64,000 bases of DNA from an uncultured Smithella sp. (GTDB lineage Bacteria > Desulfobacterota > Syntrophia > Syntrophales > Smithellaceae): positions 1,193-65,192 of the forward strand of contig CAYMWM010000003.1 in assembly GCA_964394185.1 (NCBI GenBank), written 5' to 3'. The position numbers and the translations under genes are program-made. Positions within the stretch are counted from its first letter, which is position 1. Every line of letters begins with the position of its first letter. Of this stretch, positions 1-64,000 are shown piece after piece. The notes beneath the pieces were generated by a model, which worked only from the letters and a program-made list of their open reading frames with translations, ran no database searches and was not told the origin of the DNA.

Positions 1-467
1 ATAATGGCCCGGTCAAGTATGGTCCGGTAAAAATTGAAGACCATGTTTGGCTGCCATGGAGAGTCTTTGTTCTGCCGGGAGTCACTATTGGCAGGCGTTC
101 CATTATAGGGGCAAATTCAACCGTTATCAATTCTATTCCCGCTTATACGATGGCGGCAGGTTGTCCCGCAAAGATTATGAAGTCAGGAGTTAATTTGGAA
201 ATGAGTCCTGAGGAGTTTAGAAAAAGAGTGGAAATTATTTTCTCGGAATATGAAAAATATTGTTTGAGGCTGGATGCAAGTGTACCCAAAGTTTTCCCTG
301 GTAATGCCTGTTTCTACAGATCTCATCTTGGTGAAAAACCACTGGCAACGGCTTTGATAAATATAGATATGAGCAATTATACTTGCCAGGCCGAAAAAGG
401 TATTGATCCATCAAACTTTTTGATGTTTTTGGTTAAATATGGGATTCGATTGGAGAGAATAAAATAA
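1..467 (+). CDS. Hexapeptide-repeat (left-handed beta-helix) sugar/acyl acetyltransferase, 5' end outside window
   Basis: Frame 3 is open from the window edge and runs into tracked ORF 150-467. The translation ...VWLPWRVFVLPGVTIGRRSIIGANSTVINSIPAYTMAAGCPAKI shows the hexapeptide periodicity of WbbJ/Maa-type acetyltransferases, followed by a ~95-aa non-repeat tail. Confidence 0.7.
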   Translation, partial: NGPVKYGPVKIEDHVWLPWRVFVLPGVTIGRRSIIGANSTVINSIPAYTMAAGCPAKIMKSGVNLEMSPEEFRKRVEIIFSEYEKYCLRLDASVPKVFPGNACFYRSHLGEKPLATALINIDMSNYTCQAEKGIDPSNFLMFLVKYGIRLERIK

Positions 468-574
468 AATTATTTTATCCACCGGCATTGATAAATTCTA
501 ATAAGTCTGTCTCGGTAAAAAAGTAAATTACTGAAGGAAATATAGCCTTGTATTATTAATATCAGGGTATCTCT

Positions 575-2236
575 ATGAAATTATCAGAATCATCTTCCCA
601 CAATACCGAATTACCTCAAACCGGATATTGTCGAAGAACAAGTTTGTTATCTGGCAGATTTAATGTCTTTGACCTGTTGGCAATAATCATCTGCCTGGCG
701 AGTTTTCTATGCAGTTTAACTGAATCGATTGTCAATAATGACAATCATCACTGGGGTGCCGCATATGTTGTGGCATTAGATTTGCGTAGAGGTGCTATCC
801 CATATTCAGAGGTGATTATCTTCTATGGATATCTGACAACCTGGCTTCACAGTGTCTCCTTGACACTTTTGGGAGAAAGGTTATTGAGTATCGGAGTTAT
901 CACGGGGTTATTCTATTCTTTTACATTATTTTTTTCATATCTGATTTTTCTCCGGTTTTTGAGAAAAAATATGGCGTTTTTTTCCCTACTGCTGCTTTTT
1001 CTGATTCATCCTTATATTATTTATCCGGGGCCTAATTACCTGGTTTATACTTTTCATCTGCTGGCATTGATTTTTTTTCTGCGATATCCCAAGGGGCGTT
1101 ATAATGGTTTACTTGCGGGATTTTTTCTGTGTCTGGCATTTCTTGCGCGTTTTACTTCCTTACAAGCAATTCTTCCTCCATTTGCCATCCTTCTTTTGTG
1201 TGATTTTTTTGCCGCCAAAGGAGAGAAGAAAAAAGCTATAGAAAAAATCTTCATAATCATTTCCGGCTTTATTATTCCGTTAACGTTGTTTCTTGCATAT
1301 CTTTTTATGAATTCAGCACTAAGTGCTTTCTTTTATGAAAATAAGATGCTCGCCATTACATGGGGAGGCATTGGAGATACCGATGTTTATTTAAATTTTT
1401 TAGCCTCCATACTTCAGATCGTGCCAAGTTATGCGTCTGATTTGCGTGGCAAACTTTTTACCATAATTTTGTTCGTCTGTTTATTGATCATAGTGAGGGA
1501 AGCCATCAGGAAAATATCCGGCGATTTTACGAAGTCGGTTTATGCCAACTACGATATCATGGCGGTATGCCTTGTTGCAATTTTCGGATATCTTAATTCC
1601 ATACATGTTTATGAAACCGCCCGGCTGGTTAATGGTGCGGCTTTAGGTGTCGGCATATGCACACTTCTTTTTTATGACTTATTTATGAAATTCCCAAAAC
1701 CTTTAAAATATATGCTGGTTTTGTTGGTTATCGGGCTGGTTCTGTTTTTATCATCCTCACTCTTTTTTGTAAGAACCACATCGGCTTATTACCCATGGAG
1801 ATCTGATGTTTTACTCCACAATGGCGTGTCTAATAAAACCATCGGAATATTTAAAGGCAAAATTTTGACTGAAGAGTTCAATAATTTTTATCAGGAAGCG
1901 TATGATGCAATCGCGCCTTTTAAAGAACATTGTGTCATTATCAATTACACACCTGATTGTGTGGCTTTGATTATGAATGACCTGCCGCGTGTCCAAATTT
2001 CCCCCATGCACTTTTCCTGGCTGGAAGACATGACCAAACAGGCAAAATTAATTGATGAATATAAGGCCGTCGTCCTTTCCTACAAACCGCTGGACTTCCC
2101 GGGTTATAATAATATTTTTAAAAAACAGTGGCCGGATGAGATACCGTGGTTAGGTGGAGGATATTTATTTATCTATGCGCCAAAGCAATATTCAGACAAT
2201 AAAAAAGATCTTCCTGTTCCCGTTGGTAAAAAGTAA
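575..2236 (+). CDS. Polytopic membrane protein, GT-C fold (ArnT/PMT-like) glycosyltransferase candidate with ~150-aa soluble C-terminal domain
   Basis: 553-aa ORF with roughly a dozen hydrophobic helices over the first ~400 aa and a hydrophilic C-terminus. It sits among glycosylation genes. The function is inferred from architecture and context only. Confidence 0.5.
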   Translation: MKLSESSSHNTELPQTGYCRRTSLLSGRFNVFDLLAIIICLASFLCSLTESIVNNDNHHWGAAYVVALDLRRGAIPYSEVIIFYGYLTTWLHSVSLTLLGERLLSIGVITGLFYSFTLFFSYLIFLRFLRKNMAFFSLLLLFLIHPYIIYPGPNYLVYTFHLLALIFFLRYPKGRYNGLLAGFFLCLAFLARFTSLQAILPPFAILLLCDFFAAKGEKKKAIEKIFIIISGFIIPLTLFLAYLFMNSALSAFFYENKMLAITWGGIGDTDVYLNFLASILQIVPSYASDLRGKLFTIILFVCLLIIVREAIRKISGDFTKSVYANYDIMAVCLVAIFGYLNSIHVYETARLVNGAALGVGICTLLFYDLFMKFPKPLKYMLVLLVIGLVLFLSSSLFFVRTTSAYYPWRSDVLLHNGVSNKTIGIFKGKILTEEFNNFYQEAYDAIAPFKEHCVIINYTPDCVALIMNDLPRVQISPMHFSWLEDMTKQAKLIDEYKAVVLSYKPLDFPGYNNIFKKQWPDEIPWLGGGYLFIYAPKQYSDNKKDLPVPVGKK

Positions 2237-2272
2237 TTATATTATTACAAAAATAGAGGCGCTTATTTTTTG

Positions 2273-3691
2273 ATGTCGAAGATATTATTAATTAAACCCA
2301 GATTTCTTGCCCCCGATTTCAAGACGATAACGCAGCCAATGGGACTGATGTATATCGCTGCCGCGTTGAAGCAGGTTGGCCATCAACCGAAAATTTACGA
2401 CTACTGCGGTGATCATAAAGACCTTCGTGCACTCAAGAATATCATTGCCGGGTGGAAACCTGATTTCATCGGCATCAGCATCATTGTAACCGAATTGGAG
2501 AATACAAAGGGAATTATGGAAATGATACGCCATCTGCTGCCGGACATTCCCGTGACATTCGGTGGGCCTTGGCCTTCGGTAAATCCGCAGGAAGCCATCG
2601 AGACCTTCGGCGCAGATTTTGTGGTTATCGGTGAAGGGGAACATGTATTTCCGGAACTGGTGGATGTGATAAACAAAGGACGTTCCCCAGAATCCGTCGG
2701 TGGAGTTGCATCCCTGGTCAAAGGAGAGGTGAAAATCAATCCGGGACGGACATTGACAGAAGAAGAACTGAATGCCCTTCCATTTCCGGCCTGGGACCTG
2801 CTGGATCACAGCCTGTACACGAAAATGCCTTCGGGAGCCGGTGTCGGATGCCGGCCCTATATGGCCATTGTCACTTCCCGCGGCTGTCCTTTCAGGTGTG
2901 CCTACTGCCACCGGACGATGGGCAAAGTTTTTAGAAAGAGGACAGCTCACTCGGTACTGGTGGAGATGGAAGAGCTTCACTTTAAGCACGGCTTCAGGGA
3001 GTTTGAGATTGTCGATGATTGTTTTAATCTGGACCGTGAAAGAATGTACGCAATTCTTAATGGCATTCGGGATAGACTTCCCTATGTTAAACTTCATTTC
3101 GGAAACGGTCTGCGGGCTGACATCCTTGAACCCGAAGACATGAAACTTTTCAGGCAGGCGGGGACTGTTTCTGCCGGTTTTGGCATAGAGACATCCAGCC
3201 CGCGGCTGCAAAAGATGATTCACAAGAATCTGAATATTAATAAGGCGGTTATTGCTATCAACGCGGCTGTCAAGGCCGGAATTTACACGTCCGGTTTCTT
3301 TATGTTCGGATTTCCGACAGAGTCTTACGAAGAGGCTTCTGCCACCGTTGAGTTTGCCGTTTGCTCCTCCCTGCACCGTGCATCATTCATGCTGGTTACA
3401 CCATTTAGCGGGACCGAACTTGCCGAAATGGCTGCGGACATCCTTAAAAACAGAAATGATGCAATTGACCCGAGAAAAATGACCTTTTTTACCAGCACAC
3501 TCAATGTTTCGGCAATGACGAACAGCGATTTACAGAAGGTTTTTCGGCAGGCCTACAGACGCTTTTATCTGAATCCCAAAAGATTATGGAATCTGGTCAT
3601 TAATCATCCGTATATCCTTTCGCTCCCGTGGTATGCGTTTATTGTATTGATCAATGCTCTGCCAATAAGGCGAAACCACACTGATTCATAG
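2273..3691 (+). CDS. Cobalamin-binding-domain (class B) radical SAM enzyme, paralogue 1 of 3
   Basis: N-terminal B12-like Rossmann segment (LLIKPRF..MGLMYIAAALKQVGHQPKIYDY) and the radical SAM motif SRGCPFRCAYCH (CxxxCxxC). The ATG at 2273 follows the TTG at 2270 used in the track. Confidence 0.9.
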   Translation: MSKILLIKPRFLAPDFKTITQPMGLMYIAAALKQVGHQPKIYDYCGDHKDLRALKNIIAGWKPDFIGISIIVTELENTKGIMEMIRHLLPDIPVTFGGPWPSVNPQEAIETFGADFVVIGEGEHVFPELVDVINKGRSPESVGGVASLVKGEVKINPGRTLTEEELNALPFPAWDLLDHSLYTKMPSGAGVGCRPYMAIVTSRGCPFRCAYCHRTMGKVFRKRTAHSVLVEMEELHFKHGFREFEIVDDCFNLDRERMYAILNGIRDRLPYVKLHFGNGLRADILEPEDMKLFRQAGTVSAGFGIETSSPRLQKMIHKNLNINKAVIAINAAVKAGIYTSGFFMFGFPTESYEEASATVEFAVCSSLHRASFMLVTPFSGTELAEMAADILKNRNDAIDPRKMTFFTSTLNVSAMTNSDLQKVFRQAYRRFYLNPKRLWNLVINHPYILSLPWYAFIVLINALPIRRNHTDS

Positions 3692-3785
3692 ATGTGAATG
3701 TCCTTCCTGGATCAATTGATGCATGCCATTAATGATCATAAACAAGTTACCCGATTTAAGAAAATATTTTCAGCTTAATATTACT

Positions 3786-3816
3786 TTGACACGCCTAATC
3801 ATTGTATATATATAAT
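3786..3816 (+). promoter_or_regulatory. Sigma70-like promoter candidate (TTGACA, then TATATA at 17 nt or TATAAT at 19 nt)
   Basis: TTGACA at 3786-3791, TATATA at 3809-3814 and TATAAT at 3811-3816. This places a predicted start within a few nt of the ATG at 3823. The surrounding DNA is AT-rich, so a chance match is possible. Confidence 0.3.
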
Positions 3817-3822
3817 TTTGCT

Positions 3823-5571
3823 ATGAAGGGGGAATATCTTATCGAGCAAAGCACAAAGGGCAGCACCTCTCCGGGAAAAAACAGTTACCTCGTGCTTTCC
3901 CTGGTGTTGTTCATGACGGCCCTCGTTTTTTCCGGCAGCATGAAGCTGGACTGGACTAACTGGGACGATGATTTGTACGTCTACAAAAATCCGGTTGTCA
4001 GAGAAGGAACGCTTAAAGAGGTTTTCACGACGTCTGGCGATTATAATATGTATGTCCCTCTGGTGATAGCGTCTTTCGCTCTGGAATGGAAACTGGTACA
4101 GGATAAACCTTTTCTTTATCACCTTGATAATTTGTTGCTGCATCTTTTCTGCACGGCGCTTGTGTTGCTGTTTTTTCGCAGGTTAGGGCTATCCGTTTGG
4201 TGGAGCGGGTTTGCCGCCATGCTTTTTGGCATCCATCCAATGCGGGTGGAAACAGTCGCGTGGGTTACCGAACGCAAGGAACTGCTCTGTACAGTCTTCT
4301 ATTTGGCATCACTGCTCTCTTATCTCCGCTATATAGATTCCGGCAAAATAAGGCATATGTTGATTTCCGGTCTTTTTTTTGCGCTCTCTATATTTTCTAA
4401 AACGGTGGCTCTGACACTGCCTTTCATCCTGGTGCTGCTGGACTGGTATTTTCGAAGAAAGTTTTGTCCGAAAGTTATCTTCGAGAAAATATTCTTTATT
4501 ATCGTAACCGTTGGCATAATGCTACCGCAATATTTTATTTTCAGTAAAACCAATCCCCCCAGTACCAGCCCTCAGGCAATCATGAATGCTTTTAATTATT
4601 TTGAACAAGCAGTCCTGGGTTGTTATGTTTATGCCATCTACATGCTGAAGTCCGTTATTCCATATACGTTGTCCGCGATGTATCCCATACCTGCTGCGCT
4701 TCGGACGGAGCACTGGATAGGCGCGGCCGTTGCCATATTTGCCGTCGGTGGCACACTAGCCAGGGCGCGCAAGGACAGATTTGCTGCCTTCGGTCTACTA
4801 TTCTTTTCTTTTAATATTGGTCTGCTCATTCTAGTTTCATTTTACCTGAGCGATTTTGCCTTCCTTAATGATCATTATTCCTATATCGCCTATATTGGCC
4901 TGTTCTTCGTCATTGCCTTGAGTCTGCAACGATTAACGGTTGAAATTTCTCCTGTCAGGATACCCGTGACGGGTTTTGCCGTTGGTCTGCTGGTCGTTTT
5001 GAGTTTTGTGACGATGAAATATATTCCCGTCTGGAAAAACAGCGAAACTCTCTGGACGCACGTTATTGAAAAATATCCGCGTCAATTTGCGACGGCTTAT
5101 TTAAACAGAGGCCACTACTGGTACGAAAACAATCGGCCGGACAAAGCACTGGAAGATTACAGCGCGGCAATCAAAATTAAAACGGCTTTTCCTGAGGCTC
5201 TGAAGAATCGGGCACTCATCTATCTGATAAAAAACGACTTGCCGAAAGCTCTTCAGGATTATAACCGATATCTTGAATTTATGCAGTCTTGCGATAATGG
5301 CAACAAAAGTGCCGAGCCCCGTATTTCCGATGCATTGGGCAACAGGGGGTTGATATATTACAGAATGGGACAATACTCCAAAGCGTTGATTGATTTGGAT
5401 TTGGCCATAAAACTCAATCCGTCGAATCCCACCAATTATTTCAACCGGGCTTCCGTCTATCAGAAAATCGGCCGCATCGCGGAAGCAAAAAGAGATGTAA
5501 GAAGAATCAGGCAAATGGGAGTCATCATTGATCCTGCGTTTGAAAAATTACTGAAGCTTAGCACGAAATGA
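3823..5571 (+). CDS. TMTC-like membrane glycosyltransferase (GT-C/PMT_2-type N-terminal domain) with C-terminal TPR repeats
   Basis: About 10 TM helices, then TPR-like repeats (YLNRGHYWYENNRPDKALEDYSAAIKI.., LGNRGLIYYRMGQYSKALIDLDLAIKLNP.., YFNRASVYQKIGRIAEA). The track ORF starts at 3802, but 3823 (MKGEY) lies just downstream of the promoter-like motif. Confidence 0.75.
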   Translation: MKGEYLIEQSTKGSTSPGKNSYLVLSLVLFMTALVFSGSMKLDWTNWDDDLYVYKNPVVREGTLKEVFTTSGDYNMYVPLVIASFALEWKLVQDKPFLYHLDNLLLHLFCTALVLLFFRRLGLSVWWSGFAAMLFGIHPMRVETVAWVTERKELLCTVFYLASLLSYLRYIDSGKIRHMLISGLFFALSIFSKTVALTLPFILVLLDWYFRRKFCPKVIFEKIFFIIVTVGIMLPQYFIFSKTNPPSTSPQAIMNAFNYFEQAVLGCYVYAIYMLKSVIPYTLSAMYPIPAALRTEHWIGAAVAIFAVGGTLARARKDRFAAFGLLFFSFNIGLLILVSFYLSDFAFLNDHYSYIAYIGLFFVIALSLQRLTVEISPVRIPVTGFAVGLLVVLSFVTMKYIPVWKNSETLWTHVIEKYPRQFATAYLNRGHYWYENNRPDKALEDYSAAIKIKTAFPEALKNRALIYLIKNDLPKALQDYNRYLEFMQSCDNGNKSAEPRISDALGNRGLIYYRMGQYSKALIDLDLAIKLNPSNPTNYFNRASVYQKIGRIAEAKRDVRRIRQMGVIIDPAFEKLLKLSTK

Positions 5572-6287
5572 TCATGGAAAAACTTTACATTGTAATGCCG
5601 GCCTATAACGAAGAAAATACAATAGCGACGGTTGTCGACGAATGGCATGCCGTTGCCGAAATGGTCGGCCATGGCAGTAAACTTGTCGTATTCAATGACG
5701 GCAGTAAGGACAGCACAGCAGGTATATTAGAAAAAATAAAAAATAAATATCCCCATCTCGTGATCATCAACAAAAAAAACTCCGGACACGGGCCAACATG
5801 CAGGCTTGCATATCAATATGCTGTTGATGAAAAAGCGGATTGGGTTTTTCAAACGGATTCCGATGGCCAGACAAAATCAGGTGAATTCGGGAATTTCTGG
5901 GAAAAAAGAAATCAATATGATTTTATTATCGGTCATCGCGTGAAACGGTCCGACAGCGTGGACCGGAGATTCATTTCACAAATTCTCAAACGGGTGCTGT
6001 TTATGATATTCAAGGTTACAGTGGCCGATGCCAACACTCCTTTCCGTTTGATGAAGGCTGAACGTCTGCGATATTATTTGCCATTAATTCCCAATGATTA
6101 TTTTCTATGTAACACGCTATTATCGGTACTGATTACAAAAAATAAGGAAAGAATTTTTTGGCAGGAGATTTCCTTTGCCCCGAGACTTTCCGGAATATCA
6201 TCAATTCCTCTGGCAAAATTCAGCAAACTGGCAATTAAATTGATACCGGAATTATATAAAATGAGAGACCTGAATCTTCCAAAATGA
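5568..6287 (+). CDS. Family 2 glycosyltransferase, Dpm1/ArnC-like polyprenyl-phosphate sugar synthase candidate
   Basis: IVMPAYNEENTI.. followed by FNDGSKDST and a DSDGQ motif, which is typical GT2 (GT-A) sequence. The start overlaps the previous stop (ATGA). Confidence 0.85.
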   Translation: MIMEKLYIVMPAYNEENTIATVVDEWHAVAEMVGHGSKLVVFNDGSKDSTAGILEKIKNKYPHLVIINKKNSGHGPTCRLAYQYAVDEKADWVFQTDSDGQTKSGEFGNFWEKRNQYDFIIGHRVKRSDSVDRRFISQILKRVLFMIFKVTVADANTPFRLMKAERLRYYLPLIPNDYFLCNTLLSVLITKNKERIFWQEISFAPRLSGISSIPLAKFSKLAIKLIPELYKMRDLNLPK

Positions 6288-7657
6288 AAATTGCACTGGT
6301 AAGACCCAATTACAGAAGCCATATCATAACGCCTCCGCTGGGGCTGGGTTATCTTTCCGCTTATCTGAAAAAGCACGGCATAAGCACTGTTATAATCGAC
6401 GGTCTGAAAGAAAATCTGAATTTACGCAGGATGATTAAAAGACTTCATGATTTGAAACCCGATGCCGTGGCCATCACCTGTCTTACCGCTTTTTACCAAC
6501 AAACCGTATTATTGTCGCGGGAACTTAAAAAAAATGGAATGACAACCATTATAGGTGGTCCGCATCCCACTTTTTTGCCCTACCAAACATTGGTTGAATC
6601 ACAGGCTGATTATGTCATCTGCGGAGAGGGAGAAATTCCACTTCTCGGTTTAATTAGGAACAATTTCTGCAATGATAATATTCAGGGTGTCTATTCCCTG
6701 GATAATCTAAAAGATGAAGGGCAGGCTGTTATAAAAGCAAAAATCGTGGAGAAACTGGATGTTTTACCCTTTCCCGATTGGGAGCAGATGAATCCTCATG
6801 ATTATCCTAAAGCCCCGCATGGCGCTATCATCAGGGGATTCCCGGTCGGTGTCATAGTGACCAGCCGCGGTTGTCCTTACGAGTGCACATTTTGCGCCGC
6901 GCCAAAATTTTGTGACAGAAAAATAAGATTCAGAACTCCTGAAAACGTTGTTGAGGAAATCGAGTATCTGATAAAGAATTTTAAAATCAGAGAAATCCAT
7001 TTTGAAGATGATAGTCTGACTTTCAATGCAGATAATGTAAAAAAGCTCTGCCGTTTATTGATAGAAAGAAAAATTAAAATTAATTGGGCTTGCCCCAATG
7101 GAATACGAGCGGATAATATCAGCCCGGAAATAATTCAATTAATGAAAAACAGCGGATGCTATTATTTCGCCTATGGCGTTGAATCCGCCAATCCTCAGAT
7201 TTTAAAAAAAATCAAGAAAAAGGAATCCATAGAAACCATTGAAAAAGCGATTGAGATGGCGGACAGGGCGGGAATATCCACTCAGGGATTTTTTATTTTT
7301 GGTCTGCCAGGAGAGACCAAAGAAACCATTGAAGAGAACATAAATTTTGCTCTGAGGTCAAGACTGTCGCGCGCTCAATTTATTATCCTCGATGTTTTAC
7401 CTGGTTCGGAATTATGGGACACCCTCAAGGGGGAATTTATTCCTAACTGGGAAAAGGAAAGTTACAGAGAACCGGAATGGCTGCCGGAGGGAATGACTAA
7501 AGATCAGTTGCTTGCGGCGCAGACGAGAGCCTTTAAAAAATTTTATTTAAGGCCGAAAATATTTCTTGAATTATTAAAATTAGTCGATCACAGACAAATT
7601 TCTTACCTCATTAGAAGATTTAAGATTTATGGATTAATAAAAAAAAGAACAATCTGA
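6284..7657 (+). CDS. Cobalamin-binding-domain (class B) radical SAM enzyme, divergent from the three close paralogues
   Basis: N-terminal B12-like domain (MKIALVRPNY..LGLGYLSAYLKKHGI) and SRGCPYECTFCA (CxxxCxxC). ATGA overlap with the upstream GT2 gene. Confidence 0.9.
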   Translation: MKIALVRPNYRSHIITPPLGLGYLSAYLKKHGISTVIIDGLKENLNLRRMIKRLHDLKPDAVAITCLTAFYQQTVLLSRELKKNGMTTIIGGPHPTFLPYQTLVESQADYVICGEGEIPLLGLIRNNFCNDNIQGVYSLDNLKDEGQAVIKAKIVEKLDVLPFPDWEQMNPHDYPKAPHGAIIRGFPVGVIVTSRGCPYECTFCAAPKFCDRKIRFRTPENVVEEIEYLIKNFKIREIHFEDDSLTFNADNVKKLCRLLIERKIKINWACPNGIRADNISPEIIQLMKNSGCYYFAYGVESANPQILKKIKKKESIETIEKAIEMADRAGISTQGFFIFGLPGETKETIEENINFALRSRLSRAQFIILDVLPGSELWDTLKGEFIPNWEKESYREPEWLPEGMTKDQLLAAQTRAFKKFYLRPKIFLELLKLVDHRQISYLIRRFKIYGLIKKRTI

Positions 7658-7809
7658 AAAATATGTCAATCACTTGTTTTATTATCAGGATTTGCTTTTA
7701 TTAACATCTGCGTATAAAATTTAAGCTTACCGCAAATGAACAGGTAAAAATAGTTCCAATTGCATGTGAGCTAATTTCTGCAAAAAGTTAAGGAGAATCT
7801 TTTGTATTC

Positions 7810-8865
7810 ATGAAAACAGCAATAAAAATGTTACAAGGGCTTATCCATGCCAAATACTTTTCCGCGCCATTCTATATGCATCTTTATGTTACGGAAAGGT
7901 GCAATCTCCAATGCAAAATGTGCAATATCTGGCAAAGAAAATCAAAAGATATGACTATGAAGGAAATAGAGCAGTACGCAGAAATCATGAAAGCGTTGAA
8001 AGTGCCCAATATAGTCGTAACCGGAGGAGAACCATTTCTTCATCCGGATATAATTGAAATTGTTAAATTATTGAATTTTTATGGATTTTCTTTAAGGCTA
8101 CAAACGAATGGAATTCTGGTTACAGAAGAAAAAATCAATGCCCTTGCCAAAGCCGGATTAAAAAATATTACTCTCTCACTGGATACACTGGATGAAGAAA
8201 AATTTGACTGGATTTGCAACTCAACAAGTCTTGTTCATAAAGTTGAAAAATCACTGGACATAGTGACCAAAAACATCGATGGTTTTGTTGTTGTTAATAC
8301 TGCCGTATCAAAAATTAATATTTCTGATCTGCCGATAATTGTTGAATTCGTTAATTCGAAAGGAGCCTACTCTTCCCTCATGCCTGTGCATCTGCGGCCG
8401 GACGAAAACATTCCTCACTTTTGTTACGGGTTTTGTAAAGAAATGCTTTTTTCGAAAAAGGATATTTCTGAAATAGAGAAATCCTATACTGAAATTTTGA
8501 GAATGAAGAAGAATGGATATAGAATAATTAATTCCAAAAAATATTTAGAGGCTTCTCTTGAATATTTAAGGACAGGCAATTATGCATGGAATTGTAGGGC
8601 CGGCGAAAGATTTTTTGTTGTGTATGCCGATGGCGGGATTGCTCCCTGTGACGCATTTCCTCCTTTATTCAATATAAAATCAAATTTCCCGGATCAATTC
8701 AGAAATCCCGAATATCGTGAAGGCGTCAGGCGCATAAGAGAGGGATGCAATGGCTGCATGTCGGCCTGTTGGCGCGAAACAAACCTGCTTATTGATGATT
8801 TTTCCACCAAGATGGAGCAAATGAGGCTTTATCTTAGAAAAATAACAGGCACCCATCATAAATAA
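7810..8865 (+). CDS. Radical SAM enzyme with C-terminal Cys-rich (SPASM/twitch-like) extension
   Basis: VTERCNLQCKMCN (CxxxCxxC), a GGEPF motif, and C-terminal CRAGERFFVVYADGGIAPCD plus CNGCMSACW. RBS AAGGAGAA lies upstream. Confidence 0.8.
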   Translation: MKTAIKMLQGLIHAKYFSAPFYMHLYVTERCNLQCKMCNIWQRKSKDMTMKEIEQYAEIMKALKVPNIVVTGGEPFLHPDIIEIVKLLNFYGFSLRLQTNGILVTEEKINALAKAGLKNITLSLDTLDEEKFDWICNSTSLVHKVEKSLDIVTKNIDGFVVVNTAVSKINISDLPIIVEFVNSKGAYSSLMPVHLRPDENIPHFCYGFCKEMLFSKKDISEIEKSYTEILRMKKNGYRIINSKKYLEASLEYLRTGNYAWNCRAGERFFVVYADGGIAPCDAFPPLFNIKSNFPDQFRNPEYREGVRRIREGCNGCMSACWRETNLLIDDFSTKMEQMRLYLRKITGTHHK

Positions 8866-8950
8866 ACAAGTTATATCTGGAAAAAGCTTAAATAATTTTC
8901 AAAGGTAAAACATCTCATCAAAAACGAAACAAGAAATAGACAATTGAAAT

Positions 8951-10198
8951 ATGACTGCAGAAATCCTTAAACATACGAAAAGTCTTTCGCCTCTTACTTT
9001 GAAAACAATTGATGCAAAAATCATTTTCGACGGCGAAAATGTTTGTATGGTTAAAAAGGATGAAGAAGGAAATGAATATAAATCCTTGATTGAAAAAGAT
9101 AAGGAACTATATCTGCTTTTTACAAGATTAACCGGTGACGCTTCTGTAAAAACGAAATTTATCTCCACTTATGCATCATCAAAATGCAACTTGAATTGTC
9201 AAGTATGTTATGAAAAATCGGGTAATAACAAGGAGATTAGCCTTGAAGAGATAAAAGAATTGTCGAAGAAATACAATAACTGCAGAATGGGCGTGACGGG
9301 AATGGAGCCTACCTGCAGAGAAGATATCTTTGACCTCATGGAAATCGTACGACATAATCACAGCCTTGTTACCAACGGGATAAAATTGGCATCTCTCGAA
9401 TATGTTCAAAAATTAAAACGCCATGGTTTAACAAGACTTTGTTTTTCTCTTAATGGCTTTGATGATGAAATTTACCGGAAAATAAATGGTGAAAATCTTC
9501 TTGATACAAAATTGAACGCACTTAAAAATATTGAGCTTGAAAAAATCGATACCCTGCTCTCGGCGACAATAGCAAGGGACATTAATGAAGATCAAATTCT
9601 GCCTTTGGTTGAATTTTGTTTTGAGCACCGTTCTTTTATCATTGGGCTTAGAATAAGAACAATGGTTCAAACTGGAAAATATCTGGATATAGAGCAAATG
9701 TGCATGTCCGAATTAATAGAACTGATTGCGGATTCACTGAATATCAACAAAACGGATATTATCAACGAATTCTGCTTTATTCAGGCATTTATCGAAAAAT
9801 TCAGTAAGATTCTGCCACAGGGGTTTAAGGATCATTACGGTTCCAAACTGTGCAGTTTTATTTTTAATATCCGGGAAAATGGCAACGGGAAATATTATTC
9901 CCCCGGTATTCATATTGACATAAATAGAATAAACAGGAGCATGTTCAAATCGGCTTATTTGTTTTATTATCTGTTTAAGGCATACGGTCCGTCATTATTA
10001 TTGGAAACGGTTCTGCATGTCCTGAATTTGCGCCGGTTTGTTGTGCAGAAAAATATCCTTAATATTTCTCTCAAATGCTGGCCTAATCTTTATAATATTG
10101 ATTTAGAGGAAATGGATAAATGCCCGCATGTATATTACAGAAATGGAGAAATGGAGAAATTCTGTATTTCCAATATTAAGAATTCTATGAAGAAATAA
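8951..10198 (+). CDS. Radical SAM enzyme, COG1964/Tes-like architecture (tentative)
   Basis: SSKCNLNCQVCYE (CxxxCxxC), TGMEPT, TNGIKL and CFSLNGFDDEIY..NG.. segments, preceded by a ~75-aa N-terminal domain. The family assignment comes from remembered motif patterns only. Confidence 0.7.
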   Translation: MTAEILKHTKSLSPLTLKTIDAKIIFDGENVCMVKKDEEGNEYKSLIEKDKELYLLFTRLTGDASVKTKFISTYASSKCNLNCQVCYEKSGNNKEISLEEIKELSKKYNNCRMGVTGMEPTCREDIFDLMEIVRHNHSLVTNGIKLASLEYVQKLKRHGLTRLCFSLNGFDDEIYRKINGENLLDTKLNALKNIELEKIDTLLSATIARDINEDQILPLVEFCFEHRSFIIGLRIRTMVQTGKYLDIEQMCMSELIELIADSLNINKTDIINEFCFIQAFIEKFSKILPQGFKDHYGSKLCSFIFNIRENGNGKYYSPGIHIDINRINRSMFKSAYLFYYLFKAYGPSLLLETVLHVLNLRRFVVQKNILNISLKCWPNLYNIDLEEMDKCPHVYYRNGEMEKFCISNIKNSMKK

Positions 10199-10334
10199 AT
10201 GTGAAAATAGAAAGATATTTAGATATAGATATTGAACATCAATCCTATTTGTTAACTCAGGGATAAGAATATATTTTTTGTAATAATTTCAATTTAAATT
10301 TATTGGCAGGGCTAAAATAAGGATTTTCATTCTA

Positions 10335-11747
10335 ATGTTGAAAATATTGCTGATAAAACCACAATTCTTTCTCTCTGAATCTCAGATGATTATGCAGCCG
10401 GTGGGGCTGATGTATATTGCTGCTGCATTAAAAAATGCCGGACATGAACCGAAGATTTATGACTATTGCAGCGACCATAGAGACCTACGTTTTCTCAAGA
10501 AAATTATCACCGGTTGGAAACCGGACTTTATCGGCATTAGCATCATTGTCACTGAGTTGGAGAACACAAAAAGAATCATGGGGATGATACGTCATCTGCT
10601 TCCGGATGTGCCTGTGACATTCGGCGGGCCATGGCCTTCGGTAAATCCTCGGGAAGCCATTAAGACTTTTGGCGCGGACTTCGTCGTTATAGGTGAAGGG
10701 GAGTATGTATTTCCCGAACTGATAAATGCCATAAATCATGGTCGGCCAACTGAATCCATACCGGGAATGGCATCTGAGGTTAATGGACAGATAAAAATCA
10801 ATTTGAGACAGCCATTAACCGAAGATGAACTGAATACCCTTCCGTTTCCGGCATGGGAACTTCTGGATCACAGTCTTTATGAGAAAAGGCCTTCAGGGGC
10901 CAGTGTCGGCTGCAGGCGGTACATGACAATCGTCACTTCTCGCGGCTGTCCTTTCAAATGTGTATACTGTCATCGGACATTGGGTAAGGTTTTTAGAAAG
11001 AGGACAACCGAGTCGGTCTTGTCTGAAATGGAAGAGCTCCGTTTCATACATGGATTCAGGGAATTTGAAATCGTTGATGATTGTTTCAATCTGGACCATG
11101 AAAGAATGTATGCAATTCTAACCGGCATTCGGGACCGGCTGGGCGATGTTAAACTGCATTTCCCAAATGGCCTGCGGGCAGACATACTTGAACCGGAAGA
11201 CATGAAACTTTTCAAACAGGCGGGGACCGTATCTGCCTGCTTCGCCATAGAAACACCCATCCCGAGGCTGCAAAAGATGATTCAAAAGAATTTGAATATC
11301 GATAAGGCAATGCTTGCTGTCAATGCGGCTGTAAAAGCCGGAATATACTCTTCCGGTTTCTTTATGATTGGATTCCCGACAGAGTCGTATGAGGAGGCTT
11401 CTGCTACCGTTGAATTTGCAGTCCGCTCCTCCCTGCACCGTGCATCATTCTATCTGGTTACACCATTTGCCGGGACCGAACTTGCAGAAATGGCTGCGGA
11501 TATTCTTAAGAACAGGCATGACAACATTAACCCGAGTTCAATGACCTTTTTTTCCAGCACGATTAATGTTTCGGCAATGCCGGACAGAGAATTACAGACA
11601 GTTTTTCGACGTGCTTACAGGCGCTTTTATATGAATCCCAAAAGACTATGGAATCTGCTCATTTATCATCCGCAAGTCTTTTCACTCCCAAGGTATGCGA
11701 TGTCCATGATGATCAGGACTCTGCCATTCAGGCGTTATACCGCCTGA
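10335..11747 (+). CDS. Cobalamin-binding-domain (class B) radical SAM enzyme, paralogue 2 of 3
   Basis: Collinear with 2273-3691 along its whole length, with long identical peptide runs such as WKPDFIGISIIVTELENTK and SYEEASATVEFAV. Motif SRGCPFKCVYCH. Confidence 0.9.
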   Translation: MLKILLIKPQFFLSESQMIMQPVGLMYIAAALKNAGHEPKIYDYCSDHRDLRFLKKIITGWKPDFIGISIIVTELENTKRIMGMIRHLLPDVPVTFGGPWPSVNPREAIKTFGADFVVIGEGEYVFPELINAINHGRPTESIPGMASEVNGQIKINLRQPLTEDELNTLPFPAWELLDHSLYEKRPSGASVGCRRYMTIVTSRGCPFKCVYCHRTLGKVFRKRTTESVLSEMEELRFIHGFREFEIVDDCFNLDHERMYAILTGIRDRLGDVKLHFPNGLRADILEPEDMKLFKQAGTVSACFAIETPIPRLQKMIQKNLNIDKAMLAVNAAVKAGIYSSGFFMIGFPTESYEEASATVEFAVRSSLHRASFYLVTPFAGTELAEMAADILKNRHDNINPSSMTFFSSTINVSAMPDRELQTVFRRAYRRFYMNPKRLWNLLIYHPQVFSLPRYAMSMMIRTLPFRRYTA

Positions 11748-11902
11748 TTAAAAAAATTAATTTTATGTAAGTATGCTATGCATTAATTCAGTTTAATGTT
11801 ATCAAGGCTGTAAATAAAATATTCATGAGACTCGTAACAATTTTTATGAATTTACGCAAAATGAAATAGCATTATTTAATTAAAGGAGGAGCTTTCTTTT
11901 CA

Positions 11903-13315
11903 ATGTCCAGGGTCCTGCTGATAAAACCCAGATTCCTTTTTCCGGTTTTTCTGTCCATAACGCACCCGATGGGACTTATGTATCTCGGAGCCGTACTCAA
12001 GATGGCCGGACATGAAACGAGAATTCACGACTGTGCCCTCGACGATAAAGATCTTCATATACTCAAACAGATAATTCAAGAATGGAAACCTGACTATATA
12101 GGCATCAGTGTTATTATTACCGAGCTGGAGATCACAAAAAGAATCGCGAAAATGATCCGTGAGATAATGCCTGATATTCCCATTATTTTCGGCGGTTCCT
12201 GGCCATCGGCCAATCCTGAAAAGGCAATCAAGACTTTCGGAGCTGATTTTGTTGTTCTGGGAGAAGGAGAACATGTGTTTCCGGGACTGATTAATGCCTT
12301 AAATAATGGCCGTTCCACTGAATCCATTCGGGGAATTGCTTCACTGGTTAACGGTCTTTTAAAAATTAATCAGGGGCGTTACCTGAGCGAGACCGAACTT
12401 GACGCTCTGCCGTTTCCTGCATGGGAACTCCTCGATCACAAACTCTACGCAAGAATGGATTCATTTGCCGTCATCGGCCGCAGGCCTTATATGACGATAT
12501 TCACTTCACGTGGCTGCCCATATAAGTGCGCTTACTGCCACAGGACGATGGGCAAGATCATCAGAAATAGATCGGCGGAGTCTGTTATTTCAGAAATGGA
12601 AGAACTTCGTTTCAAATATGGATTTAAAGAATTTGAGATTGTTGATGATTGTTTCAACTTTGATCGAAAAAGGATGTGCGTAATTCTCACTGGTATCAGA
12701 GACAGACTTGGTGATGCCAGATTGCATTTTCCGAACGGTTTAAGATCCGATATGCTCGAGCCGGAAGACATGACTCTTTTCAAGCAGGCAGGAACTGTTT
12801 CCGCCCATTTTGCCATTGAAACGTCCAGCCCGCGTCTGCAAAAGATGATTCACAAGAATTTGAATGTTGAAAAAGCCGTGAAGGTCATTCATGCGGCTGT
12901 CAAAGCGGGCATTTATTCGACCGGATTCTTCATGATCGGTTTCCCGACGGAAACTTATGAAGAGGCTTCCTCCACAGTGGAATTTGCCATCAATTTGCCT
13001 CTGCATAGAGCTTTCTTCTTTAATCCCGTACCATTTCCCGGAACAAAACTGGCTGAAATGGTTTCAGATGTATCTGAGAAAATAGATTGTGATTTCGATA
13101 TATACGATGCAAACTTTTTTACCAGAATAACCAACATTTCGGCTATGTCGGATGATGATTTACAAAGAATTTTCCGGCGAGCATATAGGCGCTTTTATCT
13201 GAATCCGAAAAGAATAATAAGACTGGTGGGCCATCATCCGAGCATTCTATCGCTTCCGTTTTATGCGTATCTGTTTTTAATCAGGATTTGGTCGAGGAAG
13301 CGAAGATCTCCCTGA
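11903..13315 (+). CDS. Cobalamin-binding-domain (class B) radical SAM enzyme, paralogue 3 of 3
   Basis: Same length class and collinear with 10335-11747. Motif SRGCPYKCAYCH. RBS AAAGGAGGAG lies upstream. Confidence 0.9.
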   Translation: MSRVLLIKPRFLFPVFLSITHPMGLMYLGAVLKMAGHETRIHDCALDDKDLHILKQIIQEWKPDYIGISVIITELEITKRIAKMIREIMPDIPIIFGGSWPSANPEKAIKTFGADFVVLGEGEHVFPGLINALNNGRSTESIRGIASLVNGLLKINQGRYLSETELDALPFPAWELLDHKLYARMDSFAVIGRRPYMTIFTSRGCPYKCAYCHRTMGKIIRNRSAESVISEMEELRFKYGFKEFEIVDDCFNFDRKRMCVILTGIRDRLGDARLHFPNGLRSDMLEPEDMTLFKQAGTVSAHFAIETSSPRLQKMIHKNLNVEKAVKVIHAAVKAGIYSTGFFMIGFPTETYEEASSTVEFAINLPLHRAFFFNPVPFPGTKLAEMVSDVSEKIDCDFDIYDANFFTRITNISAMSDDDLQRIFRRAYRRFYLNPKRIIRLVGHHPSILSLPFYAYLFLIRIWSRKRRSP

Positions 13316-13480
13316 GTTCAAAATAAATACTTTACAAAATCATCTTATTTCATAAAACAATTCAGGCTTTGAAAAAATTAATAAAGGTACGATTTTTTTA
13401 AAAACATTTTACATTTTGTTGCCCGGTATTGAATTAATTGATATACAAAAAGAGCTTCAATAATACAAAAGTGAAAAGCA

Positions 13481-14890
13481 ATGTCTAATCAAATCATTCA
13501 GGAAAAGAAGTCTCTGGGAGCCAAAGGGATTCTTTATTTATCGATACTGATCCCCTTCGCGTTGGTTTTTATATACACATGGGACACTTCAACCGATGTG
13601 GTTGGCAGCGATGACATGTATCTCATTAAAGGCGGATTCATTGAGAGTTACTTAAAAGGCACGTTTACTTTTGAAGAACTTTGGCGTCCCTTGAATGTGT
13701 CGAGAATGCTGGGTTATAATCTGCTACAGATTGCCAATATCGAATTGTCTTCCATGAATTCCAAAATTCTCGTTATGCTGATACCTTTTTTTATGCTGGC
13801 GTCTGCCATCCTAATTTATCAGGAATATCGTAAAAGTCTGATGTCGGAGCGTTCACCAAAATTTATTGCAACAACATTTGCTTTCCTTTCATTCATACTT
13901 TTCAATATTATCCAGTGGGAAGGACTTCTGGGTGATGCTGATTTGGTATATCAGTCATCCATGCCGTTCTTTATTGCCAGTTTCATCAGCATGGAGTTAT
14001 TCATTTTGAGGGGCAATTGGAAATACTTGCCGGCAACAATAATATTAATCCCTTTGGCGTTGCTAGTTTTTAATGGCAAGTTGTACGTATCTTTTATACC
14101 AACATTAGGTTCAATCCTTCTTTGTTATTTGCTGGTTTTTCGTTTCTGTTTGACGAAAGATTTCTGGTTCCGTATGCTCCTGATTAGTATTTTTATCGCT
14201 TTAATTACTTTTTTATACGTATTTGGATTCGACTTTAAATCGAATACCTCATATGATGCGGCTGTAATTTTCAACAGTCCCATGGATGTAGGCGAGTTTC
14301 TTCTTGCCGCTTTTGCATCAAGCGTTGTCGGCGCCGATGTTTTTTTCTCTTCCTCTTATCTTTCATTTAATGCAATTTTAATCATTGGAATTAGCCTTGT
14401 GCTTCTCTATTTTTTAGCTCTGGCACTATTCTTTAAATCGCGCATGTATGAAAAAACATATTTGCCGCTTTTTCTAATCGTGCAAACCTTCTTTTATCTG
14501 GGAATCATGATGCTTGGAAGGTATGAACTGGGGAAAGACGCGGGCATGGCCTCCCGTTACACCTGTGTCAGCATTTTCGGTATTGCGGCGATAGTATGGA
14601 TATTCATATTTGTACTGGTTCAGGCAAAGAAACCAAAAACATTATTGAAGAGCGCAATGATTGCAGGTTTCGTTATAATTTTTACAGGACTTCTTCTGAC
14701 CTCAATAGTCGTTTGGCATATCCAGCCCCAGCGGAAAGCTTTTTTAGCGAAGCGCAATGAGATTGCCATGCGCGTGGATACGGCCCCGCCGGAGGAACTT
14801 TATAAGTTTTTCCTGGAGAGTCCGGAGTTGGTCCGTGATTCGCTGCTTATTTTGAGGAAATACAAGTTGAACGCTTATCGTACAAAATAA
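13481..14890 (+). CDS. Polytopic integral membrane protein (glycan polymerase/GT-C-like candidate)
   Basis: 469-aa ORF that is hydrophobic almost throughout (at least 10 predicted helices), in glycan-biosynthesis context. I recognised no specific motif. Confidence 0.5.
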   Translation: MSNQIIQEKKSLGAKGILYLSILIPFALVFIYTWDTSTDVVGSDDMYLIKGGFIESYLKGTFTFEELWRPLNVSRMLGYNLLQIANIELSSMNSKILVMLIPFFMLASAILIYQEYRKSLMSERSPKFIATTFAFLSFILFNIIQWEGLLGDADLVYQSSMPFFIASFISMELFILRGNWKYLPATIILIPLALLVFNGKLYVSFIPTLGSILLCYLLVFRFCLTKDFWFRMLLISIFIALITFLYVFGFDFKSNTSYDAAVIFNSPMDVGEFLLAAFASSVVGADVFFSSSYLSFNAILIIGISLVLLYFLALALFFKSRMYEKTYLPLFLIVQTFFYLGIMMLGRYELGKDAGMASRYTCVSIFGIAAIVWIFIFVLVQAKKPKTLLKSAMIAGFVIIFTGLLLTSIVVWHIQPQRKAFLAKRNEIAMRVDTAPPEELYKFFLESPELVRDSLLILRKYKLNAYRTK

Positions 14891-14911
14891 AAAAAATAAT
14901 GGTATGACACT

Positions 14912-16234
14912 ATGAAAATAGGAATTATAGGCGGAGGCCTTTGCGGTATTGCATTAGCTTATTTTCTGCAGAAAAACGATAGCGTTAGCAGCATAGACAT
15001 TTTGGAAAAAGAAAACGAGCCGGGAGGTCTGTGCCGTTCATTTAATTTAAACGGATTGTTTTATGATATTGGCCCGCATGTCATTTTTTCCAAAGACAAT
15101 GTTGTGCTGGATTTAATGATCAATCTCCTTGGCGAGAATAAAAACAAAATCAAAAGGTCAAATAAAATATATTACAAAAAAAAATTTATAAAATACCCTT
15201 TTGAGAATAATTTATGCGCGCTTCCGGATGATGAGAAAAAAAATTGTCTCAATGCCTTTCTTAACAATCCTTATAAGAATGAAAAAGCGCCGAATCTGCA
15301 CCAGTTTTTTCTGAAAACTTTTGGAGAGGGCATTACCAATATTTATTTGAAGCCGTACAATGAGAAAATATGGAAATACAATCTTTCATTAATGGATACA
15401 AAAATAGCAGATCGGATTCCCCAAGCGCCTCAGGAAGACATTATTCAAGGTGCCGCCGGAGCATCAACAGAGGGATACTTTCATCAATTGTATTTTTATT
15501 ATCCCCAAAGGGGTGGAATCAACTCGTTAGTAGATGTTTTCGTTGATCAATTTAGTAACAAAGTGCAGGTTATCGTGGATAACAGTATCACCGCATTGCA
15601 AAAGATTGACAAGCAATGGGAAATAAAAACTGACAAGGGATTTAGTGGAGAATATGATTTCGTTATTTCCACGATACCGGTTCAAATATTAGCGAAAATT
15701 TATCAGTCAAATATTCCAAAGCAAATCATGGATTCGGTTAATTGTTTGAAATACAATTCCATTATGATTACAATCATCAATGTCAAAAAGGATAATCTCG
15801 TAAATAATTTTGCGGTCATGGTTCCGGATAAAAACATTATTTTTCACCGGGTGTCGAAGCTCAATTTTTTGGGAACAAACTATGGTACAAAGGATAATTC
15901 AACAAACTTGATGGTAGAGGTAACTCACGCTACAGATAGTCTGATTGATAAAATGAATCAACGTGAAGTGGAAGAAAAAATAGTCGAAGGATTGGAAAAT
16001 ACCGGATTTATCGATAAACGAGCAGATATTAATTTTTTGGATACAAAAAAATTCAAATATGCCTATGTTATTTACGATTTAGAGTATAAGAAAAATATGA
16101 GTTTGATCAGAAATTATTTCGATAAGCAGGGTATTAAGCTTTGCGGTAGATTTGGAGAATTTGAATATTTGAATATGGATGCCGTTATAAGGCATGCCAA
16201 AGATTTGAGTGACGAAATAGGAAAAAATATATAG
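14912..16234 (+). CDS. FAD/NAD(P)-binding oxidoreductase (amine-oxidase / UDP-galactopyranose-mutase-like fold)
   Basis: N-terminal dinucleotide-binding motif MKIGIIGGGLCGIALAYFL..EKE..GGLCRS followed by GPHVIF. Confidence 0.75.
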   Translation: MKIGIIGGGLCGIALAYFLQKNDSVSSIDILEKENEPGGLCRSFNLNGLFYDIGPHVIFSKDNVVLDLMINLLGENKNKIKRSNKIYYKKKFIKYPFENNLCALPDDEKKNCLNAFLNNPYKNEKAPNLHQFFLKTFGEGITNIYLKPYNEKIWKYNLSLMDTKIADRIPQAPQEDIIQGAAGASTEGYFHQLYFYYPQRGGINSLVDVFVDQFSNKVQVIVDNSITALQKIDKQWEIKTDKGFSGEYDFVISTIPVQILAKIYQSNIPKQIMDSVNCLKYNSIMITIINVKKDNLVNNFAVMVPDKNIIFHRVSKLNFLGTNYGTKDNSTNLMVEVTHATDSLIDKMNQREVEEKIVEGLENTGFIDKRADINFLDTKKFKYAYVIYDLEYKKNMSLIRNYFDKQGIKLCGRFGEFEYLNMDAVIRHAKDLSDEIGKNI

Positions 16235-16321
16235 GAAATATACCTTTAACCGGAGAGAGATTTGTTTCCGGACAGTGTTGATGGAATTATAATAAATTGA
16301 AGATAGTTTGAAGAGAATGTA

Positions 16322-17263
16322 ATGATGAAAACATTAATCACAGGCGGTGCCGGTTTTATCGGGAGCCATTTATCGGATCTGCTGGTGTCCCAATATTATA
16401 ATGTGGTGGCGCTGGATAATCTCTCTCTGGGAACAATGAAAAACATCGATCATTTGTCAAATCATAAGGAGTACTTATTCCTCAAAGAGGATTTACTGCA
16501 TCTTGATACATTAAAAGAAATATTTCATAAAAATAACTTTAACGCCGTTTTCCATTTGGCGGCCAATTCGGATATAGCCAACAGTGCAGATAATCCGGGA
16601 ATCGATTTAGATAATACTTTTATGACAACATGGAACGTTCTGGAATGCTGCCGGCTGTTTCATGTTAATCAGTTTATGTTTGCTTCGACATCCGCTGTCT
16701 ACGGAGAAACATCTCGGAAATTAACGGAAGAGTCAGGGCCCCTTTCTCCCGTATCCTATTATGGAGCGGGCAAGCTCGCATCGGAGGCCTTCATTTGCGC
16801 CTATTCTTTTATGAATAATATTCAGACATGGATTGTAAGGTTTCCCAATGTTGTGGGAGAAAGGGCTACTCATGGCGTTATTCATGATTTTATTGCCAAA
16901 CTGAAAACAAATCCCCGACAACTGGAAATATTGGGCGACGGAAACCAAAAAAAGCCTTACCTCTATGTCAGTGATTTGGTAGAAGCCATGCTCTTGATAT
17001 ATCAGGAAGCAAAAGACAGACTGAACTATTATAATGTTGGCGTGGAAGATCAGACATCGGTTACCGAGATTGCCGAAATCGCTTGTGAAGAAATGCACCT
17101 GGAAAATGTGAAATTAAAATATACCGGCGGCAGCGCAGGCTGGATGGGTGATGTCTCCCATTATCAATATGACCTGAATAAAATAAGTTCTCTGGGATGG
17201 AGAGCAAAATATTCATCCACGGAGGCCGTCCGTATGGCCGTTAGGAGAATTCTGAAGCAATGA
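16322..17263 (+). CDS. NAD-dependent nucleotide-sugar epimerase/dehydratase (extended SDR)
   Basis: TGGAGFIGSHL glycine motif, a YGAGK (YxxxK) catalytic motif and ~313 aa length. Confidence 0.85.
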   Translation: MMKTLITGGAGFIGSHLSDLLVSQYYNVVALDNLSLGTMKNIDHLSNHKEYLFLKEDLLHLDTLKEIFHKNNFNAVFHLAANSDIANSADNPGIDLDNTFMTTWNVLECCRLFHVNQFMFASTSAVYGETSRKLTEESGPLSPVSYYGAGKLASEAFICAYSFMNNIQTWIVRFPNVVGERATHGVIHDFIAKLKTNPRQLEILGDGNQKKPYLYVSDLVEAMLLIYQEAKDRLNYYNVGVEDQTSVTEIAEIACEEMHLENVKLKYTGGSAGWMGDVSHYQYDLNKISSLGWRAKYSSTEAVRMAVRRILKQ

Positions 17264-19176
17264 TAGCACTTATCCTCGCAGGCGGGAAAGGAACGAGACT
17301 GAAGGAAATTACACCGGACAACATGCCCAAGCCGCTGATAAGCATCGCGGGTAAACCTGTCCTGCAATATCAAATAGAGTTTCTGGCGAAAAATACAGTC
17401 CATGAGGTTATCATCAGTGTCGGTTACGGCGCAAAAGCAATCAAAAAATATTTCGGAGACGGTGAAAATTTTGGTATAAAGATAAAATATTCAGAAGAAT
17501 CCGAGCCGCTGGGTACCGGCGGCGCTTTTAAATATGCTGAATCACTTTTTAATAGTGCAAAAGATATTCTTGTTTTGTATGGAGATGTCATTTTCGATAT
17601 CGATTGGAACAGGTTTGTAAATTTCCATCATACCCATAGCGGTCTCGGCACATTGCTGGTTCATCCCAACGATCATCCTTTTGATAGTGATTTGCTGGAG
17701 ACCAATCATGTGAATAAAATAATAAGATTTATACCCAAACCGCATCCTGCCGATAGATATTATCAGAATCTGGTCAACGCCGGCATCTATATTCTGAAAC
17801 CGGAAATCGCCCGTTTTATAGCAAGTAAGCGAGAATCGGATTTCGGGCATGATGTTTTTCCGGCGCTGATGGCTGAGGGAAAAGAAATCTATGCCTACCG
17901 GACGTCGGAATATGTAAAGGATGTCGGATCGGTTCAAAGATACCAAGAAGTCCAGCGGGATATTCTAAGTGGAAAGGTCAATTGCAGAAATCTGATAAAC
18001 AGGCAAAAAGCGATATTTCTCGACAGAGATGGAGTTATTAACAAGGAAGTCAGTTATCTCTGCCGCCCCGATCAATTGGAACTGCTTAAAGATTCAGCCC
18101 GTGCCGTAAAAAAAATAAATGACTCGGATTACCTGGCCATCGTTGCAACCAACCAGTCCGCCGTAGCCCGGGGGCTTTGTTCGGAAGAAGATATTGCTGA
18201 AGTTAATAAAAAACTGGATGTGCTTTTAGGTGAGAAAAACGCTTTTTTGGATAGAATTTATTATTGTCCTCACCACCCGGATAAGGGATTTGAAGGGGAA
18301 AACAAACCATATAAAATGGAATGTGAATGCCGGAAACCCCAAACAGGCATGCTTAGGCAGGCCCGAAGCGATTTCAATATTGACGAAAAAGAATCTTTCC
18401 TGATTGGCGACACCACTTCTGATATTATGACGGGTGTGAACGCAGGCATTAAAACGATACTTGTCAGGACAGGCTATGCCGGAAAGGATCGCAAATATGA
18501 TTGCTGCCCCGATTTTATTTTTGAAAATCTTAGAGAAGCGGTAGATTTCATTATAGATGATTACGAAAAGTTAAGTACCCAAATAAATCACATAATATCT
18601 CCCCTCCTTAAAATCTCAAACAAACCATTCGTCATCTTAATAGGTGGGGTATCCCGTTCGGGAAAATCCACGATTGCCGGGATGCTGTCCCTTGTTTTTG
18701 CCAATCATGGGGTAAAGTCAATAACAGTGGGGCTGGACAACTGGCTTGTGGATTTGAAAAATCGCGAGGATTGGATGGGCGTGCGTGAACGGTATGACTA
18801 TTCGAAGATAGAAGAAGATATCAGAACGTTTCTTACCGGGCATGAGATTTATGTGCAAAAATATGACGCCCAAACCAGACAAAAAAGCAAAAGCACTGAC
18901 GTTATTAAATTTGATAATTATGAAGCAGTCATCATAGATGGTGTCGTAGCGCTGGACATTGCTTATCTTCGTGAAATTAGCGGTTTGAAGATATATGTGG
19001 ATATAAATGAAGAATTAAGAAAAAAGAGATTTAATGAGTTTTATCGCTACAAAGGATTAACCGGGAATGAAATTACAAAATTGTATGTGGAAAGACAAAC
19101 CGACGAATATTCCATCATTGTCGAAGGTAAAAAATATGCAGATCATATCTTTACTCTAAAGGGAGATGCCCCATGA
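17260..19176 (+). CDS. Three-domain fusion: sugar-1-phosphate nucleotidyltransferase (HddC-like) + D,D-heptose-1,7-bisphosphate phosphatase (GmhB-like HAD) + P-loop uridine-kinase/PRK-like domain
   Basis: LILAGGKGTRL..KPL (NTP transferase). FLDRDGVIN plus YYCPHHPD..CECRKPQTGM (GmhB DxDGT-type motif and Zn-binding Cys/His). GGVSRSGKST Walker A in the C-terminal ~185 aa. Confidence 0.8.
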   Translation: MIALILAGGKGTRLKEITPDNMPKPLISIAGKPVLQYQIEFLAKNTVHEVIISVGYGAKAIKKYFGDGENFGIKIKYSEESEPLGTGGAFKYAESLFNSAKDILVLYGDVIFDIDWNRFVNFHHTHSGLGTLLVHPNDHPFDSDLLETNHVNKIIRFIPKPHPADRYYQNLVNAGIYILKPEIARFIASKRESDFGHDVFPALMAEGKEIYAYRTSEYVKDVGSVQRYQEVQRDILSGKVNCRNLINRQKAIFLDRDGVINKEVSYLCRPDQLELLKDSARAVKKINDSDYLAIVATNQSAVARGLCSEEDIAEVNKKLDVLLGEKNAFLDRIYYCPHHPDKGFEGENKPYKMECECRKPQTGMLRQARSDFNIDEKESFLIGDTTSDIMTGVNAGIKTILVRTGYAGKDRKYDCCPDFIFENLREAVDFIIDDYEKLSTQINHIISPLLKISNKPFVILIGGVSRSGKSTIAGMLSLVFANHGVKSITVGLDNWLVDLKNREDWMGVRERYDYSKIEEDIRTFLTGHEIYVQKYDAQTRQKSKSTDVIKFDNYEAVIIDGVVALDIAYLREISGLKIYVDINEELRKKRFNEFYRYKGLTGNEITKLYVERQTDEYSIIVEGKKYADHIFTLKGDAP

Positions 19177-20162
19177 TCGGGACAAGAACTCCCTTTCGTG
19201 TAAGCTTTGCCGGCGGGGGAAGCGATTTGAAAGCATTTTATTCAAAACATCCCGGCTGTGTATTAAGCACGACCATCAACAAATACATGTTTATATTTGT
19301 TCACCCATTTTCGGATGATAGAATCCAGGTGAAATATTCCAGAACCGAACTGGTCAACAATATAGATGAAATCAAACATCCTATTGTCCGGGAAACGCTC
19401 AGGAGATTAGGCATTATCGGGATAGATATCAATTCCATAGCCGATATACCGGCAGGAACCGGGATAGGATCATCGGGGTCTTTTACTGTTGGCTTGTTAA
19501 ATGCTTTATATGCCTATTGCGGGAAGAAAACGGCAAAGGAATATCTGGCCGGGGAAGGCTGTGAAATTGAAATTGATATTCTGGGAGAACCCATCGGCAA
19601 GCAGGATCAATATGCAGCCGCCAATGGCGGGCTGAATTTAATCACATTCAACCCCGACGATACGGTCAGAGTTGAGCCGGTTATGATGCCTCTCGATAAA
19701 TATGATGAATTGGAAAATAATCTCCTGTTCTTTTATGTGGGAGGAGCAAGACCGGCTCGGGAAATATTAGCCGATCAGCAAAGACGAACTCTTTCTGACA
19801 AAAAAACTTTTGCCAATCTTAAAAGAATGACGGAACTGGCGGTAAATTTGAAAGACAGCCTGTCAGCCGGTAATTTGCAGGATGTGGGGCCTATACTCGA
19901 TGAAAGCTGGCGTCTGAAAAAAAAACTTTCGTTGAAAATTTCCGATAATAAGATAGATTATTATTATGATCTGGCAAAAAAAAACGGTGCTGATGGCGGA
20001 AAACTGCTGGGTGCAGGCAGCGGCGGTTTTTTGATGGTCTATTGTGAACAGGCGCATCAGATCAAATTGAGAAATTCATTAAAAGATTTGAGAGAATACC
20101 ATTTTAAATTCGACAGTCTGGGAACCAAAATTATCTATAATGACATGAATGATTTATGTTAA
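19173..20162 (+). CDS. hddA: GHMP-family sugar kinase, D-glycero-D-manno-heptose-7-phosphate kinase-like
   Basis: N-terminal RTPFRVSFAGGGSDL and GHMP motif PAGTGIGSSGSF. Overlaps the upstream fusion gene (ATGA). The symbol is tentative and rests on motif plus context. Confidence 0.7.
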   Translation: MIGTRTPFRVSFAGGGSDLKAFYSKHPGCVLSTTINKYMFIFVHPFSDDRIQVKYSRTELVNNIDEIKHPIVRETLRRLGIIGIDINSIADIPAGTGIGSSGSFTVGLLNALYAYCGKKTAKEYLAGEGCEIEIDILGEPIGKQDQYAAANGGLNLITFNPDDTVRVEPVMMPLDKYDELENNLLFFYVGGARPAREILADQQRRTLSDKKTFANLKRMTELAVNLKDSLSAGNLQDVGPILDESWRLKKKLSLKISDNKIDYYYDLAKKNGADGGKLLGAGSGGFLMVYCEQAHQIKLRNSLKDLREYHFKFDSLGTKIIYNDMNDLC

Positions 20163-20206
20163 CAGGCGGCGTTTCTTAAAGTTCAACTTCCCGTGACAAT
20201 ATAAAA

Positions 20207-20776
20207 ATGAATAATGATAAATTCTCAAAATTAAAACACGACAAGCTTGAACTGGGCTGCGGACAGAGGCCGACACCGGGGTATTTACATCAGGATATCA
20301 CCGGCCAGCCGGATGTGGACTTGGACTTTAACTGCCAGATATGGGAGATTCCTCTGCGGGAAAATACGCTCTCCGAGATCATTGCCCTGGCGTCAGTGGA
20401 ACATCTAAATTTCGCCGACTTCAGCAAGGCACTGAAACATATTTATAAACTTCTTGTGCCCGGCGGAATGTTCCTTTTTGACATTCCGGATATAAAAATA
20501 TGGAGCGAATATCTTTATGATATTACGCACGATATGCCGGGAAACTGCCCCTTTTCCAAAGAGCATGTCTTTGCGACTTTCTGGGGCTGGCAGCGATGGC
20601 CGGGAGACGAGCATAAATGCGCGTGGCTCAAAGATGATTTGTTCCGGCATCTCAGGGAAACCGGATTCAGCGAAATATTATTTGAAGATACTCAAATATT
20701 CACGTCCCGGGGAATTTTCAGGGATCGTTTTAATAATCCGGACAACGCGCACTTTTATATAAAAGCAATCAAATAA
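20207..20776 (+). CDS. Class I SAM-dependent methyltransferase
   Basis: LELGCGQRP (motif I) and LVPGGMFLFDIPD (post-II region). 189 aa. Confidence 0.7.
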   Translation: MNNDKFSKLKHDKLELGCGQRPTPGYLHQDITGQPDVDLDFNCQIWEIPLRENTLSEIIALASVEHLNFADFSKALKHIYKLLVPGGMFLFDIPDIKIWSEYLYDITHDMPGNCPFSKEHVFATFWGWQRWPGDEHKCAWLKDDLFRHLRETGFSEILFEDTQIFTSRGIFRDRFNNPDNAHFYIKAIK

Positions 20777-20802
20777 TCTGACCCGGGCCGGCGAAATAAA
20801 AT

Positions 20803-21558
20803 ATGAACAGTGAAATGACCAATATTTCGACTCATGATCCCGTTTCAATCATTATTACTGTTTACAATGAGGCAGATACCGTCGAGGATGAAATTATCAA
20901 TATCCATAATAAGATTCTATCCAAAATACCGGGGTCGGAACTTATCATCGCAGAAGACGGCAGTACCGATGGAACTCAGGAAATCATTTTAAAATATGTT
21001 CGTGATAATGGTGTCATTCATTCTTCCGGCACACAAAGGAAAGGATACGCAAAGGCTCTGAAAGATGCAATCATGATAGCTCAAAATCCATATGTTTTTT
21101 TCAGCGATACCGGCGGCAAATTCGATTTTGATGATTTTTGGGAGTTATACGATATCCGCGCAAAGTATTCACTTATCATTGGCGCAAGATCAAAGAGAAC
21201 CGATATACTATACCGCCGCATTCTGACTGCCGCTTACAATTTTATTTTGAGAAAATATTTTAATGTTTATCTGAAAGATTCCGACAGCGGTTTTCGAATT
21301 TATAAAAGAGAACTCATCAAAAAGATTGGTCATGAAACGTGGGTAAACACGGCTTTAATCGAATCTGAATTAACGTTAAGAGCCATATTCAGCGGAGGCA
21401 GAGTAGGTTATGTGCCGGTTGCTTATATGCAGCGGTCAGGCATATCAAGGGGCTTGCCCCCTCAAAATATTCTTAAGGTTATATTCGGTGTATTACATAA
21501 TTTCCCAAAATTGAAAAAAGTTCTTTTATCAGACGCTTATCCGAAAATGGCGGATTGA
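20803..21558 (+). CDS. Family 2 glycosyltransferase (second Dpm1-like enzyme)
   Basis: VSIIITVYNEADTV, AEDGSTDGT and a DTGG/DSD region. 251 aa. Confidence 0.85.
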   Translation: MNSEMTNISTHDPVSIIITVYNEADTVEDEIINIHNKILSKIPGSELIIAEDGSTDGTQEIILKYVRDNGVIHSSGTQRKGYAKALKDAIMIAQNPYVFFSDTGGKFDFDDFWELYDIRAKYSLIIGARSKRTDILYRRILTAAYNFILRKYFNVYLKDSDSGFRIYKRELIKKIGHETWVNTALIESELTLRAIFSGGRVGYVPVAYMQRSGISRGLPPQNILKVIFGVLHNFPKLKKVLLSDAYPKMAD

Positions 21559-21610
21559 ACTGTCATCAAGGTGCATCGTATTAAATTTGTAATTAAAAAA
21601 GAGGATTCTT

Positions 21611-22570
21611 ATGAAAAAATGTAACGGTTTTTATCAAATAATTTTTCTTCTGCTTATACTGGGCTTTTATGGCTGTAGCACGATAGATGTTTCCAGATAT
21701 CCCGATGGCATGAACTTTATCAAAGATGAACGTCTAAAAAAATCCGATACTTTGCCCGAAGTTCATTTTTCAATAATCAACACCGGAGAATTTCCTCAGA
21801 TTGAAGGTTTTTTAATCAGCAGCGGCAGCTGGTTCAAAAGGGTCAATGCCTTGTTGCCGTGTATTCTGGTGCAGCATCCCCGTGGAACAATACTTTATGA
21901 TACAGGCCTGGGAAATAACGCAGACAGGGATTTTCAGGAAGCCATGCCCTGGGGGACCCGATTTACGTTTCCATACAAGCCGATAGGCAGTGCGCGCACA
22001 CAAATGCAGATGTCCGGCAAAGTTAATCCTGACTCTATCAAGACGATTATCATGTCACATTTGCACTGGGATCATGCAAGCGGCATAGAAGATTTCCCCG
22101 ATGCTGAAATATGGACAACTCAGACAGACTATAATTATGCAATAAAGAAGATGGGCTTTGGATTCAGTCGCTCTGTGTTTGATAATAATAAGGTAAAATG
22201 GCGTTTCATAAATTTTCAAAACAAGCCCTATGAAAATTTTGATCAGAGCCTTGATGTATTCGGGGATGGAAGCATCGTGCTTATTCCATTGCCAGGTCAC
22301 ACGCCAAGCCTTACCGGCATGTTTGTCAATATGAAATCCGGTAAACGGGTTTTATTTATAAACGATGCATCATTGTTTTCGGATGATTTAAAAGTACCGG
22401 CCAAGGCCTGGATGGAAACACTTTTTGTTGATGATGATAAAAAACAAACCGAAGCCACCATTGCCCGGATTTACAGGCTGATGAAGCAATATCCTGATTT
22501 GGTCATCATCTCATCGCATGATGATGCGAATAAATTCACCGGTAAGCTTTTCCCAACATTTATAGAATAG
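21611..22570 (+). CDS. Metallo-beta-lactamase-fold hydrolase, predicted lipoprotein
   Basis: Signal peptide with lipobox (LLILGFYGC), HLHWDHASG (HxHxDH) and a downstream PGHTPS. Confidence 0.8.
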   Translation: MKKCNGFYQIIFLLLILGFYGCSTIDVSRYPDGMNFIKDERLKKSDTLPEVHFSIINTGEFPQIEGFLISSGSWFKRVNALLPCILVQHPRGTILYDTGLGNNADRDFQEAMPWGTRFTFPYKPIGSARTQMQMSGKVNPDSIKTIIMSHLHWDHASGIEDFPDAEIWTTQTDYNYAIKKMGFGFSRSVFDNNKVKWRFINFQNKPYENFDQSLDVFGDGSIVLIPLPGHTPSLTGMFVNMKSGKRVLFINDASLFSDDLKVPAKAWMETLFVDDDKKQTEATIARIYRLMKQYPDLVIISSHDDANKFTGKLFPTFIE

Positions 22571-22744
22571 GTTCTGCGGGGGGATCCGTAAGGTTATATT
22601 CAGGAACACTTTACTTTGAGATTCAGATTATCCTTGACCGAAATGCTATGGCAGTGAAAGACAAAATTATTTTGGCTATATCGGGGATTATTTGAGCCGA
22701 CTCTCAACTTTTCCTTTCTTCCGGAACATTTTTTGAAAAATTTC

Positions 22745-22776
22745 TTGACATAAATAATATTTTTGTTATTTATAAT
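22745..22776 (+). promoter_or_regulatory. Promoter-like element with embedded 8-bp inverted repeat (possible TetR operator)
   Basis: Consensus TTGACA at 22745-22750 and TATAAT at 22771-22776, but with a suboptimal 20-nt spacer. ATAAATAA (22750-22757) and TTATTTAT (22766-22773) form a perfect inverted repeat. Confidence 0.3.
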
Positions 22777-22996
22777 GACCATTCGATATAAAATACACAT
22801 ATTCATTTTCATCTGAGTAGCATCATTATTACGGTATTGGTACCGAAGTAGATTAAAGAGGTTCCGTTTGATGAATTCTTTAAATCATGATTGCATGCCC
22901 GCTTTTTTGATTCCTTTACCGTATTTTCACGGCACTGCCTTTGCTATGCGTTATTTCCAAAGATCGGGAAATTAAATTCCAGGAAAGGTGATCCCC

Positions 22997-23776
22997 ATGC
23001 CCAAGATTGTTAATCATGATGAATACCGGCAGGAACTGCTGGAGAAGTCTTTTCATTTATTTACCCGCAAGGGCTATACTAATATAAACATGAAAGAAAT
23101 TGCCGCTGAAATCGGTGTATCCACCGGTACTCTCTATCATTATTTCCCTTCCAAAGAAAATATGCTTGCCGAGATGATTTCCTGGATAGGCCAGGAAAAC
23201 ACCGAAGAATATATCAAACGAACAAGTTCGGTCGAAAGCATCAGCGACCGTTTTGATATGATTGTTGATTACTGGAAAGAAAAGGGCAAGCTGTATGAAT
23301 GCATCCTGCTTCTGGCCTTCGACATGTACCGCAATACGGATATTGAACACTGGAAACCGCTCTATGACGCTTTTGCTGAACGCTACACGGCCGGTATGTC
23401 GGAGAGGCTCAATATCTCCCGCCAGTTTGCCCGTTCCATATTCATTTATTTTCTCGGACTTTCCTTTCACGCCATTGCTACCGGCAGCGACACCGATGAA
23501 TACAACAGGCAAGTGGATTTCCTCGATGTCATATTCAGACCGTTGATTGTTGATGCCGGACAGGACATGGGTAAAGCGACTCGGAAATTCAGGGAAGTTT
23601 ACAGAACATTTCTCGCCAATTTGCCGGTTGTTAAAAAGGAAGCCATTGAAAAGACAATGGAAAATTCACAGACGGAAAAAACCGGAAAAAAGCTTAAAAA
23701 ATCCAAAACAAAAATAAATAAATCAGCATTGAACAAGTCGAATAAAAAACAATATTCGGTAAAGGAGGCACCATGA
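22997..23776 (+). CDS. TetR/AcrR-family transcriptional regulator with Lys-rich C-terminal tail
   Basis: N-terminal HTH LFTRKGYTNINMKEIAAEIGVSTGTLYHYFPSKE. The ATG at 22997 follows AGGAAAGG; the track ORF starts at GTG 22988. Confidence 0.85.
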   Translation: MPKIVNHDEYRQELLEKSFHLFTRKGYTNINMKEIAAEIGVSTGTLYHYFPSKENMLAEMISWIGQENTEEYIKRTSSVESISDRFDMIVDYWKEKGKLYECILLLAFDMYRNTDIEHWKPLYDAFAERYTAGMSERLNISRQFARSIFIYFLGLSFHAIATGSDTDEYNRQVDFLDVIFRPLIVDAGQDMGKATRKFREVYRTFLANLPVVKKEAIEKTMENSQTEKTGKKLKKSKTKINKSALNKSNKKQYSVKEAP

Positions 23777-25014
23777 ATAAAAGCCTGGATGAATTATTTG
23801 TTTACCCGAAGGAACTGGTTGATGAAGAATCGAAGCGGATTATTCATCTGGTCGGGCAATGGGCGAATAAGGAAATTATTTCCAAACGTCAGGAGTACCG
23901 GGAAAATTACGAAAAGCTCTTTATCGAAAAGAGAAAATCCCTTAATCTTGCTATTGGTTTACAGAGGCTGACTTTACCGGAGGAACATGGAGGCTTCGGC
24001 TGGAACAGTCCCGCTAATGCTCCCGGTATCGTTTCCATCCTTGCCGAAATCGGACGGGCGGATGCCGCTATAGGCGTTGTCTCCGCCGTCAAATATACTA
24101 TATTTGCTGCAATCAGCATGGCACCCCATCTGGATAAAAAGCTGTGCGATGCGCTGGCACCGATTTATTGCGCCGAAGAGTTAAAAACGCCTTCCCTCAT
24201 CCTGCCAGGTTCGGGTAATATCGGGCAGGATACATCCCTGTTTTTAGGCAGGTCGATTCTCGCCACGGCTGAACCGGAAGGAGAAGGTTATGCGGTCAAT
24301 GGAAAGAATCTCAGGCCTTTAAACAGCGGCGCCGTGGCCGACCTCTTTTGCGTGGTATGCGCGGACAAACTGGGCAGGCCGTGCATCGCTTTGGTTCCCG
24401 GCGATGATCCAAATATCATCCGTGGTAAAACGCTTCTGGAAACCGGTTTAAACGCCAGCGCCAATGCCGGTGTAAGTTTCAATAATGTCAGAATCCCCCA
24501 ACCCCATGTTATTGCCCGCGAAGGCGTCGTCGAAGAAATCTACACCTGGCTGAATTTATTGCTCGGCGGTGTAAGTGTCGGCGCCGGAATGAACTTTTTT
24601 GAAATAGTGAGCGACTGGTCGGAAACCAGAACGATCAAGGGCGGATATATGATGAAGGAAAATCCTCTCTGCGCTTCTGTCCTGGCCGATGTGGCCGACG
24701 AGATTTTTACCGCAAGACTGCTCCTTTACAATCTGGCGCACATTATGTCCAAGCCGGATGACTGGGGATACAGCGGCTCGCAGCGGGTCTATACCTTTGC
24801 GCAGATCATTGGTTCGCAGGTGCAGCAGAAAGTCATCAGGGCAATCAACAGAGGAATGGAACTGATGGGTTCAGCCGGCTATTCCAAAGAGTGGCACGTG
24901 GAAAAACACTGGCGTGACGTCAAAACCATCCAGTCGTACTTATGCGGAGTCGGCGCTGAGGCGCCGGTGAAAATGGATACCGCGCGGTTTTTCTTTGACT
25001 GCAAAGAGATTTAA
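23773..25014 (+). CDS. Acyl-CoA dehydrogenase-family protein lacking the canonical C-terminal YEG(T/S) catalytic-Glu motif
   Basis: ACAD-length protein ending ..EKHWRDVKTIQSYLCGVGAEAPVKMDTARFFF. Overlaps the TetR stop (ATGA). Confidence 0.8.
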   Translation: MNKSLDELFVYPKELVDEESKRIIHLVGQWANKEIISKRQEYRENYEKLFIEKRKSLNLAIGLQRLTLPEEHGGFGWNSPANAPGIVSILAEIGRADAAIGVVSAVKYTIFAAISMAPHLDKKLCDALAPIYCAEELKTPSLILPGSGNIGQDTSLFLGRSILATAEPEGEGYAVNGKNLRPLNSGAVADLFCVVCADKLGRPCIALVPGDDPNIIRGKTLLETGLNASANAGVSFNNVRIPQPHVIAREGVVEEIYTWLNLLLGGVSVGAGMNFFEIVSDWSETRTIKGGYMMKENPLCASVLADVADEIFTARLLLYNLAHIMSKPDDWGYSGSQRVYTFAQIIGSQVQQKVIRAINRGMELMGSAGYSKEWHVEKHWRDVKTIQSYLCGVGAEAPVKMDTARFFFDCKEI

Positions 25015-25030
25015 TAAGGAGGCCAACACG

Positions 25031-26311
25031 ATGAAAAACTTCGATGAATTCTCAAAACAGGAAGAATACATATCCCCAATGGATAAACACCTCCGTAGTG
25101 CGCTAAGAAACTGGGCAGACAAAGAAGTCATACCCTTCAGGCGTCAATACGATGAAGACTGGAAAGATCATCACATCATCGAACCGGCCTTTGACAAACT
25201 TATGGGAAACAAAGGTCTCGGAATTCAAAAAGCTTTATTCCCGCCGGAGCTAGGCGGTTGGGGAATCGGTCATTCCGATTACGCCTTCACGGTTGCCTGT
25301 GCGCTGGGAGAAGAGGTGGGAAGGGCGGATACCGCCATGGCTGTAGCTTTTATGGTTACTTACTGGCCTCTCACTACAATCCTTGTCGAGCCTCACGTCA
25401 ACTGGCGTCTGGCCAAAGAGTTCGCGCCGATGTTTTGCAATGCCGAAAAGGCGGTTTTCGCAGCCAATGCCATGACGGAGCCTCAGGGCGGAGCAGATAT
25501 CGAGAATATGGAGATATTAGGCGGCAAGACCATCCGTACCACTGCGCGCCTCGATGGTGACGAATGGGTACTCAACGGCCACAAACTCTGGCCGACCAAT
25601 ACCGGCGGTGTGGCCAAGCTCTTCTGCGTGCCCTGTACAACCAAACCAGGTTCAAACGATCCCAATGATTTTGCATTGATATTTGTACCCGCCGACGCCA
25701 AAGGAGTAACCCAGGGAGGAGCTTACGAAAAGGCCGGTATGGCCGCAGACAAGAACGGCGACATCTGGTTTGAAGATGTCAGGGTGCCCAGCTGGTACCG
25801 TGCTCATGGTCCGGGTATCGACGCGCAGGTCTTTCGCGAAATCATTCCATGGGGACTGGTGGGCAGCATGGGATTCCTGTGTGGCGCCATGTTCAATCTT
25901 TATGAAATTCTCTATGAATTTGTTTCGACAAGAACCTACAAAAACAGACCGTTAAAGGAGGACGATTGCATTGCCGGTATTATCGGCAGGATTGCCGGCG
26001 ACATTGATATCTGCCGGATTCTGTCCTATGAAGCTGCAAAAATGTGCGACAGGCGCAACAAACCTTACGGATATCCGATATATTCCGATGAGGTAGTTTG
26101 CAAGATGCGCAACCTCAAGGATTTCGTTTCCGATAGAGCGGTGGATATTTTCGGCAAGACCATGGACGTATTAGGTGCGTATGGAGCCGATCGGGATTAT
26201 GATATCGAAAAGCACTGGCGCGATATCAAAATCATTCAGTTATGGATGGGCGGCAAGCAACTCTGTCAGATGGAAGCAGCCCGGTATTTCTTCAATTGCA
26301 AGACATTATAG
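25031..26311 (+). CDS. Acyl-CoA dehydrogenase-family protein, paralogue of 23773-25014, also without the YEG(T/S) motif
   Basis: TEPQGGADI (ACAD signature-like) and C-terminal EKHWRDIKIIQLWMGGKQLCQMEAARYFF. The ATG at 25031 is preceded by AAGGAGG; the track ORF starts upstream at 24995. Confidence 0.8.
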   Translation: MKNFDEFSKQEEYISPMDKHLRSALRNWADKEVIPFRRQYDEDWKDHHIIEPAFDKLMGNKGLGIQKALFPPELGGWGIGHSDYAFTVACALGEEVGRADTAMAVAFMVTYWPLTTILVEPHVNWRLAKEFAPMFCNAEKAVFAANAMTEPQGGADIENMEILGGKTIRTTARLDGDEWVLNGHKLWPTNTGGVAKLFCVPCTTKPGSNDPNDFALIFVPADAKGVTQGGAYEKAGMAADKNGDIWFEDVRVPSWYRAHGPGIDAQVFREIIPWGLVGSMGFLCGAMFNLYEILYEFVSTRTYKNRPLKEDDCIAGIIGRIAGDIDICRILSYEAAKMCDRRNKPYGYPIYSDEVVCKMRNLKDFVSDRAVDIFGKTMDVLGAYGADRDYDIEKHWRDIKIIQLWMGGKQLCQMEAARYFFNCKTL

Positions 26312-26322
26312 GAGAGCAAATC

Positions 26323-26760
26323 ATGGAAGAAGCCAACAAGGGAGTCATTGACTTAACCGACAGAGTGCTTAAAGAACTTCTCAAAAAGCCCGGTTTTAAA
26401 GAAGGCGTCAGAACAGTGCTGCAGAATATTGATCCGGATTCCAGCCGCAGACTGGTCAGAACGATGATGTGGCAGGATCCGGAGTTTTTTCTCGGATTGC
26501 TCGGCGCAGTTCCCTCTATCGTTAATTCCCTTGCGCAGGGAACGGATGAAATGCTTACTCAGCTCAACGAAAAATTTTCTCCGCAGCTGCTTCATGATTT
26601 TATGAAGTCGATTTTTTTGTCGCTGGATAAAGATACACTGGAGAACATTGTCCGCAATGGAAAAATTCTGGCAACAAAATTATGGATTGTAGCGGAAGAA
26701 ACATACAATGAACAAAACGCAGCCAATAGCATTACGGGGGGAAAAGAACATGGAAAATAA
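26323..26760 (+). CDS. Hypothetical helical protein, member 1 of a local three-gene paralogue family
   Basis: The ATG at 26323 follows GGAGAG. Shares the pattern ..NIDPD..LV..MWQ(D/E)PE..L..LG(A/S)(V/I)P..VNS.. ..LNEKFS..LL.D.. with the next ORF. Confidence 0.6.
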   Translation: MEEANKGVIDLTDRVLKELLKKPGFKEGVRTVLQNIDPDSSRRLVRTMMWQDPEFFLGLLGAVPSIVNSLAQGTDEMLTQLNEKFSPQLLHDFMKSIFLSLDKDTLENIVRNGKILATKLWIVAEETYNEQNAANSITGGKEHGK

Positions 26761-27391
26761 CGCCGCAATGCCCGCCGCAGGCGGAGTAATGAAAGAAGTG
26801 TTGAGTACACCCTTTGTCAAAGATTTGATTCGCCTCAATCTGCAGAACATCAAACCGGAGAAAACGCATCCGCTCGTCAATACGCTTATCTGGCAGGAAC
26901 CGGAAGTTATTTTATCTGTTTTGGGTTCGATTCCTCCCGTTGTCAATTCCTGTACCGGCGCTCTGGCAGAAGCGGGAAAGCAACTCAATGAGAAATTTTC
27001 ATCGGAACTGCTCCGGGATTATGTCGGCAGCATTCTGAAGGATATCGATACGGAAGCATTGAAAGGTCTGGTTGAAGCTTATGTCGCTCTGGGGAAAAAT
27101 CTCTGGGACGCTTCCCCCGAATTCAGGGAGATGGTCGGCAAAGCATTAACTCAGGATGCACCGCCGCTCGTCGGCAAAGGAATCAGTTCGGCCTGTCGCT
27201 TTGTCAACGACGTCAGCAGGGAAGACCCGCAGGTGGTAAGCCGGTTTGTTTCGGATGTCGTGAAAAATATCGACGGCGAAGAATTTAAGGATGCGACCCA
27301 TACAATTGCCAACGCGTTTTTGGATCAGAAGCTGCATTTAATTTCCTGGACATGGCAGTTACTGCGCAAAAGAATGAAAAGAAGAAAGTAG
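26750..27391 (+). CDS. Hypothetical helical protein, member 2 of the local paralogue family
   Basis: Aligns with member 1 (LQNIKPEKTHPLVNTLIWQEPEVILSVLGSIPPVVNS..LNEKFSSELLRDY). The start at 26750 overlaps the member 1 stop by 11 nt. Confidence 0.6.
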   Translation: MENNAAMPAAGGVMKEVLSTPFVKDLIRLNLQNIKPEKTHPLVNTLIWQEPEVILSVLGSIPPVVNSCTGALAEAGKQLNEKFSSELLRDYVGSILKDIDTEALKGLVEAYVALGKNLWDASPEFREMVGKALTQDAPPLVGKGISSACRFVNDVSREDPQVVSRFVSDVVKNIDGEEFKDATHTIANAFLDQKLHLISWTWQLLRKRMKRRK

Positions 27392-27418
27392 TTATTAACA
27401 TGAATGGAGGCACGTTCC

Positions 27419-28651
27419 ATGAATGATGTTGAAAAACAGATTCAAACCGATCCCGCCGCCAAAGTAATAGGCGAAATTATCTGGAGATTTGCCAAAACAC
27501 CTCCGGCAAGAAATCTGGTTATGTCCGTTGTTCGTGCTGCGCTGAAGGACTGGTCGGGTGACAGCAGATTTAGGGAACACATATCAGCAAACCTGGAAAA
27601 GACCATTGATAATGTCCTTTCTCAGAGAGGAAATAACGAAAACAAAATTGCCGGAGATGCAAGTTACGCGGAAAGCCTTCGTCCAATTGTACGTGATTTG
27701 GTCGAAAACATTGATTTTGGCGAAATAAAGGAAGCAGCAGACTTTCACAAAGAAAACATCGGGGCCGCTGTCATGATGATCAATGAGGAGCTCTGGCGTT
27801 ATCCGGCCAAGGTCATTTGTTTGTTGTCACTGCTTCCTGCCGCCGCGAACATGACTGTGTCGGCGGCCAAGGAAACCCTGACGCCAATGAACAGGCTGGC
27901 GCCGGATCTGCTGGCCGATGTGGTTTTTTCTCTGGTTGATGATATTGACGGCAAAAATATCGGTGAACTGATTAATGAACTAAGTGAACTTGTTCGTAAA
28001 ATTCATACCGGCAGCACGCTTTTGGGCGAACCGGGCAAACCTCAGCTGCCCAACTCTTTAAATCGTCTGACAGGTGAAGTCATCAGCACGATTGATATCA
28101 ATCTGTTGCTGAAATCCAGAAAGCTTTTGGCGGAAATCAAGGAAGTCTCGCTGAAATCCTTCATTGACCAGCTGGAACTAAGCCCCGAACTTTCCAGTGA
28201 ATTTTTCCAGGATCATTTTCTTTCTATAGTGGCGTTTATCAGAAACTGGAGCCGCAAAGCCGACGCCTTTGAGCGTCTGTTTTCCGATGAAGACATTGCT
28301 CGTGAATTTGCTAAAGGTATGGGCGAGATTGACGCCCAGGAAGTGGCTAGTACGATCAGCATGTTGTGCGGCATTGTGAATCGTGTGCGTGCTGTTACGC
28401 CGGGTGTTATACGCAATACCCTGTCGCAGACGATAAACGCGATGGACGCGGACGAAGCCGGTGAGACGGTGCGCTGGCTTACCGAGGATATCGTGGAATC
28501 TCTTAAACCGGTGGCTTCCGAGGTACTGCCCCCTCTTATCAGAGGATTGGCGGACCTTTTAAGACCGGATCCCAACAATGGTTCCAAAGAAATTCAGGAA
28601 GCGCTTGCCTATTTTAATAACGCAATTGACGGGAAGGAGGCACCTGTATGA
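27419..28651 (+). CDS. Hypothetical helical repeat protein, member 3 (about three copies of the module)
   Basis: Contains the related segment NEELWRYPAKVICLLSLLPAAANM..MNRLAPDLLADVVFSLVDDIDGKNI and recurrent x-(I/M)-D-x3-(hydrophobic) motifs. The ATG at 27419 follows GGAGG. Confidence 0.6.
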   Translation: MNDVEKQIQTDPAAKVIGEIIWRFAKTPPARNLVMSVVRAALKDWSGDSRFREHISANLEKTIDNVLSQRGNNENKIAGDASYAESLRPIVRDLVENIDFGEIKEAADFHKENIGAAVMMINEELWRYPAKVICLLSLLPAAANMTVSAAKETLTPMNRLAPDLLADVVFSLVDDIDGKNIGELINELSELVRKIHTGSTLLGEPGKPQLPNSLNRLTGEVISTIDINLLLKSRKLLAEIKEVSLKSFIDQLELSPELSSEFFQDHFLSIVAFIRNWSRKADAFERLFSDEDIAREFAKGMGEIDAQEVASTISMLCGIVNRVRAVTPGVIRNTLSQTINAMDADEAGETVRWLTEDIVESLKPVASEVLPPLIRGLADLLRPDPNNGSKEIQEALAYFNNAIDGKEAPV

Positions 28652-29796
28652 TGAAGGAATTTATTGAGGCCTCCACGGCTCTCAACAACAAGCATGTAAA
28701 CCAGTGGAAGAAAAAAGGAAAAAAAGTTGTCGGTTATACCTGTTCCTATGTGCCCGATGAAATCTTTCACGCGGCGGGTATTCTGCCATTTAGAATCCGC
28801 GGATTCGGCGCTACCGAAAATACAATCGGGGACACATACTTTGGCCCCTTCATTTGCAGTCTTCCCAAGTGCATGCTGCAACTGGCCGGTGAAGGGAAAT
28901 TTAATTTTCTGGATGGCGCGATCATCACACCCGGTTGCGATTCAATGAGACGGCTCGATGAGTGCTGGCGCAAAGCCGGTAGTGATATGCCGGGTGTTAT
29001 ACCCCCATTCTTTTTTCATTACGGCGTTCCTCATAAGTATGAGGACTATACCATCAAGTGGTTTACGGATGAAACCAAGCGTCTGATTGCGGCGGTTCAA
29101 GAACATTTTAAAGTTGAAATAACCGAGGCTGATCTCAAGGAGTCCATCAGTGTTTATAATTACAGCAGAAAACTCCTTGAAAGATTTGACGCACTGCGCA
29201 CGATGGATAATCCGCCGTTCGGCGGCGGAGAAGCGCTAGCGGTCATTCTTGCCGGCACGACCATGCCCCGGGAGAATTACAACACCCTTTTGGGGAAATT
29301 CCTTGCCGATGCTCAAAAAGCTCCCGGAATAAAGGATCGTGTACGATTGATGCTTGTCGGCAGCGCCAATGATGACATCGGATTGGTTCGGGTGATGGAA
29401 GGATCAAAGGCGCTTGTGGTTGCCGATAATCTTTGTTTCGGGTCCCGTTTTTACACCGACCGGGTTGGCGAAGACGGCGATCCGGTTTTGGAACTGTCCA
29501 AACGCTATCTGGGGCACAATGATTGTCCCCGCATGTATGGCGATTATCAGAGAAGATTGAACATACTGGAACAGAAGGTCAAAAAAGCAAAAATTGACGG
29601 TATCGTTCTGCAGAACATCCGCTTCTGCGATCTTCACGGCGCGGAAAACGGCATCTTTGAACGGGACCTGGAAGCCAAAGGAATACCCTGCATGCGTCTC
29701 GAACGGGAATATGGTCCTTTGGTGGAGACGGGAAGAATGAAAATGCGCGTCGATGCTTTTATTGAGCGAATACAGCAGAGGAGGAAAGCAGCATGA
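28648..29796 (+). CDS. HGD-D family subunit, BcrC/BzdN/HgdB-like (small subunit) of an ATP-dependent reductase/dehydratase
   Basis: GYTCSYVPDEIFHAAGILPFRI (characteristic N-terminal C-x-Y-x-P-x-E motif) and conserved Cys in ITPGCDSMRRL and IRFCDLHG. 382 aa. Confidence 0.8.
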   Translation: MMKEFIEASTALNNKHVNQWKKKGKKVVGYTCSYVPDEIFHAAGILPFRIRGFGATENTIGDTYFGPFICSLPKCMLQLAGEGKFNFLDGAIITPGCDSMRRLDECWRKAGSDMPGVIPPFFFHYGVPHKYEDYTIKWFTDETKRLIAAVQEHFKVEITEADLKESISVYNYSRKLLERFDALRTMDNPPFGGGEALAVILAGTTMPRENYNTLLGKFLADAQKAPGIKDRVRLMLVGSANDDIGLVRVMEGSKALVVADNLCFGSRFYTDRVGEDGDPVLELSKRYLGHNDCPRMYGDYQRRLNILEQKVKKAKIDGIVLQNIRFCDLHGAENGIFERDLEAKGIPCMRLEREYGPLVETGRMKMRVDAFIERIQQRRKAA

Positions 29797-31199
29797 GAAA
29801 GGAAACCAGAGAATATAAATTTGACTGGATGATGTGGACCACCTTTGCGTCAGGTGCCAGATTGAAAAGCGGAACTCAAAAAGAATATAATGCGAGCTTG
29901 AAATATATTCCTTATTTCAGCCGGATTATCGATGTCCTGCTCAGTGCGGGAGAACCGGGCACGAAGTTTATCGAGATCTGCGCCAAGTACATGGAAAATC
30001 TGACTTTTGCGAAAGAGAAGGGTAAAAAGACAGCCGTCACAACCTTCTGTTTCTCACCCGCCATTTTTTACGCCATGGATATCGTGCCGATCTGCCTGGA
30101 AGTCCTCTCCGTGATGATGACTTTTGTCTATAAAAGAGGAACGGCTGAATTTTTGGATTATTGCAACGAAGCGGGCTTTACAGAAACATCCTGTTCTGCC
30201 CAGCGCGGTTCTATCGGCGCTTATCTGGCAGGTATCGGTACGGATGTGGACATGTTCGTGATGGATACGCCGGGGGTTTGTGATACCAACGCCAATGCTT
30301 TCTCTTTTGCCTCGGCTTATTTGAACAAACCATTCTTTCAACTGGATATGCCTCCGGATCTCACAGGGCAGCGTTCCAATGAATATCATCGTGAGGACTT
30401 TAAATCACTCATCTGCTTTTTGGAAGAACAGACAGGGAAAAAACTTGATTCTGAACGCTTGAGGGCAAGTCTTCGGGAACTCGCCAGACAGGATGAGATT
30501 ATTGCCGAACTGGAGGATCTGGCAAGAATGATACCGAATCCCCGGCCTGTTTCCTACAACCTGATGTTGTACGCTTCGCGGTTTCTTTTTGCCAGTATGC
30601 CGGAGTGTACAGAGGTGCTTGAAGCTATGTTAAAAGTCGCCAGGAAAAACGCCGCGAATAACATTTCCGGATTAAGCAGTGGAAAAGAAAAACTTCGGGC
30701 TTTTTTCTGCTACATCGACCATTACGCCCAGAACATGCAGTTCTGGAAGATGCTCGACGGCAATGGCATCTGCTATCAGGGCAATATCCTCAGTCATTTT
30801 TGGTCTCATAATTCGCCTTGTGTTGCTCATTATAATAAGGAAGAAGCGTCCTATACGATTGATACAAAAGATCTGGATTCGATGATTGACAGTCTGGGTA
30901 TGATCAATTCCCGCATGCCTATGATCAAATCCATCCGCGGACCCTACGACGCCCCCAATATGTGGCTGGAAGATACCCTGGGATTGGCGAAACTCTACAG
31001 CGCAGACCTTATTGTTTACAATGGAACACCGGGGTGCCGCAACACTTGGGGAATGGTGAAACTTCTGGCTCGCGATACCGAAAAGGCCGGCTATCCGACG
31101 TATATTATGTATGCCGACGCCTTTGATGAGCGCGTGCAGTCCTGGGAAGCGACAGAAGAACGGTTCATGGAATTTCTTAAGGTAAGGAGGCTTGTATAA
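29793..31199 (+). CDS. HGD-D family subunit, BcrB/BzdO/HgdA-like (large subunit)
   Basis: 468 aa. TFCFSPAIFYAMDIVPICLE, TSCSAQRG, PGVCDTNANAF and PGCRNTWG Cys-containing segments typical of the family. ATGA overlap upstream. Confidence 0.8.
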   Translation: MRKETREYKFDWMMWTTFASGARLKSGTQKEYNASLKYIPYFSRIIDVLLSAGEPGTKFIEICAKYMENLTFAKEKGKKTAVTTFCFSPAIFYAMDIVPICLEVLSVMMTFVYKRGTAEFLDYCNEAGFTETSCSAQRGSIGAYLAGIGTDVDMFVMDTPGVCDTNANAFSFASAYLNKPFFQLDMPPDLTGQRSNEYHREDFKSLICFLEEQTGKKLDSERLRASLRELARQDEIIAELEDLARMIPNPRPVSYNLMLYASRFLFASMPECTEVLEAMLKVARKNAANNISGLSSGKEKLRAFFCYIDHYAQNMQFWKMLDGNGICYQGNILSHFWSHNSPCVAHYNKEEASYTIDTKDLDSMIDSLGMINSRMPMIKSIRGPYDAPNMWLEDTLGLAKLYSADLIVYNGTPGCRNTWGMVKLLARDTEKAGYPTYIMYADAFDERVQSWEATEERFMEFLKVRRLV

Positions 31200-31990
31200 T
31201 GTTTGCAGCGGGATGCGATGTTGGTTCATTAACGTCCAAGGCCGTCATCATGAAGGACGGCAAGATCGTTGAATCCGTCATTATAAAATCAAAGGCACGA
31301 CCCTGGGAGTCGGCCGATGAGGTGATGAATATTGTACTATCGCGAGCCAACCTGACGATGCAGGATATCAAATACTGTGTCGGTACCGGCTACGGCCGCG
31401 ACAAGATATCTTTTATTAACGAGGCTGTCTCCGAGATTGCCTGCCACGGCATGGGAGCCCGCTGGCTGGTTCCATCCGTAAGAACGGTTATTGATATAGG
31501 TGGTCAGGACTGCAAGGCCCTGCGTCTGGATGACAAAGGCAATATGGTGAAGTTCATTACCAACGACAAATGCGCTTCGGGAACCGGACGGTTTCTCGAA
31601 GTGATGGCAAAAGTCATGCATCTGAATCTTGACGAACTGGGAGAGATGTCGGCGCGTTCCAGACAGCCCGTTACCTTTGCTTCGGCCTGTACGGTGTGGG
31701 CACAGGCTGACGTTATACAGCATTTGAATGACAAGGTGCCCATCGAAGACATTGCCGCCGGGGTCAATAACGCCATGGCCAGCCGTATGTCCACTCTCGC
31801 CAACAACATCGGTCTGGAGAGAGATGTGTGCATGACAGGCGGTGTAGCCAAAAACACTGGTGTGGTAAACGCGCTGGAAAAGCACCTTGGCATAAGGATT
31901 AAAAGGATTCGCCGCGAAGACCCGCAGCTTGCCGGCGCCATCGGCGCGGCGCTCTTTGCTGCGGAAAAAGCAAATGGAGGTGCTAAATGA
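31199..31990 (+). CDS. BcrAD/BadFG/HgdC-family (ASKHA) electron-activating ATPase, copy 1
   Basis: GCDVGSLTSKAV, IDIGGQDCK, DKCASGTGRFLE and TGGVAKN motifs. 263 aa. Confidence 0.85.
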   Translation: MFAAGCDVGSLTSKAVIMKDGKIVESVIIKSKARPWESADEVMNIVLSRANLTMQDIKYCVGTGYGRDKISFINEAVSEIACHGMGARWLVPSVRTVIDIGGQDCKALRLDDKGNMVKFITNDKCASGTGRFLEVMAKVMHLNLDELGEMSARSRQPVTFASACTVWAQADVIQHLNDKVPIEDIAAGVNNAMASRMSTLANNIGLERDVCMTGGVAKNTGVVNALEKHLGIRIKRIRREDPQLAGAIGAALFAAEKANGGAK

Positions 31991-32772
31991 TTACAGCGGG
32001 TTGTGATATCGGTTCTCTTACGGCCAAGGCCATTATTATGAAAGATGGAAAAATCATCGCCTCGGAAGTCATCCTTGCATCGGCTCAGCCTGAAAAATCG
32101 GCAACCGAAGTGATGAAACGTGCTATTGAAAAAGCCGGCATCAAAATGGAAGACATCGGATACTGCACGGGTACCGGCTACGGCCGTAAACACATCCCTT
32201 TCATGAATTCCGAAGAATCCGAAATTGCCTGCCATGCCAGAGGTGCGGTCTGGCAGGTACCTTCGGCTCGCACGGTGGTGGATATCGGCGGACAGGACGC
32301 CAAGGCTATCCGCGTGGATGAAAAAGGGAATGTCGAACGTTATGTTTACAACGACAAATGTGCTTCGGGCACAGGACGGTTCCTGGAGATTATCGCTGAT
32401 GCGTTGGACATTAAGCTGGAAGATTTGGGTTCCCTATCGGAAAAGGCAAAGGAAAAACTGACCCTTTCCAATCAATGCGTGGTTTTTGCTGAAACGGAAA
32501 TTATTTCCCTGGTGAACGATGGAAAAGAAATTGCCGACATTATCAATGCCCTGCATCAGGCCGTTGCCAACCGGGCGGCGTCATTGGCCAGAGGTATTCT
32601 TGTCGAGCCCGATGCCGTTATGACGGGCGGTGTAGCGAAAAATTCCGGCATGTTCGCGGCACTGGAAAGGGCTCTGGGTGTGAAACTGCACAAAGTGGAG
32701 AATCCCCAGATAAACGGGGCTCTGGGAGCGGCTCTTTTTGCAGCCGATAAAGTAAACGGTTCAGGGAAGTAG
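31987..32772 (+). CDS. BcrAD/BadFG/HgdC-family (ASKHA) electron-activating ATPase, copy 2
   Basis: GCDIGSLTAKAI, DIGGQDAK, DKCASGTGRFLE and TGGVAKN. 261 aa. ATGA overlap with copy 1. Confidence 0.85.
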   Translation: MITAGCDIGSLTAKAIIMKDGKIIASEVILASAQPEKSATEVMKRAIEKAGIKMEDIGYCTGTGYGRKHIPFMNSEESEIACHARGAVWQVPSARTVVDIGGQDAKAIRVDEKGNVERYVYNDKCASGTGRFLEIIADALDIKLEDLGSLSEKAKEKLTLSNQCVVFAETEIISLVNDGKEIADIINALHQAVANRAASLARGILVEPDAVMTGGVAKNSGMFAALERALGVKLHKVENPQINGALGAALFAADKVNGSGK

Positions 32773-32778
32773 GGGAAA

Positions 32779-33513
32779 ATGGAGCTTTTTGGAGAAACCC
32801 TCTCAGATATCAGAAAGTATATGGCGGGGAAAAACAGTGAGGCACGGGTTATAGAAGCGCAAAAAAATGCCTGGCCCCCGGGCGGGGGCAGAAATGTGGT
32901 TTTATCGGACGATATGGCGCTAGAATTGGGAAATCCCCAGATGAATTCCGTCTCCTGCCTGATATGGACACAAAATGCCGGTTTTGTTCATGACGGGAGA
33001 ATCAGTCTTATCGGTCCGGATATAAAAGAAAGCAGCGGGAAGAGTCTGCCCTTCGGGAAGATTGTTCTTGCCGAGGTTAGCGGATTTGATGAAGAGACGA
33101 CCTACGATAAATATAAGGAAATGGAAACCGTGCGATACGCTCTCGATCTTAAAGGATACATGATCAGGGCGGTATCGCAGTATCAGAGGGAATGGAGCCG
33201 AATCAGCAGGGAAGCCGTTCAAAAAGGTTTTTCCTTTGAAATCCTGGCCGGTTCTTTGAGAAATGAATATTTAAAGAAGGATTATATTCATGCCGTTGAA
33301 TTTATTTTTGTGACATCTAGCGCCGGTGATGTCGGTGAACTTCAGGAAATCACGAAAAACGTGGGCCGTAAGGTCAGCGCCCTCAACAAGATGTTAAGTG
33401 AAATGGATACCGATTGCGATGAGTGTGAGTACAACGATGTTTGTGATGAAGTCGATGAACTCAAAGGCATGAAAAAAAAGCGTGATGAAAAAAGGATAGG
33501 AACAAATGGATAA
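32779..33513 (+). CDS. Truncated acetyl-CoA synthase (AcsB/CdhC)-like protein lacking the Ni-binding A-cluster domain
   Basis: LIGPDIKESSGKSLPFGKIVL and EWSRISREAVQKGFSFE resemble the central GPD(I/L)..LPFG and W.RVSKD.A.K segments of ACS as I remember them. The protein ends at DCDECEYNDVCDE. Needs HMM confirmation. Confidence 0.55.
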   Translation: MELFGETLSDIRKYMAGKNSEARVIEAQKNAWPPGGGRNVVLSDDMALELGNPQMNSVSCLIWTQNAGFVHDGRISLIGPDIKESSGKSLPFGKIVLAEVSGFDEETTYDKYKEMETVRYALDLKGYMIRAVSQYQREWSRISREAVQKGFSFEILAGSLRNEYLKKDYIHAVEFIFVTSSAGDVGELQEITKNVGRKVSALNKMLSEMDTDCDECEYNDVCDEVDELKGMKKKRDEKRIGTNG

Positions 33514-34276
33514 AAAAACAAAGACGATAGCATTATGCGGAAAGGGCGGCGTGGGCAAAACATCTGTGTCGGCGCTGATGATCAAGGACCTTGCCCAAAG
33601 AAAAGACATCAAGGTGCTGGCCATAGATGCCGATCCGGCTGTGGGCCTCTGTACGGCGTTGGGCATACAAATCAGAAAGACCGTGGATGATATAAGAAAC
33701 GATTTAATCAAATCGATTAAAAAAGGAGAGGGGCAGGACAAAGCGGCCACGCTGAACATGCTCGATTACGAACTCTTTGATGCCCTGACGGAATTTAATA
33801 ATGTCGGATTGCTGGCGATCGGCAGGCCGGAATCCGAGGGTTGCTTCTGCAAGGTTAACTCTCTTTTAAAGGATATCATCCAGGATCTGGCGAAAAATTT
33901 CGATGTAGTTTTAATTGACGGGGAAGCCGGCGTCGAGCAGATCAACAGAAGAGTGATGAAAACAGTGGATCACCTGATTATGATATCCGATACATCAGCC
34001 AAAGGTGTGAATGTTGCCAACACCATCAAACATCTGGCCCAGGATAATAAGGCCGTGAATTATAAAAGCATCGGGATGATTTTGAACCGCGTTAGAGATG
34101 AACGTGAAGTTAAGGACATCGGAAAGAATACCTCCATTAATATTTTAGGCTGGCTGTCTGAAGACAACCTGATCAGGGAATTCGATTTTCACGGCAGGTC
34201 ATTTCTGGATTTTCCTGACGAAGCCGGTGCCAGCAAAACCGTAAAACAAATTATACAGGATTTGCAGATTAATTAG
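33506..34276 (+). CDS. CooC/AcsF-type MinD-family metal-insertion ATPase
   Basis: Deviant Walker A CGKGGVGKTS, IDADP, and a CxC motif in GRPESEGCFCKVNSLL, as in CooC nickel chaperones. The start overlaps the upstream stop by 8 nt. Confidence 0.75.
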   Translation: MDKKTKTIALCGKGGVGKTSVSALMIKDLAQRKDIKVLAIDADPAVGLCTALGIQIRKTVDDIRNDLIKSIKKGEGQDKAATLNMLDYELFDALTEFNNVGLLAIGRPESEGCFCKVNSLLKDIIQDLAKNFDVVLIDGEAGVEQINRRVMKTVDHLIMISDTSAKGVNVANTIKHLAQDNKAVNYKSIGMILNRVRDEREVKDIGKNTSINILGWLSEDNLIREFDFHGRSFLDFPDEAGASKTVKQIIQDLQIN

Positions 34277-34294
34277 TCAAAGAGAGAATGCGTC

Positions 34295-35128
34295 ATGAAT
34301 ATTGCGGTGGTATATTTTTCGCAAACAGGCCAGACCCTGAAAGTTGCTGAAGCGATGGCGGAAAATCTGCGTGAAAAAAAGCATACGGTAAAGGTTTTGC
34401 CAATGCGGAAAGTAAAACCTGCCGATATTGCAATATGTGACTTGCTGGGCGTGGGATCTCCCTGCTTCGAGAGTCAGGCTCCGACACCGGTTCTTGACTG
34501 GCTTGGTAAGTGGCCTGCTCTTAACGATAAACCTGTTTTTGTCTTTGCAACTTCGGGCGGAGCGCCAGGCCGTGTTCTTTATGATCTTAACAGGGTGTTG
34601 CGCGTCAAGGGCGCCAGAGTCATCGGCGGGTTTATGAGCCGTGGTACCGTGCATCATCCTGCACCCTGCCTGATCGGTCGCCTGCCGAACCGCCCCAATT
34701 CCGAAGATTTGGCACAAGCCCGTGCCTTTGCTTCGGCAGTGGATAAATATATGCAGTCTTGCAGTACGGGCGTCATGTCGGAGAGCCGTCCGGACGCGCT
34801 CAAACCCATGTGGGGTTATTTTCACCTGATAGGTCTTGTCACGAAACCGTTCCTGCTGCGCATGGTACTTCCCAAACCAAAGGTGGATAAGAACCTATGC
34901 AATCAATGCGGGCTTTGCGCGAAAGAATGTCCGGTGAACAGCCTGACCCTTAAGCCGTATCCGGTACTGAATAGCCACTGCATCCGCTGTTATCACTGCC
35001 AGAATATCTGTCCGCAAAATGCCCTGAGTGAATCGTGGTGGTATGGAAATCTGGTTATATGGTTCCTTTATAACACAATCTTTTCCCGTCTTTTCGGGGA
35101 TCTGAAGCCGGGAGAAAGTATTTACTGA
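34295..35128 (+). CDS. Flavodoxin-like domain fused to 2x[4Fe-4S] ferredoxin domain, with hydrophobic C-terminal helix
   Basis: MNIAVVYFSQTGQT (flavodoxin FMN-loop motif), CNQCGLCAKECP and CIRCYHCQNICP, and the C-terminal WWYGNLVIWFLYNTIFSRLF. Confidence 0.8.
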   Translation: MNIAVVYFSQTGQTLKVAEAMAENLREKKHTVKVLPMRKVKPADIAICDLLGVGSPCFESQAPTPVLDWLGKWPALNDKPVFVFATSGGAPGRVLYDLNRVLRVKGARVIGGFMSRGTVHHPAPCLIGRLPNRPNSEDLAQARAFASAVDKYMQSCSTGVMSESRPDALKPMWGYFHLIGLVTKPFLLRMVLPKPKVDKNLCNQCGLCAKECPVNSLTLKPYPVLNSHCIRCYHCQNICPQNALSESWWYGNLVIWFLYNTIFSRLFGDLKPGESIY

Positions 35129-35162
35129 TAGGACAGCAGTAGAACAAAGAAGGGGGATCAAT

Positions 35163-36299
35163 ATGGCAACATCCGGAAAAACCATGAAGGTATTTGAAGA
35201 ACTTTTGGAAAGTCCGCAGAATCGTCTGGTTGAACAGGCTCTACAGGATGGACGCATACCCATTGCCTATTCATGTTCTTATGTTCCCGAAGCCCTGCTT
35301 ATGGCGGACAAACTTTTTCCCGTACGTCTGCACACGCCCGGTGTCGCAGGCACCGAAATTGCGGACAACTATCTTTCCAGCCTCACTTGTTCTTATACCC
35401 GCAGCCTGCTGGAATTTACTATGGATGATCGTTTCGATCAAATTAAAGGCTGGGTATTCGTACCCGCCTGCATTCATATGCAGAGGCTCTATGACAATCT
35501 GGAATATCTGAAACATCCGGTTTTCAATCATGTGCTGGATGTGCCGCGGAAAGTGAATAAGGACACACTGGAATGGATGGCCGAAGAACTGAAAATTCTG
35601 GCGGATAAACTTGCCGCGCATTTCGGCGTGGACATGAGCGATGATTCAATCAAAAGAGCTATTCGTCAATGGAACGACTTTGCCGCTGCCGTCCAGTCTA
35701 TCGGTGAGTTGCGTAAAAAACCAAATCCGCCCGTAACCGGCACGGAATTTCATCAAATGGTAATGGCCGCGCTGGCCTCGCCCAAGGACCTTATTTTACC
35801 GGTTATCTCCAATCTCAAAAAAGAACTGGATGAGCGGGAAGGCATCAAGAAATACCGGGCGCGTCTGATGATTGTCGGCGGTCATCTGCACGATCCGGAT
35901 TTCATCAAAATCATCGAATCACAGGGTGGCTTGGTTGTGGCGGACCGTTTCTGTACTGGGACGATTCCCGGCTTTAAAACCATAGGACTTAACGGAGGCA
36001 ACCCGTACAAGACTCTGGCTGAATATGCCTTCGACAAAACACTTTGCCCGCGGATGATGGAGGAATTCGACCGTCGGCTGAACATGATTATCGATACCGT
36101 AAAAGAATACAAGGTGGATGGTGTGGTGTTGGAGATCATCAAATTCTGCGATCTCTGGGGAGTGGATTCCATGCCGCTGGTAACCGCTTTGCGCGAGACG
36201 GGCATCCCGGTGCTCAAATTGGAGCGGGAATACCGGCTCGGCGGGGAAGGTCAACTGCGCACACGCGTGCAGGCTTTTATCGAAAGCATGGGTAAATAA
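35163..36299 (+). CDS. HGD-D family small (BcrC/HgdB-like) subunit, second set
   Basis: AYSCSYVPEALLMADKLFPVRL N-terminal motif, FVPACIHMQRL and IKFCDLWG. 378 aa. Confidence 0.8.
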   Translation: MATSGKTMKVFEELLESPQNRLVEQALQDGRIPIAYSCSYVPEALLMADKLFPVRLHTPGVAGTEIADNYLSSLTCSYTRSLLEFTMDDRFDQIKGWVFVPACIHMQRLYDNLEYLKHPVFNHVLDVPRKVNKDTLEWMAEELKILADKLAAHFGVDMSDDSIKRAIRQWNDFAAAVQSIGELRKKPNPPVTGTEFHQMVMAALASPKDLILPVISNLKKELDEREGIKKYRARLMIVGGHLHDPDFIKIIESQGGLVVADRFCTGTIPGFKTIGLNGGNPYKTLAEYAFDKTLCPRMMEEFDRRLNMIIDTVKEYKVDGVVLEIIKFCDLWGVDSMPLVTALRETGIPVLKLEREYRLGGEGQLRTRVQAFIESMGK

Positions 36300-36316
36300 T
36301 TTGATAAGGAGAATGC

Positions 36317-37831
36317 ATGAAACTCAATACGGTTATTGATAATACCAAAGCCAAAATGATGGATTTGCCATTCATTACAAAGAGATTTCTTCGAAACTCC
36401 TGGGCCGGATACCTTTTTCGCGGACCGAATCCCCGCGATGCGGCTGTTTTTATAAAATACTGGATTATGAACTGGGCGGCTATTTTCTACTGGATTGGCG
36501 AATCTATAATTAAACTGGGCCCTGTCGGATTCACCCGCGCGCTGATTAAAAATCCCTGGATACTGATTTTGCTCAGGGTCAATGGCGCCTCCAACCGTAT
36601 GGTGCTCGGTCGAACCGGCATGTATCACGATTCCATCTGTCTGACCATGCATACCATTTGTCTGGGCGTAATCGATCAACTGCGCCAGATGCTGTTTGAT
36701 CCCGAGCGCCTGGTTGTCTTCGAGGATCTCGTTCCCTATGATATCGGACGGGCTATGGGATTGAACTGTTACCTGCTCGAACTGATGGGTATTGTTTTGC
36801 CCATTCTCTATTCCGATGCTTCCTTGCCGTACATCGATGAAGCGGAAAACTCGGGTATGAATCCCGATGCCTGCAGTTTACCCAAGGCCACCGTGGGCAT
36901 GGTCATCAAGGGTCATATGCCCAAAGGGGTGGCCATGGTAAGTTCCAACATGCCCTGCGACGCGGGGGCTGCCTCCTATGCCTTCATCGAGCGCGCCTTT
37001 AATGTTCCCACCTACCGGGTGGACGCGCCTTATTTTTTCTACAACGAACGGGCGGAAAAGCTGTTTGGCAAGGATATTGACGGCATGATTGCCTGGCTGG
37101 AGGAACATACCCCCGGACGCATGGACTGGGATGAAATGCGCAAAATCTGTGAAGGCCGCAACCGCATGCTGGAAATGGAGACGGAGCTCTGGGAAATGAT
37201 TAGAGTCAAACCCGCGCCGCTGGCCTGCGAGGCGGTGTGGTTGAGCCACATCTGGCATTTCAATGTCACGGCTGGTTATCACCGGTCGGTCAAATTTTAT
37301 GAAAAGCTCCTAAAAATGGCGCGCAGAAATTATGAAAATAAAATTTCCGCCACAAAAAATGAGAGATATCGGGCGGTGCTCTGGAACCCGCCGTTTCTCC
37401 ATTTCAGCGATATTTTCAACTGGGTAGAACGCACCTACGGTGTAGTTCTTATCAATGACAGCATGACTTACAATCATCATGGTCCCATCGATACGACCTC
37501 GAAGGAAACCATGATCAGGGATTGGGGCAGGACCGTCATGCAGGGGCCCATGGTTCGCCATACGCGCGGACCGGCTGAGAACTATCTGGACGATATTTTC
37601 CGCATGTATGAGCAGTTCAGTCTCGATATGGTCTGGGTAGCCAACCATGTGGGGTGTAAAGGCGGTCAGGCCATGAACGGCATCCTGCGGGAGCGGTGCC
37701 GCGCCAAAGGCATTCCCCTGCTCATTCTGGATTACGACCTCTCCGATCGAAGGATCGTATCGCATGACAACATGATGAAGCAGGTGGATTTCTTTATGGA
37801 AAACGTCATGAAGGCAAATCGCCTGAATTAA
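36317..37831 (+). CDS. HGD-D family large subunit with ~110-aa hydrophobic N-terminal extension (copy A)
   Basis: 504 aa. DACSLPKATVG, SNMPCDAGAASY and VANHVGCKGGQA conserved Cys segments. About three-quarters of aligned positions look identical to 40071-41591 by eye. Confidence 0.8.
   Translation: MKLNTVIDNTKAKMMDLPFITKRFLRNSWAGYLFRGPNPRDAAVFIKYWIMNWAAIFYWIGESIIKLGPVGFTRALIKNPWILILLRVNGASNRMVLGRTGMYHDSICLTMHTICLGVIDQLRQMLFDPERLVVFEDLVPYDIGRAMGLNCYLLELMGIVLPILYSDASLPYIDEAENSGMNPDACSLPKATVGMVIKGHMPKGVAMVSSNMPCDAGAASYAFIERAFNVPTYRVDAPYFFYNERAEKLFGKDIDGMIAWLEEHTPGRMDWDEMRKICEGRNRMLEMETELWEMIRVKPAPLACEAVWLSHIWHFNVTAGYHRSVKFYEKLLKMARRNYENKISATKNERYRAVLWNPPFLHFSDIFNWVERTYGVVLINDSMTYNHHGPIDTTSKETMIRDWGRTVMQGPMVRHTRGPAENYLDDIFRMYEQFSLDMVWVANHVGCKGGQAMNGILRERCRAKGIPLLILDYDLSDRRIVSHDNMMKQVDFFMENVMKANRLN
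37538..37818 (+). repeat. Near-identical 281-nt tract shared with 41295-41575 (3' ends of the duplicated HGD-D genes)
   Basis: Gap-free collinear alignment at offset 3757. It includes a 41-nt run of perfect identity (cggtgccgcgccaaaggcattcccctgctcattctggatta), so synonymous sites are conserved. Confidence 0.85.
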
Positions 37832-37847
37832 AGATAGAGGAGTTACA

Positions 37848-39158
37848 ATGGGTCACATTGCTGCCAAGGACATATTTCGCCGGGTTGGAGATAAACTGGA
37901 TAGCCTCCATGTCCGATGCTCGTGGAATGATGATCTCAAGGCATTGTTGAAGGCGCTCTTTACCGAAGAAGAGGCCGAAATTTTTGTCAAGATGCCTTAT
38001 GTGTTTTCGGACTTGAATCGCATAAGCAAGATTACCAGATTGCCAAGAGAGCATACTCGGCAATTACTTAATAGCTTATGCAGCAAGGGGCTCGTCGTAG
38101 ATATCTGGATTAACGACCGCTATCATTATATGCCCTCGCCCATGATCATCGGCGTGTTTGAATTCACCATGATGCGAACAGGCAAAGACGCCAAACCCGC
38201 AGAATGGGGACCGCTGTTTTATCGAGTGCTCGAGAACAAAGAGAGTTTCTACCATCCCAATGCGGGAGCAGATCAGGTTATGTCACCGGCGAGAGTCTAT
38301 CTTCATGATGAATCTGTCCTGCCGGATGAATACACGCGCATATTGGACTACGAATCGGCCACACACATCATAGATACATCCTCGAAATGCGCTATAGGTA
38401 TCTGTTCCTGCCGTCATGAAAAATTGCATGCGGGCGTAAAAAAATGCGACCTGCCTCTAGAAACCTGCGCCAGTTTCGGTTGGGCTGCCGATTACCTCGT
38501 CCGCCATAAAATGGCGCGCGAGGTTACGAAAGAACAGATGAAGGATAATATGGCCCTATCCCGTGAAAAAGGTCTGGTCTTTTGCGGCGACAATGTCCGG
38601 CGCAATGTAACCTTTATCTGTCAATGCTGTTCCTGCTGCTGCAACCTGTTGCTGGGAGTTAACCGGCACGGCTACCCCAATACGCTTGTGACATCAAGCT
38701 TCATCGCCACGGTGGATGAAGCTGCATGCACGGGCTGCACCAAATGTTACAAGGCCTGTCCGGTAGAGGCCATTGAAATAATTGAAAAGCAAGCTTCCGC
38801 CAAACCCCGCAAACTGGCTGTCGTCAAAGAAGATTTGTGTCTCGGATGCGGCGTATGCACAATGCAATGTGCCCAAAAGGCTATTAAAATGGAAAAAAGA
38901 CCGGAGCGCTACATTCATCCGGAAACGACTTTTGAGCGGGTGTTGCTGCAATGCCTGGAGCGGGGCACGCTGCAAAACCAGATATTCGACAATCCCGAGA
39001 GCCTTTCTCAGGAATTCATGCGTGGTTTGATTAAAGGGTTCATGAAACTTGTACCCGCCAAACAGATTGAGATGAATAAAACATTACGATCCAGTTTTCT
39101 GGCTTTGGGCGGAATGGTCATCAGCCTGAAGAACAAAAGCTGGATCAAGGAACTTTAA
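37848..39158 (+). CDS. Cys-rich Fe-S protein: N-terminal winged-helix-like region, CxxxCxC and CxCCxCCC motifs, plus 2x[4Fe-4S] ferredoxin motifs (copy A)
   Basis: CAIGICSCRHEKLHAG..C..C, FICQCCSCCCNLL, CTGCTKCYKACP and CLGCGVCTMQC. 436 aa. Confidence 0.75.
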   Translation: MGHIAAKDIFRRVGDKLDSLHVRCSWNDDLKALLKALFTEEEAEIFVKMPYVFSDLNRISKITRLPREHTRQLLNSLCSKGLVVDIWINDRYHYMPSPMIIGVFEFTMMRTGKDAKPAEWGPLFYRVLENKESFYHPNAGADQVMSPARVYLHDESVLPDEYTRILDYESATHIIDTSSKCAIGICSCRHEKLHAGVKKCDLPLETCASFGWAADYLVRHKMAREVTKEQMKDNMALSREKGLVFCGDNVRRNVTFICQCCSCCCNLLLGVNRHGYPNTLVTSSFIATVDEAACTGCTKCYKACPVEAIEIIEKQASAKPRKLAVVKEDLCLGCGVCTMQCAQKAIKMEKRPERYIHPETTFERVLLQCLERGTLQNQIFDNPESLSQEFMRGLIKGFMKLVPAKQIEMNKTLRSSFLALGGMVISLKNKSWIKEL

Positions 39159-39181
39159 ATAAATACATGAAGGAGATTGAC

Positions 39182-39973
39182 ATGACGAAGAAATATTACG
39201 GCGGCTGCGATGTCGGCTCCACAACCGGCAAAGCGGTCATTCTTGATGAAAGCGGCAACATGGTTTCCAGCGCCATCGTTCCCAGTGAAATTGATCCGGA
39301 ATTGACCTCTGTATTGGCTCTGGAGAAGGCCTGCGCAATGGTGGATGGCTTAAAAAGCTACAAAGAGCTGGCTTATCTTGTGGGTACGGGCTACGGGCGG
39401 AATGAGGTCTCTTTTGCCAACGAAAATATTTCTGAGATCAGCTGCCACGCCATGGGGACTTTTTCCTGCGCGCCTTTAGTCAAAACTATTGTGGATATCG
39501 GCGGGCAGGATGTAAAAACGATTTCCTTAAACGGCGATGGTTCGGTGCTGGAATTTGCCATGAACGATAAATGTGCCGCCGGTACAGGAAGATTCTTCGA
39601 GGCCATGAGCCGTATCTTCCGGATGGATCTCAATGAATTTTCATCGCTGTCTTTGAAGGCCAACAAGATTATTCCGGTTACCGCCCAGTGCAGTGTCTTC
39701 GCGGAGAGTGAGGTCATCAGTCTGCTGGCGCGCCGCAATCCTCCCGAAGAAGTAGCAGCAGGAATTCAGGCGGCGGTTTCCAAGCGCTGCTTCACATTGC
39801 TCAAACGAATCGGTATGCAGCCTCTGGTGACCGTGACGGGTGGATGCGCCAAAAGCAAGGGACTGATTAAATCATTGACCAAAGTCATTGGCATGGAAGT
39901 GACGCCTCTGCCGGTAGATCCCCAGATAATTGGCGCACTGGGAGCTGCTGTATTTGCCCGACGCCGGCAGTGA
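39182..39973 (+). CDS. BcrAD/BadFG/HgdC-family (ASKHA) activator ATPase, copy 3
   Basis: GCDVGSTTGKAV, DIGGQDVK, DKCAAGTGRFFE and TGGCAKS. The ATG at 39182 follows AAGGAG; the track start is 39167. Confidence 0.85.
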   Translation: MTKKYYGGCDVGSTTGKAVILDESGNMVSSAIVPSEIDPELTSVLALEKACAMVDGLKSYKELAYLVGTGYGRNEVSFANENISEISCHAMGTFSCAPLVKTIVDIGGQDVKTISLNGDGSVLEFAMNDKCAAGTGRFFEAMSRIFRMDLNEFSSLSLKANKIIPVTAQCSVFAESEVISLLARRNPPEEVAAGIQAAVSKRCFTLLKRIGMQPLVTVTGGCAKSKGLIKSLTKVIGMEVTPLPVDPQIIGALGAAVFARRRQ

Positions 39974-40070
39974 ATATAGTAGTTGATAATTTTGGTGCTT
40001 TAAAAATTAAATTGGAAAAGAGGCCAGTCTTATTCGGAAGCAGGAACAACGTATTTATGGTGAGTCTTAC

Positions 40071-41591
40071 GTGAAGTTTAATACTGCCATTGACGACACC
40101 ATGACCAATATCTTGCGCCTGCCGGATTACGTGAAGGGTTTCCTGAAGCGATCGCTCATCGGATATCTTTTCAGTGCGTCGCATCCGCGGGATGTGCTTG
40201 TTTTTACAAAATATTGGATCCTAAACTGGGTGGCAATTTTGCATTGGATAGGGCAGTCCATCTTTAAACTCGGTCCCATCGTCCTTGGCCGCGCTTTGAT
40301 TAAGCATCCGTGGATATTGATTTTACTTCGTGTCAATGGCCTCACCAATCGTGTGGCGCGCGGTAAAACCGGTGTGTATCATGATGCGCTTTGTCTGATT
40401 GTTCACACCATTTGTTTGGGCGTTATTGAAGAATTGCGCAACATGCTGTTTGATGCGGAGCATTTGGTCATTTTCGAAGATCTTGTCCCTTATGATATCG
40501 GCAGGGGCATGGGTTTAAATTGTTACATGCCTGAACTGTGGGGTATTATCCTGCCCATTCTAACATCCGAGGCCACCTTGAAATATATTGATGAAGCTGA
40601 AAACTCGGGTATGAATCCCGACGCGTGCAGTCTGCCTAAGGCCACGGTGGGAATGGTTCTCAAAGGTCATGTTCCCAAAGGCATTGCCATGGTCTGTTCC
40701 AATATGCCCTGTGACGCTGGCGCTGCTTCCTACTCGGTCATTCAACGCGCGTTTGGCAATATACCGGCCTACCGGTTGGACGCGCCTTATAATTTTTACA
40801 ATGAGCGCGCGGAAGAGTTTTTTGCCAGAGATGTCATGGGCATGATCTCCTGGTTGGAGAAACACACTCCCGGACGGATGGATTGGGGTCGGATGCGAGA
40901 GATATTCCAGGGACGCAACCGCATGCTGGAGCTTGAGACGGAACTTTGGGAAATGAACCGGATCAGACCGGCTCCTCTGGCGGGTGCCGCGGTCTGGTTG
41001 AGTCACTTGTGGCATTTCAATGTCTCGGCCGGGAGTCCGGCATCGGTGCGATACTATGAAAAGCTGGTTAAACTGGCACGCAAAAATTATGAAAATAAAA
41101 TTCCTGCCACAAAGAATGAACGATACCGGGCGGTGCTCTGGAACCCGCCTTTTATGCATTTCAGTGATATTTTCAACTGGGCTGAACAGAAGTATGGCGT
41201 TTTAATAATCAACGACAGCATGACCTACAATCACCATGAACCCATTGACACAACGTCACCGGAAACCATGATAAAAGGCTGGGCCAGGACTATCATGCAG
41301 GGTCCTATGGTGCGTCACACACGCGGACCGGCTGAAAATTATCTCGATGATATTTTCCGAATGGTCGAGCAGTTCAGTCTCGATATGGTCTGGGTTGCCA
41401 ACCATGTGGGGTGCAAGGGCGGTCAGGCTATGAACGGTATCCTGCGGGAACGGTGCCGCGCCAAAGGCATTCCCCTGCTCATTCTGGATTATGACCTCTC
41501 CGATCAAAGGATCGTATCGCACGACAACATGATGCGGCAGGTGGATTTTTTTATGGAAAACATCATGAAGGCAAAGTGTATCGATAAGTAA
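40071..41591 (+). CDS. HGD-D family large subunit with hydrophobic N-terminal extension (copy B, no adjacent small subunit)
   Basis: GTG start. 506 aa. Collinear with 36317-37831, and the last ~90 aa are nearly identical. Confidence 0.8.
   Translation: MKFNTAIDDTMTNILRLPDYVKGFLKRSLIGYLFSASHPRDVLVFTKYWILNWVAILHWIGQSIFKLGPIVLGRALIKHPWILILLRVNGLTNRVARGKTGVYHDALCLIVHTICLGVIEELRNMLFDAEHLVIFEDLVPYDIGRGMGLNCYMPELWGIILPILTSEATLKYIDEAENSGMNPDACSLPKATVGMVLKGHVPKGIAMVCSNMPCDAGAASYSVIQRAFGNIPAYRLDAPYNFYNERAEEFFARDVMGMISWLEKHTPGRMDWGRMREIFQGRNRMLELETELWEMNRIRPAPLAGAAVWLSHLWHFNVSAGSPASVRYYEKLVKLARKNYENKIPATKNERYRAVLWNPPFMHFSDIFNWAEQKYGVLIINDSMTYNHHEPIDTTSPETMIKGWARTIMQGPMVRHTRGPAENYLDDIFRMVEQFSLDMVWVANHVGCKGGQAMNGILRERCRAKGIPLLILDYDLSDQRIVSHDNMMRQVDFFMENIMKAKCIDK
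41295..41575 (+). repeat. Partner copy of the 37538-37818 tract
   Basis: Same alignment as above. Confidence 0.85.
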
Positions 41592-41622
41592 GGTTGTTTT
41601 TATTTCATGAGGCATAGGAGAC

Positions 41623-42939
41623 ATGCGTATGCATATGGCCACTAAAAAGACAGCTTATCATAAGCTGGGGGAAAAGATAGACAACCTGCATGTAAAATCA
41701 CCCTGGAATGAAACATGGCATCATATCCTTAAGGAGTTATACACCATTGAGGAGGCTGATGTGGTGGTCGGGATGCCCTATACTCTTTCAACACTGGAAA
41801 GAATATCGCAGATAACCGGAATTGAGGGCACCAGACTTCAGAACATTCTGGAGAGCTTGTGCAGAAAAGGGCTTGTTATGGATGTATGGAATGTGGATCA
41901 CGGCCGGTACTATTATCTGCCCTGGCCTATAGCCATAGGGATTTTCGAATTTACCATGATGAGGACCGATAGAGATCTCAACAAGAAGAAAATAGCGGAA
42001 CTCTTTCACGAATACTTCGGTTCCGTGCACGCTGCTAATTTTTCAAACGATGAAAAAATTTCAGCGCTACGCGTCATTCCCGTTGAAGAATCTATATCCA
42101 ACGGCAATCATACGGTGTTTTTCAATTACGAAAAAGCCACATCGATCATCGAAAGTTCGGATAAGTATGCCATCGGCCTTTGCTCCTGCCGGAACGAAAA
42201 ACTGCATGCTGGAGCCGGGACTTGCGATGCGCCTATGGATTCCTGCAGCCTCTTGGGGATTGGTGCGGATTACGGGATCAGAAATAAACTCGCCAGGCAG
42301 GTCACGAAATCTGAAATGCTGGATAACTTAGCCCGGTCAAAAGAATATGGTCTGGTATTCTGTGCCGTCAACACTCAAAAGAATCCGGTGGCCATCTGCC
42401 ACTGCTGCAAGTGCTGCTGCAACTTTTTAGGCGGATTGACCAAATACGGATATCAGAATTGCGTCGTTACATCCAATTTCATTTGCCGGATCGATGTCGA
42501 CAAGTGCAAAGGATGCGGTCGATGCGTTAACGCATGTCCGGTCAATGCTTTGAGTATGGTGTCGGCAAATGATCCTCGGAACATGAAAAAGAAAATATGC
42601 CTGCTCAATACGAAAATATGCGTGGGCTGCGGTGTTTGTGTAAACAAATGTGTCGGCAAGGCCATTGAGATGATACCGCGGGAGAACAGGGTTATTCATC
42701 CGGAGTCTCTTTTCGAAGTGATTATGATGGCGGCACTTGAACGCGGCACCCTGCAGAACCAACTGTTTGATAATCCATTGAGCATAACGCAGCATTACAT
42801 GAGAACCTTTGTCGGGGCGTTTCTGAAGCTTGAATCGATCAAACAGGTTTTTATGAGCAATCTTTTCCGATCCATATTCTTATCATCGGCAAGGGGAATT
42901 GCCAGAATGCAGGGCAAGCGTTGGATGCTGGATCTATAA
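41623..42939 (+). CDS. Cys-rich Fe-S protein (copy B), paralogue of 37848-39158
   Basis: YAIGLCSCRNEKLHAG, ICHCCKCCCNFL, CKGCGRCVNACP and CVGCGVCVNKC. The start could be 41623, 41629 or 41635 (MRMHM). Confidence 0.75.
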   Translation: MRMHMATKKTAYHKLGEKIDNLHVKSPWNETWHHILKELYTIEEADVVVGMPYTLSTLERISQITGIEGTRLQNILESLCRKGLVMDVWNVDHGRYYYLPWPIAIGIFEFTMMRTDRDLNKKKIAELFHEYFGSVHAANFSNDEKISALRVIPVEESISNGNHTVFFNYEKATSIIESSDKYAIGLCSCRNEKLHAGAGTCDAPMDSCSLLGIGADYGIRNKLARQVTKSEMLDNLARSKEYGLVFCAVNTQKNPVAICHCCKCCCNFLGGLTKYGYQNCVVTSNFICRIDVDKCKGCGRCVNACPVNALSMVSANDPRNMKKKICLLNTKICVGCGVCVNKCVGKAIEMIPRENRVIHPESLFEVIMMAALERGTLQNQLFDNPLSITQHYMRTFVGAFLKLESIKQVFMSNLFRSIFLSSARGIARMQGKRWMLDL

Positions 42940-43195
42940 AGCTAGGAGAACTTTTTCATTAAGCGAAAAAATAGACTTTCTATATCGTCAATAACCAGCC
43001 ACAATCATTAAGCATTGGAGTTGAAAATAAAAAAATTGACAAAAAGTATTAAAATTTTTTACAAGGAGATCATTTAAAAGGAAGAAAGAAGGCATTGCTG
43101 CAAATCGATGAACAACTGGTAGCCATCAGAGGCTCAATTTTACAGAGGGAAGTAAAAATACAGGGGAAAAATTAGTTTCTAGCAAGGATGATTAA

Positions 43196-43606
43196 ATGAT
43201 GAAAAAAATCAGTACAGATTTTTGGGAGAAAATGTTTTTTATCGGCGCTTTGTGGAATATCGGCATCGGCCTTAGCGGTCTCTTATTCTATGATTTCAGC
43301 ATGAAGATGCTTTTCGGAGAGCAGGCGGCAACGGCCAATTTTCTGACCCTGTTTTTTTTCCGGTTCTTTATGATTGCGGTGATTATCTTTGGTGTTGGTT
43401 ATTATATCGTCTCCCGTGATCTTAACACCAATCGGGCCGTTGTGTGGCTGGGGCTTGCGGCAAAACTCATCATCTTTTTTACCTTCGTTTATTACTATAT
43501 TTTGGGACAAGCTACCTGGTTTTCCGTGTTTGGCTGTTCAGGCGACTTCGCCTTTTCCATTTTGTTTATAATCTTTCTTTACCAGACAAAAGAAGGCGTT
43601 CAATAA
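43196..43606 (+). CDS. Small integral membrane protein (about 4 TM helices), unknown function
   Basis: 136-aa hydrophobic ORF after a 256-nt intergenic gap. I recognised no motif. Confidence 0.5.
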   Translation: MMKKISTDFWEKMFFIGALWNIGIGLSGLLFYDFSMKMLFGEQAATANFLTLFFFRFFMIAVIIFGVGYYIVSRDLNTNRAVVWLGLAAKLIIFFTFVYYYILGQATWFSVFGCSGDFAFSILFIIFLYQTKEGVQ

Positions 43607-43631
43607 TTTTTAATAGGATAAGAGGCGAACA

Positions 43632-44381
43632 ATGGCAAAAAAACCGATAGATAATCTCTCCCGGCTGTATACGTATAAAGAGGGTATGGAATGGAATCCT
43701 GTGGAAAAGGTCATCATGGAGCGGCGCAGTATCCGGAATTTCAAAAAACAGCCGGTTCCCGACAATATGATCAGAAGAATTCTTGAGGCCGGGAGATTCG
43801 CACCTACGGCGGGTAACGCCCAGCCCTGGAAATTCGTTGTCATCAAGGATCAGGCGCTGATTGCGGAAATGGAAAAAGAAACAATCAAATTCAGTAAATT
43901 GCTCATGTGGTTTGTTGATTATAATCGCAATGCCTTCCGGAGCGTATTTCTTGCTCCTTATACAAAGTTTATGACGCGGTTGATGCCCAATAAGCTTCAT
44001 CCCATCCCTTTCAACCTGCTCCAGCAGATAGCGGCGGAAAAAACACCGGTTTACCACAATGCTCCGGTGATGATCCTGCTGATGATAGATAAAAGGGGCG
44101 TCGGCAATCCTGTTTTGGATACGGGAATCTGCGGACAGAACATGGTTCTGGCTGCCCACAGTTTGGGCTTGGGAACCTGCTGGGTCGGCATGATAACCGT
44201 ATTGATGATGAATCCCCTTTGGCGGAAAAAATTGGGAGTAGCCTCTCCTTATGAACTTACCGATTGTCTTGTTTTAGGCTGGCCCAAAGGCGATTATGAC
44301 GGCGAGGTGGAAAGAGAGGTCCAATTGGTTGAGTGGATTGATGAAAACGGAGTAAAAAGAATAGAGAGTCAGGGAGTTTGA
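43632..44381 (+). CDS. Nitroreductase-family flavoprotein
   Basis: RRSIRNFKKQPVP....ILEAGRFAPTAGNAQPWKFVVI is the classic nitroreductase N-terminal signature. Confidence 0.8.
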   Translation: MAKKPIDNLSRLYTYKEGMEWNPVEKVIMERRSIRNFKKQPVPDNMIRRILEAGRFAPTAGNAQPWKFVVIKDQALIAEMEKETIKFSKLLMWFVDYNRNAFRSVFLAPYTKFMTRLMPNKLHPIPFNLLQQIAAEKTPVYHNAPVMILLMIDKRGVGNPVLDTGICGQNMVLAAHSLGLGTCWVGMITVLMMNPLWRKKLGVASPYELTDCLVLGWPKGDYDGEVEREVQLVEWIDENGVKRIESQGV

Positions 44382-44737
44382 TTGATATGTTAAATTTGGC
44401 ACTGGGTAAAAAAAATAAGATACCGAATTATTTCAAAGAGAATCAAATGACTTACGGCATTGTAATGTTCGATCCGAAGGCGTGCACGGGTTGCGGGATT
44501 TGCGTCTCCCTTTGTCCGGCGCGGGGCTTGATTCTTGCCAGAAGATCCGAAGATTCCAAAAAGAAAATTCCGTTGATGATACAGCCGGCACTGGGAATAT
44601 CGCTGTGCATGGCCTGCGGAGATTGCCGGGCTGCCTGTCCCGAAAATGCCATCAGCATAAAGCAGGGATTCAATACCAGGTTCTTTTACCGAAAGTTGTC
44701 TCAAAAACCGGACATGACCGGGCCTAAGAAATATTAG
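44378..44737 (+). CDS. 2x[4Fe-4S] ferredoxin
   Basis: CTGCGICVSLCP and CMACGDCRAACP. 119 aa. ATGA-type overlap with the nitroreductase gene. Confidence 0.8.
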   Translation: MIDMLNLALGKKNKIPNYFKENQMTYGIVMFDPKACTGCGICVSLCPARGLILARRSEDSKKKIPLMIQPALGISLCMACGDCRAACPENAISIKQGFNTRFFYRKLSQKPDMTGPKKY

Positions 44738-44763
44738 TTTTGCAACAAGGAGGAAGTAAATCA

Positions 44764-46155
44764 TTGAAGCCGACCCCTAAACCTTTCGAATATCTCAAGT
44801 GGAGCGCTGATTTCCTGAATCTGGGCTATTACGTCAGTGTTTTCCCCTCTCTGGCTTACTGGTCGATGAAGTTAACCAGGCCTCTCTATGTTCAGGGGGA
44901 GAATTTTTTTAACCGCAAGGTGCGCTGGTCGTTTCTCACCATGGGTGCCGGCGTTGCTCCACCTGAAGACATTCGTGCCTACCGTTATGGAGTAAGGGCT
45001 TTTGTTGATAATTTTAAAAATGCCATGAAGGCGAATGAGGATGGCAAGCCGGTTGTGTGGGTCGAATGGATACTGTCCTCCGAAATCGTCGGGGCCTTCG
45101 ATGCTGTAGCTTTCAACCCGGAAACGCTCAGCGTGTTCGGAAATATGTCCGGTAAGGACATACCGTCTATGTTGATAGAAGAAGCGGAAAGCAGAGGGTT
45201 TGCTTCCGAATATTGTTCTGCCATCAAAGTCACGGCGGGAGCCTACATGCTGGGACAAAGCCCGCAGCCTGCGGCAATAGTTGCAGGCTCTCATCCCTGT
45301 GATACGAATGTTTCCGCATATCAGAGTATTGCCCATCTTACGGGAGCACCGGTCTATTATTTTGATGCCCCCTACTGGAGGGACGAGGATTCCTATAATT
45401 ACTACGAAACAAGAATGTGGGATCTTGTCGCCTTTTTGGAAAAAAATCTTCACCAGAAAATCGACTGGGACAGGCTCAAGCAGATTGTGGATAATGAAAA
45501 CAAATTTAATTTTTATCTGCACGAAATCTGTGAGATGATGCGGGCCGTTCCTGCCCCGGCCAGCATGATTACGCTTGTTTTTGCCTGGATCGTGCGGGAA
45601 ATAGGTATCGGTGATTCCAACGGAACCGAGATGGCCAGACTCATGTATGAAAACACCAAAGACCGTTACAAAAACGGCAGGGGTGTTGTCAAAAAGGAAA
45701 ACATTCGCGTCTTATGGTGGAATCCGCCCATCGCTTTTTTCAGCTATGTTTTTAAGTGGATGGAAGATGAGTTTGGTGCCGTTGTTGTCAAAGATTTTAT
45801 TGGCGATGTTCAGGTGCCCCAGATTGATACCTCCACGGAAAAAACCATGATTCGCGGATTGGCGGAGAACCATCTCTTTCTGGCAATGGCCAGACAATGC
45901 CGTGGACCGGTGGAATTCATTATCGAGGAGTTGGAGCAGGCCATCGAAGAATATTCGCCAGACTGCCTGATTTTTGCCGGACACGCGGGTTGCAAACATG
46001 GCTGGGGCGTTATCGGCATTATCAAGGATGTACTGAAAAAGCGGGGCCTGCCGTCTTTATTTATGAACATGGACATCATGGATCAGAGGCACGCCACAGA
46101 AGATGATATCAAAGGCTGGATAAGGGAATTTTTCAGGAGCAATGGATTCGCATGA
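44764..46155 (+). CDS. HGD-D family large (HgdA/BcrB-like) subunit, third set
   Basis: EYCSAIKVTAG, SHPCDTNVSAY and GHAGCKHGWG Cys segments. The TTG at 44764 follows AAGGAGGA; the track uses the TTG at 44740. Confidence 0.75.
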   Translation: MKPTPKPFEYLKWSADFLNLGYYVSVFPSLAYWSMKLTRPLYVQGENFFNRKVRWSFLTMGAGVAPPEDIRAYRYGVRAFVDNFKNAMKANEDGKPVVWVEWILSSEIVGAFDAVAFNPETLSVFGNMSGKDIPSMLIEEAESRGFASEYCSAIKVTAGAYMLGQSPQPAAIVAGSHPCDTNVSAYQSIAHLTGAPVYYFDAPYWRDEDSYNYYETRMWDLVAFLEKNLHQKIDWDRLKQIVDNENKFNFYLHEICEMMRAVPAPASMITLVFAWIVREIGIGDSNGTEMARLMYENTKDRYKNGRGVVKKENIRVLWWNPPIAFFSYVFKWMEDEFGAVVVKDFIGDVQVPQIDTSTEKTMIRGLAENHLFLAMARQCRGPVEFIIEELEQAIEEYSPDCLIFAGHAGCKHGWGVIGIIKDVLKKRGLPSLFMNMDIMDQRHATEDDIKGWIREFFRSNGFA

Positions 46156-47339
46156 AAACAATACTTGATAAAACAAAAGAAATCTCCTCTTCGACTTCCA
46201 ACCATTATCTGGACGAAGCCAAAAAACAGGGAAAGGGCATTATCGGATATTTTTGCTCTTATATGCCTGAAGAAATCATTCATGCCGCCGGATTTATTCC
46301 GTACCGCATGCGCGCGGTGAAAAGCAAGGGAACAACGAAAGCTGACGCTTATTATTCTTCAATCAATTGTACCTTTGTCAAACATTGCTTCAATAAGGCA
46401 TTAAACGGCGAATTTGATTTTCTTGACGGCGTGGTTTTTCTCAACGGCTGCGATCATTCCCGGCGTATGTATGATAACTGGCGTTATGCCGGAATCAGAC
46501 ATTCATTCCTGCATATGTTTTTTGTGCCTCATGTTATCAGCGATAGTGCTTATGAACATTTCACTCTTGAGTGCAAAAAGCTCAAGTCATCTCTGGAAAA
46601 TCATTTTAAGGTGTCCATTAGCGACGATACACTCAGGAAATCAATCGGTCTTTATAACGAGAAGCGGCGGCTTTTGACGGAGATTTATGCCTTGAGAAAG
46701 AAAAAAGATGTTCCCGCCAAAGCCAGCGAGATTTTGGGCGTTTTACTGGCAATCACGGCGGTACCTCTCGAACTGGCCTTAGAAATACTGACAGAAGTAA
46801 AAGATTTTCTTAAAGGGCGTGTCGTTTCCAAACCCGGGGAACCACGTCTTTTTCTCTCAGGAGGTTGTATCGAGGAGATAGAGCATCTGGAACTCATCGA
46901 AGATTGCGGCGCTTCCATTGTGGCCGATAACATCTGCCTGGGCACGCGTCATTTTCTGGGTGAAGTGGAGCTGGAAGGAGATCCCTGGCAGGCTGTCGCT
47001 CATCGATACTTAAATCATCTTTCCTGCCCGCGAATGATGGGCGAATTTAACCGGAGATTTGATTATTTAATGAATATTAAAGATGAATACAGCATTGATG
47101 GCATCATCATTGAAAAATTGAAGTTTTGTGATTTATGGGGAGGGGAAATATATCTCTATCGCGCAGAATCAAAAAACAAAAATATTCCTTTGCTGTTCAT
47201 GGAGAGGGAAGTATATGGAGGCGGCACCGGACAGATCAAAACAAGGGTACAGGCTTTTCTGGAAAAGATTAAGAATAAGCAAACGACGGATGAGAGTTTA
47301 GTTCAGGCGGCCGGAGCTGATTATAGACCAAAATTATGA
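46152..47339 (+). CDS. HGD-D family small (HgdB/BcrC-like) subunit, third set
   Basis: GYFCSYMPEEIIHAAGFIPYRM N-terminal motif, LNGCDHSRRM and LKFCDLWG. 395 aa. Confidence 0.8.
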   Translation: MKTILDKTKEISSSTSNHYLDEAKKQGKGIIGYFCSYMPEEIIHAAGFIPYRMRAVKSKGTTKADAYYSSINCTFVKHCFNKALNGEFDFLDGVVFLNGCDHSRRMYDNWRYAGIRHSFLHMFFVPHVISDSAYEHFTLECKKLKSSLENHFKVSISDDTLRKSIGLYNEKRRLLTEIYALRKKKDVPAKASEILGVLLAITAVPLELALEILTEVKDFLKGRVVSKPGEPRLFLSGGCIEEIEHLELIEDCGASIVADNICLGTRHFLGEVELEGDPWQAVAHRYLNHLSCPRMMGEFNRRFDYLMNIKDEYSIDGIIIEKLKFCDLWGGEIYLYRAESKNKNIPLLFMEREVYGGGTGQIKTRVQAFLEKIKNKQTTDESLVQAAGADYRPKL

Positions 47340-47359
47340 AGTAAATAAGGAAGGAAATT

Positions 47360-48724
47360 ATGAACAAAGCAGGAAGTGATTACGAATACATAATCGTCGG
47401 TACGGGACCCGGAGGCGGTCCTGTGGCCAGAGAGTTAGCCAGAGCGGGCAAAAAAGTGCTCATGGTGGAAAAAGGAGATTACCACAAAAAGTTTCTTGGT
47501 CTTCCCTTTGGTATCCGATTATTGGAACGTTATATGCTTTTTGCAAGGTCCTTGGAAGGCGTAATTATCGAGCGCGGCATTACGGTCGGCGGTTCTTCCA
47601 TGGTTTACCAGTCCAACGTCATGGAACCTCCCAAAAAGTTGATAGACAATATGGGAATAGATTTCAGCCCGGAGGCAAAGGAACTCAAAAGTGAAATCGG
47701 TGTCGAGGTCCTGCCGGAGCGCTTTTACCGGAACAACAAGGGGCTGTCCCGGATGCTGGAAGCGGCCGAAAAGATGGGTATACCCTTCCGGGAGCAGGAA
47801 AAATTCGTTCATGCCGATAAGTGCAAACTGGGCTGCGACTGGTGCATGCTGGGTTGTCCGGAAAATGCCCGCTGGACAACAAGAGAGCATGTGGAAGAGG
47901 CAAAGTCATACGGCGCCGGACTCATTTATAATTCGCCCGTCCACAATGTCCTTTTTAATGCTGGTAAAACAAAGGCAACCGGGGTGCAGTTGAGTAACGG
48001 TACCGTCATCAACGGTGATAACGTCATTCTCGCCGCCGGAGGAATCGGTTCTCCGGCCATTCTCTTAAGATCGGGAATAAAAAAATTGGGAACACAGGAC
48101 GTAGGGACGAGATTCTTCATGGATCCCATGAACATCATGCTGGGTTACAGTAAAGATCCTGACGGTGGATTGTGGGGGATACAGACCTTCACGCACGCCA
48201 TTGAATCTATGGCTCAGAGCGAAGGCTTTATGATCGGGAACTGTTCCGCCTTCGGAACATGGACGGTTTTATCTTTCTTCCGCTTGAAAACAGCAAAAGA
48301 AAATCTGCCCAAATTCCCTATCATGAGAAGGGGGATGGGATTATTTCTGAAACTCTCCGACGAAGCGCGCGGTCAGATTTATCCAAATGAAAAAACCAGC
48401 AAGCCGTTCACGGAAGTCGATGAGAAGAAGCTGAAGAAAGGAACGGATATTATGCGGGAGATCATTATAAAATCGGGTGGTGATCCCAAAACGATTTCCA
48501 TTCTCAAGTGGGCAGGCGGTCATCCCGGCGGGACGCTTGCTATGGGGCAGGCGGTCAACAGGGATTTCTCAACCGAGATTGAGAATCTCTATGTCTGCGA
48601 CGGCAGCACCATGCCCGTGTCGCCCGGCGCTCCGCCTTCGCTTTCCATTTGTTCCATGTCAAAGCTTCTGGGAAAGATGCTTTTGGGCAAGGTGAAGGCT
48701 GAAGAACGGTTCGTAAATAAATAA
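47360..48724 (+). CDS. GMC-family FAD-dependent oxidoreductase
   Basis: YIIVGTGPGGGPVARELA..KVLMVEKG (FAD ADP-binding motif) and C-terminal LYVCDGSTMPVSPGAPPSLSI, typical of the GMC C-terminal domain. Confidence 0.8.
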   Translation: MNKAGSDYEYIIVGTGPGGGPVARELARAGKKVLMVEKGDYHKKFLGLPFGIRLLERYMLFARSLEGVIIERGITVGGSSMVYQSNVMEPPKKLIDNMGIDFSPEAKELKSEIGVEVLPERFYRNNKGLSRMLEAAEKMGIPFREQEKFVHADKCKLGCDWCMLGCPENARWTTREHVEEAKSYGAGLIYNSPVHNVLFNAGKTKATGVQLSNGTVINGDNVILAAGGIGSPAILLRSGIKKLGTQDVGTRFFMDPMNIMLGYSKDPDGGLWGIQTFTHAIESMAQSEGFMIGNCSAFGTWTVLSFFRLKTAKENLPKFPIMRRGMGLFLKLSDEARGQIYPNEKTSKPFTEVDEKKLKKGTDIMREIIIKSGGDPKTISILKWAGGHPGGTLAMGQAVNRDFSTEIENLYVCDGSTMPVSPGAPPSLSICSMSKLLGKMLLGKVKAEERFVNK

Positions 48725-48919
48725 CGACAATTCCTTTAAGGGGATTAACTTTCTGATATACGGAAAAGTTCTAAGAAAGTTCTTAAAGAGCATTTTAGCC
48801 CGAATGTTGTTCATATTGAAAAACTGAGCAAGGAAAAGGAGTAAATCAATAGTATTTTGTTGACATAATTATTTTCATCCTGTAGCGTCGACAATAATCA
48901 TTATTAAAAAAGAGAAACA

Positions 48920-49309
48920 ATGGCTGAAAATCACGGAGAAGAAAAGCCTTACAAAATCAAGTTTGAACAGCGTGAAGGCTACGTGTACGCTTACGGTCAG
49001 GCGAAACAGGATAGTTTTGACACGTCACTTGGCTTCTGGATGGATATAGCGGCATATTGTAAAGAAAACCATGTTTCCAGAGTGCTTGTCGAGGAAGATT
49101 TCGGGACGGACAACTCGATGATGGATACTTATGAAATTATGATTCAGGGACAAAAGATTGGCTTTATTGGTGTAAAGGTAGCCTTTGTAGATCGTCATCC
49201 CAATCACATGGACACTAATCTGTTTGCCGAAACTGTGGCCCTGAATCGCGGTCTCATAGCTAAAGTGTTTTCCAACATCAAAGAAGCCGAAAAATGGCTC
49301 CTTTCATAA
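48920..49309 (+). CDS. Hypothetical protein (129 aa)
   Basis: Stand-alone ORF with its own intergenic regions. No motif recognised. Confidence 0.45.
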   Translation: MAENHGEEKPYKIKFEQREGYVYAYGQAKQDSFDTSLGFWMDIAAYCKENHVSRVLVEEDFGTDNSMMDTYEIMIQGQKIGFIGVKVAFVDRHPNHMDTNLFAETVALNRGLIAKVFSNIKEAEKWLLS

Positions 49310-49380
49310 ATCAATCGTAATTAATCAATTTTTTGTTCAGTCAGAATAATTCTTTTATGTTAAGAGTATAAAAGCTTTCA

Positions 49381-50148
49381 TTATTCCTGCGGTTGTTTGG
49401 CAGTTAATGGAACGCTGTTCTGAACCAGCTTGCCGCGGGCAACCTGGCGTTGTGCTATCAGGATTGCCCGATATTTCTCCACATCCATGGCTGTATTTTT
49501 ATCGGAGTTTATCAGAAAATCCATCAGCAATTTTTTTTTGATGGCAATGAATTGTTCCATATCTTCTTTGTTGACGCATTCCAAGTATATACGGAGTATA
49601 TTTCTTCGCAGAGGTCTCGATGAATTAAATATGAGCATCAGTACCGTGTTGTTGACTGCAGCGGCAATAAGATCCTGCTCATCCAGCCAAAGTTCAATAA
49701 GTTTTTCTTTATCGTCAAAACTGTTTATTTCGATATCCATCAGGTCGGACATGGCCTTAAGGTCGCGGGATGAAGCACGCTGGGCGGCCAGTTTCAGCAT
49801 TTCGGGGAACAAAATAATCCACCATTCCCATACTTCATCAATCATGAACATATCCATATCGATGTCTTTGCCCTGTTCTGATTTATTATGGGAGAAAAGA
49901 ACACGCAAGAAATCAATGCCGGCGTGTTTTAAAAAATCCTTTACATAGATTCCGTCTCCGGGACGTATATCCAGCAATTCCATTGCCTCCAGTTGCTTTA
50001 GCGCCACGCGTAAAGATGTCCTGTCCACATTCATGGAATTGGAAAGTTCCCGTTCTGACTGGAGTTTTTCACCTGGCTGGAGTTTGCGCAGAAAAATATC
50101 ACGCATGAGGACTGTTGAGACCTTCTGGTGGGTTTGCTTATTAGCCAT
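49381..50148 (-). CDS. GntR-family (FadR/FCD-type) transcriptional regulator
   Basis: N-terminal wHTH LQPGEKLQSERELSNSMNVDRTSLRVALKQLEAMELLDIRPGDGIYV and an all-helical C-terminal domain. Divergent from the thiolase operon. Confidence 0.85.
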   Translation of the reverse strand: MANKQTHQKVSTVLMRDIFLRKLQPGEKLQSERELSNSMNVDRTSLRVALKQLEAMELLDIRPGDGIYVKDFLKHAGIDFLRVLFSHNKSEQGKDIDMDMFMIDEVWEWWIILFPEMLKLAAQRASSRDLKAMSDLMDIEINSFDDKEKLIELWLDEQDLIAAAVNNTVLMLIFNSSRPLRRNILRIYLECVNKEDMEQFIAIKKKLLMDFLINSDKNTAMDVEKYRAILIAQRQVARGKLVQNSVPLTAKQPQE

Positions 50149-50208
50149 TGATATTAAAATCCTCCGGATAAGATATTAAACCAGTAATGTCATTATTTAG
50201 TTATTTTC

Positions 50209-50237
50209 TTGACAAAATCAAGTAAAATATGTATAAA
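50209..50237 (+). promoter_or_regulatory. Near-consensus sigma70-type promoter for the thiolase operon
   Basis: TTGACA (50209-50214), a 17-nt spacer, then TATAAA (50232-50237). Confidence 0.45.
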
Positions 50238-50238
50238 C

Positions 50239-50249
50239 TGGTTAAACCA
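50239..50249. promoter_or_regulatory. Palindrome TGGTTaAACCA, candidate GntR/FadR-type operator
   Basis: Perfect 5+1+5 palindrome immediately downstream of the -10 hexamer. An inverted partial copy AAACCAGT lies at 50178-50185. Confidence 0.4.
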
Positions 50250-50292
50250 ATACGGTGAATAGATAAGACCAAATAATGTGGGGTTCAATTTT

Positions 50293-51699
50293 ATGAGAGA
50301 TGTATATGTTATAGGTGCTCATACTATCAAATTTGGAAAGTATTTTGATAAGAGCATTAAAGATCTTGCTGCCGATACGGTCATTCCCTGCCTGACAGAT
50401 GCCAATCTTGAAAAAAAAGATATACAGGCTCTCTGGTTTTCCAATTCCGCCTGGGGATATTATAAAAGTCAGGATTGTATCAGGGCACAATGTGCTCTCC
50501 GTCCCATCGGAGTAGAAGCCATTCCCATGACTAATGTGGAAAACGCCTGCGCCGGAGGTTCTACGGCTTTTCATCATGCATGGATGGGTGTTGCCAGTGG
50601 TCTTTATGACATTACCATGGCCGTGGGTGCCGAGAAAATCAACCATCCCAATAAAATGAAAATCTTTGCAGGATTTTTAACGGGTCTGGATATCGAGAAC
50701 ATCGGTAACAATATCGACAGTATGACTACTTTCTTCATGACGGATGAAGACAAAAAAAATATGCAGGAATGTGTGGCGAAATATTCGGCTCAAGTAAAGA
50801 AAGAAAAGGGTAAAAAGAAAAGGAAACAATCCTTTAAGGAAAAATTGGATGAATATTACAATATGTTTACTGTGTACATTCACCTGAAGGATAATCTGGG
50901 CAATGAAACGGTCAGCAAGCTGCGCAAAATGATGGGAGGCGGAGATCATTCTCCCTTCATGGATGTCTATGCTTACGCGGCGCGGCAGCACATGAAAAAA
51001 TTCGGTTCTACTTTCGAACAACTGGGTATTATAGCTTCTAAAAACCATTTCCATTCTTCACTTAATCCCAACGCTCAGTATAATTTCCTCGTTTCTCTGG
51101 AACAGGTGCTGGCCGACCGGATGGTCAGCTGGCCATTTACAAGGGCGATGTGCGCGCCAATCGGGGACGGTGCCGCGTCGGCAATTCTTTGTGATGGAGA
51201 AACGGTAAAAAAGTTGGGGCTAACGTCGCAGGCGGTCAAGGTGCGCGCGTCTATTCTCGGTTCAGGACGTGCACGCTCTTTCGATGATATTGATATCGGT
51301 GAACGTTTGAGCAAAATAGCTTATGAGAAGGCTGGGCTTGGTCCGCAGGACATGCATTTTGCCGAAGTGCATGACGCGACCGCTTATGGCGAACTTCATC
51401 AGTCGGAGGCTTTGGGTTTCTGCAAGGAAGGTGAAGGAGGAATCTTTGCTGAAAGTGGTGCGACGAAGCTTGGCGGCAAGGTTCCGATTAACATCAGCGG
51501 CGGGCTGGAATCGCGCGGCCATCCTATCGGAGCTTCGGGACTGGCGCAGATTCACGAGCTGGTTACACAGCTTCGCGGCAATGCCGGTTCCCGGCAGGTG
51601 CAGAGGGCGAAAATCGCGATAGCCGAAAACGGCGGCGGAGCACTGGGACAGGAAGAAGCCGCAATGTGCATCCATATCCTGGAGGCTCCTTCGAAGTAA
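50293..51699 (+). CDS. SCP-x/Ltp-type thiolase-family protein
   Basis: NVENACAGGSTAF (nucleophilic Cys region), HDATAYGE and GHPIGASGL..ENGGGA C-terminal motifs. The ATG at 50293 (MRDVYVIG); the track ORF starts at GTG 50278. Confidence 0.85.
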   Translation: MRDVYVIGAHTIKFGKYFDKSIKDLAADTVIPCLTDANLEKKDIQALWFSNSAWGYYKSQDCIRAQCALRPIGVEAIPMTNVENACAGGSTAFHHAWMGVASGLYDITMAVGAEKINHPNKMKIFAGFLTGLDIENIGNNIDSMTTFFMTDEDKKNMQECVAKYSAQVKKEKGKKKRKQSFKEKLDEYYNMFTVYIHLKDNLGNETVSKLRKMMGGGDHSPFMDVYAYAARQHMKKFGSTFEQLGIIASKNHFHSSLNPNAQYNFLVSLEQVLADRMVSWPFTRAMCAPIGDGAASAILCDGETVKKLGLTSQAVKVRASILGSGRARSFDDIDIGERLSKIAYEKAGLGPQDMHFAEVHDATAYGELHQSEALGFCKEGEGGIFAESGATKLGGKVPINISGGLESRGHPIGASGLAQIHELVTQLRGNAGSRQVQRAKIAIAENGGGALGQEEAAMCIHILEAPSK

Positions 51700-51756
51700 T
51701 TATTTTCAATTATTGGGGAGGATAGAGCCATCGAAAGAAGCAGTTTACAACGAGGT

Positions 51757-53475
51757 TTGAGGATTGCCGAAATAGGCAAGGATGTTTTAAAAACTTTTGG
51801 CAGATTCGTCAAAGAGGAAATTTCCCGTGGTACTTTGATGAAAAATCTTGAAGGGCTCAGCAGGGTTAAAATACCTGTGGATATGTCTTGGGCGGCGCTC
51901 CTTGAAGAGCGCGCCGCTCAGTTTCCGGATAAAACATTCCTGCTTTATGAAAATGAACGCTTTACCTACAGCCAGATGGATCAGAACGCCAACAAAGTGG
52001 CGAATCTGATAAAGTCTTTCGGCGGCGTTCAGGGCAAGGGTATCGGCATTTTCATGAAAAACTCTCCCCGTTATCTGGATGTATTCTTCGGAGTTCAGAA
52101 AATTGGTATGTATGTGGTGCCGCTTAATCCCGAACTGAAGGGTGATGGCCTGCAGTATGTCATTGACCACAGCGATGTGGAATTCCTTGTCGTGGACGGT
52201 GAGCTGTTTGAAACACTGGAAGCCGTGAAGAAAAACCTCCCCAAGTTGAGACATGTATTCGTTAATGATTGTGAACCGGGTACCAAAGATATAAAAGTTC
52301 CCTTCGGAATAAAAAAATTAAGCGCTGCCAGGGAATATCCTGGCACCAATCCGGGTGTTGGTTACAATCTCGAAGATAAGTGCCTCATTATGTACACCTC
52401 GGGAACAACCGGAAGAGCCAAAGGCGTGGTCTACCGTTACGGCCGTTCCAGTGTGAAGAAGCTATCGTTGCTCTCCGGCCTGTTTGTCAAATCCGATGAT
52501 GTTTACTATACGGCCATGCAGCTATGCCACGGCAACGCCATGTTCCTGACGGTGACATTTTCATTGGCCGGTGGCAGTACGGTTGCGCTGGCGCGTAAAT
52601 TTTCCGCCAGCCGTTTCTGGGAAGACATACGCTGCTACAACGTTACCATATTTAATGTCATCGGTTCCATGGTGCCGATCCTGATGAAGCAGCCGCCCGG
52701 TCCCCTGGATTCGCAAAATCATGTACGTTGCGTCATTTCGGCCGCCTGTCCCGCCGATATGTGGGAAGCCTTTGAAAAGAGATTCGGCCTGACAATTTAT
52801 GAAGGTTATGGAGCGGTGGACGGGGGCGGCAAGGTGATTATGAATATCGGTACCGGACCCGTGGGTTCCATTGGCAAACCGTCGAAGAGTATCGGTGAAA
52901 TCCGTCTCATTGATTCCCATGGGAAGGATGTGAAAAAAGGGGAGCCCGGAGAACTTGTCTTTGTCCTCGGAAACAAAAAGAAAAATTCGGAAAAGAAAAA
53001 TGAATCCGGTGATGGAGTCGAATATTACAAAAACGAGCAGGCGACCGGTGAAAAGAACAAGGATGGCTTTCTTTACACAGGAGATCTCCTGCGTAGCGAT
53101 GAAAAAGGATATCTTTACTTTGTCGGCCGGAATACCGAAAGTATGCGCAAAGGCGGTGAGAATGTCAGCGCTTTTGAAGTGGAACATGTGATTATGGATC
53201 ATCCAGCAGTAGAAGAGGTTGCCGTTTACGCGGTGCCTTCCGAAATGGCTGAAGATGAAATCATGGCTTCCATCAAACTGGTAGAGGGGATGACACTGGA
53301 TCCCAAAGAGCTGATGGCCTTTCTCAAAGACCGTCTGGCCAAGTATGCCGTGCCACGCTATATTCGCTTTGTTACAGAATTTCCCATGACCAATTCCTTC
53401 AGGGTCGTGAAAAAAGAACTCGAAAAAATCGGCGTTACGCCGGACACTTTTGACGCTCAGAAAAACAAGGGGTAA
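51757..53475 (+). CDS. AMP-forming acyl-CoA synthetase/ligase (ANL superfamily)
   Basis: IMYTSGTTGRAKGV (AMP-binding P-loop), YGAVDGG, YTGDL and a GGENVS region. The start is TTG 51757 or ATG 51838. Confidence 0.85.
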   Translation: MRIAEIGKDVLKTFGRFVKEEISRGTLMKNLEGLSRVKIPVDMSWAALLEERAAQFPDKTFLLYENERFTYSQMDQNANKVANLIKSFGGVQGKGIGIFMKNSPRYLDVFFGVQKIGMYVVPLNPELKGDGLQYVIDHSDVEFLVVDGELFETLEAVKKNLPKLRHVFVNDCEPGTKDIKVPFGIKKLSAAREYPGTNPGVGYNLEDKCLIMYTSGTTGRAKGVVYRYGRSSVKKLSLLSGLFVKSDDVYYTAMQLCHGNAMFLTVTFSLAGGSTVALARKFSASRFWEDIRCYNVTIFNVIGSMVPILMKQPPGPLDSQNHVRCVISAACPADMWEAFEKRFGLTIYEGYGAVDGGGKVIMNIGTGPVGSIGKPSKSIGEIRLIDSHGKDVKKGEPGELVFVLGNKKKNSEKKNESGDGVEYYKNEQATGEKNKDGFLYTGDLLRSDEKGYLYFVGRNTESMRKGGENVSAFEVEHVIMDHPAVEEVAVYAVPSEMAEDEIMASIKLVEGMTLDPKELMAFLKDRLAKYAVPRYIRFVTEFPMTNSFRVVKKELEKIGVTPDTFDAQKNKG

Positions 53476-53581
53476 GAGGCTCCGGCGTTTTACCCCCTGA
53501 ATATATGAAGCTATTCCTTTAATTTAATTATAAGCAGTTTTGATTTCGAATAAAGCATTAGTATATCCAAAGGGAGGATGC

Positions 53582-55069
53582 ATGATATCGCCAAAGGAGA
53601 ACCAATCTTTATTGGAACGGGAACCGCGTTTTGAGGACAGCTTTTGCAGTGTTCAGGCCACGCCCAGGATTCCCAAAATTCAGCTCAGCCATGCCCGCAG
53701 GTTTAATGATGAAGTAGTCAGGCCCTTGGCGTTAAAAACCGATCTCACGACCTTTGAAGATCCGGAATACCTTCCCTGGGATCTGGTGAAGAAAGCGAAT
53801 GAGTGGGGTTTCTATACCATGTTCATTCCCAAATTATTCGGCGGTCAGGGATGGAGTCTGCCAAGTCATGCTTATGTGATTGAAGAGTTGTCCTCGGCCT
53901 GTGTGGGCATTGCCAATGTAATCTTTGTTCACTATCTTGGTTTTATGACCTGTCTGGCATCCTGGAACGTGCCGCTTGTCAACAGAATATGCCGCGATGT
54001 GGCCGAAGGACAGCGCACAGGCAATCCCTGCCTCATCACTCTGGCTATCACCGAACCCGGAGCAGGCACTGATGTGGAGGAAGTGGAACTGGTTGACCGC
54101 GGCAAGGTGACCTGTTATGCCGAAAAGGTCAAGGGAGGCTATGTTGTCAACGGCAGCAAGATCTTTATCTCCATGGGACATGTCTCCACCTGGCATGCTC
54201 TTGTAGCCTACACCGATCTGAAAAAACCTTCGGAAAATACGGTAATCCTGGCAGTCAAAACAGGAACAAAGGGATTTAAGTTCGGCAAGCACGAAGACAA
54301 GATGGGTCAGCGGGCATGTCCGGCCAGTGAATTGATTTTTGAAGATTGTTTTATTCCCGATGATTGTGTGTTGTGTGATTCCCGTGACATACCGGACTCG
54401 AAGATACGAAAAACAGCGGATCTGGTAAACCAGATCATCCATTATGTCGTGGAAGTCACCCGCGCCTCGGTGGGTGCTTTTGGAACCGGGGTTGCACGTG
54501 GAGCCTTTGAACATGCTCTTCAGTATGCCGGAGAAACAGAAATTGACGGGAAACTTCTTGTCAACCATGAATGGGCGCAGATCATGCTGGCCGAAATGTA
54601 TAAGAATGTTATTGCGGGACGGCTCGCTTATGTTGAGGCCAATTATTCCAACAGTCTGAAAGGAGGAATTTTTAATTTCCTTCAAATGAAGCCGCTATAC
54701 TATTATCTCAAATACATTCCACAGTTCGTCATCGATATATTTTTTGTTCCTTTCTATAAATTTAAATTAGTGGATTCGCTGATGCGTCAGATTTATGTGG
54801 AAGGGCAATCCATTCAAGCTCAGCACCGATGCTCCGGATGGTCGTCCATTGCCAAGTTTTTCGGTACCGATATGGGCATGAAAAACTCTCAGATGGCGCT
54901 GGAAATGATGGGGCAGGCGGGATTGAGGCACGAACGCGGCGCGGAAAAGATTCTGCGTGACGCCAAACTGCTGCAAATCTACGAAGGTACCAACCAGTTA
55001 AATAGACTCAATCTTTTTAATTGCCTGATCGCGCGTTGTGTACCACAGGCTCGCGTATTCGAAGAATAG
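53582..55069 (+). CDS. Acyl-CoA dehydrogenase with canonical catalytic motif
   Basis: TEPGAGTDV and C-terminal RDAKLLQIYEGTNQLNRL (catalytic Glu present). The ATG at 53582 follows GGGAGG. Confidence 0.85.
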   Translation: MISPKENQSLLEREPRFEDSFCSVQATPRIPKIQLSHARRFNDEVVRPLALKTDLTTFEDPEYLPWDLVKKANEWGFYTMFIPKLFGGQGWSLPSHAYVIEELSSACVGIANVIFVHYLGFMTCLASWNVPLVNRICRDVAEGQRTGNPCLITLAITEPGAGTDVEEVELVDRGKVTCYAEKVKGGYVVNGSKIFISMGHVSTWHALVAYTDLKKPSENTVILAVKTGTKGFKFGKHEDKMGQRACPASELIFEDCFIPDDCVLCDSRDIPDSKIRKTADLVNQIIHYVVEVTRASVGAFGTGVARGAFEHALQYAGETEIDGKLLVNHEWAQIMLAEMYKNVIAGRLAYVEANYSNSLKGGIFNFLQMKPLYYYLKYIPQFVIDIFFVPFYKFKLVDSLMRQIYVEGQSIQAQHRCSGWSSIAKFFGTDMGMKNSQMALEMMGQAGLRHERGAEKILRDAKLLQIYEGTNQLNRLNLFNCLIARCVPQARVFEE

Positions 55070-55081
55070 GAGGAAACAAGA

Positions 55082-56203
55082 ATGCTGACGACAGTAAAAT
55101 GCGAACTCAAATCCTTTGAAGATCTGGCGCACAGTTTCGCTGCCAAAGAGCTTGCCGCCAACAGGGAAGAACACGACCGCTATCCTTTTGGCCCTTTCTT
55201 TGAATCCGTTTTAGCCAAAGCCTACGAAGTTGGATTGCTGGGGGCCACGCTGCCCGAAGAATGCGGCGGTATCGGCCAGGACATCAGCGCCCTGTGCGTT
55301 ATCCTCGATTATATCAGCGTGGCTGATGCAAGCCTTAGCGGAATTATTTTTACCAACGCCCTGTCTCAGGAAATCATACTGGCGTCGGGAAATAAAGATT
55401 TGCTTGCCAATATTACTGGAAAAGCAACCGACGCGAAGGCAGCGCTTATTGCCTGTACATCTTTTGCAAACCCTTCTGAAAGCGCAATTCCACTGGAGGC
55501 TGTCGCAATCAAAGACAGCTATAGTCTCAATGGTAGAATTGAATATGTAGTTCTGGGCGATATTTCCGGTCATGCAGTTGTCCCGGCTAAAATCAGAGGG
55601 AAAGAAGGCTATTCGTTCTTCCTCATCAATCTTGCGGATAAGGGAGTCAACAAGAGCCAGCCTGTTTTCAGTTTAGGATTGCACGCCTGTCCGGTTGTTG
55701 ATTTGAATCTGTCGGAAGTTACCGGCACGCTGGTGGGTAAGGAAGGAGACGGTGCAAAGTATTTTGGTCACGCATCCGATCGGATGCACTCAGCCGTTGC
55801 TGCCATTCAGTGCGGAATCATGAAAGGTTCTTTTCACGAAGCCCTCGATTATAGTCAGCAGCGCTGTCAGGGGGGCAGAGAGATTATCAAATGGTCGGGA
55901 TTGAGGATGCTGTTGGGTCAGATGGCCGTGCAGGTGAAAATTGCCGAAATGGTAGTGTCGGAGGCGGCCATGGCGGTGGAGAATAAGGAGAATCAGTGGA
56001 ACCTTTACTCCAGGGCGGCGGCACTTCACCTGTCGGAACTGGCCTGCAAGTTGACGGCGGACGGCATACAGTGTCTGGGCGGGAACGGCTACATGAAGGA
56101 TTACAGTCAGGAGAAACGGTTCCGGGATGCTAAACATGTGCAGGCACTGCTCGGATTGGCTCCCATGCGCAAACTGTCCATGATTAAGGATATGTTGACA
56201 TAA
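55082..56203 (+). CDS. Acyl-CoA dehydrogenase-like protein lacking the catalytic YEG motif (possible non-catalytic partner subunit)
   Basis: ACAD-like length and N-terminal region, with C-terminal RDAKHVQALLGLAPMRKL in place of IYEGT. Confidence 0.75.
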   Translation: MLTTVKCELKSFEDLAHSFAAKELAANREEHDRYPFGPFFESVLAKAYEVGLLGATLPEECGGIGQDISALCVILDYISVADASLSGIIFTNALSQEIILASGNKDLLANITGKATDAKAALIACTSFANPSESAIPLEAVAIKDSYSLNGRIEYVVLGDISGHAVVPAKIRGKEGYSFFLINLADKGVNKSQPVFSLGLHACPVVDLNLSEVTGTLVGKEGDGAKYFGHASDRMHSAVAAIQCGIMKGSFHEALDYSQQRCQGGREIIKWSGLRMLLGQMAVQVKIAEMVVSEAAMAVENKENQWNLYSRAAALHLSELACKLTADGIQCLGGNGYMKDYSQEKRFRDAKHVQALLGLAPMRKLSMIKDMLT

Positions 56204-56252
56204 AGAATTACGATAGTCCTACCCCCCCCCAATGTCGGTAGGTAACCGAAGG

Positions 56253-56300
56253 ATGCTCCCGATGGAGCCTCAAGGCTTTATCGGGAGCATTCCGATTATT
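56253..56300 (+). terminator. Rho-independent terminator candidate
   Basis: Perfect 11-bp stem ATGCTCCCGAT (56253-56263) / ATCGGGAGCAT (56280-56290) with a 16-nt loop, followed by a moderately T-rich tail. It lies 50 nt after the ACAD-like stop. Confidence 0.4.
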
Positions 56301-56341
56301 TAGAAATTAATAAATTCGTAAAAATTGAAAGAGGAATATCA

Positions 56342-57220
56342 ATGGACCTGAACAAAAAATATCCCGAAAAAAGAGTGGTTATTACCGGCGCGGGCAGCGG
56401 TTTGGGGAGGGCTTTGGCGCTCGAGTTTGCCAGGAGAGGGTGGAAAATAGCTATCGCCGAAATCAATGATGAAAGGGCTAAAGAATCGGCGGGAATGGTG
56501 AAAAAAGAAGGAGGAACTCCACTTACTATTCACTGTGACGTAACAAAGCCGGAAGATTTCGAAAATGTTCTGAAAGTAGTTGAAAAGGAATGGAAAGGCG
56601 TGGATATCCTGATTAACAATGCCGGAGTCGCCTCGGCGGGATGGTTCGAAAAGATTCCTTTGGAAAAATGGGACTGGATTATCGGAATTAATCTGATGAG
56701 TATTATTTACGGGTGCCGCACGTTTATCCGCTATTTCAAGGAATCCGGGAAGGGCGGATATCTTGTCAATGTGGCATCCAATGCCGGTATTGCATCGCTT
56801 CCCGAGATGGTTAGTTATAATACGACGAAAGCCGCAGTCATATCGCTTTCCGAAACCCTGAAGATTGAACTGTCCAAAATCAATGTCGGCGTTTCCGTCG
56901 TCTGTCCTACTTTTTTCAAAACGAACCTGATGGATCAATTCACTTCGCCGGATGAACGCCAGCGGAATATGGCCAATACTTTTTTTGGTAACGCGAAAAG
57001 TACATCCGAACAGGTCGCCATGCACACCATCCAATCCATTGAGAAGAACCGCCTGTATGTTTTGACGCAGAAAGACGGCAGAAATATGTGGATGCTGAAA
57101 CGCCTTACTCCGGAAACATATTTTAAGGTATTCTGTTTTCTGTACAAAAAGGGAATCTTTGAAAAGCATCTGGCAACATTATTAAAGATAATGAATATCG
57201 CAGTGCCGAGATTGAAGTAA
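56342..57220 (+). CDS. Short-chain dehydrogenase/reductase (classical SDR)
   Basis: VVITGAGSGLGRALA (TGxxxGxG), NNAG and YNTTK (YxxxK). Confidence 0.85.
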   Translation: MDLNKKYPEKRVVITGAGSGLGRALALEFARRGWKIAIAEINDERAKESAGMVKKEGGTPLTIHCDVTKPEDFENVLKVVEKEWKGVDILINNAGVASAGWFEKIPLEKWDWIIGINLMSIIYGCRTFIRYFKESGKGGYLVNVASNAGIASLPEMVSYNTTKAAVISLSETLKIELSKINVGVSVVCPTFFKTNLMDQFTSPDERQRNMANTFFGNAKSTSEQVAMHTIQSIEKNRLYVLTQKDGRNMWMLKRLTPETYFKVFCFLYKKGIFEKHLATLLKIMNIAVPRLK

Positions 57221-57427
57221 TTATATAAAAACTGTTTCAAAAATATTTTAAAAGATTTGAAGAATCCATTCATTGCAAACCGATTTGATTTTTTATTAAA
57301 TTACTGTATTATTTCAAAAATAAGATTAATCTTAGTCGTTTCATCGTATAAGACCTGAAGTGTAATGAGAGAAGTACAAAGAAATAACAGTTAATCAAAC
57401 AAATTTTTACCGGGGAAATCTTATTCA

Positions 57428-59101
57428 ATGGGAGTAGCCGGAGACATTGTCATTATCGTCATGTCCGCACTGATAGGCGGTCTTATCGCACAGGCTCTCA
57501 AGCAGCCGCTGATTCTTGGCTATATATTGGCTGGGGTATTGGTCGGTCCTCATACCGGTGGTATCACGGTTTCCGAAGTGCATAATATCGAAAAACTGGC
57601 GGAGATTGGTGTTGCGCTCCTGCTTTTTGCTTTGGGTCTCGAGTTTTCCTTCCGGGAGTTAAAACCGGTACGCGCGATAGCTCTTCTCGGTACCCCGGTG
57701 CAGATCGCTTTAACAATGCTCTATGGATTCGGCATCGGTTGGATTTTGGGCTGGTCCTGGACTTCTTCCGTCTGGTTTGGTGCTCTGATTTCGTTGTCCA
57801 GTACGATGGTCATGATAAAAACGCTGGAAAAACAGGGTATGATGGGCACGCTGTCTAGCCGTGTGATGATAGGCGTTTTGATTGTTCAGGATCTGGCGAT
57901 TGTCCCCATGCTGATTATCCTGCCGCAATTAAACAATATCCAAAGCGGCGTTTCGATACTGTTAATAGCAGCCGTCAAGGCGGCCGTCTTTCTTCTCGTC
58001 ATGATTTTAATCGGCACAAAGATTATTCCCGGTCTGATGCGATATATAGCGAACTGGAATTCACGGGAACTGTTTCTTATAACAACGACCGCCATTGGTC
58101 TCGGTATCGGTTACGGCACCTATGTTTTCGGTCTTTCATTTGCCTTCGGCGCCTTTGTGGCCGGTATACTTTTGAGTGAATCGGATTACGGCTATCAGGC
58201 TTTAAGCGACATCATTCCATTAAGAGACGTTTTTAGTTTATTGTTTTTTACTTCCATCGGCATGCTGCTGGATATTGATTTTCTGTTTGCCAATTGGACA
58301 ACGATATTGTCAATCGTCGTGCTTGTCATGCTGGGCAAGGCGTTGATTTTTGCCGTTTTAAGCAGATCATTCGGCTATCGGAATGTTATTCCGTTGGCGA
58401 TGGGATTGGGGCTTTCTCAGGTTGGTGAATTTTCTTTTATTCTGGGCCGGGTCGGTGTGAGCACAAAATCTATATCCGCGGAATTTTACACCCTGGTCCT
58501 GACCATGTCCATTATAACCATATTGCTGACACCTTTTGTATCAGGGCTTACATCTCCGCTTTATGCTTTTGCCCGGCGCTGGATTAAACCGCTGAAACTG
58601 GCGCCCATTCATTTTCCCAAAAGTGGTTTAAAAGATCATATCGTTATTGCCGGCGGGGGGCGCGTGGGCATGTACATTGCCAATGTCTTACACCATATGA
58701 GCATACCCTTTGTGATTCTGGAATATAATTCCCGCCGTGTTCATGATGTTAAATCAAGCGGTTTTCCTATCATCTTCGGAGATGCAGGAAAGGAAGTAAT
58801 CCTGCAAGCCGCTGACTTGAAGAGAGCAAAGCTCTTGCTGATAACAACGCCCGTGGCGGTTATTTCTTTAGGAATTGTTTCGCAGGCACAGAAAATAAAC
58901 CCTGATATTCAAATTATTGCCCGGGCGGAAGGAACCCAACAGATGAAAGAACTTTATAAAAAAGGCGTGACTTATGTCGTGCAGCCGGAATTTGAAGCCA
59001 GCCTGGAAATCATCAACCAGACGTTACTTAATCTAGGCATTCCCGCCGAACAACTCAAAGAGCTTACCGAAGATGCCCGTCAGAAACTAAACCGGCCTTG
59101 A
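57428..59101 (+). CDS. CPA2-family cation:proton antiporter with C-terminal TrkA-N (RCK) domain (Kef-like)
   Basis: About 12 TM helices (Na_H exchanger-like), then the Rossmann motif [18 protein letters not shown]. Confidence 0.85.
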
Positions 59102-59289
59102 TAAATTTAAAGGCCGGAACTCATGTTATTCTAATCCATAATAATTCATTTGAGTTTATTTTAATTGACATTGAAAGGTGATTTGATTATAGACTTTCAG
59201 TCCCACATCTATCCCTAAAATTTATTTAATAACTTAAAAGGTATTCATGCGGCAATGTTGATAATTATTTTAACTACAGGAGCCTTATC

Positions 59290-61404
59290 ATGAAAAAAAT
59301 AGTTCGAATTATTCTAGTGCTATTGCTTGTCTCTTCAATCTTTACCTCATGCAGCGAAAATAACAGCACCACGAATACGAATGATGCAAAAGCCATTACC
59401 TCATTCTCTTTTACTAATCCGGCAGCATCGGCTACCATTGATGAAAATGCAAAGACCGTTTCCATTACAGTACCGCATAACACAGACGTGACTGCATTAA
59501 CAGCGACATACACAACAACAGGCGCGAAAGTACAGGTTGGTTCGGTTGCTCAAGCAAGCGGAACAACCCCGATTGATTTTACTAATCCGGTATCATACGT
59601 TGTAACAGCCGCAGATGGCTCAACCGCAACTTATACCGTTACGGTGACGGTGGCATCTGATTCCGCAAAAGCCATTACTGCGTTTTCAATTACCAATCCG
59701 GCGGTATCCGGGACCATAAATGAGGAAACCAAGACAATACTCATAACCGTTCCCTATAAAACAAATGTAACTGCATTGTTCGCATCGTTTATTACGACGG
59801 GGGCAAGCGTACAGGTCGGTTCGACAGTTCAAGTAAGCGGGACAACCACCAATGATTTTACCAATGCGGTTTTATACGTCGTATCGGCCGCGGATGGCTC
59901 CACTGCAACCTATACCGTGACAGTGGCAGAGGCTTCTGATTCAGCGAAAGCCATTACTGAATTTTCGTTTACGAATCCAATCGTATCGGGAGTGGTCAAT
60001 GAAGAAGCAAAGACGATTTCCGTTACGGTACCATACAAAACAAATGTGACTGCCTTGTACGCGAAATTTACTACAACTGGCATCAGAGTGCAGGTGGGAT
60101 CAATCGTTCAGGAAAGCCGGCGAGCGTACAACGACTTTACTAATCCTGTATTGTATGTCGTAACAGCCGCTGACGGTACAAAAGCCACATATACCGTAAC
60201 GGTAACCGTGGGCCTTAATCCTGCAAAGGTTATCACAGTCTTCTCATTTGCCAATCCGGCAGTGACAGGGATTATCAACGAAAGTTCAAAGACCATTTCT
60301 CTAACCGTGCCCGGCGGGACGGATTTAACTTCATTAATTGCATCATTTGCAACAACGGGAGTAAGTGTAAAAGTCGGTTCCACTGTCCAGGTGAGCGGAA
60401 CAACACCCAACAATTTCACAACCCCGGTTATCTACACAGTCACCGCCGAAAATGGCTCGACGGCAAATTATGCGGTTACGGTTACGCTTGCATTTCAACC
60501 AAATTATGTAAGCCTGCAAAGCGATTCCGGAGATTTCATAGGTCAGGGGAAAAAATACTATTACACACAGGCCAATTCTATAATTAAAATAAGTGCCTCT
60601 AGCGGTCGTCTTTCAGTCAGTGTTACCGGAGATGAGGATTGGAGGGGTGATTTCCGGGTGCCGAATAGCCTCAGTCAACTTCAGACCGGTTACTATGGAA
60701 ATTTTGAAGGATACCCGTTCCATGATCCCGCTCTGGGCGGACTTGAATGGTGGGGTGATGGGAGAGGTTGCAATCGTCTTAGTGGATGGTTTTCTATCGA
60801 TAATGTAACCTATTCCAACGGAAATCTAACCGCAATTGATTTGCGTTTTGAACAGAATTGCGAATGCGGCTCCACAACGCTTCATGGCCGGATTCACTGG
60901 TCGTCAAGTGATACAACATCACCCCCGGGTCCGATTAATCCTCCTCCGGCCGGTTTGTGGCAACCGTTATCCGGATCCACACCATCGAGCGGAAATTATA
61001 TCTATTTAATAAGTGATGCTGGAGACTACATCGGTCAGGGACAGACATACACCTATACACCGGCCAATGCTACGATTACCGTCAGCGCCACGGGAAATCA
61101 TCTTACAACCAGCATTTCTGTAAACGGGAATTGGTGGTGGGGTGATTTCCAAACTATGAGTTTTTTAAGCCAGCTTCTACTGGGCTACTATGGGAATCTC
61201 CAACGCAGTCCATTTCATAATCCAACGCGTGGCGGCCTTAGCTGGGACGGTTTTGGCCGGGGGTGTAATACTCTCACCGGCTGGTTTGTCGTCGATAATG
61301 TCACATATAGCAGTGGTGCTCTTACAGCAATTGATCTGCGTTTCGAGCAGCATTGCGAGGGCGGAACTACCGCTCTTCGCGGTCAAATTCACTGGGTAAA
61401 ATAA
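59290..61404 (+). CDS. Surface/periplasmic lipoprotein with four 93-aa beta-sandwich-like repeats and two ~135-aa C-terminal repeats
   Basis: Lipobox SSIFTSC at the N-terminus. The internal repeats were read directly from the translation. Confidence 0.8.
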   Translation: MKKIVRIILVLLLVSSIFTSCSENNSTTNTNDAKAITSFSFTNPAASATIDENAKTVSITVPHNTDVTALTATYTTTGAKVQVGSVAQASGTTPIDFTNPVSYVVTAADGSTATYTVTVTVASDSAKAITAFSITNPAVSGTINEETKTILITVPYKTNVTALFASFITTGASVQVGSTVQVSGTTTNDFTNAVLYVVSAADGSTATYTVTVAEASDSAKAITEFSFTNPIVSGVVNEEAKTISVTVPYKTNVTALYAKFTTTGIRVQVGSIVQESRRAYNDFTNPVLYVVTAADGTKATYTVTVTVGLNPAKVITVFSFANPAVTGIINESSKTISLTVPGGTDLTSLIASFATTGVSVKVGSTVQVSGTTPNNFTTPVIYTVTAENGSTANYAVTVTLAFQPNYVSLQSDSGDFIGQGKKYYYTQANSIIKISASSGRLSVSVTGDEDWRGDFRVPNSLSQLQTGYYGNFEGYPFHDPALGGLEWWGDGRGCNRLSGWFSIDNVTYSNGNLTAIDLRFEQNCECGSTTLHGRIHWSSSDTTSPPGPINPPPAGLWQPLSGSTPSSGNYIYLISDAGDYIGQGQTYTYTPANATITVSATGNHLTTSISVNGNWWWGDFQTMSFLSQLLLGYYGNLQRSPFHNPTRGGLSWDGFGRGCNTLTGWFVVDNVTYSSGALTAIDLRFEQHCEGGTTALRGQIHWVK
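59386..60501 (+). repeat. 4 x 279-nt in-frame tandem repeat (93 aa each) inside the lipoprotein gene
   Basis: Each unit starts AK(A/V)IT.FS(F/I).NP and ends ..DG(S/T).A.Y(T/A)VTV.. . The units have exactly equal length. Confidence 0.85.
60502..61401 (+). repeat. 2 x diverged repeat of a ~135-aa domain, separated by a Pro/Ser-rich linker
   Basis: NYVSLQSDSGDFIGQG..GRGCNRLSGWFSIDNVTYSNGNLTAIDLRFEQNCE..HGRIHW versus NYIYLISDAGDYIGQG..GRGCNTLTGWFVVDNVTYSSGALTAIDLRFEQHCE..RGQIHW. Confidence 0.8.
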
Positions 61405-61495
61405 TATACGATAATATGTTTAGTATAGTATTAGAAGCGCAGATCGATTAGATATAATGGAGATAACAGTTAAACGAGGGCTTACTTAAAATTTA

Positions 61496-63160
61496 TTAGA
61501 CAATATCTGCAAGATTTTTTAAACCGGCTGCGGGGTTTGTCCGGAAGTGGAAGCGGATGATTCTTCTTTTAGCTTCTGTTAAAGCCTGCCAGTCGCCCTG
61601 AGCCTGGAAGGCTTTAAGCGTGCCGAAGGAAAGGGAAGATTTTTCTTCGCCGGGATTGTCTGGAATATCTATATCCGAAGAATAATCCTGCGTCAGTTGA
61701 ATAAACAAGCCATTGCCGGAGTCGCCTTTATGCAACTGGCCGGTGGAATGCAAATAACGCGGGCCATAACCGCAGGTCACCGGCAAAAGATACTTTTGAG
61801 AGATGGCTTTCCGCAAGCGGCTTATCGCCTCGTCAACTTCCGGCGAGGGGCTTAAGTATACCTGCAAACAAATATAGTCACCGGATGTTCCCTGTTTTAA
61901 AAAGTTTGCCAACACTTCGGCGGGATTTGCACCGCTGATATTGCCGAAGATTTCTCCCTGTTCAAATATCAGCGCGGGCTTTTGATTTTTCGTGCTGTTT
62001 TTCTGATAATCAGTAATCATGGCGCGGGTATGTTTCTTGGTTGCTTCAACATCCGGCTGATCAAAGGGATTAACACCCAGAAAATGCGAAGCAACAGCCG
62101 TGGCCATCTCCCAGATAAACATTTGTGTACCCAAATCATAATCGTTCTTAATCTCAATTGTAATGACAGGATGCCCCGCTTTTATCAAAGATTCTTTTTG
62201 AGGCAATATGATGTTGTCTTTATTTTTAAAAATGACAAATGTACAGTCCTTTCCATTAACCGTATTTTCCGCAAGCGGTTCATCCAAAACCGGCAGAATT
62301 CCTTTTCCTTCCTTGCCGGTGCTCTCCGCTATCAATTGTTCCAGCCAATCGCCGAAAACTCTCCATTGTGGCGGCAGGACAAAAGTCAGCTTGTCGCGTC
62401 CGACCTGAGCCAGTATTCCCAGAGCTGCTCCCAGAGAGGCACCCGTTGTGATGAGTTCTTCCTTGTGTGAACAGATTCGCTCCAGTAATTGTCTTACATC
62501 AATACCTGTAAAAGCGGCCGGTACTATACCGGTTATGGAAAGAGCCGAATAACGTCCGCCGATATCGGATTTGCTGAAAAAAGTGTAATGCGCCGATAAA
62601 CTTTCAGCGGTTTTAACCAGAGGGCTGCCTTCATCCGTAATAAATATAAAATGACTTCCCGCGCTTTTTCCGGAATTTTTATAACATAAATTATAAAAGT
62701 ACTTTAAAAGAGAATTTATCTCCAGTGTCGTGCCCGATTTGGAAGAGACCAAAAAAAGAGTATTTCCAAGATCAAGATTTTGGGCGACGGTGGAAATAGA
62801 AACCGGATCGGTGGTGTCCAGTATATGGAGCTTGGGATAGCCGGTTTTACGGCCAAAGATTTTGCTGAATACTTCGGGAGCTAGAGAAGAACCGCCTATT
62901 CCCAGCAAAACAACATCACGAAAACTCTTTCCCCTTAACGGCTCAAAAATGGCGAGAATGTAGTTAACCTTTTCCAGGGTTTCCTCGGTAATATCAAGCC
63001 AGCCCAACCGGTTAACGATTTCATTCGGCGCGGGTTTCCAGACTGTATAATCTTTTGCCTTGATGCGCTCAATTAGATTATCTTTACGCATTTTTTCCCA
63101 GCCGCCGTTTACGGCGCTTTGGTATTCTCCAAGAGAACAATCAATGCGTATATCGTTCAT
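61496..63160 (-). CDS. pgi: Glucose-6-phosphate isomerase
   Basis: LLGIGGSSLAPEV and SKSGTTLE (SIS-domain PGI signatures). 554 aa. Lies 11 nt downstream of tkt on the - strand. Confidence 0.8.
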   Translation of the reverse strand: MNDIRIDCSLGEYQSAVNGGWEKMRKDNLIERIKAKDYTVWKPAPNEIVNRLGWLDITEETLEKVNYILAIFEPLRGKSFRDVVLLGIGGSSLAPEVFSKIFGRKTGYPKLHILDTTDPVSISTVAQNLDLGNTLFLVSSKSGTTLEINSLLKYFYNLCYKNSGKSAGSHFIFITDEGSPLVKTAESLSAHYTFFSKSDIGGRYSALSITGIVPAAFTGIDVRQLLERICSHKEELITTGASLGAALGILAQVGRDKLTFVLPPQWRVFGDWLEQLIAESTGKEGKGILPVLDEPLAENTVNGKDCTFVIFKNKDNIILPQKESLIKAGHPVITIEIKNDYDLGTQMFIWEMATAVASHFLGVNPFDQPDVEATKKHTRAMITDYQKNSTKNQKPALIFEQGEIFGNISGANPAEVLANFLKQGTSGDYICLQVYLSPSPEVDEAISRLRKAISQKYLLPVTCGYGPRYLHSTGQLHKGDSGNGLFIQLTQDYSSDIDIPDNPGEEKSSLSFGTLKAFQAQGDWQALTEAKRRIIRFHFRTNPAAGLKNLADIV

Positions 63161-63171
63161 TTTATTCCCCT

Positions 63172-64000
63172 CTAGTTACGATGCAGTAAATCCCAGGCTT
63201 CCGCGATAATACGGTCGACGGTGAAACCGAATTTTTCATAAAGAACCGGTCCGGGGGCTGAAGCGCCGAATGTCTCCATGCCGATAACTTTCCCGGAAAG
63301 ACCTACATAATGTTCCCATCCCAGCTTGATACCCGCTTCCACGGCAATCCTGACGGTTACTGCGGGCGGTAAAACACTGTCGCGGTATTCGCGCGGCTGG
63401 CGGTCGAATACTTCCCAACTGGGAAGCGAGACGACTCTTGTCTTTGTTCCGCTTTCCGCAAGTTTACGGGCAGCGGTAAGCGTAAGTGCCACTTCCGAAC
63501 CTGTTGCTATTAAAATCAATTCTGGATTGGGAAAAGATTCCCAAAGAATGTAGCCGCCCCGTTTTGTTCCGGAAGCAGAACCGCATATGTTTCTATCCAG
63601 CACCGGCAGATTCTGTCGGCTTAAAACAAGAGTGGTCGGGCCGCTTGTATTGGATATAGCCATTTTCCAGGCTTCCAGTGTTTCATTGGCATCGCCGGGA
63701 CGGATAACAATCATGTTGGGTACCTGGCGCAGGTTCATAATCTGCTCAACGGGCTGATGAGTCGGGCCGTCTTCCCCAACGCCGATACTATCATGCGTGA
63801 AAACAAAAACAGCGCGCAAACCCATCAATGCGGCCAGCCGCATGGGAGGACGCATATAATCGGCAAAAGTCATGAATGTTGCTGTGTAAGGAATAATTCC
63901 TCCGTGAAGGGCAAGACCAACAGCAACGGAGCCCATGGCGTGTTCCCGCACGCCGAAATGGATGTTGCGCCCTTCATAACCCCAGGGACCGCCAACCATA
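63172..64000 (-). CDS. tkt: Transketolase, C-terminal ~275 aa (5' end outside window)
   Basis: GRNIHFGVREHAMGSVAVGLALHGGIIPYTATFMTFADYMRPPMRLAAL and HDSIGVGEDGPTHQPVEQ are hallmark transketolase pyrimidine-binding-domain sequences. Confidence 0.9.
   Translation of the reverse strand, partial: MVGGPWGYEGRNIHFGVREHAMGSVAVGLALHGGIIPYTATFMTFADYMRPPMRLAALMGLRAVFVFTHDSIGVGEDGPTHQPVEQIMNLRQVPNMIVIRPGDANETLEAWKMAISNTSGPTTLVLSRQNLPVLDRNICGSASGTKRGGYILWESFPNPELILIATGSEVALTLTAARKLAESGTKTRVVSLPSWEVFDRQPREYRDSVLPPAVTVRIAVEAGIKLGWEHYVGLSGKVIGMETFGASAPGPVLYEKFGFTVDRIIAEAWDLLHRN

Follow-up and report, generated by a model that had tools for sequence, protein, structure and literature searches.

The window, a stretch of 64,000 nucleotides from an uncultured Smithella sp., carries two genes, T1 and T2, that encode cysteine-rich proteins and lie among the genes of an HGD-D-type enzyme and its activator ATPase. 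The following features are all on the forward strand.

34295..35128, + strand: flavodoxin-2x[4Fe-4S] fusion (Pfam Flavodoxin_5 plus Fer4)
35163..36299, + strand: small HGD-D subunit, 378 aa (Pfam HGD-D, E 2.4e-84; syntenic in related loci)
36317..37831, + strand: large HGD-D subunit copy 1, 504 aa, with N-terminal extension (Pfam HGD-D, E 2.5e-52)
37848..39158, + strand: T1, 436 aa, unnamed Cys-rich Fe-S family, T1-type lineage (open reading frame list and family searches)
37929..38135, + strand: winged-helix-like domain, T1 residues ~28-96 (AF2 secondary structure, Foldseek 3cuo_D, charge)
38280..38696, + strand: alpha/beta core, T1 residues ~145-283 (conservation; no library or fold match)
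38700..38897, + strand: bacterial-type 2x[4Fe-4S] ferredoxin domain, T1 residues ~285-350 (Pfam Fer4, Fer4_6, Fer4_7, Fer4_21)
38919..39155, + strand: C-terminal helical bundle with LERGTLQNQIFDNP motif, T1 residues ~358-436 (AF2 helices 361-435)
39167..39973, + strand: BcrAD/BadFG-type activator ATPase (PF01869, E 1e-50; TIGR00241, 220.7 bits, above cut-off)
40071..41591, + strand: large HGD-D subunit copy 2, 506 aa (Pfam HGD-D, E 1.6e-53)
41623..42939, + strand: T2, 438-aa paralogue, T2-type lineage (45% identity to T1)

T1 and T2 are real, intact paralogues. Their products share 45% identity over the full length in a pairwise comparison (E 3e-134), and good Shine-Dalgarno sequences (GAGGAG and AGGAG) are found upstream of both open reading frames. 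As the first-pass annotation of this DNA had noticed, each gene lies directly 3' of a gene for a large HGD-D subunit. These subunits are ~505 aa long, and the intergenic distance is 16 bp for T1 and 31 bp for T2; the activase gene begins 8 bp after T1. The two large HGD-D copies are 76% identical. The N-terminal extension of this HGD-D partner had been described as hydrophobic, but a Kyte-Doolittle scan reveals no transmembrane-grade segment.

From the N- to the C-terminus, the AlphaFold2 (AF2) model of T1 (pLDDT 91.5, pTM 0.90) shows a winged-helix-like domain, a compact ten-cysteine alpha/beta core, a ferredoxin domain, and a helical tail, and its pTM predicts one rigid body. Eighteen cysteines are invariant or nearly so among 42-88 diverse homologues, and their tally in the family alignment, a check suggested by the first-pass annotation, assigns ten to the core of the N-terminal module and eight to the ferredoxin domain. 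Of the five motifs described in that annotation, the winged-helix-like N-terminus, the dense cysteine runs, the paired ferredoxin motifs and the C-terminal tail hold, while the proposed CxxxCxC does not.

The ferredoxin domain contains two CxxCxxCxxxC(P) motifs (C294/297/300/304 and C331/334/337/341 in T1), and all eight cysteines are invariant across 88 homologues. Several models of the Pfam Fer4 clan recognize the motifs above their gathering thresholds, namely Fer4_6 with 40.7 bits (cut-off 25), Fer4_21 with 39.3 (35), and Fer4 with 36.7 (21.1) on T1, and Fer4 with 43.9 bits on T2. Its PDB matches, by sequence and by Foldseek, are HdrA, FwdF, RnfB, and PsaC. The helical tail that follows, noted earlier for its LERGTLQNQ(I/L)FDNP region, is indeed present, but in the family alignment it is limited to long-form members and missing from the ~360-aa forms.

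At the opposite end of the protein, three helices (T1 residues 40-48, 56-63, and 67-79) are followed by a β-hairpin (strands 83-88 and 91-96). This AF2 topology is that of a wHTH fold of the TrmB, MarR or ArsR type, and together with a Foldseek match to 3cuo_D (prob 1.0, TMt 0.58, E 0.043, rmsd 2.2 over 67 columns) it bears out the wHTH-like N-terminus recognized in the first reading. The Pfam TrmB model matches T2 weakly (E 0.002, 18.4 bits), below its 25.6-bit cut-off. Residues 38-98 have a mean net charge of -1.3 among 88 homologues (range -7 to +4); being acidic on average, the winged helix does not have the look of a DNA-binding domain. In the family alignment, conservation is missing from the first half of the putative recognition helix, and several short-form paralogues keep the core and the ferredoxin domain while the winged helix is swapped for other, hydrophobic N-termini. 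The domain is thus probably not DNA-binding, and packing or protein contacts would be its most likely role.

The alpha/beta core is the most distinctive part of the protein. Its ten near-invariant cysteines (C186, C188, C200, C207, C258, C260, C261, C263, C264, and C265 in T1 numbering) are arranged as CxC-x11-C-x6-C and, after a spacing of 50 residues, CxCCxCCC. The dense cysteine runs reported earlier are present (FICQCCSCCCNLL / ICHCCKCCCNFL). For the upstream cluster, the conserved CxC-R and the two later cysteines stand, whereas the reported C-x3-C-x-C spacing and its first cysteine do not: T1 reads C181-x4-C186-x-C188, the first position is Tyr in T2 and Cys in 3 of 86 family members, and the conserved pattern is C186-x-C188-R-x11-C200-x6-C207. 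Conserved polar residues accompany the cysteines (R149, E169, R189, H190, H194, D248, and N249), and E105 and R110 of T1 are invariant besides this set. C200, C261, C263, and C264 are lost jointly in two independent lineages in which the other six cysteines are retained, and most single-site variants affect position 263, where D, K or I occurs, or position 264, where S or H occurs. From the sequences, we infer a split of the core cysteines into a 4-Cys site (C200, C261, C263, C264) and a 6-Cys site (C186, C188, C207, C258, C260, C265), the latter ringed by conserved Arg, His, Glu, and Asn. The ten residues probably hold two further metal centres. Their conservation and the adjacent ferredoxin domain suggest that these may be Fe-S clusters, with zinc or another metal as a possible alternative. 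A candidate new active site could be pictured as a [4Fe-4S] cluster that works with a cysteine pair, or as a cluster of non-cubane or fused type with CxCCxCCC as its ligands.

Searches with the core return no relative. Run on T1, T2, and family proteins of cultured strains, Pfam and NCBIfam match the ferredoxin part and nothing in the N-terminal 280 residues, and 70 isolated core sequences give no consistent Pfam match at E <= 5. A PDB sequence search yields ferredoxin matches only, leaving the core unmatched. In a PDB profile search with the core nothing is significant; a relationship to its best match, the MurR SIS domain (E 0.26), was rejected, as it has no Foldseek backing. With the full-length T1 model, Foldseek finds ferredoxin and weak wHTH structures only, and the best of 48 matches of the isolated core at E <= 10 reaches E 2.6 and TM 0.21. 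A literature search on the motif strings returned nothing relevant, and broader literature searches yielded thnF as the sole precedent. The initial impression that the CxCCxCCC domain cannot be assigned to a known cluster-binding family or fold is upheld by Pfam, NCBIfam, PDB, and Foldseek, and none of these resources places the proteins in a characterised Fe-S family, a placement that would have refuted that impression.

The family comprises 1,446 clusters at 50% identity. It occurs in at least 530 species genomes and in more than a dozen bacterial phyla, and its carriers include gut Firmicutes as well as sulfate reducers and hydrocarbon-degrading syntrophs. The present genome encodes ~12 copies beside different catabolic genes. 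Neighbourhoods vary across genomes, and members are usually found without a recurrent neighbour. Database names such as 'RnfB', 'PreA', and 'PorD' derive from the ferredoxin part. The NCBIfam scores of T1 and T2 are all far below the family cut-offs; for RnfB/RsxB, TIGR01944 reaches 45.7 bits, short of its 68.7-bit cut-off, and covers profile positions 104-169 only, which is again the ferredoxin part. Methanogenesis marker 16 (TIGR03287) was likewise dismissed, as family members match only profile positions ~295-350, while the match to positions 1-289 in this genome comes from a separate gene on contig C44. Domain fusions provide no informative hint of function. Among individual sequences, P0225 looks mis-assembled, P0230 merely adds a His-rich tail, and P0125 (3,932 aa) was discarded as a hit summed from weak matches in an unrelated tandem-repeat protein.

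A subset of the family occupies a defined operon slot. The conserved order is small HGD-D subunit, large HGD-D subunit, Fe-S protein, and activase, and the slot is filled in four loci (L014, L015, L020, and L038) and ~20 metagenome contigs. T1-type and T2-type proteins occupy this same slot in different genomes. Elsewhere, the T2-type is the commoner occupant, with a copy following the large HGD-D gene on ~17 metagenome contigs, and a quick tree groups T2 with L038 in one clade (support 100). The Fe-S gene moves within the cassette, lying before or after the activase or beside a CdhC/CooC pair, which it directly adjoins in L020; the super-cluster also encodes this CooC/MinD-type ATPase and CdhC-like (ACS-fragment) protein. 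CdhC and CooC are kept in cassettes with or without the Fe-S gene. A flavodoxin-ferredoxin fusion belongs to some versions of the cassette, being present in eight metagenome loci (L098, L099, L105, L106, L109, L112, L116, and L150), and we propose it as a substitute or further donor of electrons. Conserved synteny in ~25 independent contigs supports a functional tie of T1- and T2-type proteins to the HGD-D enzyme.

This tie is not that of an obligatory HGD-D or benzoyl-CoA-reductase-type subunit; the first-pass annotation had entertained either a new cluster-bearing subunit or the physiological electron-transfer partner. The Fe-S gene is present in ~20 of 27 close-clade cassettes vs 2 of ~16 distant-clade cassettes, and since many sister cassettes lack it, its product would be an accessory partner. 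Linkage to HGD-D is seen at 2 of 80 species loci and for 2 of the ~12 copies in this genome, both being those of the window, so that 78 loci and 10 copies are unlinked. Most members have neither an HGD-D gene nor any recurrent gene beside them; the family at large therefore does not constitute an HGD-D subunit, and its basic function is independent of the HGD-D enzyme.

As members of a large uncharacterised family, T1 and T2 are proposed to be soluble redox proteins with several iron-sulfur centres. In this operon, they would serve the HGD-D enzyme, with its small and large subunits and activator ATPase, as a dedicated, though not essential, redox partner. Low-potential electrons would enter T1 and pass through about four centres to the cluster of the activator or directly to the enzyme; both the direction of flow and the identity of the partner are what we infer for this pathway. 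That T1 and T2 form a dedicated four-centre relay feeding the ATP-dependent HGD-D-type enzyme is a tentative reading, to which we give slightly less than an even chance. ATP-dependent benzoyl-CoA-reductase-type operons have their own ferredoxin gene directly after the reductase genes (thnF), and ferredoxin is the natural donor of class I reductases (PMC12016498). The polar residues E105, R110, R149, E169, R189, H190, H194, D248, and N249, rarely kept by simple carriers, point to a substrate-binding or catalytic site instead. It also speaks against a relay that HGD-D enzymes of the dehydratase type require no more than a catalytic electron, and that this could come from any ferredoxin or from the flavodoxin-ferredoxin fusion encoded next door. 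A bolder view, which we hold to be doubtful, is that the core represents a previously unrecognised metal-cluster-binding fold with a new kind of active site, and that the family may be a new class of ferredoxin-dependent redox enzymes, recruited as a built-in partner by some ATP-dependent radical enzymes.

Other functions can be weighed against the same observations. The family could consist of free-standing ferredoxin-dependent reductases that perform an auxiliary reaction in the operon. Electrons could then enter at the ferredoxin domain, pass the 4-Cys centre and reach the 6-Cys site, where a [4Fe-4S] cluster beside a redox-active cysteine pair, or a non-cubane cluster, as in ferredoxin:thioredoxin reductase (FTR) or HdrB, could reduce a small-molecule substrate such as a disulfide or a persulfide. 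The nine or more invariant polar residues around the cysteine core fit such an enzyme, as do the mostly orphan genes without conserved neighbours, expected of a self-contained activity. The 6 + 4 split leaves two cysteines beyond the need of one cubane cluster, and ten core cysteines equal the count of the two five-Cys non-cubane sites that HdrB reportedly has (Wagner et al. 2017, as cited in PMC13101534). Yet no likeness to CCG/HdrB or FTR is detected in sequence (Pfam) or in fold (48 Foldseek matches, E <= 10), the gene context offers no candidate substrate, and the tight, conserved embedding between subunit and activase genes fits a partner better than an unrelated enzyme. We regard a reductase of this kind as unlikely.

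Less probable still is a maturation, scaffold or repair factor for HGD-D or double-cubane-type clusters, acting with the CooC-type ATPase and the ACS-fragment protein. The presence of that pair in the super-cluster and its contact with the gene in L020 argue for such a factor, the dense CxCCxCCC run may resemble cluster-carrier chemistry, and dispensability in sister cassettes suits an accessory role. Most family members, however, have no HGD-D, CooC or CdhC gene nearby, CdhC and CooC are retained regardless of the Fe-S gene, and the 2x[4Fe-4S] ferredoxin domain, being a fixed part of the protein, is a sign of electron transfer. A redox-sensing one-component transcription regulator, with its winged helix on DNA and Fe-S centres reporting the redox or oxygen state, would account for the N-terminal fold with its weak TrmB match and for about a dozen paralogues by different catabolic genes in variable neighbourhoods, as is typical of regulators. 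The acidic domain, the unconserved half of its recognition helix, the predicted rigid body, and the paralogues with hydrophobic N-termini all stand against it, as does the position of T1 in mid-operon, 8-16 bp from enzyme genes. Its eighteen conserved cysteines are far above the number in any known Fe-S sensor, such as those of the Rrf2, Wbl and FNR families. We consider regulation very improbable.

As a whole, T1 and T2 represent a very widespread, unnamed family in which an ordinary ferredoxin module is joined to a ten-cysteine domain of no known family or structure. Domain libraries, curated families, and solved structures hold no account of this invariant module, although it occurs in hundreds of species, and databases label the family by its ferredoxin part alone. 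If the core holds Fe-S centres, a new cluster-binding scaffold would join a small known set. The repeated slot between an HGD-D-type enzyme and its ATPase provides a concrete, testable system, which could reveal how ATP-driven radical enzymes of strict anaerobes are supplied with low-potential electrons. Cultured hosts of the family exist, among them Desulfatibacillum alkenivorans DSM 16219 and Nitratidesulfovibrio.

Among known systems, the benzene 'Magic' cluster was set aside, as PMC13101534 describes a different system. Polyferredoxins and the ferredoxin domains of HdrA, FwdF, MvhB, and RnfB are the best matches (E 2.5e-10 by sequence, E 2.5e-3 by fold), and the likeness is limited to T1 residues ~283-355. 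With the catalytic subunit of FTR (CPC...CPC...CHC), T1 and T2 share CxC-R-H and C-H-C-like strings, a likeness of strings only, and the 6-Cys set could correspond to a [4Fe-4S] cluster plus a redox-active cysteine pair fed by ferredoxin. FTR is a small, mainly helical protein, in contrast to the predicted alpha/beta core, and the assignment was rejected: the spacing of FeThRed_B (CPCX16CPCX8CHC) differs, and neither Pfam nor Foldseek gives a match. HdrB/CCG proteins resemble T1 and T2 in having ten cysteines in non-ferredoxin motifs with adjacent Cys-Cys, beside a 2x[4Fe-4S] module (HdrC), and in a possible catalytic Fe-S site. The motifs differ (CX31-39CCX35-36CXXC in HdrB vs CxC..C..C and CxCCxCCC), and membership was rejected, as T1 and T2 (E <= 0.01) and the 70 cores (E <= 5) give no CCG match and the core's 48 Foldseek matches include no Hdr chain (5odc-type).

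The ferredoxins of aryl-CoA reductase operons, Thauera Fdx, Azoarcus BzdM, and ThnF, share with T1 and T2 the 2x[4Fe-4S] CxxCxxCxxxCP motifs and a gene position beside HGD-D-type subunits and a BcrAD-type ATPase. They are presumed suppliers of low-potential electrons, ThnF appearing by the name 'Ferredoxin' only (PMC12016498). Unlike these dedicated ferredoxins, the T1/T2 family lies mostly away from aryl-CoA reductase-type operons. Thauera Fdx and BzdM measure only about 80-100 aa and are plain ferredoxins, whereas T1 and T2 have an extra 280-aa N-terminal part, composed of the winged helix and the ten-cysteine core, and an 80-aa helical tail.

The two cysteine-rich iron-sulfur (Fe-S) paralogues, T1 and T2, are intact genes, each preceded by a good ribosome-binding site.

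37848-39158, + strand: T1, intact ORF of 436 amino acids
41623-42939, + strand: T2, intact ORF of 438 amino acids

The proteins share 45% identity end to end (E 3e-134), and neither contains a transmembrane-grade segment. As proposed in the first-pass annotation, each directly follows a large-subunit gene of the 2-hydroxyglutaryl-CoA-dehydratase/benzoyl-CoA-reductase type (HGD-D). A 504-amino-acid HGD-D gene ends 16 bp before the T1 start, and a gap of 31 bp separates the second large HGD-D gene from T2. A BcrAD-type activator ATPase (activase) gene begins 8 bp past the end of T1. The two large HGD-D copies (36317-37831 and 40071-41591) are 76% identical, and a 19-residue Kyte-Doolittle scan of their N-terminal extension (36317-36650, 40071-40400) detected no transmembrane-grade hydrophobic segment. 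Approximately the first 40 residues of this extension are missing from the large HGD-D of a distant clade without Fe-S partner. Further downstream, a GMC oxidoreductase gene (47360-48724) follows the third HGD-D pair.

Structurally, T1 is predicted to consist of five elements. The AlphaFold2 model, built from 88 homologues, reached a pLDDT of 91.5 and a pTM of 0.90 (T1 numbering).

about residues 28-96: winged-helix-like domain
between this domain and the core: linker helices
about residues 145-283: alpha/beta core, with ten cysteines in or just after strands
after the core: ferredoxin domain
after the ferredoxin domain: C-terminal helical bundle

Conservation was read from two sets of homologues, 42 very diverse and 88 closer ones. 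The cysteines that never or hardly ever vary are C186-x-C188-x11-C200-x6-C207, C258-x-C260-C261-x-C263-C264-C265 and the eight cysteines of two CxxCxxCxxxC(P) motifs. In the long-form clade (members with the helical bundle), E105, R110, R149, E169, R189, H190, H194, R219, D248 and N249 are fixed, as is an N-terminal M-G-H. All motif strings of the first-pass annotation are present, but the first cysteine of its 'CxxxCxC' was misplaced: the spacing is x4 in T1, T2 has a Tyr in its place, and among 86 relatives just 3 carry this cysteine.

Of the ten core cysteines, C200, C261, C263 and C264 were jointly lost in two independent lineages that kept C186, C188, C207, C258, C260 and C265. One lineage comprises the copy on contig C155 of the same genome and its orthologues at loci L169 and L170. 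C5_50920, also of this genome, represents the second, and all ten are present in its nearest paralogue. Among single-site variants, 16 of 19 sequences are changed at 263 (Asp, Lys, Ile) or 264 (Ser, His). Because four cysteines were lost together and the variants cluster at 263/264, the sequence pattern suggests separable four-cysteine and six-cysteine centres, in which the metal may be Fe-S or zinc.

The first-pass annotation could not assign the CxCCxCCC module to a known cluster-binding fold, and every search of the core led to the same result. The only part known to Pfam and NCBIfam is the 2x[4Fe-4S] ferredoxin domain at residues ~283-355, and a PDB sequence search returned ferredoxin modules only (HdrA, FwdF, MvhB, RnfB, PsaC). 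For the full model, Foldseek against the PDB gave ferredoxin domains and, weakly, a winged helix (3cuo_D), with no match for the core. Modelled alone from 70 sequences, the core had a pLDDT above 90 in its well-folded part, and its best Foldseek match reached only E 2.6, probability 0.08 and TM 0.21. The 70 cores gave no consistent Pfam family at E <= 5, and their profile found nothing better than E 0.26 among PDB sequences. No NCBIfam model was found for members from cultured strains, and a literature search on the motif found nothing. Membership could be established only for the ferredoxin domain and the winged-helix fold. RnfB scored below cut-off with a match confined to the ferredoxin part, and CCG/HdrB, the FTR catalytic subunit and methanogenesis marker 16 were rejected. 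Elsewhere in this bacterial genome, a gene at C44:2851-3795 aligns with positions 1-289, the N-terminal part, of the model for the methanogenesis marker 16 metalloprotein; at E 2.9e-39 the match stays below cut-off. The ten-cysteine core and the overall architecture are thus undescribed in the searched libraries and literature; the general kind, Fe-S redox proteins that combine several clusters with a ferredoxin module, is already familiar. We regard a novel cluster-binding fold with novel chemistry in the core as somewhat unlikely.

The family is large. The N-terminal 282 residues alone retrieved 1,446 cluster representatives (50% identity, E <= 0.001), the majority of 350-440 aa. The full-length query gave about 3,000 matches, named only 'ferredoxin', '4Fe-4S binding protein', 'RnfB' or 'PreA'. 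One representative from the N-terminal search, P0230 (519 aa), has a His/Asp-rich N-terminal tail, HGGHGHHHGHKHDHDHDHDHDH, and a 10-residue insertion dividing the motif into CxCC and CCC. A scan with one genome per species identified at least 530 carrier species. Listed carriers include Thermodesulfobacteriota, Myxococcota, Nitrospirota, Planctomycetota, Spirochaetota, Zixibacteria, Acidobacteriota, Chloroflexota, Bacillota, Bacteroidota, Actinomycetota, Atribacterota, Mycoplasmatota and a CPR lineage, with Desulfatibacillum alkenivorans DSM 16219, Nitratidesulfovibrio sp. HK-II and Lachnoclostridium sp. An14 among those cultured. About a dozen members occur in the draft genome itself (3.6 Mb, 85% complete), and some of them have hydrophobic N-termini in place of the winged helix.

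Around ten of these lie outside the window, in unrelated contexts (contigs C2, C5, C22, C24, C71, C81, C102, C123 and C155; in the C24 copy the only interruption is an assembly gap, a run of N). Their neighbours include a TetR regulator with a nitroreductase, CoA-transferases, ADP-forming acyl-CoA synthetases, a radical SAM enzyme, a GMC oxidoreductase with an aldehyde:ferredoxin oxidoreductase, DUF169 and small membrane proteins; HGD-D genes occur on three contigs only. At C155:848-5334, a degenerate member of the short-form type (forms of about 360 aa) lies directly upstream of the GMC-type flavoprotein and aldehyde:ferredoxin oxidoreductase genes. Nitroreductase-family genes recur near members, in too few cases for a pattern: 700 bp downstream of T2 (43632-44381), after a member and TetR at C2:20849-23297, immediately upstream of a member at L055:1426-3274, and at L037. 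Across 68 analysable species loci, no neighbouring family occurs in more than 6, and homologues with 52-54% identity have unrelated neighbourhoods. Since contexts varied and only two species loci, L020 (Desulfosudis oleivorans) and L038, are HGD-D-linked, the suggested role as an HGD-D subunit does not extend to the family, and an obligatory subunit was rejected.

Within one HGD-D lineage the picture is more regular. The window segment 28648-42939 forms a super-cluster, a BCR-like four-gene set plus a dehydratase-like three-gene set, conserved at L014, L015, L020, L038 and L098-L133, with many metagenome contigs among these loci. Its order is an unknown ~400-aa gene, two HGD-D genes, two activases, CdhC-like, CooC-like, an optional flavodoxin-ferredoxin, small HGD-D, large HGD-D, the optional Cys-rich Fe-S protein and activase. 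Relatives with 80% and 69% identity occupy the same super-cluster at L014 and L015; at L015 the Fe-S gene precedes activase and large subunit, and at L020 it lies between activase and the CdhC/CooC pair. The large HGD-D subunit served to gather 71 metagenome loci. Its close clade (>=57% identity, about 503-511 aa) provided 27 informative loci, and in about 20 of these a member adjoins the large subunit. For the distant clade, at <=52% identity and about 468 aa, activase directly follows the large subunit in 14 loci, and a short-form member occurs in only 2. The Fe-S protein can be absent from the cassette. The slot holds a T2-type protein in about 17 contigs and a T1-type in a handful; in a quick tree these are separate, well-supported lineages within one major clade, with L020 outside both. 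Taken together, these loci show that the link between the Fe-S protein and this enzyme lineage is real, repeated and old.

T1 and T2 are no recent tandem duplicate, despite their 76%-identical HGD-D partners. This discordance, with Fe-S genes of different old lineages only 45% identical, suggests a recent duplication or gene conversion of HGD-D only, or a locus assembled from two cassettes. The T2-type copies at L098:9536-10600 and L099:9536-10600, in the usual slot, have 354 aa only, stopping just past the second ferredoxin motif without the helical bundle.

Several functions may be considered. Numerous polar residues never vary, and most members are orphans without recurring neighbours. Both features would suit a family that works as a ferredoxin-dependent reductase in its own right, with catalysis at the six-cysteine site; we consider this main rival unlikely. 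A maturation or scaffold role appears less probable still. The winged helix could point to a redox-sensing regulator, but it is acidic on average and missing from short forms, the AlphaFold2 model forms one rigid body, and the gene is placed mid-operon, leaving this role very improbable.

The best-supported reading, which we hold tentatively, is a multi-centre redox protein acting as dedicated accessory relay for the HGD-D enzyme. We postulate a soluble protein that would carry two ferredoxin clusters and probably two more centres in the novel core, and that in the HGD-D operon would relay electrons to the ATP-dependent HGD-D-type enzyme. A precedent is the ferredoxin gene thnF, which directly follows the genes of an ATP-dependent aryl-CoA reductase (PMC12016498).
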